64,000 bases of DNA from Paracoccaceae bacterium (GCA_018223125.1 JAAEZA010000018.1:2505-66504), one strand, 5' to 3'; positions 1-64,000 are shown, counted from the first letter of the stretch. Notes: generated by a model not told the origin, from the sequence alone. Made by a program: numbers and translations.

Positions 1-775
1 CATCCGGTATCTTTTTGGCGTGCTGTTCATCCTGCCTTTTATGGGAACAACGTGGTTGCGCCAGTTGGACAGGCGGCTGGTGGGGGTTTTTGCCCTGCGG
101 GGATTTTGCCATGCGATTGGCGTGATCCTGTGGTTTTACGCTATGGCGCGTATTCCCATCGCCGAGGTCACGGCGATCGGGTATCTTGCCCCGATTTATA
201 TTGCGATCGGTGCTGCGGTCTTTCTGGGTGAGAAACTGGCCCTGCGGCGGATTGCGGCGATTGTCATCGCCTTTATCGGTGCGATGATTATCCTGCGTCC
301 GGGCATTCAGGAAATCAACTCCGGACAGATGGCGCAGGTCCTGTCCGCGCCGATGTTTGCGGTGTCCTATCTGGTGGCCAAGCGGCTGACCGCGCAGGCT
401 GGCCCGTCGCTGGTGGTGGGAATGCTGAGCGTGTTTGTGACCATCGGTATTGCACCCTTTGCATTCGCAGTCTGGAAGACACCCGCCCTGACAGAGGTAT
501 TCTGGCTTGCGCTGGTGGGGGCCTTGGCGACTACGGCCCATTTCACCATGACCAAAGCCCTTAAGGCAGCGCCTTTGGCCGTGACCCAGCCCGTCACATT
601 CCTGCAATTGATCTGGGCCACTATCTTGGGGCTGGTGGTCTTCGGGGAGGCGGTCGATGTTTTTGTGCTGCTGGGGGGTGGTTTGATCATCTGTTCCGTG
701 AGTTTCATTTCTTATCGGGAGTGGGTGCTGTCGCGGCGCGCGAAAACGCCCCCCGCAGCGGCTGTGAAAACCTGA
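1..775 (+). CDS. DMT/EamA-family transporter, 5'-truncated by window edge
   Basis: ORF 20..775 stays open in frame back to base 2. It is a multi-TM hydrophobic protein with an EamA-type segment (GYLAPIYIAIGAAVFLGEKL). The family is normally ~290 aa, so the true start lies upstream of the window. Confidence 0.8.
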   Translation, partial: IRYLFGVLFILPFMGTTWLRQLDRRLVGVFALRGFCHAIGVILWFYAMARIPIAEVTAIGYLAPIYIAIGAAVFLGEKLALRRIAAIVIAFIGAMIILRPGIQEINSGQMAQVLSAPMFAVSYLVAKRLTAQAGPSLVVGMLSVFVTIGIAPFAFAVWKTPALTEVFWLALVGALATTAHFTMTKALKAAPLAVTQPVTFLQLIWATILGLVVFGEAVDVFVLLGGGLIICSVSFISYREWVLSRRAKTPPAAAVKT

Positions 776-953
776 CGCATGGCGCGCGCTGTGGGGCAGG
801 GAGCCTCCGGCGGGGATATTTTCGGGCCAGAAGAAGCTTGTGTTGCGCGGTTTTGCCCGGCTTTCGGAAGCCATTGTCGAATGCGATTGACGGGTTTTCA
901 ATGCTCGGGCTAACGTCGCGGAAATATGCCGGTAAAGACTTTGAGGAGTGCCT

Positions 954-2342
954 ATGAAACGGATCGACAACCACTTGCCTACGGCTGATCTGCAACGGCT
1001 GGATGCGGCCCATCACATCCATCCTTTCACCCACGGTGCGGAACTGGCGCAAAAGGGCGCGCGGGTCATCACGCGGGCGGATGGTGTCATGCTGACCGAT
1101 AGCGACGGGGTTGAGATTCTGGACGGGATGGCTGGCCTGTGGTGTGTCAATCTGGGCTACGGGCGCAAGGAACTGGCTGAAGCTGCTGCTGCGCAAATGG
1201 AGCAACTGCCTTATTACAATACGTTTTTCCAGACGACCCATCCCCCGGTCGTGGCCCTGTCCGCGCGGATTGCCGAACTGGCGCCGGGTCATCTGAACCA
1301 TGTGTTCTTTGCAGGATCAGGTTCTGAAGCCAATGACACAAACATCCGGCTGGTACGCCAGTACTGGGCGTTGAAGGGCAAGCCGGAAAAGAAAACCATC
1401 ATCAGCCGCAAGAACGCCTATCACGGGTCTTCCATGGGCAGTGCCTCGCTTGGGGGGATGGCCGGAATGCATGCGCAGGGCGGGATGCCGATCCCTGACA
1501 TCACCCATATCGACCAGCCCTACTGGTACGGGGAAGGCGGGGATATGGACCCTGCGGAATTCGGTCTGGCCCGTGCCCGTGCGCTGGAGGCAGAGATTGA
1601 CCGGATCGGGGAGGACAAGGTCGCGGCTTTTATTGCCGAGCCGATCCAAGGGGCGGGCGCGGTGATTATTCCGCCGGAAACCTATTGGCCGGAAATCCAG
1701 CGGATCTGTGACGAGCGCAACATACTGCTGATCGCGGATGAGGTGATTTGCGGTTTCGGGCGGACCGGCAACTGGTTCGGATCCGAGACTTTGGGCATCC
1801 GTCCTGACATCATGACAATCGCCAAGGGTCTGTCGAGCGGCTACCAGCCGATTGGCGGTTCCATTCTGAGTGACGAAGTCGCCGAGGTGATCAGCTCGGA
1901 CGAATTCAACCACGGCTACACCTATTCCGGACATCCGGTGGCCTGTGCGGTGGCACTAGAGAATCTGCGGCTTCTGGAAGAGGAAAAGGTGATTGAACAT
2001 GTGCGCGATACCGCTGCGCCCTATCTTGCGCAAAAATGGCGTGAGATCAGCGATCACCCGATGGTCGGCGAGGCGCGTATTATCGGTATGATGGGGGCGC
2101 TTGAACTGTCTCCGGACAAGGCCAACCGTGCACCGTTCAAAGCGGAGAAGGGCACGGTCGGTTTGCGTTGTCGCGAACGCTGTTTCGCCAACGGTCTGGT
2201 GATGCGTCATGTGGGGGATACGATGATTATTTCACCGCCGCTGATCATGACGAAGGCCAATATAGACCTTCTGTTCGAGCGGGCGGTGAAATCTCTGGAT
2301 GAGACCCTGAAAGGTCTCAAGTCTGATGGTTTGTGGGCCTGA
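954..2342 (+). CDS. class-III PLP aminotransferase (omega-aminotransferase, putrescine/beta-alanine--pyruvate type)
   Basis: ORF 948..2342. ATG 954 is preceded by GAGGAG (943-948). Motifs seen: GLWCVNLGYGR, FFAGSGSEANDT, ADEVICGFGRTG, and the PLP-lysine context DIMTIAKGLSSGYQP. Confidence 0.85.
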   Translation: MKRIDNHLPTADLQRLDAAHHIHPFTHGAELAQKGARVITRADGVMLTDSDGVEILDGMAGLWCVNLGYGRKELAEAAAAQMEQLPYYNTFFQTTHPPVVALSARIAELAPGHLNHVFFAGSGSEANDTNIRLVRQYWALKGKPEKKTIISRKNAYHGSSMGSASLGGMAGMHAQGGMPIPDITHIDQPYWYGEGGDMDPAEFGLARARALEAEIDRIGEDKVAAFIAEPIQGAGAVIIPPETYWPEIQRICDERNILLIADEVICGFGRTGNWFGSETLGIRPDIMTIAKGLSSGYQPIGGSILSDEVAEVISSDEFNHGYTYSGHPVACAVALENLRLLEEEKVIEHVRDTAAPYLAQKWREISDHPMVGEARIIGMMGALELSPDKANRAPFKAEKGTVGLRCRERCFANGLVMRHVGDTMIISPPLIMTKANIDLLFERAVKSLDETLKGLKSDGLWA

Positions 2343-2352
2343 CGGCTTTGTT

Positions 2353-2583
2353 TTAAGGGACCAGTTTGTCACGGAAAACGTAAGAAACGATCTGGTCCCG
2401 CGAAATATTGAAGCGGCTGCGCAGGGTTTCGTCGTCCATGTCCTGCATCGCGTTGATGATCTCAACGCGGGAAGAGGCCAGTGTGATGTCCTCAAAGAAG
2501 CGCAGCACAGCGGAGCCGGCGGTTTGCAGGGCAGACCAGATAGCGGCGCCGAGTGTCGGTTTGGTGTCAGTGATATAAGCCAT
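2353..2583 (-). CDS. small DUF1127-like protein
   Basis: ORF 2353..2598. The likely start is MAYITD (ATG ending at 2583), downstream of AAGGAA. The C-terminal MDDETLRSRFNISRDQI resembles the DUF1127 L-x-D-x-G-I-S-R-x-x-I motif. The assignment is from memory only. Confidence 0.5.
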   Translation of the reverse strand: MAYITDTKPTLGAAIWSALQTAGSAVLRFFEDITLASSRVEIINAMQDMDDETLRSRFNISRDQIVSYVFRDKLVP

Positions 2584-2747
2584 TTTCATTCCTTTCACTC
2601 CGTGTCAGGAGCCTGTCATACTGTTGTGGCTTAAATGGAAGCTGGAAGGCATTTGGACAACGCACAATCAGTTAAAGCCGATATGTGCTTTTTGCATGGC
2701 TGTAGCGAATTTGCGTGTTCGCGAAGGTATTGCGTTGAGCCTGACGC

Positions 2748-3821
2748 ATGGATGCGGCATTGAGGGCGCAAAGGAGACAGGGCATGTTGGATGCGGGAAT
2801 TCGGGCTGTACTGGACGCTTTGGGCGTTGCAGTTTTTGTGGTGGACAGCAACCAGACCATAGTGTTTCGCAATGAATCCGCGGTCAGCCTGTTCGGGACA
2901 GGCACGAAGGGGCGCAAGCTGGCCCATTACGTGCCAAACAAGCGGTGCATCCGCGCGGTTGAGGATACAATCGACGAAGGCGGGCAGGCCAAAGTGGACG
3001 TGCGTCTGCAACTGGTTGTGCCAACGACATTTTCCATGACAGCCGTGCGGGTTGACCCCGACGCGAGCCGCACTGACGTGCTGGTGGTGGTCAGCTTCGA
3101 AGATGTCAGCCATATTCAGGAAGCCGAGCAGATGCGGTCTGATTTCGTGGCGAACGTCAGCCACGAATTGCGCTCTCCGTTGACGGCGCTCTATGGATTT
3201 ATCGAGACCCTTCAAGGGCCTGCCCGATCGGATCCGGAAGCATCCGACCGGTTTTTGTATCTTATGGAGAAAGAAGCAGCACGCATGGCGCGGCTGATTG
3301 ATGACCTTCTGTCTTTGTCGAAATTGCAGTCCGAAGAAAAATACGCGCCCACAACTGTTGTGAATTTACAGCCAATTCTGGACCGGTTGAGCGCATCGCT
3401 TGAACCGATACTGGATCGGGAAAAGACAACTGTAACACTGGATATTCCTGCCGATCTGCCCGAGGTGATAGGGGTTGCGGATGAGTTGACACAGGTGTTT
3501 GCAAACCTGATCGAAAACGCGGCAAAATATTCCCGCAACGGGGCGGTTGTGTCCATCGAGGCCTCTGTAGACAAGGTAGAGCCGGACATGGTGCGCGTAA
3601 CGGTCAGCGATCAGGGCGAAGGAATCGCACCGGAACATATCGCACGTCTGACAGAGCGGTTTTACCGGATCGACAAGGGACGCTCCCGTGACAAGGGGGG
3701 CACCGGATTGGGGTTGGCCATTGTGAAACACATCCTGATGCGCCACCGTGCGCGTTTGCAGATCGACAGCACTGTTGGTGTCGGCAGCCGGTTTTCCGTG
3801 ATTATCCCGCGGGCTATTTAA
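2748..3821 (+). CDS. soluble PAS-domain sensor histidine kinase (PhoR-like HisKA/HATPase core)
   Basis: The 357-aa ORF has no TM segment and a PAS-like N-terminus. Motifs seen: H-box SHELRSPLTAL, N-box NLIENAAKYS, and G-boxes DQGEGI and GGTGLGLAIVKH. No response regulator gene is adjacent. Confidence 0.85.
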   Translation: MDAALRAQRRQGMLDAGIRAVLDALGVAVFVVDSNQTIVFRNESAVSLFGTGTKGRKLAHYVPNKRCIRAVEDTIDEGGQAKVDVRLQLVVPTTFSMTAVRVDPDASRTDVLVVVSFEDVSHIQEAEQMRSDFVANVSHELRSPLTALYGFIETLQGPARSDPEASDRFLYLMEKEAARMARLIDDLLSLSKLQSEEKYAPTTVVNLQPILDRLSASLEPILDREKTTVTLDIPADLPEVIGVADELTQVFANLIENAAKYSRNGAVVSIEASVDKVEPDMVRVTVSDQGEGIAPEHIARLTERFYRIDKGRSRDKGGTGLGLAIVKHILMRHRARLQIDSTVGVGSRFSVIIPRAI

Positions 3822-3856
3822 CTCTGGGGACGGGGTGTGAATAATCCGTTAATAGG

Positions 3857-3896
3857 GAACCGGCAGACAACTTGTGTTTGACACAAATGCCGGTTC
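3857..3896 (+). terminator. compound hairpin downstream of the PAS kinase gene (possible terminator)
   Basis: GAACCGGCA (3857-3865) pairs with TGCCGGTTC (3888-3896). An inner TTGTGT/ACACAA stem lies within. The T-tract is weak, followed by AT-rich sequence. Confidence 0.35.
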
Positions 3897-3951
3897 TGCC
3901 GTCTGATATTTATAAACAATTACGGAATTCGTATTTAAGGGATGTATCGGA

Positions 3952-6042
3952 ATGGATTTCAGCTGGAGCACGCCGCAAGCAACATCTGTCGTGGACGGAT
4001 ACCGCGACTGGTTTGATCATGTGTACCAGCCCCCCGCCGGCGGTTCGCTTAGCTACCGGCCTTTGCTGGTGCGGGTCAGGCCGACGGGCCGGCCTGCAAC
4101 GCTGGGCAAGACGCTGCGTTGGCTGAAGCGCAAGCTTGATTCTGCGGGGCAGGGTGCGGATTTCCTGATGGACGGGGTGGAACGGGCCTATCTTGAACAT
4201 CTTCTGGACCATCCCCCGAGTGAAGGCGATGCACCGGACCTGTTCCTGCATGTGTCACGAACGCCTGACGGTTTCGCAGCGGATTACGGCAAATGGCTGC
4301 GACCGCTTCGGAATGGTGCCGCGCGCCCGCCGGTGCCTTCCACGCCTGCGCCTGCGGGCGGGGCGCCACGCCCTGCGCCGGTTGTGGCGGTGATTGATGA
4401 TGCCATCGGTTATCTGAACGCGCGGTTCACAACCAAAGCGGCGCATCAGCGTAACACGCGGCTGGCAGCCGTCTGGCTGCAGAGCGAAGACCAGATTACC
4501 GAAACCAACGGACAATACGCCATGTCCTGCGGTCGGGTTCTGAGTGCACAAGAGATTGATGCTGTTCTTGCGAAAGGAAGCAGGCTGGACGAGTCCGCAG
4601 AATACAGCGCGATGAACAAGGCGCTCTATGACCGGCAGATCAGTCCGGTCTGGCACGGCATCACGGCGGGGGGCGGATCCGAATTGGCCAGCACCCATGG
4701 CACAATCGTTACGGATATTGCAGCGGGTGCCGATCCGCAGGCGGAACCGGACGGGCTGGGGGACTGCCCGATGCTTGCTGTCCAACTGCCGCCGCAAGCG
4801 ATCGAGGATACGTCAGGTGCAAAATTGCAGCCCTATGTGGTCCGTGCCCTGCGCTGGATAATCTGGCAGGCGGACAGGTTGCAGGTGGAAGGCCAGCACC
4901 GCCCGCTGGTGGTGAATATCTCTCTTGGTGTGCTGGCAGGGTCAAAGGACGGCACCAGTCTGATCGAACGCCAGATCGCAGCCGAGATCTACCGGCGCGA
5001 GACCCGAACCGGCAGTCCGATGCGTGTGGTCTATGCTTTCGGGAATGACGGGTTGACGCGGCAGGTCGGGTCTGTCGATCTGGAGCCGGAGGAGCCGCAA
5101 TCCGTGACGTTGCGCGTACAGTCAGAGGATTACACGCCAAGCTTTGTGGAATTGCGCCCTGATGACATGGGGCAACTGACGCTCGGGATTGACAGCTTGC
5201 TGTCACAGCCGCTTGCGCTCGGAAGTATTCCGGCCGGTCACTGCGTTTCGCTGGCCCGCGGGTCTGCGCCTGCGGTTGCGCGTATCTATGCTATCGGGCC
5301 GCAGGATCTGGACGGCGGCGGGCAAACGGCGGGGTATTACCTGCTGGCGATTGCGCCGACGGCCTGTTTCGAAACGGGCAAACCGCTGGCGCCGAGCGGG
5401 CCGTGGCGGATAACGCTTGGCACCGGCGCACCGGCACAAACTGTTCGCTTGGAAGTCCAGCGGGACGACCGGCCCTTGGGATTTCAGGCGCTGGCGCGTC
5501 AGTCCTATCTGGATGATAGCGCGCTTTGGGTCTGGAAACCGCCGCAAAAAACCCCTTATGCCCCGAAGGCCGACGGGCCGGTCACGCGGATCGGCACGGA
5601 ATCGGGCTGGGTGTCAGCGGCTATGCCAGAGCAGGTTTACACTGTGGGGGCCGCTTTGTGTGATACCGGATTTGCAGCGCCTTATTCGGCGACGGGTAGC
5701 CCGTTGTCAGCAAGGGAACCGCGTGTTTCGGCGGTCGGGGACAGCAGTTGGACCCTGCGCGGTGTCCTGGCAAGCGGCACGCTGAGTGGCAGTGCAACAG
5801 TGATGTCGGGCACATCGGTCGCAGCGCCGCAGATCACGCGGCAACTGGCCTTGTTGTTTGCCAGCGGCGCGGATATCGGGCCGTGGAATCCGCCTGCGGT
5901 TAATGCAGAACGGGAAAAGACAGCCCTTGGCGCGCTCGACTGGTCCTTTGTGCCTGAGTACGAGCGGGATCAGCTTGGTCCGCTTGCGGTTTCTGCAGAA
6001 GTCGGGCTGCGGCCCCGTCTTGATGACGGGTACCGCCCTTGA
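3952..6042 (+). CDS. S8 (subtilisin-family) serine peptidase, no signal peptide, unknown N-terminal region and large internal insert
   Basis: ATG 3952 lies 9 nt after TAAGGGA. Catalytic motifs by my count: VVAVID(D149)DAIG, STH(H249)GTIVTDIAAG, YAFGN(N365)DG, MSGTS(S622)VAAPQI. A Pro-rich linker (ARPPVPSTPAPAGGAPRPAP) precedes the catalytic Asp. Confidence 0.8.
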   Translation: MDFSWSTPQATSVVDGYRDWFDHVYQPPAGGSLSYRPLLVRVRPTGRPATLGKTLRWLKRKLDSAGQGADFLMDGVERAYLEHLLDHPPSEGDAPDLFLHVSRTPDGFAADYGKWLRPLRNGAARPPVPSTPAPAGGAPRPAPVVAVIDDAIGYLNARFTTKAAHQRNTRLAAVWLQSEDQITETNGQYAMSCGRVLSAQEIDAVLAKGSRLDESAEYSAMNKALYDRQISPVWHGITAGGGSELASTHGTIVTDIAAGADPQAEPDGLGDCPMLAVQLPPQAIEDTSGAKLQPYVVRALRWIIWQADRLQVEGQHRPLVVNISLGVLAGSKDGTSLIERQIAAEIYRRETRTGSPMRVVYAFGNDGLTRQVGSVDLEPEEPQSVTLRVQSEDYTPSFVELRPDDMGQLTLGIDSLLSQPLALGSIPAGHCVSLARGSAPAVARIYAIGPQDLDGGGQTAGYYLLAIAPTACFETGKPLAPSGPWRITLGTGAPAQTVRLEVQRDDRPLGFQALARQSYLDDSALWVWKPPQKTPYAPKADGPVTRIGTESGWVSAAMPEQVYTVGAALCDTGFAAPYSATGSPLSAREPRVSAVGDSSWTLRGVLASGTLSGSATVMSGTSVAAPQITRQLALLFASGADIGPWNPPAVNAEREKTALGALDWSFVPEYERDQLGPLAVSAEVGLRPRLDDGYRP

Positions 6043-6065
6043 CCAACGGCCTGTGCTGTGCTGCT

Positions 6066-7178
6066 TCAGTTCCACTCCGCCGCTGCGGCATCCCAGAGTT
6101 TGGATAACAGATTTTCCCGTCCCGCGGTTGGCAGGGAAATCTCGGTGCGCGTGATGGTGGGATCATTGCTGCCGGGCATGGTTTCCCCCAGAAGCGACAG
6201 GTTGAAGTCTCCGCGAAATGCGCCGCCGTTGAACGCATAGGCGGATGTTTTGTCGGCCTGACTGCAATAATTTATAATGAATTCAGCAATGGCGATACCA
6301 AGGGTGGCACCGGCCACACTGTCCGTCGGGAAATGGACCCCTGCCACGGTGCGGTTCAGCGCGATGCGGGCTGACAGACGGTAGGCCGGCAACTGGTCTT
6401 GCACGCCCTGCACGGGGGATTGATAATCCGGATCGCTTAACCGTGCCATCAAGGTCGCGGCAGCGAAACTCTCGGTGGCGTGGCCGCTGGGCCATGCGGG
6501 ATGGTCCGGCGAGGCGATCATCGGCTGGACTTCCTGTGCAAAGGCGATGGGGCGGGGGCAGTCGAACAGTTGCTTCAGCCGCATCTCGCAGACCTGACAG
6601 GTCCGCTGCACCAGCGCCATCAGTTCAAGCGTCCATTTGTGGGTGTCGTTGGACAGATAACTGAGCGCACCGAAATAGGGGGTCAGATCACCGATCTGGG
6701 ACTGGATTTCCGCCTGACGGTCGAAGCGCAGGTCTGCTGCGGTGCGCAGGTAATAAAGCTGTTCCTCGAACTGGGGCAGGCCCGGGCGTGTCAGGGTAAC
6801 AATCGGGGTGCGGGTTGTGCCGTCCTGAAAGCTGACGCCTGCTTCGTTGTGGGTGACAGTGCTGTCGACCTGCAAAAGCCCCATTATTTCCGCAAGGATT
6901 GCTGCGGATCGGGGGTAGCTGCCCATCTTCTTGAAGGTCCGCCACTGCCGCGCGGCGCTGCTGCCGTTGCCGGTCTGATAGGACACCGTCCGCTTGGGGG
7001 TGCCGTCCCAGAACCGCTGTGTCCCGTCCCGTGTGGTGATCAGCCCCGTGCTCAGGTAAGGGGAGCCACCCTGTCCCTGTGGCCCTTGCGGTCCCTGAGG
7101 GCCTTGGGGCCCCTGTGGTGTCTGCGGGCCTTGGGGGCCCTGCGGACCTTGGGGCCCTTGTGGTGTATAGATCGCCAT
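6066..7178 (-). CDS. PAP2-superfamily (acid phosphatase / vanadium haloperoxidase-like) protein with N-terminal collagen-like G-P-Q repeats
   Basis: The 370-aa ORF carries three PAP2 motifs: K202-x6-R209-P210 (KQLFDCPRP), PSGH (230-233), and R276-x5-H282-x3-D286 (NRTVAGVHFPTD). The N-terminus is MAIYT(PQG)n. No signal peptide is visible. Confidence 0.8.
   Translation of the reverse strand: MAIYTPQGPQGPQGPQGPQTPQGPQGPQGPQGPQGQGGSPYLSTGLITTRDGTQRFWDGTPKRTVSYQTGNGSSAARQWRTFKKMGSYPRSAAILAEIMGLLQVDSTVTHNEAGVSFQDGTTRTPIVTLTRPGLPQFEEQLYYLRTAADLRFDRQAEIQSQIGDLTPYFGALSYLSNDTHKWTLELMALVQRTCQVCEMRLKQLFDCPRPIAFAQEVQPMIASPDHPAWPSGHATESFAAATLMARLSDPDYQSPVQGVQDQLPAYRLSARIALNRTVAGVHFPTDSVAGATLGIAIAEFIINYCSQADKTSAYAFNGGAFRGDFNLSLLGETMPGSNDPTITRTEISLPTAGRENLLSKLWDAAAAEWN
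7065..7163 (-). repeat. imperfect 9-bp tandem repeats encoding collagen-like Gly-Pro-Gln triplets
   Basis: Minus strand reads cca caa ggg ccc caa ggt ccg cag ggc and so on. This encodes PQGPQGPQGPQGPQTPQGPQGPQGPQGPQGQGG. The units differ at synonymous positions. Confidence 0.9.
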
Positions 7179-7256
7179 AAACCAAACTCCTTAAATCAAT
7201 TGCTTTATTGAATGAATTGACAGGTATTATGTCAAATCATCGCTGCAAACTGCCGC

Positions 7257-8957
7257 ATGTATTCACGATTAATTCACATTCTTGCAAAACACCTGCTAAG
7301 ATACCACCATTGGATGCAAGCTCCGCTGGTGGTGGGTGTCCGAGGGTACTTAAAGGCGAATTTCAGCGTTGTGACAAATTTATTATCAATTCACACCATA
7401 GGGCCACTCCAAATTTTCGGTCCGAACGGAGAAAACCTGACTCCGAAAGGGGCGAAGTCCTGTGCCTTGATCGCCATTCTTGCGCTGACGGATGGAAAGG
7501 CGCGGCCAAGACGGTTTCTCGAAGAAAAACTGTGGAGCGGGCGTGATCCCGAACAGGCCGGCCAGAGTTTGCGTCAGGAACTGACCCAGATCCGCAAGGC
7601 GCTCGGGCCGTATAAATCCTGTTTTGTGGTGGACCGTACGACCGCCAGTCTGGATGCGTCTGCTGTCGTGGTGGACTGGGACAGTACGGAAATCCGCAAG
7701 GATGAGACGCGCGAACTGCTCGAAGGGCTGAGCGTTCGCGATCCTGCGTTTGAAGGCTGGCTGGCAGAGTTGCGCGAAGCCTTCGAACGCCGCAAGACAG
7801 CCCTTGCCGCGCGGCAGAACGGGTTGATCCTGCGGACCCGCAGAAGCAATGCACCGGAAGGGTCCAAAAGCATCCTGAGCGAGGTTCTGGCGGATCAGAT
7901 CGGTCAGAATATTGCCGAACAGGTGCGGGCGTGGCGGCAGGTGAATGTGCGCATGGCCGAGAGCGACCATGATGAGGCAGAGATCGAAATCAGTGCGCAT
8001 GTGGCCGAGGAAGACGGCAACAGTCTTGCCTTTATCCGGCTGATCCATCCGGGAACGGGACGGGTGCTGCATACCCAGAAGGCGCTGGTGAATAGTGGCG
8101 CATTGCAGGCCGCAAGTGAGGATTTGCTGGCTGATATTACGATCGAAGCGGCGGAAAAGACGCTGGATGCGATGGGCAAGGCTTTCCCGTCGGAGCGCCC
8201 CGAACTGGCCTCTGCGGCCATGGCGCGCCGCGCCGTGCGGGAAATGGAAAGTTTCGAAGCCGGACGGCTCGATATTGCGGACCGGCTGTTGGAAAATGCC
8301 TTTGATATTGATCGCAACGGGTTGTTTCTGGCGTGGCAGAGCCTGTTAAAGACCATCCGTCTGACGGAACTGCTGAGCACGGACACACAGGCAGATATGG
8401 CGGTGATAGAGGAGTTGAACCGCAAGGCGATGGAACTGGACGGGGAAAACCCGCTGGTGCAGGCGCTGGTCAGTCAGGTGCAGGTTCTGATGTTCGCAGA
8501 CCTTGGGGCTGCCAATGCAGTGGCGCAGCAGCGGCTTGACCCCAACCTGTCGGGTGCGTTTTCCATGGTGTCCCTTGCCAGTGCGAATATGTGGGACGGC
8601 GACAGCGAAGCCGCCTATGCGCTGACAAAAAAGGCCACGTCAGTTGCGGGACGGTCCAGTTTCCATCACTGGTGGGACACGTTCCACTGTATCAGTTGTA
8701 TTGCCTCGGGCCGCTACGACGAAGCGATCCGTTTCGGGGAATCCGCCCGTAAGGCAGCGCCGAATTTCCGCCCTCCGCTACGGCATCTGCTGGCGCTGTT
8801 TGCCCATACCGGAGAACGGGAAAAGATGCATATCGTGGCAGAGCAGTTGAAACGGCTGGAGCCCGATTTCTCGCTGGAGCGGTTCAAATCCGACGCGGCC
8901 TATCCTGTGCGTACCCTGCGCCACGCCAACCTGCTGGATTTCCCGACAGACGACTAG
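7257..8957 (+). CDS. SARP/BTAD-type winged-helix transcriptional regulator with C-terminal TPR-like region
   Basis: The N-terminal segment IHTIGPLQIFGPNGENLTPKGAKSCALIAILAL...FLEEKLWSGRDPEQAGQSLRQELTQIRKALG matches a SARP/OmpR-type wHTH. It is followed by a BTAD-like LLEGL...DPAFEGWLAELRE segment and a helical repeat C-terminus. No Walker A or receiver domain was seen. The start is uncertain: the first ~38 codons are AT-rich, and an in-frame GTG at 7371 is an alternative. Confidence 0.75.
   Translation: MYSRLIHILAKHLLRYHHWMQAPLVVGVRGYLKANFSVVTNLLSIHTIGPLQIFGPNGENLTPKGAKSCALIAILALTDGKARPRRFLEEKLWSGRDPEQAGQSLRQELTQIRKALGPYKSCFVVDRTTASLDASAVVVDWDSTEIRKDETRELLEGLSVRDPAFEGWLAELREAFERRKTALAARQNGLILRTRRSNAPEGSKSILSEVLADQIGQNIAEQVRAWRQVNVRMAESDHDEAEIEISAHVAEEDGNSLAFIRLIHPGTGRVLHTQKALVNSGALQAASEDLLADITIEAAEKTLDAMGKAFPSERPELASAAMARRAVREMESFEAGRLDIADRLLENAFDIDRNGLFLAWQSLLKTIRLTELLSTDTQADMAVIEELNRKAMELDGENPLVQALVSQVQVLMFADLGAANAVAQQRLDPNLSGAFSMVSLASANMWDGDSEAAYALTKKATSVAGRSSFHHWWDTFHCISCIASGRYDEAIRFGESARKAAPNFRPPLRHLLALFAHTGEREKMHIVAEQLKRLEPDFSLERFKSDAAYPVRTLRHANLLDFPTDD
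7261..7277 (+). promoter_or_regulatory. direct ATTCAC repeats 11 bp apart in the PAP2/regulator divergent spacer (candidate wHTH operator)
   Basis: ATTCAC occurs at 7261-7266 and 7272-7277, one helical turn apart. A third AATTCACA lies at 7388-7395. This is pattern only, with no known consensus to compare. Confidence 0.25.
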
Positions 8958-9066
8958 GCGCTGCGCCTTGCGCCGGCGGCAGGGATTTTGCTGCAGTCGT
9001 GCAAAGCGCACTTGTCTTTTGTGGCCCTTATGCAAAAGCTGTGGGCGAACAACAGAAAGGCAGATC

Positions 9067-10035
9067 ATGGCACTGGAAGACGCAGCAAAAGTCATCGACG
9101 AAGGTATTACGCGGCAAGGGTATAAGGGACACGGGTTTGAAGCAACCTACGCCGGTGTGACCTCCTTTTTGCGCCGGACCTACAGCAAGGATCTGACAGG
9201 GGTTGATCTGGCGGTGACGGGCATTCCCTTTGATTGCGCTGTCACGAACCGCCCCGGCACGCGCCTTGGCCCCCGCGCCATCCGCGAGGCATCAAGCCTG
9301 CAATCCCCTGATGCACCCTATGGCTGGGATGTGGATCCGCTGGTGGAATTCAACGTGGCGGATTATGGTGATGTGGCCTTTGATCATGCCAAAACATGGG
9401 AATTCCCAAAGGCGCTTCAGGCCCATATCGCAGGAATTCTGGCCACAGATACCGCCTGCCTGTCCCTTGGCGGTGATCACTATGTGACCTATCCGATCCT
9501 CAAGGCCCATGTGGAAAAACACGGGCCGGTGTCCCTGCTGCAATTTGATGCCCATAGCGACACTTGGGTCGATGATGATCCGGAACGGATCGACCACGGC
9601 ACCATGTTTTACAAGGCCGTGAAAGAGGGGCTGGTGATCCCCGAACGCTCTGTTCAGGTGGGCATTCGCACCACCAATGAGGACACGCTGGGCGTCAATA
9701 TCATCGACGCGCCCGAGGTGCACCGCATTGGCCCCGAGGCAACGGTAGCGCGGATCAAAGAGGTTCTGGGGGATCATAAAACCTATGTGACCTTTGATAT
9801 TGATGCGCTTGATCCGGCCTTTGCACCGGGGACGGGAACGCCCGTCTGGGGTGGCCTGTCGAGCGCACAGGCCGCAGCGATCCTGCGCGGGCTGGCAGGG
9901 ATCAATGTCATCGGCATGGATGTTGTCGAAGTCTCGCCACAATATGACGTAAGTGGCGCTACGGCCATTGCGGGCGCCCATGTAGCTGTGGAACTGATGT
10001 GTCTCTGGGCCCATCGCCAAAAATTCCGAGCCTGA
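9067..10035 (+). CDS. speB: agmatinase-family ureohydrolase (agmatinase/guanidinobutyrase)
   Basis: ORF 8968..10035. ATG 9067 (MALEDAAK) follows AGAAAGG. Mn-site motifs seen: LSLGGDHYVTYP, QFDAHSDTW, TFDIDALDPAFAPGTGTP. Substrate specificity cannot be told from the sequence. Confidence 0.8.
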   Translation: MALEDAAKVIDEGITRQGYKGHGFEATYAGVTSFLRRTYSKDLTGVDLAVTGIPFDCAVTNRPGTRLGPRAIREASSLQSPDAPYGWDVDPLVEFNVADYGDVAFDHAKTWEFPKALQAHIAGILATDTACLSLGGDHYVTYPILKAHVEKHGPVSLLQFDAHSDTWVDDDPERIDHGTMFYKAVKEGLVIPERSVQVGIRTTNEDTLGVNIIDAPEVHRIGPEATVARIKEVLGDHKTYVTFDIDALDPAFAPGTGTPVWGGLSSAQAAAILRGLAGINVIGMDVVEVSPQYDVSGATAIAGAHVAVELMCLWAHRQKFRA

Positions 10036-10065
10036 GATACGAAACCGAACCAGAGGAAACGCCCC

Positions 10066-11145
10066 ATGAAAGCTGCCGTCTGCCGTGAATTTGGCAAGGA
10101 TCTGACCATCGAAGACATTAACCTGCTGCCCCCCGAAGCCGGACAGGTGCAGGTCAAACTTGAAGCCTGCGCCATCTGCCATTCGGATATCTCCTATATC
10201 GACGGCGCTTGGGGCGGGCATTTGCCGGCTGTTTACGGGCATGAAGCTGCGGGGCGTGTCTCGGCAATCGGGTCAGGTGTGGCGGGTTACAGCATCGGGG
10301 ATCCGGTATTGGTGACGCTGATCAAATCCTGTGGCACCTGTCCGACCTGCGCGGACGGCCATCCGGTGAATTGCGAAACCGGAACCGACCGCGTCGCGCA
10401 ATCCCCGATCCGGCTGGAAAACGGCGATGTGGCGGAACATGGTCTGGTGACAGGCGCTTTTGCCGAAGAGGTTGTTGTGGATCAAAGCCAGATCGCCCCG
10501 CTGCCCGATGACATCCCGATGGATGTGGCGAGCCTGCTGTCCTGCGGAGTAATCACAGGGCTTGGCGCGGTGGTGAACACCGCTGGCGTGCGGCCGGGCG
10601 CATCCGTGGTTGTGATCGGTGCGGGGGGCGTCGGGCTGAACACCATTCAGGGCGCGCGGATCGCAGGGGCCAGCACCATTGTCGCGCTGGATCTGGAAGA
10701 GGAAAAACTGGATGGCGCATTGGAATTCGGGGCAACCCATGCGTTGAATGCAGGGGCCGAGGGGCTGGTGAAGCGGGTACGCAACCTGACCGGCGGGCGC
10801 GGCGCGGATTACGTGTTTATCACCGTGGGCGCGATCAAGGTCTTTGAAACCGCGCCCCGCTATCTGGCGGCACGCGGGCAGATGGTGATGGTCGGCATGC
10901 CACCCTCTGGCGCCAAGGCCAGCTATGAACCCGTCGTGCTCTCGGCGCTCAGCCAGTCGATCACAGGGTCGCTGATGGGGGGCACCGTACTGAAACGGGA
11001 TATCCCGTGGCTGATCGAACTTTACCGCCAAGGCAGTCTGAAGCTCGATGAGTTGATCACCAACCGCTACCGGCTTGACCAGATCAACGAGGCGATTGCG
11101 GATACAAAAGCCGGCAAATCACGCCGCAACGTGATTGTGTTTTAG
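10066..11145 (+). CDS. zinc-dependent alcohol dehydrogenase family protein
   Basis: Zn ligand contexts CAICHSD and GHEAAGRV are present, along with structural-Zn cysteines (CGTCPTCADG) and the Rossmann motif VIGAGGVGL. Confidence 0.85.
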   Translation: MKAAVCREFGKDLTIEDINLLPPEAGQVQVKLEACAICHSDISYIDGAWGGHLPAVYGHEAAGRVSAIGSGVAGYSIGDPVLVTLIKSCGTCPTCADGHPVNCETGTDRVAQSPIRLENGDVAEHGLVTGAFAEEVVVDQSQIAPLPDDIPMDVASLLSCGVITGLGAVVNTAGVRPGASVVVIGAGGVGLNTIQGARIAGASTIVALDLEEEKLDGALEFGATHALNAGAEGLVKRVRNLTGGRGADYVFITVGAIKVFETAPRYLAARGQMVMVGMPPSGAKASYEPVVLSALSQSITGSLMGGTVLKRDIPWLIELYRQGSLKLDELITNRYRLDQINEAIADTKAGKSRRNVIVF

Positions 11146-12443
11146 GCCACGCCCCGGCACGCGAATGTGTCTGGTGCGGGCGGCGTCATCTGTTCCATCG
11201 GCACCTCCGGCGCTTTGAGCCGCCATGCGGGCAGGCGGATGATTGCAGAGGTGGATTGTTCGTCGCTTTGGACCTCAAACTCTCCGCCGTGCAGTTCCAC
11301 CAGCTTGCGTGTCAGGGGCAGCCCGAGCCCAAGCCCGCCCCGTGCATCGCGGTGGTTCAAATTCCCGCCAACGACAAAGGGTTTGTAAAGGGCGCTCAAC
11401 TCTACGCTTTCGTCCAGATTGCCATTGTCCGTAACGAAGATTTCCAGATTGCCGCCTGCATCCAGACGGCTGCCAATTGCGACCTCTGCGCCGCCGTGAT
11501 TGATCGCATTCAACGCAAGGGCGTGCAGTGCGATCTTGATCTGGTCCCCATCCATCAAGACAGGGGCGACGAAAGCATCCGGATCACAGGAAATCTCTTT
11601 CAGTTGACCCTGCGGGTTCGGAAGCATCAGTTTTGCAGTGTCGTCGAGCAGGGTCTGTAAATCGCAGTGTGTTTCATTCAGGTGCAACTCTCCGGTAGAG
11701 ACATCGCTGAACTGGATAACCTTTTCGACAAGCTCTTTCAGGTGTCTGGCGGATTTACCGGCGGAGGCGACCAAGGCACTGTTCACGCCGCTGGCTTGCG
11801 TCTTTTCAAGCAGTTGTATGCTGCCCGTCAGGATTGTCAGAGGAGTGCGCAATTCATGCCCGACAAGGGTGATAAACGTGGACTGGACCGAAAGGTCTTC
11901 GGCCTGTTCTACGGGTTTGGGCGGCACGTTTTCAAGCGCGGCAACTACGGCTCTACCCAGGTCTTCCAGAATGGCCATCTGCTGTGCGCTGGGGGCCTCA
12001 TGGGGGACAAGATCCAGACCGCACAGGCTCCCGAACCGTTGTCCGGAGGACAGCACCAGCGGCACACCTGCATAGAATCGCGCACCCGGCCCACCTTCGG
12101 CAACCATCGGATGTGTTTCAAATCTGGGATCTTTGCTCAGGTCGGGGATAACCATTGGCGCAGCGGACATAATTGTGTGGGTGCAAAAACTGTTATTCTT
12201 CGGCATCCGGTCCAGTTCGATCCCCACCACGGATTTATACCATTGGGTGTCTTCCTCAACGACACTGATATGGGCAATCGGACAATCCAGAACCTTTCGG
12301 GTCGCCTCGCATATGGCATCGAAAATGCCAGCGCTGGCTTCTTGCAGGCCCGGTACGGCATAAAGGGCGCGAATACGGGCTTCTTCGTTGAAAGGGATCG
12401 GATAGGTTCTCACTGGTGCCTCATTTGTCAAGAAATTAACCAA
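11142..12443 (-). CDS. GAF-domain sensor histidine kinase (cytoplasmic)
   Basis: GAF-like N-terminal half. Motifs seen: H-box GHELRTPLTIL and HATPase G-box GGLGLGLPLTRKLVELHGG. The listed start is TTG 12443. GTG at 12413, after GAGG, is an alternative. Confidence 0.85.
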   Translation of the reverse strand: MVNFLTNEAPVRTYPIPFNEEARIRALYAVPGLQEASAGIFDAICEATRKVLDCPIAHISVVEEDTQWYKSVVGIELDRMPKNNSFCTHTIMSAAPMVIPDLSKDPRFETHPMVAEGGPGARFYAGVPLVLSSGQRFGSLCGLDLVPHEAPSAQQMAILEDLGRAVVAALENVPPKPVEQAEDLSVQSTFITLVGHELRTPLTILTGSIQLLEKTQASGVNSALVASAGKSARHLKELVEKVIQFSDVSTGELHLNETHCDLQTLLDDTAKLMLPNPQGQLKEISCDPDAFVAPVLMDGDQIKIALHALALNAINHGGAEVAIGSRLDAGGNLEIFVTDNGNLDESVELSALYKPFVVGGNLNHRDARGGLGLGLPLTRKLVELHGGEFEVQSDEQSTSAIIRLPAWRLKAPEVPMEQMTPPAPDTFACRGVA

Positions 12444-12604
12444 TCGTTAAGGCAGCATAATTTTTTTAGGTAACCGAAATTAAAACGGGCGGCGGCGGGG
12501 GCGCTTCGTGTGACTTGGCTGCAACATAAACCGGACTTGTTTGACAGGTCGCGGGCCTGTGTTGAAAACGGCCTGCAGTGGGTTTTTACGCCAGTTCCGG
12601 ATAC

Positions 12605-13021
12605 TTACGCATCCACGCCTGCTTCATCCCCCTGACTTGAAAACAGGGCGATCTTGTTGCCTTGGGGGTCTCTCAGGTAGCAGACGTAAAAGTCGGGGCT
12701 GTAGGCGGCGCGATAGCCGGGTTGGCCTTCGTCTGTTCCTCCGGCTTCAAGCGCTGCGGTGTGAAGTGTGCGGACTTGTTCTTGGCTCGCAGCTTCAAAT
12801 GCGACCATGGTGCCGTTTCCGGCGAAGGCGGGTCGTCCGTCAAACGCGGGTTTGACGTAGAAGTTCGGCAGAACCGGCGTTTGTCCTGCTGGAACAGGCA
12901 GCGCATAGCTTAGACCTTCCGGGCCTTCCTTCACGGTGTAGCCAAGGGCAGGCAGGAAGGCTTGGTAGAACTTTTTGGCGGCGGCCATATCATCGGCGCC
13001 GACTGTGACATAGGCGATCAT
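12605..13021 (-). CDS. VOC (glyoxalase/bleomycin-resistance fold) family protein
   Basis: The 138-aa ORF has the size and sequence style of VOC proteins (MIAYVTVGADDM...FYVCYLRDPQGNKIALF). Confidence 0.75.
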   Translation of the reverse strand: MIAYVTVGADDMAAAKKFYQAFLPALGYTVKEGPEGLSYALPVPAGQTPVLPNFYVKPAFDGRPAFAGNGTMVAFEAASQEQVRTLHTAALEAGGTDEGQPGYRAAYSPDFYVCYLRDPQGNKIALFSSQGDEAGVDA

Positions 13022-13080
13022 TCGGGATGCTCCTTTGGCGTGCAGTCTAGCGCAAGAGAAGGGCGCAGGTACACCATAGG

Positions 13081-13115
13081 AAAAAGGCGCGAGGGTTTAT
13101 CCTTCGCGCCTTTCC
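13081..13115 (-). terminator. Rho-independent terminator after SulP gene
   Basis: GC-rich stem AAGGCGCGAGG / CCTTCGCGCCTT. On the minus strand it is followed by TTTTT. Confidence 0.6.
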
Positions 13116-13136
13116 GGTTGTACTGTCTGCTGTGTG

Positions 13137-14750
13137 TTAGTGTCCGCCGATGCGGCCCAGTTGCACGTCGTAATCGACGCTCAGGCGGTAATCGGGGTCA
13201 TCGTCCGTATCCACCATCAGCTGTCCCGCTTTGGTCAGCAACTGGTGGCAGTCGCGGCTCAGGTGGCGCAGCATCAGGCGCTTGCCCGCGGCGTCGTATT
13301 TCTCGGCGACGGCCTCAATCGCTTGCAGGGCGGACTGGTCTACCACGCGGGAACCGGCGAAATCGAGGATCACGATTTCGGGGTCTTCCGCAGGTTTGAA
13401 CAGTTCCTGAAACCGTGTGGCAGAGCCGAAGAACAGGGGCCCTTTGATGTCGTACACCCGCGCACCCGGTTCGGATTTGCTTTCGTGGTGGGTCGCGGAG
13501 ATCATTGACGCTGCATTCCATGCATAAACCAGCGCGGAAACGATCACGCCCACCACAACGGCGATGGCAAGGTCTTCGGCCACGGTCACGGCTGTCACCA
13601 GCAGGATCACAAAGGCGTCTGCGCGGGGCACACGGGCCAGAATGCGCAAGGACTGCCATGCAAATGTACCGATCACCACCATGAACATCACTCCCACAAG
13701 CGCGGCCAGGGGGATCATTTCAATGATCGAGGAACCGACAAGGATAAAGGCCAGCAGGAACAGTGCGGCAGAGATACCCGAAAGCCGTCCGCGCCCGCCG
13801 GAGTTCACGTTGATCATGGACTGGCCGATCATCGCACAGCCGCCCATACCACCGAAAAAGCCGGTCACCGTATTGGCCGCACCCTGTGCCAGACACTCGC
13901 GTGAGGCACCGCCCCGCTGGTTGGTGATCTCGCCCACTAGGTTCAGGGTCAAAAGGCTCTCGATCAGGCCGATTGCAGCAAGGATGACCGCGTAAGGCAG
14001 GATAATCCAGAGCGTTTCGAGCGTGAAGGGAACCGACGGAATGGCAAAAGCGGGCAGGCCGCCTTCGACCGACGCCATATCGCCAACGCGGGGGACGGGA
14101 ATGTCAAACAGGATTACGACCACAGCCACGATACCGATGGCGGCCAGCGGGGCAGGGAAGGCTTTGGTCAGGCGCGGCGTGGCCCAGATGATCGCCATGG
14201 TTGCCGCCACCAGCGCCAGAGTGATCCAAAGGGTGGGGCCGGACATCCACGTATGGCCACCAGCCCCGTCAGGTACGCGGAACTGTTCCATCTGCGCCAG
14301 AAAGATCACAATCGCGAGCCCGTTCACAAAGCCCAGCATCACCGGATGGGGTACCATGCGGATAAACTTGCCCAACCGGAAGATACCGGCGGCAATCTGG
14401 ATGATGCCCATCAGGACCACGGTGGCAAACAGATACTGCACCCCGTGTTGCGCCACGAGAGAGACCATAACAACCGCCAGCGCACCCGTCGCACCGGAGA
14501 TCATGCCGGGGCGTCCGCCAAAAGCGGCTGTGATCAGCCCGACGATAAAGGCGGCGTAGAGGCCGACCAGCGGTTCGACACCGGCGACAAAGGCAAAGGC
14601 CACCGCTTCGGGGACAAGGGCCAGTGCGACCGTCAGGCCGGACAGGATGTCCGTGCGGGTCTGGGGAAGGTTCAACTCCCGACTGCGGGAGAAATAGGTA
14701 TTCCCGCGCAAACGGGAGGCGAGATCGGAGATAGGTGTGTTTTTCGTCAC
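13137..14750 (-). CDS. SulP-family anion transporter with C-terminal STAS domain
   Basis: 537 aa with a multi-TM core. The STAS-like tail contains [16 protein letters not shown]...[19 protein letters not shown]. Confidence 0.9.
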
Positions 14751-14932
14751 TTTGGCGGTTTCCTGCTATCGGTGCTTGGCCGTGGCTTAGGCGGTTCGGC
14801 ACAAAAGTGAAAGGGTGGTTTTGGCCCAGCCGGGAATTGCAGACGCAAATAGCGCTAAAATTCACGCAAACAGGCTGGAATCCTGCGACGGTGCAGTCCA
14901 GTGTGGCGCAAAACAACGGGGACTATGTAGAA

Positions 14933-16162
14933 ATGAAGTTAACCGATCTCGAAATCTTCGTCGTAGGGAATCCGCCTCCCGGTTGGGGCGGGCGCTATTT
15001 TATCTTTGTGAAACTGACCACGGACAACGGGATCGTCGGCTATGGCGAGGTTTATGCTGCCTCTGTCGGGCCGGATGCCATGTGCGCGGTGATCCGCGAC
15101 GTGTTCGCGCGGCACATGGAGGGGGAGAACCCCGAGAATATCGAGATGATGTTCCGTCGCGTTTATTCCAGCGGCTTCACCCAGCGCCCTGATCCGACCA
15201 CGATCGGCGCGTTTTCGGGGATGGAAATCGCCTGTTGGGACATTCTTGGCAAGGCCCGTGACCGACCGGCCTACGCGCTGATGGGCGGATTGATGAACGA
15301 GCGTATCCGCTCTTACACCTATCTTTACCCGATGGCCCATCACGACCAGAGCGGTTTCTGGTCCGATCCCCATGCGGCAGCGGAATCTGCGGCTGAGATG
15401 GTGTCGCTCGGCTTTACGGCGGTGAAATTCGATCCGGCCGGACCTTACACCCTGCGGGGCGGGCATATGCCTGCGATGGGCGATATTGCGCAGTCGGTTG
15501 CCTTTTGTAAGGAAATTCGCGCCGCTGTCGGGGACAGGGCGGACCTGCTGTTTGGCACACATGGCCAGTTTTCCACTGCGGGTGCGATCCGGTTGGGGCA
15601 GGCGCTGGAACCCTATTCGCCGCTGTGGTTCGAAGAACCTGTGCCACCGGATTGCGTGGAGGAAATGGCCCGCGTCGCACAGGCGGTGCGAATCCCCGTG
15701 GCCACGGGCGAGCGTCTGACCACCAAGGCCGAATTCGCTCCGGTCCTGCGCAGCGGCGCGGCCAGCATCCTGCAACCCGCCCTTGGCCGGTCAGGCGGGA
15801 TTCACGAAACCAAGAAAATCGCCGCCATTGCCGAAGTCTACAACGCGCAGGTCGCCCCGCATCTTTACGCAGGGCCTGTGGAGTGGGCCGCGAACATACA
15901 ACTGGCTGCGAATATCCCGAACCTGCTGATGGCCGAGACCATCCAGACCGGCGGGGCGTTTCATATGGAGTTGATCAAGCATTCGATCACATGGGAGGAC
16001 GGCTTTATTGTGGCGCCGACCGCGCCCGGGTTGGGGATTGAATTTGATGAAGATCTTGCCCGCGCCCATCCCTGGACAGGGACGGGATTGCATCTGGAAA
16101 TGCAGGAAGCGCCCTGCAGTTATGACAGGCCGAACGGCTTTACCGGCGGCGCGTCCGACTGA
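14933..16162 (+). CDS. mandelate racemase/muconate lactonizing enzyme (enolase superfamily) protein
   Basis: ORF 14735..16162. The likely start is ATG 14933 (MKLTDLEIFVVG...), and the upstream extension overlaps the divergent SulP start. The sequence shows typical MR/MLE N-terminal capping and barrel features. Confidence 0.85.
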   Translation: MKLTDLEIFVVGNPPPGWGGRYFIFVKLTTDNGIVGYGEVYAASVGPDAMCAVIRDVFARHMEGENPENIEMMFRRVYSSGFTQRPDPTTIGAFSGMEIACWDILGKARDRPAYALMGGLMNERIRSYTYLYPMAHHDQSGFWSDPHAAAESAAEMVSLGFTAVKFDPAGPYTLRGGHMPAMGDIAQSVAFCKEIRAAVGDRADLLFGTHGQFSTAGAIRLGQALEPYSPLWFEEPVPPDCVEEMARVAQAVRIPVATGERLTTKAEFAPVLRSGAASILQPALGRSGGIHETKKIAAIAEVYNAQVAPHLYAGPVEWAANIQLAANIPNLLMAETIQTGGAFHMELIKHSITWEDGFIVAPTAPGLGIEFDEDLARAHPWTGTGLHLEMQEAPCSYDRPNGFTGGASD

Positions 16163-16168
16163 CCGGCC

Positions 16169-16195
16169 TGCCGCGCCTTACGGCGCGGCATTTGT
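16169..16195 (+). terminator. Rho-independent terminator after MR/MLE gene
   Basis: Perfect stem TGCCGCGCC-ttac-GGCGCGGCA, followed by TTTGT. Confidence 0.6.
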
Positions 16196-16273
16196 CCCGG
16201 TAGTGCCTATTTTGTTGTCACCTCGGGAGGGGTGTTCTAGAACGTTCCGACGCATTTCCGGAATACCCCTTTT

Positions 16274-17479
16274 ATGACACAGAACAGAGCCATTCACTTC
16301 ATTCTGATCACGGTCGTGATTGATGCCATCGGGATCGGGCTGATTATGCCGGTCATGCCTGCGCTGTTGCAGGATCTGGGCGGCAGCACGCTGGCAAATG
16401 CCGCGATCTGGGGCGGCATCCTGTCCACGGTTTTTGCAGCGATGCAGTTTCTGTTCGGCCCGCTGGTGGGCAATCTGTCGGACCGGTTCGGGCGGCGTAA
16501 AATCCTGCTGGTGTCCATGACGGTGATGGCAATTGACTATGTGATCATGGGGCTGGCCCATGCGCTGTGGCTGCTGTTTCTGGCCCGTGTGCTTGGCGGG
16601 ATTACGGCGGCCAACCATTCAACCGCCGGCGCTGTGATCGCGGATGTGTCAAAGCCCGAAGAGAAAGCTGCGAATTTCGGGCTTATGGGGGCGGCCTTCG
16701 GGGTCGGCTTCATCCTCGGGCCGATGCTGGGCGGGCTGATGGCCGAATTCGGCCCCCGCGCACCCTTCTATCTGGCGGCGGTGATGGCGGGGGCTAATGC
16801 GCTGTTCGGGTATTTTGTCCTGCCCGAGACCGTCACCGAGCGTAACCGCCGCGCGTTCGAGTGGCGCCGCGCACTGCCCCACGGGGCCTTCCGCGCAGTT
16901 GCGGCGATACCGGGGCAGGGGCGCATGATGATCGTGCTGTTCTTTCAGGAAATCGCCTTTGTCGTCTATCCGGTGGTCTGGGCCTTTTACACCATCGGCA
17001 AATTCGGCTGGGAGCCGTGGCTGGTGGGCGTATCGCTCGGCGCATTCGGGGTGATGATGGCGCTGAGCCAAGGGCTTCTGATCCGGCTGGCGATCCCGCG
17101 TCTGGGGGAGTACGGCACGGCGCTGTTGGGACTGTCGATGGAAATGCTGGCCTTTGTCGGCATCGCCTTTGCACCGGCCACTTGGGTGATTTTCGCCCTG
17201 TTGCCGGTCAGTGCGCTGGGCATGCTGGCGGGGCCGGCCATGCAAGGCATCATGAGCCGCGCCGTGCCCGATGATGCGCAGGGTGAATTGCAGGGCGTGG
17301 TCAGCAGCGTGCGGGCGATGGCATCCATCATCGCACCGCTGGTGATGACAGGGCTGTTCAGCTGGTTCACCCGCGAAGGCGCTGCCCTCTACTTTCCGGG
17401 GGCGCCCTTTATCGCTTCGGCCTTCCTGATCCTCATTGCCCTGTGGATCTTCCGCGGCTGGCGTCGGGATGTTTTCTGA
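16274..17479 (+). CDS. MFS transporter (TCR/Tet-like drug:H+ antiporter family)
   Basis: 401 aa with about 12 TM segments and the MFS loop motif [13 protein letters not shown]. Confidence 0.85.
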
Positions 17480-17482
17480 CGA

Positions 17483-18421
17483 TCAGGCTTCTTCCAGCCG
17501 GTCCGTGGCAGGGGCCGGTTTCGGGGAGAGAGCCGAAATCTCGGCATAGTCTGCCGCGCTTAGCGGGGCTGTCATTGCGGCAAGCGAGGGGCGAAGCTGC
17601 GCTACCGTGCGGGCCGAAATGATCGGGGCGGTCACAGCGGGGTTTGCAGCCACAAAGCCAACCGCCAGAACGGCCGGATCAACGCCTTTTTTCGCCGCCA
17701 GTTCTGCGAGGTCCGCTGCACTCCGGTGCATCTGTTCCAGCCCGTAGCGGGCGGCATAGCGGTGATCCTTGGACAAACGCCCGTCTGCCTTTTGACCCTT
17801 GGCGTATTTCCCCGTCAGCAAGCCGCCGCCCAGCGGCGAATAGGGGGTGACCTTTATACCTTCGGACAGGCACATGGGCAGCAGTTCTACCTCTGCCTGA
17901 CGTTTCACAAGGTTATACATCGGCTGGATCACGTCGATTTTTGTTCCCGCAGCCGCGGCGATCCCTTGCGCCTTCATCACCTGCCACGCGGCATAGTTGG
18001 ACACGCCGATGTAGCGGATCTGCCCTGCCTGTTGCATTGCGGCCAGCGTGTCGAAGGTTTCCTCCAAGGGGGTGTCATCATCAAAACGGTGAATGAAATA
18101 GATGTCCACATAGTCCGTCTGCATCCGGCGCAGGGTTTCATCCAGTTGTGCGGTCAGGTTTTCGCGGCTCGACGGGCCGATGTAACCGCCCTTGCTGGTG
18201 AGCAGAAGCGACTCGCGTTCTGCCTTGGCCAGTTTGCCGAGAATGGTTTCAGAGGCCCCGTCCGTATAGACCCAGGCGCTGTCAAAGAAATTGATGCCAG
18301 CATCGCGGCAGGTTTGGAACACGGCTTCGCTTTCGGCTTCGTCAGAGCCGCCTCCGAATTGCATGGTGCCAAAACAGAAAGGAGAAGCAGGGGCGCCGTT
18401 CAGGGCGGTAAATTCGGACAT
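17483..18421 (-). CDS. aldo/keto reductase
   Basis: ORF 17483..18439. The probable start is MSEFTALNG (ATG ending at 18421). AKR motifs seen: GINFFDSAWVYTDG and VTPYSPLGGGLLTGKY. Confidence 0.85.
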   Translation of the reverse strand: MSEFTALNGAPASPFCFGTMQFGGGSDEAESEAVFQTCRDAGINFFDSAWVYTDGASETILGKLAKAERESLLLTSKGGYIGPSSRENLTAQLDETLRRMQTDYVDIYFIHRFDDDTPLEETFDTLAAMQQAGQIRYIGVSNYAAWQVMKAQGIAAAAGTKIDVIQPMYNLVKRQAEVELLPMCLSEGIKVTPYSPLGGGLLTGKYAKGQKADGRLSKDHRYAARYGLEQMHRSAADLAELAAKKGVDPAVLAVGFVAANPAVTAPIISARTVAQLRPSLAAMTAPLSAADYAEISALSPKPAPATDRLEEA

Positions 18422-18480
18422 GGGAAAACTTTCACGCAATAGGATTTGCGTGCAGGTTAATCCGGAAGTTCAGGGAATGT

Positions 18481-18516
18481 AAACGAAAAGGCCCGCGCAG
18501 ATGCACGGGCCTTTTG
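18481..18516 (-). terminator. Rho-independent terminator after the xdh/ABC operon
   Basis: Stem GGCCCG...CGGGCC (18489-18511). On the minus strand it is followed by TTTTCGTTT. Confidence 0.6.
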
Positions 18517-18534
18517 CAAATCATGAACAGGGGC

Positions 18535-19620
18535 TTAGTTGGGGATCTCGGCCTCGATCCCTTCGACATAGAAATCCATGCCTGCCAGAGTACCGTCATC
18601 GGCGGTTTCACCTTCGGCCAGCCAGGCAGAACCGTCCTGTTTGTTGATCGGACCTGTGAAGGCGTGAACCTCACCTGATGCCAGCTTGTCAGCCAGTTCC
18701 TGTGCAGATGCGCGGACTTCGGCAGGGATGGCTTCGGTCATTTCACCGATTTTAACCATACCTTCCTTGATGCCGTGCCATGTGTCGGTGCTTTCCCAGG
18801 TGCCGTCCAGCATCGCCTGTGCACGGGCGACATAGTAAGGCGCCCAGTTGTCGATAATGGAGCTGACGCGCGGGTTCGGTGCAAACTGCCCCATGTCGGA
18901 CGCCTGACCAAAGCCGATGATGCCTTCGTGTTTCTTCATCTCGGACATCGGAGCGGTGGAATCCGTGTGCTGCATGATCACATCTGCGCCCTGTTCGATC
19001 AGCGCGTTTGCCGCATCGGCCTCTTTGCCCGGATCGAACCATGTGTAGGCCCAGACGACTTTGAACTTCACTTCGGGGTTCACCGCTTTGGCCGCCAGAT
19101 AGGCAGAGTTGATGCCGCGGATCACTTCGGGGATCGGGTAGGACGCAATGTAACCGATGGTGTTGGTTTTGGTCATATGTCCGGCGATATGGCCGATAAC
19201 CGCGCGGCCTTCATAAAACCGTGCGGAATATGTGGACACGTTGTCGGCCCGCTTATAGCCGGTGGCGTGTTCGAATTTTACGTCCGGAAACTTCTTCGCC
19301 ACGTTCATTACGTGATCCATGTAGTTGAAGGATGTGGCAAAGATCAGCTTGTGGCCGGACAGGGCCATTTGCGTCATCACACGCTCGGAATCAGCGGATT
19401 CCGGTACGTTTTCCACATAGGTGGTCTCAACCTTGTCACCCAGAGCTTCTTCGATCGCCTTGCGGCCCTGATCGTGTTCGTAGGTCCAGCCCATATCACC
19501 CGGCGGTCCGATGTAAACGAAGCCGATTTTCAGCTTGTCCTGTGCAAAGGCCGCTCCGGCGAGGCCGGTGGCGACAGCAGCACCTGCGAGCAGTGTTTTA
19601 ATAAGGTTCATAAGGGTCAT
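18535..19620 (-). CDS. BMP-family (PnrA-like) ABC transporter substrate-binding protein
   Basis: Signal peptide MTLMNLIKTLLAGAAVATGLAGAAFA. The sequence is BMP/nucleoside-binding lipoprotein-like (IGFVYIGPPGDMGWTYEHD). Confidence 0.9.
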   Translation of the reverse strand: MTLMNLIKTLLAGAAVATGLAGAAFAQDKLKIGFVYIGPPGDMGWTYEHDQGRKAIEEALGDKVETTYVENVPESADSERVMTQMALSGHKLIFATSFNYMDHVMNVAKKFPDVKFEHATGYKRADNVSTYSARFYEGRAVIGHIAGHMTKTNTIGYIASYPIPEVIRGINSAYLAAKAVNPEVKFKVVWAYTWFDPGKEADAANALIEQGADVIMQHTDSTAPMSEMKKHEGIIGFGQASDMGQFAPNPRVSSIIDNWAPYYVARAQAMLDGTWESTDTWHGIKEGMVKIGEMTEAIPAEVRASAQELADKLASGEVHAFTGPINKQDGSAWLAEGETADDGTLAGMDFYVEGIEAEIPN

Positions 19621-19680
19621 TCTCCTTGTTGGTCTTGAGATCGGTTGTCTTGAATGCCGCGCGATTGGCGGCGGTTTTTG

Positions 19681-20613
19681 TTATGTGGATGCAAAGAAAG
19701 TCTTGCCCAGAGATGCCGGCGCATTCAGGGACTGACGCTTTTTGTCAGATGCCATGATAACCAGCACGATGATGGTTGCAAGATAGGGTGTCATGGACAG
19801 ATAGGCGGGCGAAATTGCCAGACCTGCGGCTTGCAGGTTCAGTTGCAGCACGGTGACGCCGCCAAACAGGTAAGCGCCGATAATCGCACGGCCCGGTTTC
19901 CAGCTTGCAAACACAACGATGGCCAGCGCGATCCAGCCCGCACCTGCGGTCATGCCCTCGGCCCATTGTGGTACGCGCACCAGCGACAGATAGGCCCCGC
20001 CCAGTCCGGCACAGGCGCCGCCAAAGGCGATCGCAAGCATACGGATGCGGATCACCTTGTAGCCGAGCGCATGGGCGGCGTCGTGGCTTTCGCCCACAGC
20101 GCGCAGCACCAACCCGCCCCGCGTGCGGGTCAGGAAATACCAGATGCCAAAGGTCAGCGCCAAAGAGAAATAGATCATCGGATCATGTCCAAAGATGATC
20201 CGCCCCACCACGGGCAGATCGCTGAGCACCGGAATGTGGATTTGCGAAAAGGCTGGCGGGTTGATGCCTGTGTAGCTGTGCCCGAGTAGTGACGCGAGCC
20301 CGAGCCCGAACATCGTCAGCCCCAGCCCCGTCGCAACCTGATTGGCCATCAGGTACTGTGTCAGCACGGCAAAGATCATCGACACCGCTGCACCGCAGAT
20401 TGCCCCGAACAGGAAGCCGAGCCACGGCGATCCTGTGGTGACAGCCGCGATAAACCCGCAAACCGCGCCAATAATCATCATGCCCTCCACACCAAGGTTC
20501 AGGACGCCGGATTTCTCGACCACCAGTTCCCCCAATGCGGCCAGCAGGATCGGTGTGGAGGCCGCCATCAGGCTGACAATCAGGGTGACAGGGGAAATAG
20601 AGGACAGGTCCAT
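19681..20613 (-). CDS. ABC transporter permease
   Basis: ORF 19681..20946. The real start is MDLSSISPV, whose ATG (20611-20613) overlaps the stop of the upstream permease by 1 nt (TGATG). It is a multi-TM protein. Confidence 0.85.
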   Translation of the reverse strand: MDLSSISPVTLIVSLMAASTPILLAALGELVVEKSGVLNLGVEGMMIIGAVCGFIAAVTTGSPWLGFLFGAICGAAVSMIFAVLTQYLMANQVATGLGLTMFGLGLASLLGHSYTGINPPAFSQIHIPVLSDLPVVGRIIFGHDPMIYFSLALTFGIWYFLTRTRGGLVLRAVGESHDAAHALGYKVIRIRMLAIAFGGACAGLGGAYLSLVRVPQWAEGMTAGAGWIALAIVVFASWKPGRAIIGAYLFGGVTVLQLNLQAAGLAISPAYLSMTPYLATIIVLVIMASDKKRQSLNAPASLGKTFFAST

Positions 20614-21704
20614 CAGTGGGCCTCCTTGGATTTGGTGTCCCGGCGCAGGCGGAAATTCACCAGAATATCGACGCCCAGAAGGAAAAACAGCAACATGCCC
20701 TGAAACACCTGAATAGCGGCTGCAGGGATGGACATCTGGAACTGGGCCAACTCTCCGCCGATGTAGGTCAGCGCCATTAACAGCCCCGCCAGCAGGATGC
20801 CAACGGGGTGCAAGCGACCGAGAAACGCCACGATGATCGCGGTGAATCCGTAGCCAAGCGGAAAGTTGGTGGACAGTTTGCCTGCCGGTCCGGTGACTTC
20901 GAACAGACCGGCGAGCCCCGCCAGCGCGCCCGAAATACCAAGGCACAGCGCCACGGTGGTATGGGGATTGACCCCTGCGAATTTGGAGGCCCGCGCGGAT
21001 TGCCCCGAAACGCGGATCTGGAAGCCGAAGATGTGTCGGGTCAAAAAGATATAGCCCACAACCACCACGGCCATCATCACCAGCACACCAAAGTGCAATC
21101 CGGTGTTGGACAGCAATTCGGCGTTAAAGGCCGACTGGTATTCGTTGAAGTTGCGAGACACCGGAAAACCCATGCCCACAGGGGATTTCATCGGCCCTGT
21201 GACCATGGCCGCCAGAAACTGCGCAGCCACATAGACCAGCATCAGGGAGACAAGGATCTCATTCGCGTTGAAGCGGATTTTCAGGATCGCGGGGATCATC
21301 GCCCATAAAAAGCCGCCAAGACCGCCCATGATAATGATCAGCGGGAACACCAAGGGGCTTTCAAGCGGATAAAGCGCCAGTGCCGTGCCGCCGCCAATGA
21401 CAGCGCCCATGATGAACTGGCCCTCTGCGCCGATATTCCAGACATTGGCACGAAAGCCAAAAGACAGGCCGATGGCCATCAGGATCAGCGGCGCGGCCTT
21501 CACCAGCAGTTGCGGGCGGGTGTAACTGGCGACCATATCGTTAAACAGCGGATCCCAGAAAATGATGCGGATCGCGGTAAACGGGTTGTTGCCAAGGATT
21601 GCAAACAGGATGCCGCCTGCAATCATCGTAGCCACCACCGCAATGATCGGGGTCAGGATGACCATCGCGCGGGAGGGTTCGGGACGTGCCTCAAGCCGCA
21701 GCAT
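20613..21704 (-). CDS. ABC transporter permease
   Basis: 363-aa multi-TM protein. Its start overlaps the ATPase gene by 14 nt. Confidence 0.85.
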   Translation of the reverse strand: MLRLEARPEPSRAMVILTPIIAVVATMIAGGILFAILGNNPFTAIRIIFWDPLFNDMVASYTRPQLLVKAAPLILMAIGLSFGFRANVWNIGAEGQFIMGAVIGGGTALALYPLESPLVFPLIIIMGGLGGFLWAMIPAILKIRFNANEILVSLMLVYVAAQFLAAMVTGPMKSPVGMGFPVSRNFNEYQSAFNAELLSNTGLHFGVLVMMAVVVVGYIFLTRHIFGFQIRVSGQSARASKFAGVNPHTTVALCLGISGALAGLAGLFEVTGPAGKLSTNFPLGYGFTAIIVAFLGRLHPVGILLAGLLMALTYIGGELAQFQMSIPAAAIQVFQGMLLFFLLGVDILVNFRLRRDTKSKEAH

Positions 21705-23202
21705 GATCTACCTCCGTTCCGCCCATCAAAAGGCCGATTTCTTCAATTGTGACACCGGATGCGGATCGCACACGGGACAGCCGCCCTTCGGAAAGCACGG
21801 CAAAAGTGTCGGAAATTTCCATTAACTCGTCCAGATCCTGACTGATGACCAGAACACCGGCCCCTTGTTCGGCCAGTTCCAAAAGGGCTTCGCGGATGAA
21901 GGCCGCTGCCGAGGCATCAACGCCCCATGTGGGCTGGTTCACCACCAGAATGTCGGGGCGCTGCATGATTTCGCGCCCGATTACAAATTTTTGCAGGTTG
22001 CCCCCCGAAAGGGATTTGGCGGCATGTCCTGCGCCCGGCGTGCGCACGTCAAACTTCTGAATGATGGCGCGGGCGAAATTCTGGGTGGCCTGCCATTTGA
22101 CAAAGCCCTTGTTGGTCAGCCGTTGCCGCGCGTGCCCGGTGAGCAAGGCATTTTCCGTCAGGGACATATCGGGCGCCGCCGCATGGCCGAGCCTTTCTTC
22201 AGGGGCGGCCAGCAGACCTTGCAGGCGGCGGTGGTTCGGTCCCTTGCTGCCGATCGCGGCACCCTTCAGGGTGATGGCAGCATCTTCGCACGGCTCTTCG
22301 CCGGACAGGGCCAGCAGCAATTCGTCCTGCCCGTTACCCGCCACACCAGCCACGCCCAGAACCTCGCCGGCATGAAGCGAGAAGCTGACATCCCGCAGGG
22401 AGGTGCCGAAAGGATCTTTTGACGGCAGTTGCAGGTTTTTCACTTCCAGCAGCACAGGGCCGGGCTGGTAGGGGCGTTTGGTCGGGGATTTCAGTTCGGT
22501 TCCCACCATCATTTCAGCCATCGTGCGGGAGGTTTCTTCGGCAGGTACACAGGTGCCCACCACCTTTCCCAGACGCAGGATGGTCGCGTTGTCACAAATG
22601 GTGCGGATTTCTTCCAGCTTGTGCGAGATATAAAGGATCGACGTGCCCTCATCGCGCAAGCGGCGCAGGGTTTCAAACAGTACGTCCACTTCCTGCGGTG
22701 TCAGCACGGATGTGGGTTCATCCATCACCAGCAGCTTGGGGTTCTGCAAAAGACAGCGCACGATTTCAACCCGCTGGCGTTCGCCTGCGGACAGATCACC
22801 CACCATCCGGTCCGGATCAAGCGTCAGGCCGTATTTCTTGGACACGCTGCGGATTTCATCGCTCAGCGCATCGGTTTCCGGCGCATCATCCATGCCAAGG
22901 GCGATGTTTTCCGCAACGCTTAGCGCTTCGAACAGGGAAAAATGCTGGAACACCATGGCCACGCCTGCGGCCCGTGCCGCGCGCGGTTCGTGCGGGGCGA
23001 AGGGCTGCCCGTGCAGCCGCATCTCGCCGCTGTCGGGGCGGACCAGACCGTAGATCATCTTGACCAGCGTGGATTTTCCCGCGCCGTTTTCCCCAAGCAG
23101 GGCGTGAACCTCTCCCGGGGCGATTTCAAATCCGACGTCATCATTGGCAACAACGCCCGGATAGGCTTTGGTCAGACCGGACAGGTGCAACAGTGGGGTC
23201 AT
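21691..23202 (-). CDS. ABC transporter ATP-binding protein (duplicated ATPase)
   Basis: Walker A GENGAGKST and signatures LSAGERQRVEI and LSGGNLQKFVI indicate two ABC cassettes in 503 aa. Confidence 0.9.
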   Translation of the reverse strand: MTPLLHLSGLTKAYPGVVANDDVGFEIAPGEVHALLGENGAGKSTLVKMIYGLVRPDSGEMRLHGQPFAPHEPRAARAAGVAMVFQHFSLFEALSVAENIALGMDDAPETDALSDEIRSVSKKYGLTLDPDRMVGDLSAGERQRVEIVRCLLQNPKLLVMDEPTSVLTPQEVDVLFETLRRLRDEGTSILYISHKLEEIRTICDNATILRLGKVVGTCVPAEETSRTMAEMMVGTELKSPTKRPYQPGPVLLEVKNLQLPSKDPFGTSLRDVSFSLHAGEVLGVAGVAGNGQDELLLALSGEEPCEDAAITLKGAAIGSKGPNHRRLQGLLAAPEERLGHAAAPDMSLTENALLTGHARQRLTNKGFVKWQATQNFARAIIQKFDVRTPGAGHAAKSLSGGNLQKFVIGREIMQRPDILVVNQPTWGVDASAAAFIREALLELAEQGAGVLVISQDLDELMEISDTFAVLSEGRLSRVRSASGVTIEEIGLLMGGTEVDHAAA

Positions 23203-24128
23203 GCGGTGGCCTCTTGTTGTGCGGCTTGTACCGCGTCAAAAGTTAATAATTCGCGGGCCACGCCGATTGCAATGGCCTTGGGCAGCTTACCCAACGCCCG
23301 CTGTCCGATGGGACAGATAATGCCTTCTATTTGGGCAGTTGTGTGACCGAGCTCTGCCAGTCTGGCGCCAAAGCGCCTGCGTTTGGTGGCAGAGCCGATC
23401 AGCCCCAGCGTGCGGTGCGGATGGGACAGGATCGCGTGGCACAGGTCAAGGTCAAGGGCATGGGAATAGGTCAGCACAAGGTGGTGGGCTTCTGCTGGTG
23501 CGTGTTTCACGGCATCTGCCGGATTGGCCGCCACCAGAGGGGCAGCATGTGCGGGGATCGTTTCGGGAAAGCGGTTTGGTGCCGTGTCCACCCAGGTGAT
23601 GTCAAAGGGCAGGCCTTCCAGCGTATCGACCAGCGCACGGCCCACATGCCCTGCGCCGTAAATCCACAGCGGGGTGGCAGGCTGTTCCAGCGGCTCCATC
23701 AGCCAGCCCTGTTGCCAGCTCAGTGCCGCTGGCTGCCCGCCGCCACGCAGCGCCTTTTCAGCGCCGCGCATGGCAAGCGGTTTGTCCGTGTCGGTGCCGA
23801 TGGGGCGGGTGTAGAACTCTTGGTCTTTGGGCAAGCTCTCCGGCGTGAAGGGTTCCAGCACCAGCGTCACAGCCCCGCCGCAACATTGGCCAAGCGCGGG
23901 ACCAAGCGGCATTTTCAGCGCGGTCGGTCCGCTGATCTGTCGCGCCTGTTCCACAGCCTGCAATTCCAGTGCGCCGCCGCCGATTGTGCCGCTTTGCCCT
24001 TCCGGCCAGACCAGCATCGACGTTCCGGTTTCCCGCGGTGTTGATCCCTTGTGGTCAACGATTACGATCCGCACCACGCGCCCGTGGGCATTTACGGCAG
24101 CGCGCAGGGCAGGCAGGTTCAGTCCCAC
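23199..24128 (-). CDS. xdhC: xanthine dehydrogenase accessory protein XdhC
   Basis: XdhC/CoxI-like sequence with IYGAGHVGRAL. It is translationally coupled downstream of xdhB (overlap) and overlaps the ATPase start by 4 nt. Confidence 0.85.
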   Translation of the reverse strand: MGLNLPALRAAVNAHGRVVRIVIVDHKGSTPRETGTSMLVWPEGQSGTIGGGALELQAVEQARQISGPTALKMPLGPALGQCCGGAVTLVLEPFTPESLPKDQEFYTRPIGTDTDKPLAMRGAEKALRGGGQPAALSWQQGWLMEPLEQPATPLWIYGAGHVGRALVDTLEGLPFDITWVDTAPNRFPETIPAHAAPLVAANPADAVKHAPAEAHHLVLTYSHALDLDLCHAILSHPHRTLGLIGSATKRRRFGARLAELGHTTAQIEGIICPIGQRALGKLPKAIAIGVARELLTFDAVQAAQQEATA

Positions 24129-26422
24129 GACTGGCCTCTTTGTGCCATGACCGCGCGCAAGACTTCCTCTGCAGTGGCAGGGGCTTGCAGGTCGGGATAG
24201 GTTGATCCGTCACCACAGGCCGCAACCGCATCGGAAAGTGCGAGAAACGCCGAAATCCCCAGCATCAGGGGCGGTTCGCCCACGGCTTTGGATTTATAGA
24301 TGGTGTCGCTTACATTTTCGCCCTTGTTCCACAGCGCCACGTTGAACACATCGGGGCGATCCGAACAGGCGGGGATTTTATAGGTGCTTGGCGCATGGGT
24401 GCGCAATGCGCCCTTGTCGTCCCAAACCAGTTCCTCTGTTGTCAGCCAGCCTGCGCCCTGCACATAACCCCCTTCGATCTGGCCCAGATCTATGACCGGA
24501 TTAAGCGATTTACCCACATCATGCAGAATGTCCGTGCGCAGAATACGGTTTTCGCCCGTCAGCGTGTCGATAACAACTTCTGTAACGGCCGCACCATATG
24601 CGAAGTAAAAGAATGGCGTGCCGCGACCGGCGAAACGGTCCCATTCAATGCCGGGGGTTGCGTAAAAGCCTGTAGCGGACAGCGAAATCCGGTTTTGATA
24701 GGCCGCAGCGACCACTTCGGCAAAAGGCACAACCTGTGTGCCGATGGTCACGGCCCCGTCTTCAAACCGGATTTGATCCTTCGGGGTTTGCCAGTGTCCA
24801 GCGGCGAAATCGGTCAGGCGTTCCACGATTGTATCGCAGGCCGCCTTGACCGCCATGCCGTTCAGGTCCGATCCGCTGGAGGCCGCCGTGGCAGAGGTGT
24901 TAGGCACTTTGCCTGTATCTGTCGCGGTAATTTTCACCGCAGACAGCGGCTGTCCGAAGCGGCTCGCCGCGACTTGGGCCACTTTGGTAAACAGGCCCTG
25001 ACCCATTTCCGTGCCGCCGTGGTTCATATGGATGGAACCATCGGAATAGACATGCACCAGCGCGCCCGCCTGATTGAGGTGGGTCAGCGTAAAGCTGATG
25101 CCGAATTTCACCGGCGTCATCGCCAGCCCCCGTTTCAGGCGGGGGTTTTCATGGTTGAACCATTTCACCTGCTCGCGCCGTTTGGAATATTCGGCGCTCT
25201 CCAGCAGCTCGATCGCGATCTGGTCTATTACGTTGTCACGCACTTCCATATGGTAGGGCGTGGTTTGTCCTGCGTTCTGCGCTTTCGGCGCATAGAAATT
25301 CGCCGTGCGGATATAGGTCGCGTCCACATCCAGTGTATGGGCGATATGATCGACCACCCGTTCGATCCCGACCACCCCTTGCGGCCCGCCAAAGCCGCGG
25401 AAGGCGGTGTTCGAGACAGTGTTGGTCTTCAACCGGTGCGACACAATCCGCGCATTGGGCAGGTGATAGGCGTTATCCGCGTGCAGCATGGCACGGTCCG
25501 CAACCGGCAGCGACAGGTCTTGCGCCCAGCCGCAGCGGCAGTATTGGGTGAACTCTATACCCTCGATCTGGCCCGCGCCGTTGAAACCGACTGTATAGTC
25601 TATGCGGAAGTCGTGACGTTTTCCGGTCACAACCATATCGTCGTCACGATCATAGCGCATTTTGACAGGGCGTCCGGTCTTTGCTGCGACAATTGCCGTG
25701 GCGCAGGCCAGCGCGTTGCCCTGACTCTCCTTGCCGCCGAAACCGCCGCCCATGCGCCGGATTTCCACCCGCACCGAATGGAACGGCAGGTTCAGGGCAG
25801 CGGCCACCTTGTGCTGGATCTCGCTCGGGTGCTGGGTAGAGGAATGCACCACCATATCGCCGTTGTCCTGCGGCAGGCTCAACGCGGCCTGTCCTTCAAG
25901 GTAGAAATGTTCCTGCCCGCCGATATTGATCGAGCCGCTGATCTTGTGTTCGGCCTGTTCGATCGCGCTGTCGGGATCGCCTTTCAGGAATTGCAGAGGC
26001 TCCTCAAACTTGGTGCCGGCCTTGATCGCATCGTCAATGCTCAGGATCGCGGTTTTTTCGCGGGCTTCTATCTTGCCCAGACGGGCCGCCTTGCGGGCCG
26101 CCAGATGGGATGTTGCGACCACCAGAAACAGCGGCTGGCCGAGGAAATGGATCGTGCCGTCTGCAAGCAGCGGTTCGTCGTGGTTGGAGGGGGACACGTC
26201 ATTGTCACCGGGCAGATCGGCGGCGGTCAGAACATCAACCACCCCTTCAGCGGCGCGCACTGCGTCCAGATCCATCGCGATCAAGTCACCGTGGGCAATT
26301 TCACTTAAGCCGAAGGCCAGATGAAGGCAGTTGGCCGGAGTCGGAATATCATCCACATAATGGGCAGCGCCGGTAACGTGCAGATTGCCTGCATCATGGG
26401 GATTGGGTTTTGCAACGCTCAT
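24119..26422 (-). CDS. xdhB: xanthine dehydrogenase molybdopterin-binding subunit
   Basis: 767 aa with a/b-hammerhead and MoCo-binding domains and the RRMGGGFGGKE motif. Confidence 0.9.
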   Translation of the reverse strand: MSVAKPNPHDAGNLHVTGAAHYVDDIPTPANCLHLAFGLSEIAHGDLIAMDLDAVRAAEGVVDVLTAADLPGDNDVSPSNHDEPLLADGTIHFLGQPLFLVVATSHLAARKAARLGKIEAREKTAILSIDDAIKAGTKFEEPLQFLKGDPDSAIEQAEHKISGSINIGGQEHFYLEGQAALSLPQDNGDMVVHSSTQHPSEIQHKVAAALNLPFHSVRVEIRRMGGGFGGKESQGNALACATAIVAAKTGRPVKMRYDRDDDMVVTGKRHDFRIDYTVGFNGAGQIEGIEFTQYCRCGWAQDLSLPVADRAMLHADNAYHLPNARIVSHRLKTNTVSNTAFRGFGGPQGVVGIERVVDHIAHTLDVDATYIRTANFYAPKAQNAGQTTPYHMEVRDNVIDQIAIELLESAEYSKRREQVKWFNHENPRLKRGLAMTPVKFGISFTLTHLNQAGALVHVYSDGSIHMNHGGTEMGQGLFTKVAQVAASRFGQPLSAVKITATDTGKVPNTSATAASSGSDLNGMAVKAACDTIVERLTDFAAGHWQTPKDQIRFEDGAVTIGTQVVPFAEVVAAAYQNRISLSATGFYATPGIEWDRFAGRGTPFFYFAYGAAVTEVVIDTLTGENRILRTDILHDVGKSLNPVIDLGQIEGGYVQGAGWLTTEELVWDDKGALRTHAPSTYKIPACSDRPDVFNVALWNKGENVSDTIYKSKAVGEPPLMLGISAFLALSDAVAACGDGSTYPDLQAPATAEEVLRAVMAQRGQSWD

Positions 26423-27801
26423 GCCGTAACCTCCAGAACCGAAGTGGCAAGCCCGTTGTCTTCGTCAAAGTAACGTTGCAACAGGTTCCTGGCTGTGGTG
26501 GCGCGATATTCTGCCGAGGCCCGCATGTCGCTGATCGGCTGGTAATCCTGCGCGAATTTCTTCATCGCCTTGGTCACGGTGCCTTGGGTCCAGGGCTTGC
26601 CAATAAGGGCGTTTTCAACTGCTTTTGCCCGTTTGGGCGTCGCCGCCATACCGCCAAAGGCGATCCGTGCGGTGGCCACCTTGCCGTTGGTCACGGTGAT
26701 GTTGAAACAGCCGCACAGGGCGGAAATGTCCTGATCGAAGCGTTTGGAAATCTTGTAGCATTTCAACCCGTTCGGGATGTTCGGGATGGTAATGCCACAG
26801 ATGAACTCTCCCGGGGCGCGATCCTGTTTGCCATAGTCGATGAAGAAGTCCTCTATCGGAATGTCGCGAAAATCATCGCCCTTGCGCAGATGGATCCGTG
26901 CGTTCAGCGCGATCAGGGCAGGGGGGCCGTCCCCGATGGGCGAGCCGTTGGCCACATTGCCCCCGATGGTAGCGGCATTGCGCACCTGATTGGAGCCATA
27001 GCGGCGGATCAACTCGGCGAAACTGGGATAGCGTTCTGCCACTGCCGCGCGCAGGGTGTTCAGCGTCACAGCCGCGCCTATGGCGATGCCGTGGTCGTTT
27101 TCCTCTATCCCTTGCAGGTCTTCGATCTGGCCGACAAAGGCGACAGGGGTGATGTCCCGCAGATCCTTGTTCACCCAAAGCCCCACATCTGTTGCACCGC
27201 CGACCAGCGTTGCGTCGGGGTGTTCAACGTACCAGTCCGCCAGTTCGTCAGAGCTGCGCGGCACGAAGGCATCTTCGGATTTCAGGGTCCGGAGTGTTTC
27301 CGTCAGGGGAACGGTGTCCTGTTGCAGCCAGTCCGGTTTCTGTTCTGCTTCAGCCGCTTCGGCAGCGCGGATGATCGGGGCGTATCCGGTGCAGCGGCAC
27401 AGGTTGCCCGCCAGCAGGTCGTCGTGATCGGTTTCACTGTTCTGATGGGCCGTTGCCATCGACATGATAAAGCCCGGCGTGCAGTAACCGCATTGCGAGC
27501 CGTGCAGATCGACCATTTTCTTCTGCACAGGATGCATTTCTCCGTCCGGTCCGGTCAGCCCTTCGACTGTGCGAATGGATTTACCGTGCAACTGGGGCAG
27601 GAACAGGATGCAGGCGTTCAGTGCCTTTGCGCCGTCACCATCGGAAACCATAACGGTACAAGCCCCGCAATCGCCCTCGTTGCAGCCTTCCTTTGTACCG
27701 CTCAGACCGCGGGTTTCACGCAAATACTCCAGCAAGGTGCGGGTAGGTTGCGTCTGGTCCAACTGGACCGGTGCCCCGTTCAGAAGAAATTTGACCTTCA
27801 T
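26419..27801 (-). CDS. xdhA: xanthine dehydrogenase small subunit (2Fe-2S + FAD-binding)
   Basis: Two Fe-S cysteine clusters (CNEGDCGACTV and CGYCTPG) are followed by a FAD-binding domain. There is a 4-nt overlap with xdhB. Confidence 0.9.
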   Translation of the reverse strand: MKVKFLLNGAPVQLDQTQPTRTLLEYLRETRGLSGTKEGCNEGDCGACTVMVSDGDGAKALNACILFLPQLHGKSIRTVEGLTGPDGEMHPVQKKMVDLHGSQCGYCTPGFIMSMATAHQNSETDHDDLLAGNLCRCTGYAPIIRAAEAAEAEQKPDWLQQDTVPLTETLRTLKSEDAFVPRSSDELADWYVEHPDATLVGGATDVGLWVNKDLRDITPVAFVGQIEDLQGIEENDHGIAIGAAVTLNTLRAAVAERYPSFAELIRRYGSNQVRNAATIGGNVANGSPIGDGPPALIALNARIHLRKGDDFRDIPIEDFFIDYGKQDRAPGEFICGITIPNIPNGLKCYKISKRFDQDISALCGCFNITVTNGKVATARIAFGGMAATPKRAKAVENALIGKPWTQGTVTKAMKKFAQDYQPISDMRASAEYRATTARNLLQRYFDEDNGLATSVLEVTA

Positions 27802-28075
27802 GTTGAAATTTCGCTAGCCTCTCTGTTGCTGGCACCAGCAGCTTTGCGCTGTGCCAATAATTACTGGTGCAACTTCTTTGACCAGCAGACCAACTCTCCC
27901 TTAACATAGCAAGATTTTTCTTGCCGGAGCGTCGCCGTTGCTGGTGGCTTACACCTTTTGAGATGCGCAATTAACCCGTTTATCAAAGGTTTGCGAGTGA
28001 TTTTATACAAAACGTTGAAAGTCTGTCAGGGTTTTGGCGGGAAAACGCAGATTGCCAAAAAACTGTGCGAACTTG

Positions 28076-28858
28076 TTATAAAATTGTCCGGTAATCGAGC
28101 GCAGCCATCACATCTGCATCTACTTTACGGTAGATAAACTCCAGATCGCGCTTCTTATAGTCCGCTTTCAATTTGTGGTATTTGTAGCGGCGGGCGTAAT
28201 CTTCAAACCGCAGATTGTCCGATGCTTTGACGGAGCGGCGGACATTTGTGTAGCCGTTAGAGGTTGCCGGAATGTATTCCGCGATCCGGTTCAGGGTTTC
28301 GTTGAAATCCGACAGCAGATCTTCGTACCGGATGTGGATCACATTTTCGGCGGTCTCCATCAGATTCACATAGCCGCGCATCTTCCGGTTCCATAGCTCG
28401 ATCGGGCTTTCAAGCGGCTTTTCCCCCAGATTGTCCCGTTCCGACAGGGGCCATGGTGTGGTCAGGAACTGGTCGAAGGCCATGTCGTCTGCGGACCAGA
28501 GCGGATTTTCCGGGCGGTTGTGCAGGGAGGACAGGAAGAACACGGGGTGTTTGGTAATCAGCAGGAACAAAGTGTCCTGCGCGTGGGGCGCGGCACGGAT
28601 CACATCCACCGGCGGAGCGGCATGTTTCAAGCCGAAATCGGAATAGAGAATCCGTTCGTGGTATCTGTCCTGAAGCCGGTTTGCCTCGGCCGGGCGCAGT
28701 TTGGGTTTATACTGCTGCAACACCAGCCGCATGACCCGTTTGTCCACACCGAAATCCCCGCGCAGCAGGTCGGTTGCGAAGTTCTTGTTCACCAGTTTGG
28801 ACAGGTAGGTGGCGCCTGTATTACGTTCGCCGTAAATCTTGGTGAATAGACAGGTCAT
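28076..28858 (-). CDS. sulfotransferase-family protein (putative)
   Basis: The N-terminal IYGERNTGATYL resembles the PAPS 5'-phosphosulfate-binding loop. LITKHPVFFLSSL resembles the 3'-phosphate motif. IHIRYEDLLSDFNETLNRIAEYI is typical of the family's C-terminal region. GC is visibly lower than in neighbouring genes. Confidence 0.6.
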   Translation of the reverse strand: MTCLFTKIYGERNTGATYLSKLVNKNFATDLLRGDFGVDKRVMRLVLQQYKPKLRPAEANRLQDRYHERILYSDFGLKHAAPPVDVIRAAPHAQDTLFLLITKHPVFFLSSLHNRPENPLWSADDMAFDQFLTTPWPLSERDNLGEKPLESPIELWNRKMRGYVNLMETAENVIHIRYEDLLSDFNETLNRIAEYIPATSNGYTNVRRSVKASDNLRFEDYARRYKYHKLKADYKKRDLEFIYRKVDADVMAALDYRTIL

Positions 28859-28938
28859 CGGCTGCTCGGCTCTTGTTTTTTTCTACCTGCATTGTGCTAC
28901 GGCTTCCCCCCCTTTGCAAGCTGCGATAGGTTGACAGG

Positions 28939-31900
28939 ATGAGCACATCCCCCCGATTCATCCACCTTCGTCTACACTCTGCCTATTCCCTTCTGGAAGG
29001 GGCGATTCAGGTTAAGAAACTGCCCGATATGTGCGCCAAAGCCGGTATGCCGGCAGTGGCTGTCACCGACAGTGGCAACCTGTTTTCCGCACTGGAGTTT
29101 TCCGAAACGGCGGCCAAGGCGGGTATCCAGCCGATTGTTGGTTGCCAGATGGAACTGGCCTATGCAGCGGCAGCACAACTGGGCGGCAAAACACCTGCGC
29201 CCCGTCCTGTTGTCCTACTGGCACAGAATGAAGCGGGCTATCTCAACCTGATGAAGCTGAACTCCTGTGCGTTTCTCGAAAGCGGCGACCAGCTTCCCCA
29301 TATCACGCTGGACGAGCTGTCCCGCCATTCTGAAGGCTTGATCTGTCTGACCGGCGGGGCGACCGGCCCTGTGGGGCAACTGGTGCAGGACGCACAGGTG
29401 GATGCGGCGAAATCGCTGCTGACCCGCATGGCAGAGATGTTTCCGAACCGCCTTTATGTGGAACTGCAACGTCATCCCGAAAACGGCGCGAAGGGCACGG
29501 CTGCCGAACTGGCAACCGAACCTTTCCTTGTGCAAACCGCCTATGCGATGGACTTGCCGCTGGTGGCCACCAATGACGTCTATTTCCCCAAGGCCGAAAT
29601 GTATGACGCCCATGATGCGCTGATCTGTATTGCGGATGGCGCCTATGTGGACCAGCAGGAACCCCGTCGCCGCCTTACCCCCGAACATTATTTCAAGACT
29701 CCGGATGAAATGGCGGAACTGTTCGCGGATGTGCCCGAAGCGATTGAAAACACCGTCGAGATCGCCAAACGCTGCGGTTTTCGTGCGACAACCCGCGATC
29801 CGATCCTGCCGAAATTTGCCGATGACGAGGTGGAGGAACTCCGCCGTCAGGCAAATGAGGGTCTGCAGGCCCGTCTTGCCGTGATCCCCCATGCAGCCAG
29901 CGTTGAGGACTACCAGAAGCGGCTCGACTTTGAACTCGATATCATCGAGGGCATGGGCTTTCCGGGTTACTTCCTGATCGTTGCGGACTTCATCAAATGG
30001 GCAAAGGACAACAATATTCCGGTGGGGCCGGGGCGGGGCTCCGGTGCGGGCAGTCTTGTGGCCTATGCGCTGACGGTGACGGACCTTGATCCGCTGCGCT
30101 ATTCCCTGCTGTTCGAGCGGTTCCTCAACCCCGAGCGGGTTTCGATGCCCGACTTCGATATCGACTTCTGCATGGACCGCCGCGAAGAGGTGATCCGCTA
30201 TGTGCAGCAGAAATACGGCCGCGACAAGGTGGGCCAGATCATCACATTCGGTGCGCTGCTGTCCAAAGCGGCGGTGCGCGACATCGGGCGCGTGTTGCAG
30301 ATGCCCTACGGTCAGGTGGACCGGTTGTCCAAGCTGATCCCTGTCGAGGGCGTCAAACCCGTATCCATTGAAAAGGCACTGGCGGATGAGCCGCGTCTGC
30401 GGGAAGAGGCCAAGGCCGAACAGGTGGTGGACCGGATGCTGACCTATGCCCAGCAGGTGGAAGGCCTGTTGCGCAACGCATCGACCCACGCGGCGGGTGT
30501 GGTGATCGGCGATCGACCGCTGGACGAACTGGTGCCGCTCTATCAGGATCCGCGATCCGACATGCCGGCGACCCAGTTCAACATGAAATGGGTGGAACAG
30601 GCCGGTCTGGTTAAATTCGACTTTCTGGGCCTGAAAACCCTGACCGTGATCCAGAACGCGATGGACCTGATCGAAGGGCAGGGGCGGCCGCTGCATATCG
30701 GGCCGGATGGCACCCAGCTTTATGATCCGCCCGAAGGGGCCGAAGGGGACATCGGTGCGATCCCGCTTGATGATGAGAAGACCTACAAACTGTATGCGGA
30801 TGCGCGCACGGTTGCGGTGTTTCAGGTGGAATCCAGCGGTATGATGGATGCGCTGCGGCGCATGAAACCGGACTGTATCGAAGACATCATCGCGCTTGTG
30901 GCGCTCTACCGGCCCGGACCGATGGAAAACATCCCCAAATTCTGCGAGGTGAAGAACGGCCTCTCGGAACGGGACAAACTGCACCCCTCGATCGACCATA
31001 TTCTCGACGAAACCCAAGGTATCATCGTCTATCAGGAACAGGTGATGCAGATCGCGCAGGAAATGGCGGGATACTCCCTTGGGGGTGCGGATTTGCTGCG
31101 CCGTGCGATGGGTAAGAAAATTCAGGAAGCGATGGACGCAGAGCGGCCCAAATTCCTTGAAGGGGCGGCCAAGAACGGTGTGGACAAGAAGAAGGCGATG
31201 GAGGTCTGGAACCTTCTGGACAAATTCGCCAACTACGGGTTCAACAAATCCCACGCGGCGGCCTATGCGGTGGTATCCTATCAGACCGGCTGGCTGAAAG
31301 CGAACCATCCGGTGGAATTTATGGCCGCCGTGATGAACTGCGATATCCATCTGACCGACAAGCTCGGCGTGTTTATCGAGGAAACCAAACGCCGGTTGAG
31401 AATCGACGTGGTGCCCCCCTGTGTAAACCAGTCACTGGCAACATTTTCCGTCTCCGAAGGCAGGATCCACTATGCGCTGGGCGCGTTGAAAAACGTTGGC
31501 GGTGAGGCGATGAAGCTGATTGTCGATGCACGGCTGGCCGACGGGCCTTTTCAGGATCTGTTCGATCTGGCACGGCGGGTTGATCTGAAACGGGTCGGCA
31601 AACGCCCGATGGAAATGCTGGCCCGTTCCGGAGCGTTTGACCAGCTTGATGCAAACCGGCGCAAATGCCTTGAAAGTGTCGATGCGCTGGTGGCCTATTC
31701 GGCCTCCACATTCGAACAGAAAAACAGCGCACAGGGCGGCTTGTTTGGCGACAGCGGTGAGGACCTGCCCGCACCGCGCCTGCCCATGCCCGAAGACTGG
31801 CTGCCCACCGAACGGCTGGCGCAGGAACATCAGGCGGTGGGCTTTTACCTGTCCGGACATCCGCTGGATGATTACCTCGGTCCGCTTAAGCGCAAGAATG

Positions 31901-32448
31901 TGCTGACCCTTGCGGAACTGGAACAAAAAGCCCGTGGCGGTGCTGTGGCTGCAAAAATCGCCGGATCCATCTCTGGCAAGCAGGAACGTAAATCCGCGCG
32001 GGGCAACCGGTTTGCCTTTGTGCAATGCTCCGACCCGACCGGCCTTTACGAAGTAACGGTCTTCTCCGATACGCTGGAAAAATTCCGCGACATGCTGATG
32101 CCCGGTGAAAACGTGGTGTTGACGGTAGAGGCGACGATGGAGGCGGACCAGCTCAAACTGCTTTGTCGTGGTGCGCAGGCGGTGGATGCCGCCGTGGCGG
32201 ATGCGGCCTCTATGGGGTTGAAGGTCTATATCGGGGAAGAAGCCGCCATCGGCTCGGTCGCGACCCGGCTGGAAGAAGCCAGCAAGGGGGGCAATCCGCG
32301 CAGTCGCGGTCCGGTGCATCTGGTGTTGATGCACCCCGAACTCCCCGGTGAAGTGGAAATCGCGCTGAAACAGGAATATGTGCTGAACCCGCAAATCAAG
32401 GGCGCGCTGAAACACGTCCCCGGCGTGCAACTGGTTGAGGAATTCTAA
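28939..32448 (+). CDS. dnaE: DNA polymerase III subunit alpha
   Basis: 1169 aa. The PHP domain starts at FIHLRLHSAYSLLEGA, followed by the pol III alpha core and a C-terminal OB fold. Confidence 0.95.
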   Translation: MSTSPRFIHLRLHSAYSLLEGAIQVKKLPDMCAKAGMPAVAVTDSGNLFSALEFSETAAKAGIQPIVGCQMELAYAAAAQLGGKTPAPRPVVLLAQNEAGYLNLMKLNSCAFLESGDQLPHITLDELSRHSEGLICLTGGATGPVGQLVQDAQVDAAKSLLTRMAEMFPNRLYVELQRHPENGAKGTAAELATEPFLVQTAYAMDLPLVATNDVYFPKAEMYDAHDALICIADGAYVDQQEPRRRLTPEHYFKTPDEMAELFADVPEAIENTVEIAKRCGFRATTRDPILPKFADDEVEELRRQANEGLQARLAVIPHAASVEDYQKRLDFELDIIEGMGFPGYFLIVADFIKWAKDNNIPVGPGRGSGAGSLVAYALTVTDLDPLRYSLLFERFLNPERVSMPDFDIDFCMDRREEVIRYVQQKYGRDKVGQIITFGALLSKAAVRDIGRVLQMPYGQVDRLSKLIPVEGVKPVSIEKALADEPRLREEAKAEQVVDRMLTYAQQVEGLLRNASTHAAGVVIGDRPLDELVPLYQDPRSDMPATQFNMKWVEQAGLVKFDFLGLKTLTVIQNAMDLIEGQGRPLHIGPDGTQLYDPPEGAEGDIGAIPLDDEKTYKLYADARTVAVFQVESSGMMDALRRMKPDCIEDIIALVALYRPGPMENIPKFCEVKNGLSERDKLHPSIDHILDETQGIIVYQEQVMQIAQEMAGYSLGGADLLRRAMGKKIQEAMDAERPKFLEGAAKNGVDKKKAMEVWNLLDKFANYGFNKSHAAAYAVVSYQTGWLKANHPVEFMAAVMNCDIHLTDKLGVFIEETKRRLRIDVVPPCVNQSLATFSVSEGRIHYALGALKNVGGEAMKLIVDARLADGPFQDLFDLARRVDLKRVGKRPMEMLARSGAFDQLDANRRKCLESVDALVAYSASTFEQKNSAQGGLFGDSGEDLPAPRLPMPEDWLPTERLAQEHQAVGFYLSGHPLDDYLGPLKRKNVLTLAELEQKARGGAVAAKIAGSISGKQERKSARGNRFAFVQCSDPTGLYEVTVFSDTLEKFRDMLMPGENVVLTVEATMEADQLKLLCRGAQAVDAAVADAASMGLKVYIGEEAAIGSVATRLEEASKGGNPRSRGPVHLVLMHPELPGEVEIALKQEYVLNPQIKGALKHVPGVQLVEEF

Positions 32449-32502
32449 AGGGGACCATCACGCCCGGGGGCTTCAATGTTCCCCAAATACTCAAACCCCG
32501 CC

Positions 32503-33276
32503 CTATGCAGCCTTTTCGAACTGCGCCGGTAAGTCCCCCAGCGCCTTGGCTTCGTCAATCGCCGCTTTCAGGTCTGTTTCCAACAGCTTGGGCAGGTCCT
32601 CAAAACTGTCGATCACGAAATACTGCGGTTGAACGATGTCGATCCGGTAGGGGGTGCGCAGCATGGTCATCAGGTCCGCTGGCGTATAAACCGCCTTTCC
32701 CGAACAGGCGAAATCCGCTTCGGACGGGGAACTGGCCACTCCTGCACCATAACCGCGCAGCCCGTCTGGCGTGTTGATCATGCCGAACTCAATCGTGAAC
32801 CAGAACAGACGAAACAGGTGCCAGCGATAGCCCTTGCCCAGCTCCACCGCGATTTTTCCGAAAGTCTCGATGAAATCGGTATAGGCCTGATTGGTCAGCA
32901 GCGGGCAATGGCCAAAGACTTCGTGAAACAGGTCCGGTTCTTCGATATAGTCCATATCCTCGCGGCGGCGCAGGAAGGTGGCCACGGGGAACTTGCGATC
33001 TGCCAGCAGGGTGTAAAACCGGCTTGGCGGAATGATGGCGGGAACGCCTTCAACACCGAAATTGGTCAGCTCTCCCAGCCGATTGTCCACCTCTCGCAAT
33101 TGCGGCACACGCGCGGCCTTCAGACCCAGCAGGTCGACCCCTTCAAGATACTCGGAACAAATCCGTCCCTTCAAAAAGGCAATCTGGCGGTCGAATAATT
33201 CGCCCCAGACCGCGTGTTCCTCTGCAGTGTAGTCGTAGAAACCGGTTTCGTCGGGAAGTTTCGAAGCATAGGCCAT
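32503..33276 (-). CDS. phhA: phenylalanine 4-monooxygenase
   Basis: 257-aa aromatic amino-acid hydroxylase with the iron-ligand context PDLFHEVFGHCPLL. Confidence 0.9.
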   Translation of the reverse strand: MAYASKLPDETGFYDYTAEEHAVWGELFDRQIAFLKGRICSEYLEGVDLLGLKAARVPQLREVDNRLGELTNFGVEGVPAIIPPSRFYTLLADRKFPVATFLRRREDMDYIEEPDLFHEVFGHCPLLTNQAYTDFIETFGKIAVELGKGYRWHLFRLFWFTIEFGMINTPDGLRGYGAGVASSPSEADFACSGKAVYTPADLMTMLRTPYRIDIVQPQYFVIDSFEDLPKLLETDLKAAIDEAKALGDLPAQFEKAA

Positions 33277-33385
33277 GGGTGTCTCCTTGTTTCCTATAGT
33301 TTACTCCGGTTCTCGTGGGAAAACTTGCCACAGTCGGGCGGGATTGCTAGAGTTTTGGGCGGGCTTTTCAGTAATGGGCGGTATT

Positions 33386-33844
33386 ATGGAATTTTCTGAT
33401 CAGGAAAAAGCAATATTGCGGATCATGCAGTCAGATGCGGGCCGGTCTCTGGCACAGATTGCCCAGGTGGTTGGAATGGCCCAAAGCACGGTCTGGCGCA
33501 AAATTCAGGAGTTTGAGGGTCTTGGCCTGATTGACCGGCGGGTGACGCTGCTTAATCCCAAGAAGGCTGGGTTGGGGCTGTGCGTGCTCGCACAAATCAG
33601 GATGCGCTCTCACACGCAAGAGGCTGTAGACGGGTTCATAGCTATGGTGCGCAGCCACCCCGAAATTCTCGAATGTCATGCGATTTCCGGTTCGGCGGAT
33701 TATTTCATCAAGGTGCGGGTTGCTGATGTCGAGGCTTACGAGAACTTCATGAGCCACAACCTGTTACGCAGTGATCTGGTGAAAACGGTTGTGTCTAATT
33801 TTGTCCTGAAAGAGATCAAGCACACGACGGAACTGCCGCTTTAA
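33386..33844 (+). CDS. Lrp/AsnC-family transcriptional regulator
   Basis: ORF 33275..33844, with the likely start at ATG 33386 (MEFSDQEKAILRIMQ...). It has an HTH_AsnC plus ligand-binding domain and is divergent from phhA. Confidence 0.85.
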   Translation: MEFSDQEKAILRIMQSDAGRSLAQIAQVVGMAQSTVWRKIQEFEGLGLIDRRVTLLNPKKAGLGLCVLAQIRMRSHTQEAVDGFIAMVRSHPEILECHAISGSADYFIKVRVADVEAYENFMSHNLLRSDLVKTVVSNFVLKEIKHTTELPL

Positions 33845-33970
33845 CCTCTGCGGGTTTCGGAAAGTTGAAACACCCGTCCCCGATTGTCACATCAACGCGA
33901 CCGGCGGGGGCTTGCGCTTGTTTCGGGGGCTACGGGATGTTTTGATGCCGTGATCCAAGGAGAGCATGTG

Positions 33971-35188
33971 ATGAAGAGCGAGAAATTTACCTTTACAGGC
34001 CATTCCGGTGAGGATCTGGCCGCCCGTCTGGATCTTCCGGCAGGGCGGGTGTTGGCGACGGCGGTTTTTGCCCATTGTTTTACCTGCTCCAAGGATATTC
34101 CGGCCGCGCGGCGGTTGTCCCAAAGGCTCGCCGCCGCAGGGATTGCCGTGTTGCGGTTCGACTTCACCGGATTGGGGCATTCCGAGGGGGAGTTCTCTAA
34201 CACGGATTTTACATCGAACGTGCAGGATCTGGTTCTGGCAGCGAAGGCATTGGAGGAGCGCTTGCGGGCACCGGGTTTGCTGATCGGTCACTCTCTCGGC
34301 GGCGCGGCGGTGTTGCGGGCGGCTGCACAGATCGACAGTGCAAAGGCGGTTGTGACCCTTGGCGCGCCCTTTGATCCGGCCCATGTGCTGCATAATTTCG
34401 GCAGCTCTCTGGCTGAAATCGAAGAACAGGGCGCGGCGGAAGTTTCCCTTGCCGGACGCCCCTTCACCATCCGCAACAGCTTTGTTCAGGATGTGTCTGC
34501 GGCAAACCTGAAAGATTCCATAGGCCGTTTGAAACGCGCGCTTCTGGTGCTCCACGCGCCGATGGATCAGACGGTCGGGATTGAAAATGCCTCGCAGATA
34601 TTCGAGGCCGCAAGACACCCCAAAAGCTTTGTGACGCTTGATAATGCGGACCATCTGATCAGCGATGGTGCGGATGCGGATTATGCTGCCGAGGTGATTG
34701 CGTCTTGGGCGGGGCGGTATCTGAAGCTCAGCCGTCCCGCGGCCCCGATTGGTGCGCCGGAAGGGGTGGTGCGCAGTGACGAAGCCGATCCCGAAGGGTT
34801 TTTGCAGGATATTACCGCAGGGCCGAACCATCATATCCTAGCCGATGAACCCGAAGCCTACGGTGGCAGCAATCTGGGCATGTCGCCTTATAACCTTCTG
34901 TCTGCGGGGCTTGCGGCCTGTACCTCCATGACCATCCGGATGTATGCGCGGCGAAAAGGCTGGCCGCTCAGCGACGTCAGTGTTGCAGTAACCCATGACA
35001 AGATCCACGCGAGCGCCTGCGCCACCTGTGTGACCACCGAAGGCAAGGTTGACCAGTTCAAACGCAGTATCACCCTGACAGGGGATCTGAGCGAGGACCA
35101 ACGCCAGTCCTTGCTGGAGATCGCGAACAAGTGCCCAGTTCACCGGACGCTCGAGAGTGAGATCAACGTAACGACGGCGCTGGCCTGA
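33971..35188 (+). CDS. bifunctional alpha/beta hydrolase / OsmC-family protein
   Basis: ORF 33884..35188. ATG 33971 lies 8 nt after AAGGAG. It has the nucleophile elbow GHSLGG and an OsmC-like C-terminus (LAACTSMTIRMYA...CPVHRTL). Confidence 0.8.
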   Translation: MKSEKFTFTGHSGEDLAARLDLPAGRVLATAVFAHCFTCSKDIPAARRLSQRLAAAGIAVLRFDFTGLGHSEGEFSNTDFTSNVQDLVLAAKALEERLRAPGLLIGHSLGGAAVLRAAAQIDSAKAVVTLGAPFDPAHVLHNFGSSLAEIEEQGAAEVSLAGRPFTIRNSFVQDVSAANLKDSIGRLKRALLVLHAPMDQTVGIENASQIFEAARHPKSFVTLDNADHLISDGADADYAAEVIASWAGRYLKLSRPAAPIGAPEGVVRSDEADPEGFLQDITAGPNHHILADEPEAYGGSNLGMSPYNLLSAGLAACTSMTIRMYARRKGWPLSDVSVAVTHDKIHASACATCVTTEGKVDQFKRSITLTGDLSEDQRQSLLEIANKCPVHRTLESEINVTTALA

Positions 35189-35398
35189 TTACCAGTGCGG
35201 CGGAGGTTGGTCCGCAAAGGTGACAGAGCCTTCGCCCTGTGACTGGTCCCGCGCCAGTTCCAACAATGCTGCCATCTGTTTTTCCATCAGGGCAATCCGC
35301 TTGGCCTGATCCGCCACCACATCCGACAGATCGTCTGCCGTCTTAATGGTATGGGCCAGCCGCTCTTCCAGAAGTGTTATCTTTTGTTCATCAGTCAT
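35189..35398 (-). CDS. slyX: SlyX-family protein
   Basis: The ORF has a probable start at MTDEQKITLLEERL. It is a coiled-coil peptide ending in PPPHW, as in SlyX. Confidence 0.7.
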   Translation of the reverse strand: MTDEQKITLLEERLAHTIKTADDLSDVVADQAKRIALMEKQMAALLELARDQSQGEGSVTFADQPPPHW

Positions 35399-35569
35399 AC
35401 CATATTTTACCTGCAATCCCGCAGGTGAACAATTGGAAAAGGCGGCATCGATGCGGTGGCGGGATAGCCTTTTGGGTAAATTCCTGTAAAGCGGTGGCTA
35501 AACCCTGCCTGTTGCTTGTCCCTTTACGGATTTTCCTTTATCGGGTGAGCCGAAATTAGGATTGATCCG

Positions 35570-37063
35570 ATGGCCAAAGACAAGAAAAAGAAAATTCAAC
35601 GCCCCAAGGCTCTGCCGCCCAAAGGGTTTCGCGACTATTTCGGGGCTGAAGTGGTGGAGCGTAATGACATGTTGCGCGAGATCACGGCGGTGTATCATCG
35701 CTACGGGTTTGATCCGCTGGAGTCTTCGGCTGTGGAAACGGTTGAGGCACTGGGCAAGTTCCTGCCCGATGTGGACCGCCCGAATGAAGGCGTGTTTGCG
35801 TGGCAGGATGAAGACGACTCGTGGATGGCGCTGCGCTATGATCTGACCGCGCCGCTGGCCCGTGTTTATGCCCAGAACCGCAATGATCTGCCGTCCCCTT
35901 ACCGCCGCTTTGCGATGGGTCCGGTCTGGCGCAACGAAAAGCCGGGGCCTGGGCGCTATCGCCAGTTTTATCAATGTGATGCAGATACCGTCGGTACGGC
36001 CAGCATGGCAGCCGATGCGGAAATCTGCGCAATGCTGTCGGACACGCTGGAAGCCGTTGGCATCCCGCGCGGCGATTACATCATCCGCGTGAACAACCGC
36101 AAGGTTCTGAACGGTGTGCTGGAAGTGGCGGGCCTGTCCGGTGACGATAAGGAAGCCGAGCGGGGCATCGTGCTGCGGGCAATCGACAAGCTGGACCGTC
36201 TGGGTCTGGACGGCGTGCGCGCCCTGCTGGGGGAAGGCCGCAAGGATGCCTCCGGCGACTTTACCAAAGGGGCCGGCCTGTCGGATGAACAGGCCGATGT
36301 TGTCATGGGCTTCATGAGCGCCAAGCGCGATACAGGGGCAGAGACCTGCGCCCGCCTGTCCGAACTGGTCCAAGGCTCGGACATTGGCGCAAAAGGTGTT
36401 GCCGAACTGGAAGAAATTGCCAGTCTGCTGGACGCGCAGGGCTATGGTTCCGACCGGATCGACATTGATCCTTCCGTGGTGCGCGGCCTTGGCTATTATA
36501 CCGGCCCTGTTTACGAGGCTGAACTGACCTTTGAAATCCTCGACGAAAAGGGCCGCAAGCGGCAGTTCGGCTCTGTTGCGGGGGGCGGGCGTTATGACGA
36601 TCTGGTCAAACGCTTCACCGGACAGGAAGTGCCTGCAACCGGCGTGTCGATCGGTGTGGACCGTCTGCTGGCCGCACTGCGGGAAAAGGGGCGGATCAAC
36701 AGCACGGCCAAGGGGCCGGTGGTTGTGACGGTGATGGATCGCGACCGCATGTCGGACTATCAGGCGATGGTGGCAGAGCTGCGCAACGCAGGCATCCGCG
36801 CCGAGGTTTATCTGGGCAACCCCAAGAATTTCGGCAACCAGTTGAAATACGCGGATATACGCGAAAGCCCTGTGGCGGTGATCGAAGGCGGCGACGAAAA
36901 GGATCGCGGCGTGGTGCAGATCAAGGATCTGGCCCTTGGCGCGCGACTGGCGGCGGAAATCGAAACCTCGGAAGAATGGAAAGCCCAGCCTGCGCAAAAG
37001 GAAATCGCGCGCACTGATCTGGTGGCCGAAGTCAAAGCCATGATCGCACGGGCGGCGGAGTAA
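35570..37063 (+). CDS. hisS: histidine--tRNA ligase
   Basis: Class II aaRS motifs are present ([43 protein letters not shown], and GGGRYD) plus an anticodon-binding C-terminus. Confidence 0.9.
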
Positions 37064-38169
37064 TGAAGAACGACCGACGCGCACGCATCAAGGAAGTGGC
37101 TGACAGGCTCTCGGCGGGGTTTGTTTCGGCGGGGGCCTTGCCGGTGGAAACCGACAGCCTGCTGCCTGCGGATGTGCTGCTGGACCTTTACGGCGAGGAT
37201 ATTCGCGCACGGGCTTACGTGACCCATGATCCCTTGCAGGGCGAACAGATGTTGCGGCCCGATTTTACCGTGCCCATCGTGCAGCGCCATATGTCCGAGG
37301 GTGCGGAACCGGCGCGGTATACCTATAACGGCAATGTCTGGCGCAAACAGTCGGGCGGCCGCCCTGCGGAGTTTACGCAAGTCGGGTATGAACTGTTCGA
37401 CCGCACCGATCCTGCCGGAGCCGATGCCGAAGTCTTCGCGATGTTTTCCGGAATGCTCGCAGGCTATCCGCTGAAGGTGACGACGGGGGATATGGGGATT
37501 TTGCTGGCAGCAGTGGACGGGTTGAAAACCACCGACCGCCGCCGCGCGGCCCTGCGCCGTCATGTCTGGCGGCCGGTGCGCTTTGTGCGGCTGCTGGAAC
37601 GCTACGGTGGTATGACGCCGCCTCCTGAAACCCGCACTGCCCTGCTGGCGCAGGTTGCGGAACGCGGCGCGGAAACAGTGCTGGAACAGGCCGGAACACC
37701 GCAGGGGTTACGATCCGAACAGGAAGTTCTCGCCCGTATCGCGGTTTTGCAGCAGGACTGCGCCGCTGCGCCGGTTTCGGCCGAAGAGGTGCAGATGCTG
37801 GAGCAGGTTCTTGCGCTGAAAGACACATCCAGTGCCGCGCTTGAAACGCTGCGCGACATGGCCGCCAGCTTCCCTGCGCTGAAGGCACCGGCAGATGCGA
37901 TGGAGGACCGGCTTAAGGCGATGGCCGCCCGCCGCGTGGATGTGGACACCCTGCCGTTCGAAGTCTCTTTCGGGCGGACATCTATGGAATATTATGACGG
38001 GTTCGTCTTCGGCTTTACCGCACCCGACCGCACTGACCTGCCGGTGGTGGCCAGCGGCGGACGTTATGATGCGCTGACCCGCGTGCTCGGGCAGGGGCGT
38101 TCCATCGCCGCAGTGGGGGGCGTGATCCGCCCCGAAGCCCTTGTGGCAGTGCAGGAGGGCGCGCTATGA
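37063..38169 (+). CDS. hisZ: ATP phosphoribosyltransferase regulatory subunit
   Basis: HisS paralogue lacking the anticodon domain. It is start/stop-coupled to hisS (TAATG) and overlaps hisG by 4 nt. Confidence 0.85.
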   Translation: MKNDRRARIKEVADRLSAGFVSAGALPVETDSLLPADVLLDLYGEDIRARAYVTHDPLQGEQMLRPDFTVPIVQRHMSEGAEPARYTYNGNVWRKQSGGRPAEFTQVGYELFDRTDPAGADAEVFAMFSGMLAGYPLKVTTGDMGILLAAVDGLKTTDRRRAALRRHVWRPVRFVRLLERYGGMTPPPETRTALLAQVAERGAETVLEQAGTPQGLRSEQEVLARIAVLQQDCAAAPVSAEEVQMLEQVLALKDTSSAALETLRDMAASFPALKAPADAMEDRLKAMAARRVDVDTLPFEVSFGRTSMEYYDGFVFGFTAPDRTDLPVVASGGRYDALTRVLGQGRSIAAVGGVIRPEALVAVQEGAL

Positions 38170-38873
38170 GCCTGAAACTCGGAATACCGTCCAAAGGGCG
38201 GTTGCAGGACAAAACCATCGACTGGTTTGCACAGCATGGCATCACCGTGCAGCGCACCGGATCGGACCGCGAATATGCCGGTCAGGTGCTGGGTGTGGAT
38301 AATGTCGAACTGGTGCTGCTGTCCGCGGGCGAAATCCCCAAGGAACTGGCCGCAGGGCGCATCCATCTGGGGGTGACGGGCACGGATCTGGTGCGCGAAA
38401 AGATGCCCCGCTGGTCCGATATCGTGGCCGAGGTGGAACTGCTTGGCTTCGGTCACGCAGATCTGGTGATTGCTGTGCCAGACTGCTGGGTCGATGTGAC
38501 CACCGTGGATGATCTGGATGCCGCCGCCGCGCAGTTTCGCGCCGATCACGGTTTCCGCCTGCGCATTGCCACCAAATATCACGGGCTGGTGCGCCGCTAT
38601 CTGAGCGGTGAGGGCGTGGCCGATTACCAACTGGTAGACAGTCAGGGCGCAACCGAAGGAACGGTCAAGAACCTGACGGCCGAGGCGATTGCGGATATTA
38701 CATCAACCGGAGACACGCTGCGGGCCAATGGCTTGCGCATTCTGTCGGACGGGTTGATCCTGAAATCCCAGGCCACGATGTTTGCCAGCAAGGCAGCCGA
38801 ATGGGACGCCGCTGCGCTGTCTGCATGGGGCGGTTTTGCCAAAAACTGTGGCTGGGCTGAAAAGCCCTTCTGA
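38166..38873 (+). CDS. hisG: ATP phosphoribosyltransferase (short form)
   Basis: 235 aa, starting MSLKLGIPSKGRLQ. It also contains the ATSGDTL-like motif ITSTGDTLRANGL. Confidence 0.9.
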   Translation: MSLKLGIPSKGRLQDKTIDWFAQHGITVQRTGSDREYAGQVLGVDNVELVLLSAGEIPKELAAGRIHLGVTGTDLVREKMPRWSDIVAEVELLGFGHADLVIAVPDCWVDVTTVDDLDAAAAQFRADHGFRLRIATKYHGLVRRYLSGEGVADYQLVDSQGATEGTVKNLTAEAIADITSTGDTLRANGLRILSDGLILKSQATMFASKAAEWDAAALSAWGGFAKNCGWAEKPF

Positions 38874-38908
38874 TCCTTATCAACTGTCCCGCGTTAACGC
38901 GCGGGGGC

Positions 38909-39064
38909 TTAACTGGACGCCTGATCCACACAACTGCCGGTCTGGGCATCCCAGCTTTGCCCTGTCGGGCAGGATGCGGCGGTGTCATGGGAACTGTTGC
39001 AACCGGCCGCGAAAGACAGGGCAGGTGTCAGCATCAACAGGGTGGAAAGCAGAATTGTTTTCAT
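38909..39064 (-). CDS. small secreted/lipoprotein-like Cys-containing peptide
   Basis: ORF 38909..39091. From MKTILLSTLLMLTPALSFAAGC there is a signal peptide with a lipobox-like AAGC. The mature part is ~30 aa with a C-x13-C pair. Confidence 0.5.
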   Translation of the reverse strand: MKTILLSTLLMLTPALSFAAGCNSSHDTAASCPTGQSWDAQTGSCVDQASS

Positions 39065-39145
39065 CTTCAAACCTCCTAATGGGGCAAGCATAGCAGATTT
39101 GTTACGGATTTTCGATGAAAAGCTGATGGCGGCGCAAGCTTCGCC

Positions 39146-39583
39146 CTAACGCAGGCCGATATCTGCCAGTGCCAGTGCCAGTTCCTTGGGCAGTTCGTCA
39201 TCGGATTTGCGGGAATCCGGCAGGTCGGCAGGGGCGTCTTCGGGCTTTAGATAGCGCCAGCCCTGAAACGGGCGGCGCGGTGCGCTGGACGTGCGGATCA
39301 GTCTCGGCTCCATCAAAATGGCACAGCGGCGCACACCGTCAGCCCCTGTAACCTCGTCCAGTCGCACGATATTCTGGCGCGCCTGTACAAAGCCCTTGAT
39401 CACCCAGTAAAGCGAGCCGCCGTTCAGCAATGCCTCTTCCTGTTTGGGCCACATGCGGGTGATATGGCTGGACAGATAGGTCCGCCCTCCGGCTTTCGCC
39501 CGCAGTGCGATTGCGCTTTCCAGATCCTCATAGCTGTCGATGCCGACGCAAAGCTTGATCAAGTTGATGTGTGATTTTGACAT
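39146..39583 (-). CDS. DUF1489-family protein
   Basis: The N-terminal INLIKLCVGIDSYEDL and the overall 145-aa size match my recollection of DUF1489. Confidence 0.65.
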   Translation of the reverse strand: MSKSHINLIKLCVGIDSYEDLESAIALRAKAGGRTYLSSHITRMWPKQEEALLNGGSLYWVIKGFVQARQNIVRLDEVTGADGVRRCAILMEPRLIRTSSAPRRPFQGWRYLKPEDAPADLPDSRKSDDELPKELALALADIGLR

Positions 39584-39587
39584 GGTA

Positions 39588-39603
39588 TCGCTAGATATAG
39601 TAT
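39588..39603. promoter_or_regulatory. NrdR-box-like palindrome upstream of nrdJ (candidate)
   Basis: TCGCTAGATATAGTAT matches about 12 of 16 positions of the NrdR box consensus acaCwAtATaTwGtgt. No properly spaced second box was found. Confidence 0.25.
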
Positions 39604-39741
39604 GATTAACGCCAAATTAAAGCGATTCCTTTGCAAGTGAAAGCGCAATAGCAGCCCAGAATCGTTTGACGCCTCGTGACTCAACATCTAGGAACGGGGC
39701 TCCGCCAGACAACCATACGACCGAACACAAGGCTTACCGAT

Positions 39742-42006
39742 ATGACCTCTTTTTCTGCTCCGATTGCCGAGCAAATCTGGGATATGAAATACCGTTTCAA
39801 GGACGCATCGGGCAAACCGATCGACGAGACCGTAGAGGACAGCTGGCGCCGTGTGGCCCGTGCGCTGGCCAAGGTGGAAGACAAGCCGGACGTTTGGGAA
39901 GAGCGTTTTTACGATGCGCTGGAAGGGTTCAAGTTCCTGCCTGCGGGTCGCATTCTTGCCGGTGCGGGGACAGAACGTTCCGTAACCCTGTTCAACTGTT
40001 TTGTGATGGGCACCATTCCCGACAGTATGGCCGGTATTTTCGATATGCTGAAAGAGGCCGCGCTGACCATGCAGCAGGGCGGGGGAATCGGCTATGATTT
40101 CTCTCCGATCCGCCCCAAAGGGGCCGAAGTGAAGGGTGTTGCGGCGGATGCCTCCGGTCCGCTGTCTTTCATGGATGTGTGGGACGCCATGTGCCGCACC
40201 ATCATGTCCGCCGGTTCCCGTCGGGGTGCGATGATGGCCACCATGCGCTGCGATCACCCCGATGTGGAAGATTTCATCACGGCCAAACAGGACAGCGCCC
40301 GCCTGCGGATGTTCAACCTGTCGGTGCTGGTTTCCGACCCTTTCATGGAAGCGGTGAAAGCGGACGGCCCTTGGGATCTGACATGGGGCGACAAGGTTTA
40401 TAAAACCGTACAGGCGCGGGATCTGTGGAACCGGATCATGCAGTCCACTTATGACTATGCCGAACCGGGTGTGATTTTCATCGACCGGATCAACCAGAAG
40501 AACAACCTCAACTACTGTGAAACCATTGCGGCCACCAACCCGTGCGGTGAACAGCCGCTGCCGCCCTATGGTGCCTGTCTGCTCGGCTCGATCAATCTGG
40601 CGACGCTGATTGAAAACGCCTTTGAAGGCAACGCTGCCCTGAACGGAAAAGCGCTGGACGATCTGGTGGCAACAGCCGTGCGGATGATGGACAACGTGGT
40701 AGATGCCAGCCAGTTTCCATTGGAAGAACAGCGTGTTGAAGCCCATGCCAAGCGCCGGATCGGTCTTGGCGTGACCGGACTTGCCGATGCGCTGCTGATG
40801 GTTGGTGCCCGCTATGGTTCAGAAGAAGGCGCTGCCCTGACCGAAGACTGGATGGGCCGCATTGCCCGTGCCGCCTATCGCGCCTCGGCCCGTCTGGCCG
40901 CAGAAAAGGGCGCATTCCCGCTTTATGATGCCAAGTCGTTTCTGGACAACGACTCCATGCAGTCGATGGACGAGGAAACCCGCGCACTGGTGGCCGAGCA
41001 CGGCATCCGCAACGCGCTGCTGACCAGCGTTGCCCCGACCGGAACCATCAGCCTTTATGCAGGCAACGTTTCCAGTGGTATCGAACCGGTGTTTGCCTAT
41101 TCCTACACCCGCAAGGTGTTGCAAAACGATGGGTCCCGTTCCGAAGAAGAAGTGGTGGATTACGCGGTAGACCTGTGGCGTCAGAAATTCGGCGATAAAG
41201 AACTGCCTGATTACTTTGTGAACGCCCAGACGCTCGCCCCGCTGGATCATGTCCGTATGCAGGCAGCGGCGCAGAAATGGATCGACAGTTCCATTTCCAA
41301 GACCATCAACTGCCCCGAAGATATTTCGTTCGAGGATTTCAAAGAGGTCTATATGGCCGCTTGGGATCAGGGCTGTAAGGGCTGCACCACATATCGCCCC
41401 AATGATGTAACTGGCTCGGTGCTAAGCGTTTCCGAAGAGACAGAGACCGCACCGGAAATCGACACAGGCGCGGATGTGGTCTATATCGCTGAACCCCTGG
41501 ACCGTCCCGAGGCGCTGGATGGCCACACCTACAAGATGAAATGGCCCGAATCCGAACATGCCATCTACATCACGATCAACGACATCATCCAGAACGAGCA
41601 GCGTCGTCCGTTTGAAGTGTTCATCAACTCCAAAAACATGGAACATTACGCATGGACACTGGCGCTGACACGGATGATTTCCGCTGTCTTCCGGCGCGGT
41701 GGCGATGTCTCCTTCGTGGTCGAGGAACTGAAAGCCGTGTTCGATCCGCGCGGTGGTGCTTGGGTGCGGGGGAAATACATCCCTTCCATGCTGGCCGCGA
41801 TCGGTAGTGTGATCGAGGAACACATGATCCGCATCGGCTTTATCAACGGGGAAGGGCAACACCTGAAAACCGACCCCCATGCCGAGATCATCCAGATGAA
41901 CAGCCCCGCCCGCGGCAAAAGCTGCCCCAGCTGTGGTGGCATGGGGCTGCAAATGGTCGAAGGCTGTATGACCTGTCTGGATTGCGGCCACTCCAAATGC
42001 GGCTGA
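39742..42006 (+). CDS. nrdJ: adenosylcobalamin-dependent (class II) ribonucleotide reductase
   Basis: ORF 39676..42006, with the likely start at ATG 39742 (MTSFSAPIAEQIWDMKYRF). It has the thiyl-radical loop TNPCGEQPLPPYGACLLGS and a C-terminal Cys4 ribbon (CPSCGG...CLDCGHSKCG). Confidence 0.9.
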   Translation: MTSFSAPIAEQIWDMKYRFKDASGKPIDETVEDSWRRVARALAKVEDKPDVWEERFYDALEGFKFLPAGRILAGAGTERSVTLFNCFVMGTIPDSMAGIFDMLKEAALTMQQGGGIGYDFSPIRPKGAEVKGVAADASGPLSFMDVWDAMCRTIMSAGSRRGAMMATMRCDHPDVEDFITAKQDSARLRMFNLSVLVSDPFMEAVKADGPWDLTWGDKVYKTVQARDLWNRIMQSTYDYAEPGVIFIDRINQKNNLNYCETIAATNPCGEQPLPPYGACLLGSINLATLIENAFEGNAALNGKALDDLVATAVRMMDNVVDASQFPLEEQRVEAHAKRRIGLGVTGLADALLMVGARYGSEEGAALTEDWMGRIARAAYRASARLAAEKGAFPLYDAKSFLDNDSMQSMDEETRALVAEHGIRNALLTSVAPTGTISLYAGNVSSGIEPVFAYSYTRKVLQNDGSRSEEEVVDYAVDLWRQKFGDKELPDYFVNAQTLAPLDHVRMQAAAQKWIDSSISKTINCPEDISFEDFKEVYMAAWDQGCKGCTTYRPNDVTGSVLSVSEETETAPEIDTGADVVYIAEPLDRPEALDGHTYKMKWPESEHAIYITINDIIQNEQRRPFEVFINSKNMEHYAWTLALTRMISAVFRRGGDVSFVVEELKAVFDPRGGAWVRGKYIPSMLAAIGSVIEEHMIRIGFINGEGQHLKTDPHAEIIQMNSPARGKSCPSCGGMGLQMVEGCMTCLDCGHSKCG

Positions 42007-42028
42007 TGTAGGGATAGGTTCAGTTTGT

Positions 42029-42160
42029 CGATGCGGGCATAGTTATGCCAAAACCCCCGGTTTAGTTTGCCACGAAACGGGATTAGTTTTGCCATAGGCA
42101 TCTAATGTACTGAATTATAAAGGTTTTGGCCGAATGTGAAATTTTGGCCAAAACAGACCA
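42029..42160 (+). repeat. iteron-like direct repeats (three 22-bp phased units) plus TTTTGGCC(AAAA) motifs
   Basis: The three units end in GCCA at 42050, 42072 and 42094, exactly 22 bp apart, with core TAGTTwTGCCA. Related GGTTTTGGCC lies at 42122-42131. The perfect palindrome TTTTGGCCAAAA lies at 42143-42154. Confidence 0.6.
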
Positions 42161-42301
42161 AAAAGCGTGAACTGGCGGCACAAAAGACATAAGGCATCAA
42201 GAAGACTGCCGTGTCACTGCATCGCACACCGAGGCGACTGGGGTAGGTTGTTTGTCAACTGTACCTTGCGAGAGACTGGATGTCTTACTCATCCTTGGTC
42301 C

Positions 42302-42664
42302 ATGAAAGATGTGATGGCCGAGAAACTCTCCGTTGCCCTTAGATCAATTCCCGCGCGCCGGGCGCTGGCAAAAGCCGGTTCCAGTTTTCTTGGTTTCCTT
42401 TATGGATGCGAGACTTTGGCATTCTTAATCGGGAAAATTGCTTTCAAAACCGTCACTTGGAAACAATCTTCCACTGGCGATTCCTTCCCCTACAGGATTG
42501 AAGCGCTTAAACGCGGTGCAAGGGTTGTTCAAATTTCACGTTCAGACTGGCGCTTAATGGGCGTTTTGACGACTGTAGCGAATGGCAACAATGCGGGCCG
42601 CGATTGCAGCAGCCAAGCCCGGTGCTGGGATGTACCAGCTGCTTCACCCGTCAGGTTAGACTGA
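42302..42664 (+). CDS. hypothetical protein (weakly supported)
   Basis: Part of ORF 42167..42664, starting at internal ATG 42302 (MKDVMAEK...). It has no recognisable motif and mid-range GC without clear codon bias. Confidence 0.25.
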   Translation: MKDVMAEKLSVALRSIPARRALAKAGSSFLGFLYGCETLAFLIGKIAFKTVTWKQSSTGDSFPYRIEALKRGARVVQISRSDWRLMGVLTTVANGNNAGRDCSSQARCWDVPAASPVRLD

Positions 42665-42684
42665 GCTTAGTGGCTCTGCCTTGA

Positions 42685-44658
42685 TCAAAAGGTGAAGGAC
42701 TCGCGAAGACGTCGTGCTTCTTCCACGTTGAGTTCGGTGAGAGAGGTTTCGCACCATGTCATCAAAGCATCAGGTCCACACATAAACACGTCTCGATCAC
42801 TTAGGTTTGCGACGGATTGAATATCGTCGACCTGAATGCGCCTTTCTTCAAGCCGTAACACGTTGTCAGAGTGCGTTTGATGCAAACCGTCCCGTACGGA
42901 TTGTGCTGTGGAGCGGGCGGGCTTGCCGCTTTGAAACCCGATAATGCTAAGCTTCACGTGTTTTGGAAGCGGGGTATGCTGCGCGCCAAAGTGTTTCAAG
43001 ACGCTGATGTCGTCACCGCGCCCGGCAAACAGAAGCACGATGTCGGTCGAAATCTGGTCCGGGTATGCGGCCGCGACTTGCAGGATACCGTCCCAAAACG
43101 ACATGAAAGGCGTGATGCCAACCCCGCCGGCGATCCAAAGCATCTGTGACGGGATTCTTGGCGTGCTGCCATCAAGAGCGTCATTGAAACAGGAAAAGCC
43201 CTTACCGGTGCCCTTGAATGCGACGGGTAGCTTGCTCGAGATCAGTTTGTCGGCGTTGTCGTGTAGGACATTGGACATCAAGCCGTTTGGCTTGCGCTTG
43301 ATCGTAACGCTAACCTGATCGGTCGCACGAAACGCATTGGTGTTAGGATCAAACTTGGGCGTGCTCGATAGCGTCCAAGTGCGGACATAGTCTTCGTTCA
43401 CTAATTGCGGGTTGGATTCATTCATGTGGCTGTAGCCGACGTCCAAAATGTCCGAGAAGTCGAAGACACCGAACCCACCAGGCAAAGGTGCATTGATGGG
43501 CGATGAGAGCCTGAAGTTGAATGTCTTTATATTGTCGGAAAGAATTTGTGTTGATTCAAGCGTAGCCGAGATCGCGGCGGCGCTGTCGTTGGCCACAACA
43601 GCACGCCCCGTCTGCTCCAATTCTTGACGCAACAGCCTGACGGGCGGATTATAGGGAGAGAGCTGCTCCTCGGATATCAGTTTCAGGTTCAGCCCTTCTT
43701 TGACCATAACCGCTCCCGTCACCTTGATCCGCGACAGCAGATTGGTGCGTGGCATCAGGGCTTCGGCATCATCGTCGAGCAGGTTTTTAGCCTCTCCCGT
43801 GACATAAAGCACATGACCCGTGATGAAATCGGGGAACACGAGGCCGACCTGTGGGTCCGTCTCGACGTTGCCCAGAGATTGGTAAAAACGATTGCCGGAA
43901 TGGTCCGGCAAAGCCAGATAAGTCGTGATTTGATCGCCATCATTCTCTTCGTAGATGCGGGTAAAGCCCGGCGCGCCGCCGCGATGGTTAACTCCCATAT
44001 CGGTTTGAATGTCCGAAGCATTGTCCGGCGCGATATGTTTGGTGGCCAGAAAGACGGTGCTTGCGCGATCAACAACGGTTTTGGCCGCCTCGGGCAGGGC
44101 AGAGGTGATGGTATCAGAACCGTCAAAAGAAAGTTTCGCCTTGCGTTGTATATGCGCCAGTTTGCGCAGGGTAATGTATTTCGGGCAATTCCCGAGATGT
44201 TGGTCAGAGAGAAGCCGAAGGCGAACCTTGCCGGTGTCTTCAATGCTCGCGTGGCTGATTGCGCCGGCAATCTTGTTGCGTCGACGGTTGGCGAAATCAA
44301 TGCCGACCCCCGCAAAAAGGCGCTTTGTATCGCCCGTTGCGGGCGCTTGCTGCAAGGCTTGCGCGAACGGGTCAAAGGGGTTGGTTTCGGCCAAGATGTC
44401 CGTTGTGTTTCCCCCCGACACCGTGATCCCGACAGATGGATCGTTGTCCGATCGCGTGACCAGAAGGCTCACCCAGGGGCGCCCGTGTTGGTCGAGCGTT
44501 GCCAAAGGCAGATAGGATAGACCTGCAAAGAAATCTGCATGCTGCCGTGGCATGTCGCTGCTGATATAATGGGGAATTCCATCCGAAACCTCTTGGGGTG
44601 TGTTGCGCCGTTTTTGCAGCAGCAACTCCCCTTTATGGGACCTGTGTTTTTGCGTCAT
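42685..44658 (-). CDS. fusion oxidoreductase: two PNPOx-like FMN-binding split-barrel domains + ferredoxin-reductase-type FAD/NAD(P) module
   Basis: 657 aa. The N-terminal half has two PNPOx-like segments (LATLDQHGRPWVSLL... and VFLATKH...NHRGGAPGF...). The C-terminal half has FNR motifs RTWTLSS (R-x-Y-S/T type), WIAGGVGITPF, and FMCGP. Confidence 0.8.
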   Translation of the reverse strand: MTQKHRSHKGELLLQKRRNTPQEVSDGIPHYISSDMPRQHADFFAGLSYLPLATLDQHGRPWVSLLVTRSDNDPSVGITVSGGNTTDILAETNPFDPFAQALQQAPATGDTKRLFAGVGIDFANRRRNKIAGAISHASIEDTGKVRLRLLSDQHLGNCPKYITLRKLAHIQRKAKLSFDGSDTITSALPEAAKTVVDRASTVFLATKHIAPDNASDIQTDMGVNHRGGAPGFTRIYEENDGDQITTYLALPDHSGNRFYQSLGNVETDPQVGLVFPDFITGHVLYVTGEAKNLLDDDAEALMPRTNLLSRIKVTGAVMVKEGLNLKLISEEQLSPYNPPVRLLRQELEQTGRAVVANDSAAAISATLESTQILSDNIKTFNFRLSSPINAPLPGGFGVFDFSDILDVGYSHMNESNPQLVNEDYVRTWTLSSTPKFDPNTNAFRATDQVSVTIKRKPNGLMSNVLHDNADKLISSKLPVAFKGTGKGFSCFNDALDGSTPRIPSQMLWIAGGVGITPFMSFWDGILQVAAAYPDQISTDIVLLFAGRGDDISVLKHFGAQHTPLPKHVKLSIIGFQSGKPARSTAQSVRDGLHQTHSDNVLRLEERRIQVDDIQSVANLSDRDVFMCGPDALMTWCETSLTELNVEEARRLRESFTF

Positions 44659-44720
44659 GGGCTGATCTCTCCACGCTTAGTGTTTGTTGCGGGGGCTTTA
44701 CGATGCCCCCGGCTGGTAAA

Positions 44721-45197
44721 TCAGAGACCCAAATCGCTCAGGCTCGGGTGGTCATCCGGGCGACGTCCCAGTGGCCAGTGGAATTTTCGATCCGCCTCTG
44801 CGATCGGGTGTTCGTTGATGCTGGCGAACCGGCGTTCCATGAAGCCGTTTTCGTCGAACTCCCAGTTTTCGTTACCATAGGCACGGAACCAGTTGCCGCT
44901 GTCGTCACGGTATTCATAGGCATAACGTACCGCTATGCGGTTGCCGTCATGGGCCCAGAGTTCCTTGATCAATCGATAGTCCAGTTCCTTGGCCCATTTG
45001 CGCGTCAGGAACTCCTCGATCTGGGCGCGGCCTTCGGGAAACTCCGCCCGATTGCGCCACTTGCTGTCAGGCGTGTAGGCAAGCGCGACCTTGGCCGGGT
45101 CGCGGCCATTCCATCCGTCTTCGGCGAGACGGGCTTTTTCGATCGCGGTTTCTTTGGTGAAGGGCGGCAATGGGTGGCGGGGGGCTTCGGTGGTCAT
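44721..45197 (-). CDS. DUF1348 (NTF2/SnoaL-like) family protein
   Basis: 158 aa containing [29 protein letters not shown]...[10 protein letters not shown], as in DUF1348. There is a 4-nt overlap with the GST gene. Confidence 0.8.
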
Positions 45198-45832
45198 GTC
45201 AATTCACCTTCTTCAGCCGCAAGGCCGACTGGCGTTGCGGGCATGGGTTCAAACCCGGGCAAGGCTTCAAACCGGGCAAGCCATGCGCGCACGTTCGGAT
45301 AGGGGGCAAGCGATACGTTTCCCTCAGGCGCATGGGCGGTATAGGAATAGGTCGCAACGTCGGCGATGGTCGGGCGATCCCCGACAAGCCAGTCGCAACC
45401 CTCAAGCCCCTGTTCCAGTTTCTGCATCGCTTTTGCGGCGGTTTCGGCCGCGAAATCCGCATCCAGTGGCGCACCAAACACGGTGATCAAGCGCGCGGCA
45501 CAAGACCCAAAGGCAATTTCACCAGCCGCGAGGGTTAGCCAACGTTGCACATTCGCCTCACCAAGGGCGGTGTCGGGGATCCAGTCGGGCGCGTAAGCCC
45601 GCGCAAGATAGACAAGGATCGCATTGGAATCCGGCACAGTGACGTCGCCATCTTCTAGAACCGGCACTTGCCCATTCGGGTTCATCGCCAGAAATTCGGG
45701 CGACTTATGTGCGCCTGCTGCCAGATCAACGGGCACGACCTCATGGGCGATCCCTGCAAGTTTGGCAAAGACCAAGGCGCGATGTGCGTGCCCTGATTTA
45801 GCGAAATGATGAATGCGAACGGCGGTTGGCAT
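45194..45832 (-). CDS. glutathione S-transferase family protein
   Basis: The thioredoxin-like N-domain contains [17 protein letters not shown]...[10 protein letters not shown]. The C-terminal domain is helical. Confidence 0.85.
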
Positions 45833-45938
45833 GGGTGTCTCCAGTCATATTGTTGTCTTGGGTAGAGATACCTGCTGCATAGTATTGTGATAATCGTCAT
45901 TTTTGGTGTAAGTTTAGGCCCTGAGGGGGCGCAATAAC

Positions 45939-46838
45939 ATGGACAAGATTGATCGTATGCGCGCCTTTGCGCTGGTCGCAAAAAACGCGTCATTCACCGT
46001 CGCGGCGCAGCGGATGGGGCGCTCTGCGCGTTTGGTCAGCAAATATGTGGCCGATCTGGAAAACGCGCTCGGTGTGCAATTGCTCAACCGCACAACGCGC
46101 AGTGTGGCTTTGACAGATGCGGGGGCGACATATCTGGCGCTGTGCGCTCCGCTGCTCGATGGGTTTGATGAGCTTGAGGAACGCGTCAAGAATGAACAGA
46201 CCTCTCTGCGCGGCGTAATCCACATTTCCGCGCCCACCGGCTTTGGCGCGTTGCGTCTTGCGCCCTCGCTCGCGCGATTTGCCGAGAAACACCCGCATGT
46301 GGAGCTTGATCTGCAATTCTCGGACAGGCTGGTCTCAATCGTGGAGGAGGGGATCGACCTCGCGATCCGAATTGCGCCGATGCGCGATAGCTCTTTCAAA
46401 ATGCGGCAGCTTGGCCTCATGCCCTTGGTCGTCTGTGCATCGCCGGCCTATCTGGAGCGTGCAGGAACGCCGCTCCATCCCCGCACTTTGGCCACCCACG
46501 AGTGTATTCTTGATGGCAATATTACAGAGCCGACCGTTTGGAGATTTGACATCGACGGCCAGGAAGAAGCGGTGCAAGTGAACGGGCGCTTTCGCATGAG
46601 CGCGCCGGCAGGATCCGCCCGCATCGCCGCAGCGGGCGCTGCAATCGCGCGATGCCCAGCCTACACGATTGCAGAAGCCTTGAAGTCCGGCGATCTAGTC
46701 GAACTTTTTGCCGAGCACCGCGTCGCACCCTATCCTGTGGCGGCACTTTTCCCGCAAAACCGGCACCTCACGACACGCGTGCGTCGACTCATTGATCACC
46801 TCGCGGCTGATCCGGCATTATGTCCTGATGGCGCATGA
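45939..46838 (+). CDS. LysR-family transcriptional regulator
   Basis: N-terminal HTH (FTVAAQRMGRSARLVSKYVADLENALGVQLLNRTTR) plus a LysR substrate-binding domain. It is divergent from the GST operon. Confidence 0.9.
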   Translation: MDKIDRMRAFALVAKNASFTVAAQRMGRSARLVSKYVADLENALGVQLLNRTTRSVALTDAGATYLALCAPLLDGFDELEERVKNEQTSLRGVIHISAPTGFGALRLAPSLARFAEKHPHVELDLQFSDRLVSIVEEGIDLAIRIAPMRDSSFKMRQLGLMPLVVCASPAYLERAGTPLHPRTLATHECILDGNITEPTVWRFDIDGQEEAVQVNGRFRMSAPAGSARIAAAGAAIARCPAYTIAEALKSGDLVELFAEHRVAPYPVAALFPQNRHLTTRVRRLIDHLAADPALCPDGA

Positions 46839-47012
46839 AGCCGCTCTTGTTGAACTGGTCGTTGGTGCCTTACGTCGCCAGAATTACGAGACCGAGCGGC
46901 ACAGGTGTAGATGGTGGATGTAAGGCCATGGTGAGCTACTCCTCCGAATTTCGGACACTGACATAAGCTACGATTTGCAGTCTGCTGATCTTCGATGAGA
47001 AAGAGATCATGG

Positions 47013-47322
47013 ATGTCGAAACGCAAACAACACGCGCCTGAGTTCAAGGCGAAGGTCGCGCTGGAAGCCCTGAAGGGCGAGGAGACCGCCGCCGAGCTGG
47101 CGAGCCGGTTCGGGGTGCATCTGTTACCGGCAGGTGTTTGCATGCAAACACCGAGAGGCGACGATGATCCATCAATGGAAACGTGCGCTGCTCGAAAGTG
47201 CGTCCGGCGTATTCGAGCGCGGGGTTCGCAAGACGCCCAAGATTGACGAAGAGCAGGTGAAGGAGCTTCACGCCAAGATCGGGCAGTTGGCATTGGCCAA
47301 CTCTTTTTTGAGCGAAAGCTGA
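47013..47322 (+). pseudogene. IS3-family transposase orfA, frame-disrupted
   Basis: [36 protein letters not shown] (frame of 46995) resumes as [21 protein letters not shown]...KELHAKIGQLALANSFL in the +1 frame (47134..47322) after an inserted segment. Confidence 0.75.
47122..47158. repeat. ~37-nt insertion containing a perfect 20-bp palindrome inside orfA
   Basis: GGTGTTTGCATGCAAACACC (47133-47152) is a perfect palindrome. The insertion limits are inferred from the expected GVH-P-TMIHQW junction, and the length is congruent with the observed +1 frame change. Confidence 0.6.
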
Positions 47323-47338
47323 AGCTCTGGGGCGTGAA

Positions 47339-47794
47339 GTGAGGTCCGGCATGATCGAGCCGGCCCACCCGAACCTGTCTATCGGCCAGCAGTGCAGGCT
47401 GCTGTCGATCGCGCGCTCGTCTTTCTACTACAAACCTAAGGGCGAGACCGAGCAGAACCTCGGCCTGATGCGGCGGATCGATGAGCCGTTTCTGGAGACG
47501 CCGTTCTTCGGTGTCCGCCAGATGACTTGGCATTTGCGCAACGACGGCCTTTTGGTGAACGAGAAACGGATACGCCGGCTAATGCGCCTGATGGGGCTGA
47601 TGCCGATCTACCAAAAGCCCATCACGAGCAGGCCTGCGAAAGGGCACAAGACGTATCCCTACCTGCTGAGAGATCTGCGGGTGGAGCGTCCGAACCAGGT
47701 CTGGTGCTCGGATATCACCTATCTGCCCATGCGCCGAGGATTCCTGTATCCTGTCGCCATTATGGATTGGCACACCCGTAAGGTGCTGTCCTGA
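47339..47794 (+). pseudogene. IS3-family transposase orfB, 3'-truncated (DDE core lost)
   Basis: The ORF reads ...MIEPAHPNLSIGQQCRLLSIARSSFYY...NQVWCSDITYLPMRRGFLYPVAIMDWHTRKVLS then stops. Only the first catalytic Asp region is present, while full-length orfB is about twice this length. Confidence 0.8.
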
Positions 47795-48090
47795 CGACGG
47801 ACACTTATCCTTGGGGCTTGCGACGAACTGGAACCCGGTTTCAAGCAATGAGTCGTTAAAGAGTAATCAGGCGCAGGTGTGAAGTTGGACCAGTGTATAA
47901 ACAGCGCAAAGGCGGTTACTGCCAAGTGCGCGCAGGATTTTGAAATTTTCCGTAAAATAAACTTTTATTCCCCATGGGATTGCAGTTAACATCCCGACCA
48001 AAGGTTCGTCGCGAAAATGATGAAAAGATTCGTTCGCGTTGTCGCTAGGAGCCGACTGTTGACTTCACATCGGTCTCGAAAGGGGATCAC

Positions 48091-49341
48091 ATGCGATATT
48101 CAGGCTTTCGGGTCATTAAAGAGGCCCTGACCGGGCACAAGGGGTGGAAACCGGCTTGGCGTGAACCCGAACCGGCCTCTTACTATGATATTGTGATCGT
48201 GGGGGGCGGTGGCCACGGGCTGGCTACCGCGCATTACCTGGCCAAAGAATTTGGACAGGCCCGCGTTGCCGTGATTGAAAAGGGCTGGATCGGTGGCGGA
48301 AACGTGGGGCGGAACACAACGATTATCCGCTCGAACTATCTGCTGGACGGGAACGAGCCGTTTTACGAGTTTTCGCTAAAGCTTTGGGAAGGTCTGGAAC
48401 AGGATCTTAACTATAACGCGATGGTCAGCCAGAGGGGGATTTTGAACCTGATCCACTCTGACGGGCAGCGGGATGCATTCATCCGTCGTGGCAACGGGAT
48501 GATCCTGAACGGCGCGGATGCCGAGTTGATGACGACCGAAGCCATTAAAAAGAAGTATCCCTTCCTGAATACCGATGATGCCCGCTTTCCGATCAAGGGC
48601 GGGTTGGCGCAGCATCGGGGGGGTACCGTGCGCCATGATGCTGTTGCTTGGGGCTATGCCCGCAGTGCGGACAGTCGTGGCGTCGATATTATCCAGAATT
48701 GCGAAGTCACCGGTTTCCGGATTGAAAACGGTGTTTGCAAAGGGGTTGAAACCTCGCGCGGGTTTATCGGGGCCGGTAAGGTCGGCTGTGCAGTGGCTGG
48801 CAGTTCCGGCCGCTTGCTTGGCCTTGCAAATATGCGTTTGCCGATCGAAAGCCATGTGTTGCAGGCGTTTGTGTCCGAAGGTCTGAAGCCTGTGTTGCCG
48901 GGGGTGATTACCTTTGGTGCGGGGCATTTTTATTGCAGCCAGTCGGATAAGGGCGGGCTTGTCTTTGGCGGCGATATTGACGGTTATAATTCCTACGCGC
49001 AACGGGGCAATCTGCCGGTGGTAGAGGACGTCTGCGAAGGCGCGATGGCGATCTTCCCCATGCTGGGGCGCGCGCGTTTGTTGCGGATGTGGGGCGGTGT
49101 TATGGATATGTCGATGGACGGATCCCCGATCATCGACCGGACCCATATTGACGGGCTCTATTTTAACGGGGGCTGGTGTTACGGAGGCTTCAAGGCCACA
49201 CCTGCCAGCGGCTTTGCCTTTGCCCATCTTCTGGCCCGCGACGAACCGCATCCGACGGCGACAGCCTACCGGCTGGACCGCTTCGAAAAAGGCTACATGA
49301 TTGACGAAAAGGGGGTGGGCAACCAGCCCAATCTGCACTGA
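48091..49341 (+). CDS. soxB: sarcosine oxidase beta-subunit family protein (context: N-methylglutamate dehydrogenase MgdA)
   Basis: FAD-binding motif VIVGGGGHGLATA and a SoxB-like sequence. The gene heads a soxBDAG-order operon. Confidence 0.9.
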   Translation: MRYSGFRVIKEALTGHKGWKPAWREPEPASYYDIVIVGGGGHGLATAHYLAKEFGQARVAVIEKGWIGGGNVGRNTTIIRSNYLLDGNEPFYEFSLKLWEGLEQDLNYNAMVSQRGILNLIHSDGQRDAFIRRGNGMILNGADAELMTTEAIKKKYPFLNTDDARFPIKGGLAQHRGGTVRHDAVAWGYARSADSRGVDIIQNCEVTGFRIENGVCKGVETSRGFIGAGKVGCAVAGSSGRLLGLANMRLPIESHVLQAFVSEGLKPVLPGVITFGAGHFYCSQSDKGGLVFGGDIDGYNSYAQRGNLPVVEDVCEGAMAIFPMLGRARLLRMWGGVMDMSMDGSPIIDRTHIDGLYFNGGWCYGGFKATPASGFAFAHLLARDEPHPTATAYRLDRFEKGYMIDEKGVGNQPNLH

Positions 49342-49628
49342 TGATTATTGATCACCCGCTCCTGGGCCCGCGTGACAGCTCCGAATTTACCTATCTGGGC
49401 GATGCCCGCCTGATCGACCGCCCCGACCCTGACGGGCAGGATGCCGCGGCGGCCTTTTATGATTATGCCTACCTGCGGGACAATCCTGCGGGCTGGCACA
49501 GGGAACTGTGGTTCCACGAAGCCGGAGACCGCTCCTGGCTGGTTGTGACCCGCAACACGCTGACCCATGAAATTTCCAAAGTTGAACTGGCCAGCGATGT
49601 GGCCCGTGTGCAGGGGCGGTCGAAATGA
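49341..49628 (+). CDS. soxD: sarcosine oxidase delta-subunit family protein (MgdB)
   Basis: 95 aa (MIIDHPLLGPRDSSEFTYLGDA...), start/stop-coupled to soxB (TGATG). Confidence 0.85.
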   Translation: MIIDHPLLGPRDSSEFTYLGDARLIDRPDPDGQDAAAAFYDYAYLRDNPAGWHRELWFHEAGDRSWLVVTRNTLTHEISKVELASDVARVQGRSK

Positions 49629-52558
49629 GCCAGAAAAACCGGATCGAAGGCGGGCAAATCAATCGCGATGTGTCGCTGAATTTCACCTTTGACGGCAGGC
49701 GGTATTCCGGCCATGCGGGGGATACGCTGGCTTCGGCGCTGCTGGCCAACGGCGTGCGCCTGATGGGGCGTAGTTTCAAATACCACCGCCCGCGCGGCCC
49801 CATGACTGCAGGCTCGGAAGAGCCTAACGCACTGGTGCAACTGCGCAGTGGCGCTTTGCAAGAGCCCAACACCCGCGCCACCACGGCAGAGCTGTTTGAC
49901 GGGCTGTCAGCCACCAGCCAGAACCGGCTTGGCACCTTGTCCTTTGACCTGCTGGCGGTGAACGACCGTCTGTCCAACTTCCTGACCGCAGGGTTCTATT
50001 ACAAGACTTTCATGTGGCCCAAAGCTTTTTGGGAAAAGCTGTACGAACCGGTGATCCGCCGTGCGGCAGGGCTCGGCTCTTTGTCGCTGGAGGATGATCC
50101 GGATGTCTACGACAAGGGTTTTTTGCACTGCGATCTGCTGGTGATCGGCGCGGGGCCTGCGGGGCTGATGGCAGCTTTGACAGCAGCGCGCAGCGGGGCG
50201 GATGTGATCCTTGCAGATGAAGATTTCGCGATGGGCGGACGCCTGAACAGCGAAACGCTTTCTGTCGGGGATGTGTCCGGTGTGGATTGGGCGGCGGGTA
50301 CTGTCGCTGAACTTGCTGCCATGCCGAACGTTCGCCTGATGCCGCGTACAACTGTGATCGGTGCGTTTGATCACGGCATTTACGGTGCTGTGGAGCGGGT
50401 GGGCGATCACCTTGCGGTGCCACAAGCGGGCAAACCCCGTCAGATATTGTGGCGGATTTACACGAAGAAAACGGTTCTGGCGGCCGGAGCGATCGAACGC
50501 CCGATCGCCTTTGCCAACAATGACAGGCCGGGCGTGATGACGGCGAGTGCCCTGCGCAGCTATGCCAACCGCTTCGGCGTTGCGGTGGACCGGCGTGCGG
50601 TGATCTTCACCAATAACGACGACGGCTACCGGAGCGCAGAGGATCTGCACGCAAAGGGGATCAGGGTCACGGTGGTCGATCCGCGGCCGGACGTATCGGT
50701 TCTCAGGGATTACGAGGTTCTGGCGGGTGCGCAGGTGGTCGATACCATGGGGCGCTTGGGGCTGACCTTTGTGAAAGTCCGGCTAGCTGATGGCAGCGAA
50801 CGCACGATTGAATGCGGCGCGCTCGGGGTGAGCGGCGGCTGGAACCCGAACGTGCATCTGACCTGTCACCAGCGCGGGCGGCCCCGTTGGGATGACGGTC
50901 TTGCGGCCTTTGTCCCGTCGGATCTGCCTACTGGTATGCATGTTGCCGGTGCAGCTGCGGGGGATCTGTCTACCGCCGGTGCTCTGGCGGGCGGCCAGCG
51001 CGCGGCACAGGATGCGCTTGCACTGGACGGGGCGATGCCCCCGTTGCCGGAGGCGGAAGATGCGCCGGTCAACATCACGCCTTTCTGGTATGTCAAAGGG
51101 GACGGGCGGGCCTGGCTTGACCAGCAGAACGATGTAACGGTCAAGGATGTCCGGCTCAGCCATCAGGAGGGTTTCCGCGCGGTCGAGCATCTTAAACGCT
51201 ATACCACGCTCGGCATGGCAACCGATCAGGGCAAGACAGCCAATATGGGCGGGTTGGCGATCATGGCGGAACTGGCCGGTAAGGCCATTCCCGAGGTCGG
51301 CACCACGATTTTCCGCCCGCCTTACACGCCGGTTGCCATCGGTGCCTTTGCAGGGCGGCATCGCGGGGCAGAGTTTCACCCCAAACGCCTGACGCCCTCC
51401 CATGCCTGGGCCGAAGAACAGGGTGCGGTGTTTGTGGAAGCGGGCAACTGGATGCGGGCGCAGTATTTTCCGCGTGCGGGAGAGGAAAACTGGCTTGAAA
51501 CCGTCAACCGAGAGGTTCTGGCGACCCGTAATTCGGTCGGTGTCTGCGATGTGACCACATTGGGCAAAGTCGATGTGCAGGGCGCGGATGCGGCGGATTT
51601 TCTGAACATGATCTACTGCAACGGCTTTGCGAAACTGGCGGTGGGCAAGGTGCGTTACGGATTGATGCTGCGCGAAGACGGGATCGCGCTTGATGACGGA
51701 ACAGCGGCACGACTGGCCGAAGACCACTTTGTTGTCACCACCACCACAGCCAATGCCCTGCCGGTGTACCGCCATATGGAATTTGTGCGCCAGTGTCTGG
51801 TGCCGGATATGGACGTGCAACTTATCTCTACCACAGAGGCATGGGCGCAATATGCAGTGGCAGGGCCGAATGCACGCCGTGTGCTGGAGAAAATCGTCGA
51901 TCAGGACATCAGCAACGAAGCCTTTCCCTTCATGGCCTGTGGCAATGTCACGATCTGCGGCGGGTTGCGGGCGCGGTTGTTCCGTATCTCTTTCAGCGGT
52001 GAACTGGCCTATGAGATCGCGGTGCCCACGGCCTATGGCGATGCGCTCATGCGCCGGATCATGGAGGCTGGAGCAGAATTCGAAATCACGCCTTACGGGA
52101 CCGAAGCCTTGGGTGTGATGCGGATCGAAAAGGGTCATGCGACCGGCAACGAACTGAACGGGACCACTACCGCGGCGAACCTTGGTATGGGGCGGATGGT
52201 CAGCACCAAAAAGGATAGTATCGGTGCGGTGCTGTCACGTCGTGAGGGGCTGAACACCGAAGACGATTTGCGCGCGGTCGGGGTGAAACCGCTCGATCCG
52301 GCCCAAAGGGTGCCTGCGGGGGCGCATCTTATGGCAGCAGAAGGGCCGGTGGATGCCGCGCGGGATCAGGGGTATCTGACCTCGGCCTGCTATTCACCGA
52401 ACCTCGGGCATCACATCGCGCTGGCGTTCCTGAAGGACGGGGCCAACCGTATGGGGGAAACCATGCGCGTTGTCAGCCCGCTGACCGATGAGGTTGTGGA
52501 CGTAGAGATTTGCAGCCCGCATTTTATTGACCCAGAGGGGGAGCGGCTTCGTGCTTGA
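49625..52558 (+). CDS. soxA: sarcosine oxidase alpha-subunit family protein (MgdC)
   Basis: 977 aa with a 2Fe-2S-like N-terminus, the NAD/FAD motif VIGAGPAGLMAAL, and a C-terminal aminomethyltransferase/folate-binding domain. Confidence 0.9.
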   Translation: MSQKNRIEGGQINRDVSLNFTFDGRRYSGHAGDTLASALLANGVRLMGRSFKYHRPRGPMTAGSEEPNALVQLRSGALQEPNTRATTAELFDGLSATSQNRLGTLSFDLLAVNDRLSNFLTAGFYYKTFMWPKAFWEKLYEPVIRRAAGLGSLSLEDDPDVYDKGFLHCDLLVIGAGPAGLMAALTAARSGADVILADEDFAMGGRLNSETLSVGDVSGVDWAAGTVAELAAMPNVRLMPRTTVIGAFDHGIYGAVERVGDHLAVPQAGKPRQILWRIYTKKTVLAAGAIERPIAFANNDRPGVMTASALRSYANRFGVAVDRRAVIFTNNDDGYRSAEDLHAKGIRVTVVDPRPDVSVLRDYEVLAGAQVVDTMGRLGLTFVKVRLADGSERTIECGALGVSGGWNPNVHLTCHQRGRPRWDDGLAAFVPSDLPTGMHVAGAAAGDLSTAGALAGGQRAAQDALALDGAMPPLPEAEDAPVNITPFWYVKGDGRAWLDQQNDVTVKDVRLSHQEGFRAVEHLKRYTTLGMATDQGKTANMGGLAIMAELAGKAIPEVGTTIFRPPYTPVAIGAFAGRHRGAEFHPKRLTPSHAWAEEQGAVFVEAGNWMRAQYFPRAGEENWLETVNREVLATRNSVGVCDVTTLGKVDVQGADAADFLNMIYCNGFAKLAVGKVRYGLMLREDGIALDDGTAARLAEDHFVVTTTTANALPVYRHMEFVRQCLVPDMDVQLISTTEAWAQYAVAGPNARRVLEKIVDQDISNEAFPFMACGNVTICGGLRARLFRISFSGELAYEIAVPTAYGDALMRRIMEAGAEFEITPYGTEALGVMRIEKGHATGNELNGTTTAANLGMGRMVSTKKDSIGAVLSRREGLNTEDDLRAVGVKPLDPAQRVPAGAHLMAAEGPVDAARDQGYLTSACYSPNLGHHIALAFLKDGANRMGETMRVVSPLTDEVVDVEICSPHFIDPEGERLRA

Positions 52559-53105
52559 ACTGACACCAAAACCCGCAATTGATACGCCGGATCAAACGAT
52601 CGGCACGGTAACGATTGCCCTGACTGACGGCGTCGCGCTGGCTTCGGTCGCGGCGCGCAAGGGGCAGCTTGCCGCTTGTGAAAAAGTATTGAGTGCGCGT
52701 CTCGGGGCCGTTCCACCGGTTGGCAGGGCCGTAGACGGGACGGGTGAAACCTGCTTCTGGACAGGGCCGGAGCAATGGATGGTCAGCGCGCCCGAAGACG
52801 GTCAGCACGTTCTGGCGGATCAGTGGAAAGACGCATTGGGCGATGCCGCATCCGTCACCGAACAATCCGGTGGCTGGGTCGTGTTTGATGTCCGTGGTGC
52901 GGGTATGCCTGCGATGTGCGAATTGCTGTGCAGTGTGCCGGTTCGCAGGATGGAAACCGGTGATGTGCAGCGCACGATGATCCATCAAACGGGCTGTTTT
53001 GTGATCTGCCGCGAGGCGGGCCGGCACATCCGTATTCTCGGCCCCCGTGCGTCGGCGCAAAGCCTGCATCACGCCCTGATCACTGCGGCCACTGCTGTTG
53101 CTTGA
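52527..53105 (+). CDS. soxG: sarcosine oxidase gamma-subunit family protein (MgdD)
   Basis: The position and size fit SoxG. The start is uncertain: TTG 52527, or GTG 52551 overlapping the soxA stop. Confidence 0.7.
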   Translation: MTQRGSGFVLELTPKPAIDTPDQTIGTVTIALTDGVALASVAARKGQLAACEKVLSARLGAVPPVGRAVDGTGETCFWTGPEQWMVSAPEDGQHVLADQWKDALGDAASVTEQSGGWVVFDVRGAGMPAMCELLCSVPVRRMETGDVQRTMIHQTGCFVICREAGRHIRILGPRASAQSLHHALITAATAVA

Positions 53106-53141
53106 CCGCTTTGGCGAAAGCCTTAGAACAGGGGGAAAATC

Positions 53142-53792
53142 ATGCCGACGAAAAAGAGTGCCATGGCCGTAGCCCCGTTTTCCCAAGATCCACACAGCCT
53201 GCGCGAAACCCGCGAGAAAGTGCTTGAAGTGGCCATCGGCCGCGAGGTGCGGGCGCACCGGCGCAAGCAGAATATCACCGTGGCGGCCTTGTCGGAAACC
53301 ACCGGATTGTCCGTGGGAATGCTGTCAAAGATCGAGAATGGCAATACATCGCCGTCCCTGACCACGCTTCAATCCCTTGCGAATGCACTGTCGGTTCCCA
53401 TCACCATGTTCTTTCGCGGCTTTGAAGAAGAGCGCACGGCGGTTCATACCAAAGCGGGCGAAGGCGTGGAGCTGGAGCGCGAAGGCACCCGTGCCAATCA
53501 CCAGTATAACCTTCTGGGGCATTTGGGGGCCAATAAAAGCGGGGTTATTGTTGAACCCTATATGATCACGCTCAACGAAAACTCTGATGTGTTCCCCACC
53601 TTCCAGCATGACGGGATCGAAACGATCTATATGCTGGAAGGGGAGATCGACTATCGCCACGGTGATCAGGTTTACCCCCTGAAGCCGGGGGACACGCTGT
53701 TCTTTGACGCGGATGCCCCCCACGGGCCAGAGGTGCTGGTAAAGCTGCCCGCCCGTTACCTGTCCATCATCAGCTACCCGCAAAATACCTGA
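53142..53792 (+). CDS. XRE-family HTH regulator with C-terminal cupin domain
   Basis: HTH segment ITVAALSETTGLSVGMLSKIENG. The cupin segment reads ...HDGIETIYMLEGEIDYRHGD...GDTLFFDADAPHGP. Confidence 0.85.
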   Translation: MPTKKSAMAVAPFSQDPHSLRETREKVLEVAIGREVRAHRRKQNITVAALSETTGLSVGMLSKIENGNTSPSLTTLQSLANALSVPITMFFRGFEEERTAVHTKAGEGVELEREGTRANHQYNLLGHLGANKSGVIVEPYMITLNENSDVFPTFQHDGIETIYMLEGEIDYRHGDQVYPLKPGDTLFFDADAPHGPEVLVKLPARYLSIISYPQNT

Positions 53793-53865
53793 ACCCTTGA
53801 TCCACTGGCAGGCATCGGCCAGTTCGGACGCCCGCCCCGGTCTGTGGCGCGGCGGTAATGCGCCG

Positions 53866-53880
53866 TGGCGGATAATTTGC
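53866..53880 (+). promoter_or_regulatory. sigma-54 (-24/-12)-like element upstream of mgsA (candidate)
   Basis: TGGCGGATAATTTGC has GG and GC at the canonical TGGCAC-N5-TTGC spacing. It lies ~140 nt upstream of ATG 54020. Confidence 0.3.
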
Positions 53881-54019
53881 GGGATTTTTGTGCAGAACTG
53901 TCCTTTGGGATGCTCCCATAGGTGAAAAAATATTCCTGACAGTTGCGCTTGTTTCTTCGGACTGTTAGCTAGGGATTCGAAAACCTGCGCTGTGCAGGGC
54001 AACAAACGAGGATAGCTGA

Positions 54020-54946
54020 ATGTGTGGGATTGTCGGGTTGTTCCTGAAAGACAAATCACTGGAGCCGCAGCTTGGCGCTTTGCTGGCGGGGATGCTTGTC
54101 ACGATGACAGATCGCGGGCCGGACAGTGCGGGTATCGCAATTTATTCCAACGAAACAAAAGACCAGTCCAAGATCGTCGTGCAATCCGACACGCCAGAGG
54201 CGGATTTTGACGGACTGGAGGCCGCGCTGGGCAATGCTTCCGGCGTGACTGTGAAGATGGCGGTGTCCAGCACCCACGCCGTTTTGTCTGTGCCAAACGG
54301 TTCCATTGATGCCGTGCGCACAGCGATTGCAGCGGTTAACCCTGCGCTGCGGATCATGAGCCGTGGCGACACGCTAGAGATTTACAAAGAGGTCGGTCTG
54401 CCAAAGGACGTGGCCTCCCGTTTCGCGATTGGGACAATGTCCGGAAGCCACGGCATTGGACACACCCGCATGGCCACGGAATCTGCTGTGACGACTATGG
54501 GTGCGCATCCCTTTAATACCGGCAATGACCAGTGCCTTGTGCACAACGGTTCACTTTCCAACCACAACAGCCTGCGCCGCAAGCTGCGTCGTGAGGGCAT
54601 CCACATCGAAACCGAAAATGACACAGAGGTGGGCGCGGCCTATCTGACGTGGCAGATGCAGAACGGGGCGACATTGGGGGAGGCTCTGGAAAGCAGTCTG
54701 ACGGATCTGGACGGGTTCTTTACCTTTGTCGTCGGTACCAAAGACGGCTTTGGCGTGGTGCGCGATCCGATTGCCTGCAAGCCTGCGGTCATGGCGGAAA
54801 CCGATCAATACGTGGCCTTCGGGTCCGAATACCGCGCCCTTGTAGACCTGCCCGGAATCGAAAATGCCCGCGTCTGGGAGCCGGAGCCCGCGACCGTTTA
54901 TTTCTGGAGCCACGCCGGCCAGCCCATCAAAGAGAAAGCCGCATAG
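54020..54946 (+). CDS. mgsA: class-II glutamine amidotransferase (N-methylglutamate synthase subunit A-like)
   Basis: The N-terminal MCGIVGL supplies the Ntn-type catalytic Cys. The sequence resembles the GltB amidotransferase domain. Confidence 0.85.
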   Translation: MCGIVGLFLKDKSLEPQLGALLAGMLVTMTDRGPDSAGIAIYSNETKDQSKIVVQSDTPEADFDGLEAALGNASGVTVKMAVSSTHAVLSVPNGSIDAVRTAIAAVNPALRIMSRGDTLEIYKEVGLPKDVASRFAIGTMSGSHGIGHTRMATESAVTTMGAHPFNTGNDQCLVHNGSLSNHNSLRRKLRREGIHIETENDTEVGAAYLTWQMQNGATLGEALESSLTDLDGFFTFVVGTKDGFGVVRDPIACKPAVMAETDQYVAFGSEYRALVDLPGIENARVWEPEPATVYFWSHAGQPIKEKAA

Positions 54947-55624
54947 ATGCAAACATTAGACATGGCGGAAATCGACCTGCGCGAAATGAATGCAACGCTG
55001 CATGCACAGGCCGAAAACACCAACCAGACAGCTTGGGAAATCGAAAACCCCAGAGGTGCGCATGCCATCGCCTGTGGTCTGGATGCCCCGATTGAAGTGA
55101 CCGTGAAAGGATCCACCGGATACTATTGCGCGGGCATGAACAAACAGGCGACGATCAATATCAAGGGCTCTGCCGGTCCGGGCGTTGCTGAAAACATGAT
55201 GAGCGGCACGGTCGTGATTGATGGCGATGCCAGCCAGTACGCAGGGGCTACCGGCCATGGCGGGCTTCTGGTGATCAAGGGCAATGCGTCCTCGCGTTGC
55301 GGGATTTCCATGAAGGGGATCGACATCGTGGTGCATGGCAACATCGGCCATATGTCTGCCTTTATGGCGCAATCGGGCAATCTGGTTGTTTGCGGCGATG
55401 CGGGTGAGGCGCTGGGCGACAGCTTGTATGAGGCACGCCTGTTTGTGCGCGGATCGGTTAAATCGCTCGGGGCGGATTGCGTTGAAAAAGAAATGCGTCC
55501 CGAACATCTGGAAATCCTGTCGGACCTGCTGGAACGCTCCGGTGCGGATGCCAGACCCGAAGAGTTCAAACGCTATGGTTCAGCACGAGAGCTTTATACC
55601 TTCAAGATCGACAATGCGTACTGA
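54947..55624 (+). CDS. mgsB: GXGXG-motif glutamate synthase-family protein (N-methylglutamate synthase subunit B-like)
   Basis: Repetitive beta-helix-like G-x-G segments resemble the GltB C-terminal domain. The gene starts at the base immediately after the mgsA stop codon (no intergenic spacer). Confidence 0.8.
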   Translation: MQTLDMAEIDLREMNATLHAQAENTNQTAWEIENPRGAHAIACGLDAPIEVTVKGSTGYYCAGMNKQATINIKGSAGPGVAENMMSGTVVIDGDASQYAGATGHGGLLVIKGNASSRCGISMKGIDIVVHGNIGHMSAFMAQSGNLVVCGDAGEALGDSLYEARLFVRGSVKSLGADCVEKEMRPEHLEILSDLLERSGADARPEEFKRYGSARELYTFKIDNAY

Positions 55625-55633
55625 GGACAAGCC

Positions 55634-57004
55634 ATGACTGATACAACCGACAGCGCACCCCGCACGACTATTGATGATGGCGCACCCTGCACGACCCCGA
55701 TACAGTCCGCGACTTTCTCCAACCCGATCAACGCGGAAATCCGGCGGGCTGCGGCAACGGGGATTTACGACATCCGTGGTGGCGGGGCGAAACGCAAGCT
55801 GCCCCATTTCGATGATTTGCTGTTTCTGGGCGCGTCCATTTCCCGTTATCCGCTCGAAGGATACCGCGAGAAATGTGATACCTCTGTCACGCTGGGAACG
55901 CGGTTTGCCAAGAACCCGATCAAGCTGGACATTCCGATCACCATTGCGGGCATGTCTTTCGGGGCGCTCTCCGGTCCGGCGAAAGAGGCATTGGGCCGTG
56001 GCGCGACCCTTGCGGGAACGTCCACAACCACCGGCGATGGTGGTATGACAAGCGAGGAGCGCGGCCACTCCAACAAGCTGGTCTATCAATACCTGCCGTC
56101 GCGCTATGGGATGAACCCCGATGACCTGCGCCGCGCCGATGCGATTGAAATTGTGGTCGGGCAGGGCGCCAAACCCGGTGGGGGCGGTATGCTGCTTGGT
56201 CAGAAGATCAGTGACAGGGTAGCGGAAATGCGCAACCTGCCCAAGGGGATCGACCAGCGGTCTGCCTGTCGTCACCCCGACTGGACCGGACCGGATGATC
56301 TTGAGATCAAGATACTTGAACTGCGCGAGATTACCGGCTGGAAGGTTCCAATCTATATCAAGGTGGGTGGTGCGCGTCCTTATTTTGATACCACGCTTGC
56401 GGTGAAGGCGGGGGCGGATGTGGTCGTGCTCGACGGGATGCAGGGCGGCACTGCCGCAACGCAGGATGTGTTCATCGAACACGTGGGACAGCCCATTCTG
56501 GCCTGTATCCGAGAAGCGGTGCGCGCCTTACAGGATCTCGGGATGCACCGCGAAGTGCAGCTTGTGGTTTCGGGTGGCATCCGCACCGGCGCGGATGTGG
56601 CCAAGGCTATGGCGCTTGGGGCCGATGCGGTTGCAATCGGCACCGCAGCTTTGATCGCACTGGGCGACAATGACCCGAAGTGGGAAGCCGAGTATAATGC
56701 GCTCGGGACCACGGCAGGGGCCTATGACGACTGGCACGAGGGGCGCGATCCAGCAGGGATCACCACGCAAGACCCCGAACTGATGCAGCGCTTTGATCCG
56801 ATTGAAGGCGGGCGGCGGCTTAACAACTACCTTCGGGTGATGACGCTGGAGGCGCAAACCATCGCGCGGGCCTGCGGCAAGAGCCATCTGCACAACCTTG
56901 AACCCGAAGACCTGTGTGCCGTGACAATGGAGGCCGCCGCAATGGCCAAAATTCCGCTGGCAGGGACCGACTGGTATCCCGGCAAACCAAACACATCCTA
57001 CTAA
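55634..57004 (+). CDS. mgsC: FMN-binding glutamate synthase-family protein (N-methylglutamate synthase subunit C-like)
   Basis: 456-aa GltB FMN-domain-like sequence (ISRYPLEGYR..., GQGAKPGGGG, VLDGMQGGTAA, VSGGIRTGADVAKA). Confidence 0.85.
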   Translation: MTDTTDSAPRTTIDDGAPCTTPIQSATFSNPINAEIRRAAATGIYDIRGGGAKRKLPHFDDLLFLGASISRYPLEGYREKCDTSVTLGTRFAKNPIKLDIPITIAGMSFGALSGPAKEALGRGATLAGTSTTTGDGGMTSEERGHSNKLVYQYLPSRYGMNPDDLRRADAIEIVVGQGAKPGGGGMLLGQKISDRVAEMRNLPKGIDQRSACRHPDWTGPDDLEIKILELREITGWKVPIYIKVGGARPYFDTTLAVKAGADVVVLDGMQGGTAATQDVFIEHVGQPILACIREAVRALQDLGMHREVQLVVSGGIRTGADVAKAMALGADAVAIGTAALIALGDNDPKWEAEYNALGTTAGAYDDWHEGRDPAGITTQDPELMQRFDPIEGGRRLNNYLRVMTLEAQTIARACGKSHLHNLEPEDLCAVTMEAAAMAKIPLAGTDWYPGKPNTSY

Positions 57005-57064
57005 TCCAAAAAGAGGGCGCGACCGCAGGGTACGCGCCCCATTCATTGACAACAGGGAAAAGCA

Positions 57065-58390
57065 ATGACGACAGATCTTGCCAAATTCGCAGCCGATAAC
57101 GGCGTTAAATACTTCATGATCAGCTTCACCGATCTCTTCGGGGGGCAGCGGGCCAAACTGGTGCCCGCCCGTGCGATCGCGGACATGCAGGAAGAGGGTG
57201 CGGGCTTTGCCGGCTTTGCCACATGGCTCGACCTGACGCCGGCACATCCTGATATGCTGGCCGTGCCCGACCCCGAAGCGGCGATCATCCTGCCGTGGAA
57301 CCGCGAAATCGCATGGGTTCCGGCCGATTGTGTTATGGAAGGGGAACCCGTGGCACAGGCCCCGCGCAATGTGCTGCGCCGCTTGATCAACGAAGCCGCC
57401 GAAGAAGGGATGCGGGTTAAAACCGGCATCGAGGCCGAATTTTTCCTGCTGACACCGGACGGAGAGCAGATCAGCGATCCTTATGACACCGCCGCCAAAC
57501 CCTGTTACGACCAACAGGCCTTTATGCGCAGGCTTGATGTCATTCAGGAAATCAGCGACCACATGCTGGAACTGGGGTGGAACCCCTACCAGAACGACCA
57601 TGAAGACGCGAACGGCCAGTGGGAGATGAACTGGGACTTTGATGACGCCCTTGCGACAGCGGACAAGCACAGTTTCTTCAAATTCATGGTGAAAACAGTT
57701 GCCGAGAAACACGGATACCGCGCAACCTTCATGCCGAAACCTGTCGAGGGCCTGACGGGCAACGGTTGTCATGCCCATATTTCGGTCTGGGATCCGGACG
57801 GCAAAAGCAACGTCTTTGCCACGGAACCCGATGACAGCAGCCAGACAGCCGAACTGGGGCTGTCCGAGAAGGGACGCCATTTTCTTGGCGGGATCATGAA
57901 ACACGCAAGCGCGCTGCCTGCGATCACCAACCCGACGGTAAACAGCTACAAGCGGATCAATGCGCCGCGCACCACTTCAGGGGCAACATGGGCCCCCAAC
58001 ACAGTGACATGGACCGGAAACAACCGCACCCATATGGTCCGCGTGCCCGGACCGGGACGGTTTGAACTGCGCCTGCCGGACGGGGCGGTGAACCCCTATC
58101 TGTTGCAAGCCGTGATCATCGCCGCAGGGCTGTCCGGTGTGCGCAATGAAGCTGACCCCGGAAAGCGCTATGACATCGATATGTACGCCGAAGGCCATAA
58201 GGTGCGCGGTGCTCCGAAGTTGCCGCTGAACATGCTGGACGCCTTACGCGGTTTTGATCGGGACAAAGGGCTGAAAGCCGCGTTGGGCGAAGAGTTCTCA
58301 GCCTCTTACATCAAGATGAAGATGCAGGAATGGGACAGTTTTGTCAGCTATTTCAGCCAGTGGGAGAAAGACAATACCCTTGATATTTGA
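57065..58390 (+). CDS. gmaS: glutamine synthetase-family protein (gamma-glutamylmethylamide synthetase-like)
   Basis: 441 aa with a GS catalytic-domain sequence (GIEAEFFLL, NGCHAHISVWD, NSYKRI). The cluster context is with mgs/mgd genes. Confidence 0.8.
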   Translation: MTTDLAKFAADNGVKYFMISFTDLFGGQRAKLVPARAIADMQEEGAGFAGFATWLDLTPAHPDMLAVPDPEAAIILPWNREIAWVPADCVMEGEPVAQAPRNVLRRLINEAAEEGMRVKTGIEAEFFLLTPDGEQISDPYDTAAKPCYDQQAFMRRLDVIQEISDHMLELGWNPYQNDHEDANGQWEMNWDFDDALATADKHSFFKFMVKTVAEKHGYRATFMPKPVEGLTGNGCHAHISVWDPDGKSNVFATEPDDSSQTAELGLSEKGRHFLGGIMKHASALPAITNPTVNSYKRINAPRTTSGATWAPNTVTWTGNNRTHMVRVPGPGRFELRLPDGAVNPYLLQAVIIAAGLSGVRNEADPGKRYDIDMYAEGHKVRGAPKLPLNMLDALRGFDRDKGLKAALGEEFSASYIKMKMQEWDSFVSYFSQWEKDNTLDI

Positions 58391-58533
58391 TCTTTCTTGA
58401 ATCCCGACCCTTTGCAGGATTGCAACTACCGTTCTTTGCGTCCTAGACATTGAGAATGAACAGACAGGGCTGCCATGACGGGTGGTCCTGTCTGATCGTG
58501 AATGAAGCGAATTTATTTCCCAAGGAAACGCCC

Positions 58534-59418
58534 ATGAGCACATATGCCCTTACAGTGACCTGCCAGTCCCGTCGCGGGATCGTTGCTGCCATTGCCGGTT
58601 ATCTCGCCGATCAAGGCTGTAACATCACTGACTCTGCCCAGTTTGATGACAAGGAGACCGGAAACTTCTTTATGCGGATCAGTTTTGATACCGATGGCAG
58701 TATCGGGCTGGAGGGGCTGTCCGATGGGTTCAAAGATGCTGCGGCGACTTTCGACATGACGTACGAGTTCCACGACGAGGCGGCCAAGATGAAGGTCATC
58801 ATCATGGTATCGCGTTTCGGGCACTGTCTGAACGATCTGTTGTACCGCTGGCGCATCGGTGCGCTGCCCATCGACATTGTCGCGGTGATTTCCAATCACA
58901 TGGATTACCAGAAAGTCGTGGTGAACCACGATATTCCCTTCCATTGCATCAAGGTCACGAAAGAGAACAAGCCAGATGCCGAAGCACGGATCATGGGTGT
59001 GGTCGAGGACACCGGCGCCGAGTTGATCGTGCTGGCCCGTTACATGCAGATCCTGTCCGACGAAATGTGCCAGAAGATGTCTGGCAGGATTATCAACATC
59101 CATCATTCCTTCCTGCCAAGCTTCAAGGGTGCAAACCCCTACAAACAGGCCTTTCAGCGCGGGGTTAAGTTGATCGGGGCGACGTCCCATTATGTCACGG
59201 CTGATCTGGATGAAGGCCCGATCATCGAACAGGATATTGTCCGCGTGACCCACGCCCAGTCGCCCGAGGATTATGTCTCGCTCGGTCGGGATGTGGAAAG
59301 TCAGGTGCTCGCCCGTGCGATCCACGCCCACATCCACCAGCGTGTATTCCTGAACGGCAATAAAACCGTCGTTTTCCCAGCGTCTCCGGGGTCTTATGCC
59401 TCCGAGCGGATGGGCTGA
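58534..59418 (+). CDS. purU: formyltetrahydrofolate deformylase
   Basis: ORF 58450..59418, with the likely start at ATG 58534 (MSTYALTVTCQSRRGIVAAIAGYLA). It has an N-terminal ACT domain, a formyltransferase core (INIHHSFLPSFKGANPY), and the ATSHYVTADLDEGPII segment. Confidence 0.9.
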   Translation: MSTYALTVTCQSRRGIVAAIAGYLADQGCNITDSAQFDDKETGNFFMRISFDTDGSIGLEGLSDGFKDAAATFDMTYEFHDEAAKMKVIIMVSRFGHCLNDLLYRWRIGALPIDIVAVISNHMDYQKVVVNHDIPFHCIKVTKENKPDAEARIMGVVEDTGAELIVLARYMQILSDEMCQKMSGRIINIHHSFLPSFKGANPYKQAFQRGVKLIGATSHYVTADLDEGPIIEQDIVRVTHAQSPEDYVSLGRDVESQVLARAIHAHIHQRVFLNGNKTVVFPASPGSYASERMG

Positions 59419-59437
59419 CGATTAATCACCGCGAACA

Positions 59438-59472
59438 GGCGCGCCGCTGTTCTTTCAGAGCGGCGGCGCGCC
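59438..59472. terminator. GC-rich imperfect hairpin between convergent purU and cytochrome c' genes
   Basis: GGCGCGCCGCT-loop-AGCGGCGGCGCGCC, with a 3-nt bulge. No strong T-tract is present on either side. Confidence 0.35.
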
Positions 59473-59485
59473 AGATTTCTGCGGA

Positions 59486-60043
59486 TCAATTTTTGATGCG
59501 ATAGTCCTGATGGCAGGCGGAGCAGGTTTTTGCGGTCAGAAGGAAAAGTTCGTCTACCGGAAGCGTCGCATAAGATTCCAGTTTGTGCGGTGTGGACGGG
59601 TCCGGTGCCGCGCCCGAAGGCGGGTTGGCTGCGGCGAGGATCAGCCCCTGACCTTGTAAAGCCAGCCTGTCGGCCAGTTCTGTAAACCGCTCCCATTCCT
59701 TCCAGATTTTCGGACGTGCCTCTGTGGGGTCCTGCAGGGAGCCTTCGGGAAATCCCACAAGCATGGCATCGCCGGCATGATCGCGCAGCGCCCGCGCTGC
59801 AACCGAAATGGCATCCGGATCGGGGGAGGGGCTTTTGACCTGTCCTGCGATTGCCTTCATGGACCCCGCCAGCATCTTCATGGCGTCCATCCGCTGTTTG
59901 ACCACGCCTGTGGCCTTGTCATGGGCGTTTGCCGGTCCGGTTCCGGCCAGAACAGCCAGCAGGATCGCGCTGGCTGCGGGGGTCTTCAATGCGCGGGTCA
60001 GAAAAAATCCGAACCCTGTGCCTGTATTGGGTTTATGTGTCAT
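59486..60043 (-). CDS. class II c-type cytochrome (cytochrome c'-like)
   Basis: ORF 59486..60373, with the likely start at MTHKPNTG (ATG ending at 60043). It has a signal peptide ending in GPANAHD and a single C-terminal haem motif CSACH. Confidence 0.8.
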   Translation of the reverse strand: MTHKPNTGTGFGFFLTRALKTPAASAILLAVLAGTGPANAHDKATGVVKQRMDAMKMLAGSMKAIAGQVKSPSPDPDAISVAARALRDHAGDAMLVGFPEGSLQDPTEARPKIWKEWERFTELADRLALQGQGLILAAANPPSGAAPDPSTPHKLESYATLPVDELFLLTAKTCSACHQDYRIKN

Positions 60044-60221
60044 GGGGTCTCCCTGCTGCGCATTTTTTGTTTCGATAGGGGGGCGCGCAGGAGGAAAGTC
60101 AAGGATAAAGGCAGTGGTGCAACACCTGCGCGAAAAGCTGCGCGTCGCGGGCCTTGGCGCTGTCACAGGTGGATGGATGGTTTTAGGGTGGGCAAAACGA
60201 ATAAGAGCAGAGACTACTAAT

Positions 60222-61145
60222 ATGCGGGTCGCAATTCTTGCAGCACTGGGTGTGATGCACGCCGGTCTGGCGCAGGCCGAAGGCTTCGCCTGGCCGAAGC
60301 TGGACAATATCGTGGGCGTGTCCCGCCTGTTCAACAACGATTTTCTGGGCGATGGCAATGACCGCTGGCGCACCGGTTCTTACGAGGTTTCCGTGACCTT
60401 CGGGGAACAGGTTCTCGACGGGATGCCCCAAACGCCCTTTTCCCTGATGCAGTACCGGTTGCGCAGTGAAATCATCGCGCCTGCGGATCTTTCGGTAACG
60501 ACCGCCTTTCCCGACCGTGCTTATGCGGGGGTGATCGGGCTGGGGGCGTTCACCCATTTCGAAAAAGGCGGCTATAACCTGTCTTATGGCGGCGAACTGG
60601 TCTTTGTCGGGCCGTCGACCGGCGTAGGGCGTTTCCAGAAATGGGCGCATAAACAGATCGGCGCGCAACAACCCAATATGCTCGGGGAGCAGTTGGGAGA
60701 TCACGTCTACCCCACGATCCAGGGTGAGATTTCAAGAGACCTGCGGGCAGGGGATGCCCTGTTCCGCCCCTTCGCCGAAGCGCAAGCCGGTGTCGAAAGC
60801 TATGCCCGTATCGGGATAGACGCGGTGTTTGGTAAAAACCTCTCCCGCAATTTCTTCGTGCGCGAACCGATCACGGGTCATCTGGTCACGAATGTGCGCA
60901 GCAGCGATGCGCGCAGCTTCGGGTTTATGATGGGGGGCGATGTGGCCTATGTGGGCGACAGCAAACTGCTGCCGGAAAGCCGCGGTTACACGGTGGAAAG
61001 CGTCCGCCCGCGCGCCCGGGCCGGTTTCGTCTATGAAGGGGAAAGCGCGGGACTGTTCTACGGGCTGACGTGGCTTGGCAAGGAATTCGAAGGCCAGAGC
61101 GACAGTCAGGTCACCGGCTCTCTCAATGTGAAGTTCAATTTCTGA
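60222..61145 (+). CDS. outer-membrane beta-barrel protein, LpxR/DUF2219-like (tentative)
   Basis: ORF 59808..61145, with the likely start at ATG 60222 ([19 protein letters not shown] signal peptide). It has an [17 protein letters not shown] motif and ends in F, as OMPs do. The family call is from memory. Confidence 0.55.
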
Positions 61146-61166
61146 GCGATTGGCGGGCAGGGGCTG

Positions 61167-61194
61167 TTGACTCCGCCCGTACAAGGCTTATAAG
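61167..61194 (+). promoter_or_regulatory. sigma-70-like promoter for rpsD
   Basis: TTGACT (61167-61172), a 16-nt spacer, then TATAAG (61189-61194). This would leave a leader of ~130 nt before GTG 61328. Confidence 0.45.
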
Positions 61195-61327
61195 CCGCCC
61201 ATCCGCGCAAGCGGTTCATTGGTGTTGGTGGCCCCCGCAAGGGGATGCCTGTCGGGCTTCGGGAAACCGGATAAGACCAAAGGACAACGCCCTTCGAAAC
61301 CTTAGAAGGAGAACAGCCGTGACAAAA

Positions 61328-61939
61328 CGTACAGCTGCCAAATACAAAATTGACCGCCGCATGGGCGAAAACATCTGGGGCCGTCCCAAATCCCCTGTGA
61401 ACCGTCGTGAATACGGTCCGGGCGTGCACGGTCAGCGCCGCAAGCAAAAACTGTCCGATTTCGGCATCCAGCTGCGCGCCAAGCAAAAGCTGAAAGGCTA
61501 CTACGGCGATCTGACAGAGAAACAGTTCCGTCGCATCTATGCCGAAGCTGTTCGTGTGAACGGCGACACAGGTGAAAACCTGATCGGCCTGCTGGAGCGT
61601 CGTCTGGACGCGGTTGTATACCGTGCGAAATTCGTGCCAACAGTATTCGCTGCCCGTCAGTTCGTTAACCACGGCCACGTGACAGTGAACGGCAAGAAAG
61701 TGAACATCCCGTCCTACCGCGTTAAAGAAGGTGACGTGATCGAAGTGCGTGACCGCTCCAAGCAAATGGCGCTGGTGATGGAAGCTCTTGCAAGCTCCGA
61801 GCGTGACTTTGCCGACTACCTGACAGTCGACGCAAGCAAAATGCGCGCCGAGTTCGTTCGCACACCCGGTCTGGCCGATGTGCCTTACCCTGTTGTGATG
61901 GAACCGAACCTGGTGGTGGAATTCTACGCGAAGAACTAA
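61328..61939 (+). CDS. rpsD: 30S ribosomal protein S4
   Basis: GTG 61328 lies 8 nt after GAAGGAG. The protein starts [25 protein letters not shown] and carries the S4 RNA-binding domain ([14 protein letters not shown]...[17 protein letters not shown]). Confidence 0.9.
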
Positions 61940-61963
61940 TCTTCGCCGACCCTCCAAGAATTC

Positions 61964-61998
61964 AAGGCCGTTCCCTTCGGGAGCGGCCTTTTACTTTG
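61964..61998 (+). terminator. Rho-independent terminator after rpsD
   Basis: Stem GGCCGTTCC(C)/(G)GGAGCGGCC, followed by TTTTACTTT. Confidence 0.7.
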
Positions 61999-62021
61999 GC
62001 GGCGTGCTCGCGCAGCAAATA

Positions 62022-62059
62022 TGCAAAACGACAGGCACCGCAGGGCGCGGGGTGCCTGT
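62022..62059 (-). terminator. Rho-independent terminator after the 62095..63270 gene
   Basis: Stem ACAGGCACC (62031-39) / GGTGCCTGT (62051-59). On the minus strand it is followed by CGTTTTGCATATTT. Confidence 0.5.
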
Positions 62060-62094
62060 TTGCCGCGACGGTATTTGTGCGTGATTTTCGGGTG

Positions 62095-63270
62095 TCAGTC
62101 GTCACCGCAGATGGATTGCAGGGCGATCCAGTCCGCGTCACTTAGCGGAAGGCGGTAGTTTTCGGGGTAAGGGTCACGGGCGATCAGCTCGGCCGTGCTC
62201 TCGCCGCTGGCATCAAGTGCATAGGCGTAAGGGGTGGAGGTCATCTGCGCTTCTTTGAAAACGGCCAGCAGGGTTTCCGTATCCGCCCGCACCAGCGGCG
62301 CTGTCAGAACCTGCCGCGCATAGCCCGCCAGCGCATCATCCGGCAGGTCTCCATTTGCAATGAAAGTCAGCGTGCGTCGGGTGCCGATCTTGCGGAACAT
62401 CCGTTTCATCGGATCATCCTGTGCTGCAATCGCCCGTTCCCGCAACACAAAACCGGCGGCGATTTCGGGACCGGCGTTTTCTTCGATTAAAACACGGTTC
62501 AGCAGGATATTCCCGCCCGGCAGATGGGCTGCGAAACGTGCGCCCAGATCAACGATGTGAATTTCACCGCCCTCCGGCAGCAGCCAGTTTTCGAACTTGT
62601 CCAAAGCAGCGCGCCCCATGGGATCCTGACAGGCCGTGCCGGTCAGTACATCCGTCTGACGCAATACCTTCTGCCCGATCTGATGGGCTTTGGCCGCCGG
62701 AAGGATGCGCGTTGCATAATCCGCCGAAATCGACGGCAGCCAGAACAGTACTATGCCAAGGGTCAGGGCCAGAAACATCGCACCAAGGCCCCAGCGCAAC
62801 CGGCCGGGATGGGGGCCGGTCCGACGGATCGCACGGCGCACTTCGTGTATTGCCCCGTTCATCGTCTCGTCGTCGATTTCCAACGTTTCGGAGCCGCTTT
62901 GATCCGGACTGTAAAGATGGGGGCCATCGCCCGTGGACAGGCTGCGCACAGCGGCCAGAGACCAATGTGTCAGCGGCTTGCCGTTTGCATCGGACAACAC
63001 CAAGGAGGACGCGCCAAAGGATACGATCACCTCGCGTCGTTGATCCGCTTCGGATTCCCTCCAGAGCCCGATTGCTTCGAGCCGTTGATATTTTTTGAGC
63101 GCTGTCACTGCGTGCCTATACCGGCCTTCGGCCTGTTTTTTGAGAATCATACACCGTCTTGCAGCACGTGTGTAGGCAATTCTCCCTGTTGTGAAGATTC
63201 GGCCGGATGCCACTTTGGGGTAGGGAAAACCGGCTTTGCCGGCTTCAAACGGGACCGTCTGACAGGCCAT
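62095..63270 (-). CDS. conserved-looking hypothetical single-pass membrane protein
   Basis: Long ORF with GC-rich codon usage and one TM segment (LGAMFLALTLGIVLFWLPSI) between two soluble halves. The start is uncertain: ATG 63270, or MILKKQ at 63150. Confidence 0.6.
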   Translation of the reverse strand: MACQTVPFEAGKAGFPYPKVASGRIFTTGRIAYTRAARRCMILKKQAEGRYRHAVTALKKYQRLEAIGLWRESEADQRREVIVSFGASSLVLSDANGKPLTHWSLAAVRSLSTGDGPHLYSPDQSGSETLEIDDETMNGAIHEVRRAIRRTGPHPGRLRWGLGAMFLALTLGIVLFWLPSISADYATRILPAAKAHQIGQKVLRQTDVLTGTACQDPMGRAALDKFENWLLPEGGEIHIVDLGARFAAHLPGGNILLNRVLIEENAGPEIAAGFVLRERAIAAQDDPMKRMFRKIGTRRTLTFIANGDLPDDALAGYARQVLTAPLVRADTETLLAVFKEAQMTSTPYAYALDASGESTAELIARDPYPENYRLPLSDADWIALQSICGDD

Positions 63271-63397
63271 CAGGCCAGTGCGGGGTTTTTTCCGGACCAG
63301 TGGGCATAGTTACCCTGCCGGAGATTGCAATACGGGGCCAACAGGCGTAGGGGCTGGTTCACACCCTTCCTTTCAGTTCAATTGCCCGGAAGCTGTC

Positions 63398-64000
63398 ATG
63401 CGTTATTCAGAGTATTTTCCGCCCCTCGAATGGTATACCCGCGTCAATAAGAACACCGTTGCTGCGGATGCCTATGCGGGCCTGATCAACGCAGCACTGG
63501 TGCTGCCGCAGGGGGTGGCTTTTGCCACGATTGCAGGGCTTCCACCGCAATACGGGCTGTATACAGCGATTATTACGGCCATCGTCGCTGCCTTGTTCGG
63601 CTCTTCAATGATCATGATTTCGGGGCCGACAACGGCAATTTCTGCCGTATTGTTTACCACGCTTTCGGATTTTGCAGCCCCCGGAACCGCGCAATATATC
63701 GAGATGGCTCTCACGTTAACGATCCTTGTGGGACTGTTCCAGATTGCGGGCGGATTTGCGCGGCTCGGGGGGCTTGTCTCCTTCGTGTCCCACTCCGTCA
63801 TGACGGCCTTTACCATGGCGGCGGCGCTGCTGATTGCCGTCAGCCAGCTGGCAGGTGTGACGGGGCTTGTGGTGGAAAAGGGCGGCAATATCGCAGAGCG
63901 GCTGATGCGGCTGGCAGAGCACTGGCAGGACATCAATCTTTACGCCCTGCTGATTGCCGGAACCACGCTGGCGCTGGCGGTGATCATGCAGAAGTTTACC
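63398..64000 (+). CDS. SulP-family anion transporter, 3'-truncated by window edge (absent from ORF track)
   Basis: My own translation from ATG 63398 gives MRYSEYFPPLEWYTRVNKNTVAADAYAGLINAALVLPQGVAFATIAGLPPQYGLYTAIITAIVAALFGSS.... It stays open to the window end and parallels the N-terminus of the SulP protein at 13137..14750. The listed ORF 63472..63936 (-) is its antisense shadow. Confidence 0.85.
   Translation, partial: MRYSEYFPPLEWYTRVNKNTVAADAYAGLINAALVLPQGVAFATIAGLPPQYGLYTAIITAIVAALFGSSMIMISGPTTAISAVLFTTLSDFAAPGTAQYIEMALTLTILVGLFQIAGGFARLGGLVSFVSHSVMTAFTMAAALLIAVSQLAGVTGLVVEKGGNIAERLMRLAEHWQDINLYALLIAGTTLALAVIMQKFT

Follow-up and report, generated by a model that had tools for sequence, protein, structure and literature searches.

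Three genes lie side by side in a window of 64,000 nucleotides (the whole stretch of DNA that was analysed, from a Paracoccaceae bacterium), and the question that they raise is whether they form a unit and what that unit may do. They encode an S8 subtilase (+ strand), a PAP2-fold enzyme (- strand) and a regulator with a SARP-type winged helix-turn-helix (wHTH) and TPRs (+ strand), here called REG (Table 1). All three reading frames are present as given in a preliminary description of this DNA, and the distance of 23 bp that it reported from the PAP2 gene to the S8 stop codon agrees with ours. The AT-rich divergent spacer that it placed between PAP2 and REG is also present; its length is 192 bp, because we put the start of REG at the GTG at 7371. 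We note that the frame is also open from an ATG at 7257 (7257-8957), i.e. the length holds only for the shorter form. The GTG is likely the true start, giving 528 aa as in the 93%-identical protein of N. cionae. What the description overlooked is the oddest feature of the locus, the N-terminal oligopeptide tail of the PAP2 protein, which is hypervariable between genomes, internally identical and found family-wide.

Table 1. Features of the locus, given as nucleotide positions in the window or as residues of the protein.
Feature	Position	Strand	Basis or remark
Operator-like direct repeat TGTGAATAATCCGTTAA, GTGAA-N6-GTTAA, 11-bp period	3836-3852	+	GTGAA 115 nt before the S8 ATG
TTGACA, -35-like hexamer	3878-3883	+	Read from the sequence; 25 nt downstream of the S8 operator
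Csp-like S8 subtilase, 696 aa	3952-6042	+	Pfam PF00082, invariant catalytic residues, AF2 model, Foldseek
S8 N-terminal alpha/beta prodomain-like domain	residues ~1-120		AF2 model
S8 Pro-rich linker	residues ~121-143
S8 beta-rich insertion	residues ~372-520 and beyond		AF2 model; between N365 and S622
Soluble PAP2-fold enzyme, 370 aa	6066-7178	-	Pfam PF01569, invariant motifs, AF2, Foldseek
PAP2 disordered oligopeptide-repeat tail	residues 1-38		AF2 pLDDT below 50
PAP2 family-specific N-domain	residues ~40-150
PAP2 class-A acid-phosphatase-like core	residues ~150-305		Contains all motif residues
Tripeptide array TPQ-(GPQ)4-TPQ-(GPQ)4	7077-7166	-	The window's form of the family-wide PAP2 tail
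Shine-Dalgarno AAGGAG	7187-7192	-	8 nt before the PAP2 ATG (7178-7176); conserved in clade alignment
Putative PAP2 promoter: TTGACA (7235-7230), 17-nt spacer, TTCAAT (7212-7207)	7207-7235	-
Operator-like direct repeat TGTGAATTAATCGTGAA	7262-7278	-	GTGAA 99 nt before the PAP2 ATG
REG, SARP-type wHTH, central region and C-terminal TPRs, 528 aa	7371-8957	+	Profile versus PDB

The trio is a real, widely conserved bacterial gene module. In about 76 of 86 related loci the S8, PAP2 and REG genes are neighbours, and the exceptions are mostly at contig ends, i.e. the co-localisation of the orthologues, which had been proposed as a check, holds in nearly every locus not cut by a contig end. In two MAG loci (L052 and L058) S8 was present and PAP2 and the regulator were undetectable nearby. 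The trio ranges over Rhodobacterales, Rhizobiales and Burkholderiales and stands in at least six genomic contexts, the differing ones being those of Tropicibacter, Oricola, Paracoccus, a JGI metagenome, Hydrogenophaga and two further MAGs. Three gene orders occur, including PAP2-S8 operons: in orders B and C the two enzyme genes are co-directional and almost abutting, with a 16-nt overlap in L088 and a 15-nt gap in L089. The checks named as able to refute the grouping spoke for it, the trio staying together across different contexts and all three orders. Moreover, no characterised orthologue was found for any of the genes: there is no NCBIfam equivalog, PADLOC has nothing and the source databases give generic names only. 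The module is apparently undescribed, with no description in the databases or papers searched. The functional linkage that had been suspected is supported by the co-localisation and by an operator-like repeat that is common to both enzyme promoters.

In contrast, the suggestion that the block was recently inserted into a coherent catabolic set finds no support. In the Neptunicoccus/Amylibacter clade the order of aminotransferase, kinase, trio, agmatinase and ADH is kept as a whole, a stable synteny that reaches to loci with S8 identities as low as about 56-62%. The PAS kinase and a small ORF, which had been counted as members of the block, are part of this clade context and lie outside the module. 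In other large clades the trio is in stable synteny beside gyrB, DUF1194 and cytochrome c. As a separate observation, the window has one agmatinase gene and its relatives have two.

A compact trio in varied contexts, once adjoining an integrase (Oricola), could also be read as an anti-phage or conflict system in which the TPR protein is the sensor and the protease and the phosphatase are the effectors. Both enzymes are cytoplasmic members of usually exported families and the system carries a fast-evolving repeat, which would suit such a role. We nevertheless consider it highly unlikely, given that PADLOC returned no significant match (IetS at E 0.045 for S8 only, nothing for PAP2 or the regulator), that the synteny in the large clades is chromosomal and stable instead of being that of variable islands, and that the output of the sensor is a transcription factor and does not activate an effector.

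The S8 protein passes the criteria for a peptidase S8, i.e. the D-H-S order of the triad, the oxyanion Asn and a match to the family model (PF00082, residues 143-658, E 1e-13, 51.8 bits, cut-off 21.8). Its catalytic residues D149, H249, N365 and S622 are invariant across 23 homologues. In the Foldseek search with the AF2 model (pLDDT 84, pTM 0.90) the best match was CspB (4i0w, E 3e-19, TMt 0.70), followed by further Csp proteins including CspA and CspC; every one of the top 11 matches belongs to these three. As far as the model can tell, and leaving aside the jellyroll topology, the Csp-type architecture of an N-terminal prodomain fold and a central beta insertion is met, with N365 and S622 257 residues apart and the insertion all-beta at ~372-520. 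The Csp germination subtilases retain their prodomain, have an insertion in the middle of the subtilase domain and switch on a pro-enzyme by cutting it near its N terminus (PMC3567191). In this type the prodomain, once cleaved off by the enzyme itself, remains attached and controls access to the active site. Like the clostridial Csp proteins, the window S8 has no signal peptide, an alpha/beta N-domain and a beta-rich insertion before the catalytic Ser. Unlike them, it occurs in non-sporulating Proteobacteria, its partner is a PAP2-fold enzyme instead of a cortex lytic enzyme, the pro-region that we propose for that partner is a tandem oligopeptide array, and the sequence identity to Csp is only 13-18%. 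A role in spore germination on pro-SleC was excluded: the Alpha- and Betaproteobacteria that carry the module do not form spores, and a SleC-like partner is not conserved. An exopeptidase of the tripeptidyl-peptidase II type was also rejected: there is no TPPII among the best 50 Foldseek matches listed (18 at E <= 0.001), and PAP2 tails of period 4, 5 and 7 exist, which does not fit trimming in threes.

The PAP2 protein matches PF01569 (E 1e-13, 51.2 bits, cut-off 27.2) and has all signature motifs of PAP2 and class-A acid phosphatases, KX6RP, PSGH and (S)RX5HX3D. The motif residues K202, R209-P210, P230-S231-G232-H233, R276, H282 and D286 show no change across 30 homologues. This invariance and that of the S8 catalytic residues uphold the earlier statement that the motifs are intact, and both enzymes look active, catalysis being inferred from it. 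Equally, the absence of an export signal stands: neither N-terminus is hydrophobic, no signal peptide or membrane segment was found in S8 (highest 19-residue Kyte-Doolittle mean 1.09), and PAP2 has no signs of a periplasmic or membrane location (highest mean 1.47). The AF2 model of PAP2 has a pLDDT of 87, falling below 50 in the tail, and its core matched 7f17, 1iw8, PhoN and PhoC (TMt ~0.63, rmsd ~3 A). In motifs and core fold the protein is thus like PhoN, PhoC and the class-A acid phosphatases of E. blattae and P. aeruginosa, whereas these are periplasmic and of about 210-230 aa, and the window PAP2 lacks a signal peptide, has the repeat tail and has an extra N-domain of ~110 aa without a structural match.

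The label 'haloperoxidase-like' that the protein had been given is imprecise, the fold being nearer to the class-A acid phosphatases. A vanadium haloperoxidase was rejected: the TMt to 4cit, 4usz, 3w35 and 9l8x is only 0.24-0.31, the alignment is restricted to the common active-site region and the two-bundle architecture of about 450-650 aa is not met. These values also weigh on the idea of a natural-product or halogenation cassette, i.e. a PAP2-fold haloperoxidase under SARP-style control as in actinomycete clusters. The regulator is indeed of SARP type, homologues match Pfam VCPO_2nd, profile matches to vanadium bromoperoxidases reach E 2e-9, and in L088 a gene for a haem peroxidase, which has operator-like sites close by, comes after the module. 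Set against this are the TMt of 0.63 to the class-A phosphatases of ~210-230 aa and the fact that scaffold-building genes co-occur in no context examined, and we give such a cassette hardly any credence. Phosphatase and haloperoxidase chemistry as such cannot be told apart by sequence.

The N terminus of PAP2 is a repeat tail in all orthologues, each of which opens with 6–18 copies of one short oligopeptide, whose sequence changes from genome to genome (GPQ, NSQ, GHE, GYD, GGK and others, and also 4-, 5- and 7-mers). The window array is in register with Met1-AIY and is followed by GQGG; its consensus tripeptide occurs in 9 of 10 units, encoded by 8 different 9-mers. Repeats were scored at 75 loci with 786 units, and 769 of these (97.8%) are identical at the protein level while the synonymous sites are scrambled. 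The codon changes include TCN/AGY serine switches. The tail is always in frame with a Shine-Dalgarno sequence ahead, and position 2 of the protein is occupied only by A, P, T, S or G; the position of AAGGAG in the window supports a translation start ahead of the array. Between lineages the unit changes stepwise, e.g. GGQ-GAQ-GVE-AVE and GHE-GHQ-SHQ. From these patterns we infer that the tail is functional and not a product of drift, because the units are nearly identical despite scrambled codons, the tail is present family-wide and its frame is constant.

In the majority of units, which are rich in Gly, this residue recurs at every third position; the AF2 model shows the tail as disordered, and the window tail gives weak Collagen matches. 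It could then be a mere flexible or oligomerising stalk, collagen-like where the unit is Gly-X-Y, with S8 and PAP2 co-regulated for parallel action on a shared cytoplasmic substrate or stress response and no processing of PAP2 by S8 taking place; that covariation of S8 with the tail was not detected is also in line with this. In real collagens X and Y differ from triplet to triplet. The Pfam Collagen score of the window tail is 19.6 bits, under the cut-off of 27.2, of the 75 loci scored for repeats at least 15 carry Gly-free units (NSQ, SHQ, AVE, AYD, NAQ), and other clades have periods of 4, 5 or 7. A collagen-like triple helix was rejected on these grounds, and such a helix is not a conserved property because of the Gly-free units; the former name 'collagen-repeat' is therefore imprecise, describing a special case of the family-wide oligopeptide tail. 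A spacer would not need 98% unit identity under saturated synonymous change, and the tight coupling of PAP2 and S8 in the operon-type loci also speaks against this reading. We regard the stalk as unlikely, if by no means to be dismissed, and a purely structural or spacer role of the tail cannot be excluded.

As to the regulator, a Pfam search with the window REG sequence alone gave no match. Its orthologues are 528-535 aa long, are named 'AfsR/SARP family' by the sources and have weak Trans_reg_C and TPR matches in Pfam. The profile of the orthologues matches TPR proteins of the PDB over residues ~338-511, and its first ~90 residues, which include a dense run of invariant and near-invariant positions in the wHTH, match EmbR (2fez, 1.6e-4) and AfsR (8hvr, 2.3e-4). 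The SARP criterion of an N-terminal OmpR-type winged helix is met by these weak but consistent matches. BTAD (PF03704) has no match in the window REG and a faint, misplaced one in L004, and is present only in distant homologues. The domain order is like that of SARP/AfsR-EmbR and of alphaproteobacterial wHTH-TolB-like-TPR and cyclase-TPR proteins, i.e. an N-terminal OmpR-type wHTH and C-terminal TPRs; unlike SARP/AfsR-EmbR, REG has no NB-ARC/ATPase module, and no BTAD was detected in it. In some lineages the wHTH is swapped for a cyclase (L006 and L087, each adjoined by a Crp-like gene).

SARP and OmpR-type proteins bind direct repeats of 11-bp periodicity, which is also the form of the candidate operator. 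The window has only two exact matches to it, one per enzyme promoter. TGTGAATTAATCGTGAA ends 26 nt upstream of the PAP2 -35 hexamer, inside the spacer common to PAP2 and the divergent REG, and the spacing from operator to hexamer at S8 mirrors this; a convincing -10 candidate was not seen for S8. Both hexamers of the PAP2 promoter are kept in 9 GPQ-clade loci in which the rest of the spacer has diverged. GTGAA-N6-GTKAA was found upstream of PAP2 in 53 and of S8 in 54 out of 68 loci, the expected background being about 0.003 per region (200 nt), and the PAP2-side repeat is mostly at -96 to -128. About 15 of the 68 loci, including L004 of Oricola, have no match within one mismatch. Beside wHTH-type regulators (L005, L088, L089) the repeat is present; L006 and L087, the two cyclase-type loci that were checked, lack it. 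It meets the SARP criterion of ~11-bp direct repeats at target promoters, there being no binding data. GTGAA-N6-GTKAA, standing ahead of both enzyme genes, is thus likely the DNA site of REG, with binding inferred from co-occurrence only. Unlike in SARP systems, the -35 hexamer is intact, with the operator ahead of it and not in its place, and no natural-product cluster is controlled.

We suggest that the module is a regulator-controlled enzyme pair that is inherited as a unit, and that the protease processes the PAP2 repeat tail, a reading that we find quite possible, if still short of probable. The TPR region of REG would sense a signal and its wHTH would bind the direct repeat at both enzyme promoters; since this binding is inferred, so is the co-control of a cytoplasmic Csp-like pro-subtilase and a cytoplasmic PAP2-fold histidine phosphatase. 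In the lineages with a nucleotide cyclase in place of the wHTH, the cyclase is presumably paired with the adjacent Crp-like factor. The substrate of the protease may be PAP2's own disordered tail of identical short peptides. Its cleavage would either mature or time PAP2, as CspB does with pro-SleC (the task of CspB, cutting an N-terminal pro-region from another enzyme, is the model that we propose for the window S8), or free the repeated oligopeptides. For this link between protease and tail there is no experiment and no direct computational evidence.

If oligopeptides (GPQ here) were freed by S8 and bound by the TPRs of REG so as to shift transcription of the module, the result would be an RRNPP-like circuit with species-specific 'pherotypes'. 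The module shares with RRNPP(A) systems an S8-type protease, short repeated peptides, a TPR-containing HTH regulator and lineage-specific sequences, and S8 proteases mature Phr peptides, with some pheromone propeptides of Bacillota being tandemly duplicated (PMC11343458). The TPR sensor is encoded adjacent to the tail, selection keeps the units identical while the unit itself shifts stepwise between lineages, and the sensor part is retained where the output domain is swapped. Against these points, the signal peptide, the exporter and the Opp-type importer are all missing from the module, REG is 78-82% identical between GAQ and GVE loci, a higher conservation than one would expect of a receptor that switches specificity, and near-pure Gly/Ala tails (GGGAG) would be poor ligands. 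No covariation of the tail unit with residues of S8 or of the regulator was detected, in tests that are confounded by phylogeny. Such a circuit is, in our judgement, distinctly unlikely. Membership in RRNPP(A) itself was rejected, since the module has neither a gene for a small secreted propeptide nor Opp genes and shows no signal peptide, and the likeness is a resemblance only: RRNPP(A) systems are restricted to Bacillota and their phages and use small secreted propeptides that are re-imported and an XRE-type HTH, whereas in the module the repeats form one polypeptide with an enzyme, export is absent and the DNA-binding domain belongs to the wHTH type.

There is a slim chance, smaller still, that the PAP2 N terminus is an enzyme-fused multi-copy precursor from which the Csp-like protease frees lineage-specific peptides intracellularly, to be sensed by the TPRs of the wHTH or cyclase regulator. 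If true, Proteobacteria would have an RRNPP-like circuit for peptide signalling or timing that runs in the cytoplasm, with its signal encoded in a novel way, by repeats arrayed on an enzyme. Multi-core precursors that S8 proteases cleave are known from fungi (Kex2-processed repeat peptides such as ustiloxin) and from plants (BURP-domain fused precursors, with the cores fused to an enzyme domain), the protease in multi-core systems being of subtilisin or kexin type. These eukaryotic precursors are secretory, with spacer or recognition sites between the cores and dedicated modifying enzymes, whereas the PAP2 units follow one another directly, lie in the cytoplasm and in many cases are chemically inert (GGQ, GAQ). 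The two have in common that many identical peptides are carried per polypeptide, and the fusion to an enzyme in PAP2 is BURP-like.

The three adjacent genes singled out in the preliminary description, i.e. an S8 subtilase, a PAP2 phosphatase-fold protein and a regulator, were recovered by ORF listing and translation, with the two enzyme genes convergent and 23 bp apart. The catalytic residues named there held up as well: all 23 S8 homologues compared have D149, H249, N365 and S622, and all 30 homologues of PAP2 have K202, R209-P210, PSGH (230-233), R276, H282 and D286. The absence of export signals from the two enzymes was also confirmed; S8, PAP2 and the regulator all lack a hydrophobic N-terminus or a transmembrane-like segment. 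The regulator alone gave no Pfam match; a profile of its orthologues, which are labelled AfsR/SARP-family in the source databases, matches TPR proteins over positions ~338-511 and the EmbR/AfsR winged helix at the N-terminus. Judging from the sequence, the true start is probably the GTG at 7371, which would give a protein of 528 aa like the 93%-identical one of Neptunicoccus. The window genome is a Rhodobacteraceae MAG close to that genus.

Positions of the module genes, repeats and neighbouring features. L numbers denote related loci in other genomes; all other positions refer to the window.
Feature	Position	Strand	Remarks
S8 subtilase	3952-6042	+	696 aa; PF00082 well above threshold
PAP2-fold protein	6066-7178	-	370 aa; PF01569 well above threshold
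Regulator ORF	7257-8957	+	divergent
Operator-like repeat	3836-3852	+	115 nt before S8 start
Operator-like repeat	7262-7278	-	99 nt before PAP2 start
S8 conserved segment	~5449-5517		residues 500-522
Tail-less PAP2 paralogue	L003:8253-9740	-	no Pfam match; catalytic His replaced (RVVSGGFYPSEN)
cNMP-binding Crp-family gene	L006:6071-6823		adjoins module
cNMP-binding Crp-family gene	L087:11020-11670		adjoins module
Extra repeat copies	L088:11620-11646	-	between S8 and an animal-haem-peroxidase-family gene
Extra repeat copy	L089:10750-10765	-	~95 nt upstream of a 134-aa gene without Pfam match
RTX-repeat protein	L031:13091-17884	+	~1,600 aa; C-terminal Hint; downstream of regulator
Small ORF	2353-2598	-
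PAS histidine kinase	2748-3821	+	soluble
Agmatinase family	8968-10035		one gene, before Zn-ADH
Tandem agmatinases	L001:15124-17038
Tandem agmatinases	L002:15120-17034

The functional linkage of the three genes, previously an inference, is supported by three independent lines of evidence: co-localisation, independence of context and a common cis-element. A scan of species-representative genomes found an S8 relative in 374, and 80 loci were kept. According to the combined table of ORFs and iterated HMM matches, the order S8(+), PAP2(-), regulator(+) is the same in about 76 of 86 loci, and the departures are mostly at contig ends; in L060 the S8 gene is broken. Two Rhodobacterales MAG contigs (L052 and L058) carry an S8 homologue with no PAP2 or regulator detectable nearby. 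At the PAP2 position of L058 there is an unannotated 374-aa gene on the minus strand, which may reflect a partner that has diverged or decay of the module.

The genomic surroundings vary with the lineage. In the Neptunicoccus/Amylibacter clade the trio is flanked by aminotransferase and kinase genes on one side and by agmatinase genes on the other. In a large clade of several genera it adjoins gyrB, DUF1194 and cytochrome c, and in Oricola its neighbours are an integrase and rhamnose genes; further sites are found in Paracoccus, a JGI metagenome, Hydrogenophaga (Betaproteobacteria) and two MAGs. There are three gene orders, two of them with PAP2 and S8 close together on one strand (a 16-nt overlap in L088, a 15-nt gap in L089). 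The insertion of the segment 2350-8960 that had been suggested was not supported as a recent event, since synteny is stable within the Neptunicoccus/Amylibacter clade.

As possible additional partners, gyrB, DUF1194, cytochrome c, SLT_2/PG_binding and RTX-Hint genes were considered and rejected as lineage synteny. In one clade the RTX-Hint gene, for instance, is found 3' of the regulator at 11 loci (L031 and 10 others) and looks like lineage synteny rather than a part of the module.

The common cis-element is a direct repeat. In an alignment of nine loci of the window clade, TGTGAA-N5-CGTGAA is conserved in the PAP2-regulator spacer, with a conserved TTGACA/TTCAAT promoter downstream of it. 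Exact copies of the pattern occur at two places in the 64-kb window, one before each enzyme gene and both 25-26 nt upstream of a TTGACA. Allowing at most one mismatch within 200 nt upstream, the form GTGAA-N6-GTKAA precedes PAP2 in 53 of 68 loci and S8 in 54 of 68, against a background expectation of 0.003 per region. OmpR/SARP-type winged helices bind direct repeats spaced by 11 bp, which is the period of this element, and the wHTH is among the best-conserved stretches of the regulator, so that the regulator is the obvious candidate binder; binding is strongly inferred and not shown. Two loci serve as an internal control: in L006 and L087 the element was not found, and their regulators have a nucleotide cyclase N-domain (a weak Guanylate_cyc match) in place of the wHTH, whereas the wHTH-type loci L005, L088 and L089 do contain the element. 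In both control loci a cNMP-binding Crp-family gene adjoins the module, and this arrangement suggests that cyclase and Crp replace the direct DNA-binding output. Extra copies of the element occur just past S8 in L088 and L089, and the genes beside them could be further members of the regulon.

The S8 model is confident (pLDDT 84, pTM 0.90), and the 11 PDB entries that match it best all belong to the clostridial Csp subtilases of germination, with CspB first (Foldseek E 3e-19, TMt 0.70), followed by CspA and CspC. The hallmarks of Csp proteases are a prodomain that is retained and a central jellyroll insertion; pro-SleC is activated through proteolysis by CspB (PMC3567191). Comparably, the window S8 starts with an alpha/beta domain, followed by a Pro-rich linker, and its insertion between N365 and S622 is beta-rich. 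It also has a strongly conserved VQRDD...GRQSYLD motif, with R504, D506 and Q517 invariant, that sits in a low-confidence loop of the model.

For PAP2 (pLDDT 87), the earlier assignment to the PAP2 family stands, but vanadium haloperoxidases match the model only weakly (TMt 0.24-0.31, compared with ~0.63 for class-A acid phosphatases), which speaks against the rival reading of the module as a halogenation cassette. A family-specific domain at residues ~40-150 had no structural match. A fourth gene, absent from the window, occurs in a large subclade: a tail-less PAP2 paralogue of ~500 aa, divergent from S8, at the position equivalent to that of L003 in ~31 loci (e.g. L016-L026, L029-L037, L050-L067). 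It is probably a pseudo-enzyme because the catalytic His is replaced in L003, the copy examined.

The N-terminus of PAP2 carries a tandem oligopeptide array. In every orthologue, Met and 0-2 odd tripeptides are followed by 6-18 in-register copies of one tripeptide, which varies by genome: GPQ (the window unit), NSQ, GGQ, GHE, GTQ, GAQ, GTH, GYD, GGK, GNH, GIH, SHQ, AGK, GGH, GVE, AVE, GVN, GWE, AYD and more. Position 1 is small, although at least 15 loci have a residue other than Gly there, position 2 is unrestricted and position 3 is always polar; more distant clades have (MSGG)8, (GGGAG)8-10, (AGDGG)6, heptads and other triplets. The label of collagen that the GPQ run had received is not tenable, as the Pfam Collagen score is 19.6 bits against a cut-off of 27.2, and, given that Gly is missing from some units, a collagen-like stalk was rejected as the property that is conserved.

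In 75 arrays analysed at the codon level, 769 of 786 units encode the exact consensus of their locus. At the same time, the 9-mers behind them vary widely at synonymous sites (an array has a median of 8 DNA versions), including switches between Ser TCN and AGY and between Arg CGN and AGA; a few arrays contain fresh duplications. Since the units are identical as protein while synonymous sites are scrambled, the sequences indicate that unit identity is kept by selection on the peptide and not by recent slippage. Along a tree of the concatenated module, most steps in the unit replace a single residue (GGQ-GAQ-GVE-AVE, GHE-GWE-GYD-AYD). The tail, which follows a good Shine-Dalgarno sequence and is predicted to be disordered, could be a plain spacer or stalk; identical peptides under selection, with drifting codons and stepwise replacement between genera, normally indicate a product or recognition element, not a linker, and make the tail the most surprising part of the module.

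Gene callers frequently start PAP2 after or inside the array (database entries P0118, P0120 and P0196, among others, compared with the DNA of L036, L026 and L087); in Hydrogenophaga the called start is the seventh of eight MSGG units, and P0133 seems to be the array read in a shifted frame. Most database sequences of the family consequently lack the tail, which may explain why it went unnoticed.

Every one of the 74 arrays starts at Met+3k and has a residue 2 that MetAP can remove, which made a model of S8 as a tripeptidyl-peptidase acting on the free N-terminus attractive. As a general model it was rejected because units of 4, 5 and 7 residues exist in other clades; it is further weakened because the register is largely inherited and thus not independent evidence. 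No TPPII similarity of S8 was seen among the Foldseek matches listed.

The trio is inherited together, with a common promoter element, and is most likely a regulator-controlled two-enzyme unit. The TPR region of the regulator would sense an unidentified signal and the wHTH would drive the S8 and PAP2 promoters via the common operator, its job being done by cyclase and Crp in some lineages. The Csp-like protease would then act on the repeat tail of the phosphatase, a hypothesis that rests on analogy, on the coupling of the genes and on the pattern of selection; cleavage might either mature or time the phosphatase, or liberate peptides. An RRNPP-like peptide circuit (compare PMC11343458) is a rival reading. 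Sister-pair contrasts and inspection of substrate-binding segments gave no clear signal that columns of S8 or of the regulator covary with the unit, and are confounded by divergence and phylogeny.

The components of this regulator-controlled unit come from known families and its logic resembles known protease-zymogen or peptide-sensing systems. The earlier view that the module is undescribed is nevertheless upheld: the module proteins match no NCBIfam equivalog, Rfam gave no family match, and no description was found in the full-text literature searched. PADLOC gave no significant match either, which speaks against reading the module as a defence system. In particular, no described counterpart was found for an oligopeptide array that is fused to an enzyme, homogenised by selection and switched between lineages. 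Should the proposed mechanism hold, Csp-type zymogen proteolysis would reach beyond clostridial spores into marine and soil Proteobacteria. The module also draws attention to the PAP2-core family, which is of unknown function and comprises ~930 clusters at 50% identity. The hypotheses are directly testable in culturable hosts, e.g. Sagittula, Salipiger, Mameliella and Neptunicoccus.

Some features of the window neighbourhood may be added. The small ORF and the PAS kinase are kept beside the module only in the Neptunicoccus/Amylibacter clade. The kinase scores 320 bits, just under the PhoR equivalog cut-off of 334, and no cognate response regulator was found within the 13 kb examined. Where the window has its single agmatinase gene, a tandem pair is found in all close relatives (L001, L002, L008-L015). 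The listed TTG start of the window gene (8968) puts ~33 aa before an internal Met, residue 34, which may be the real start.
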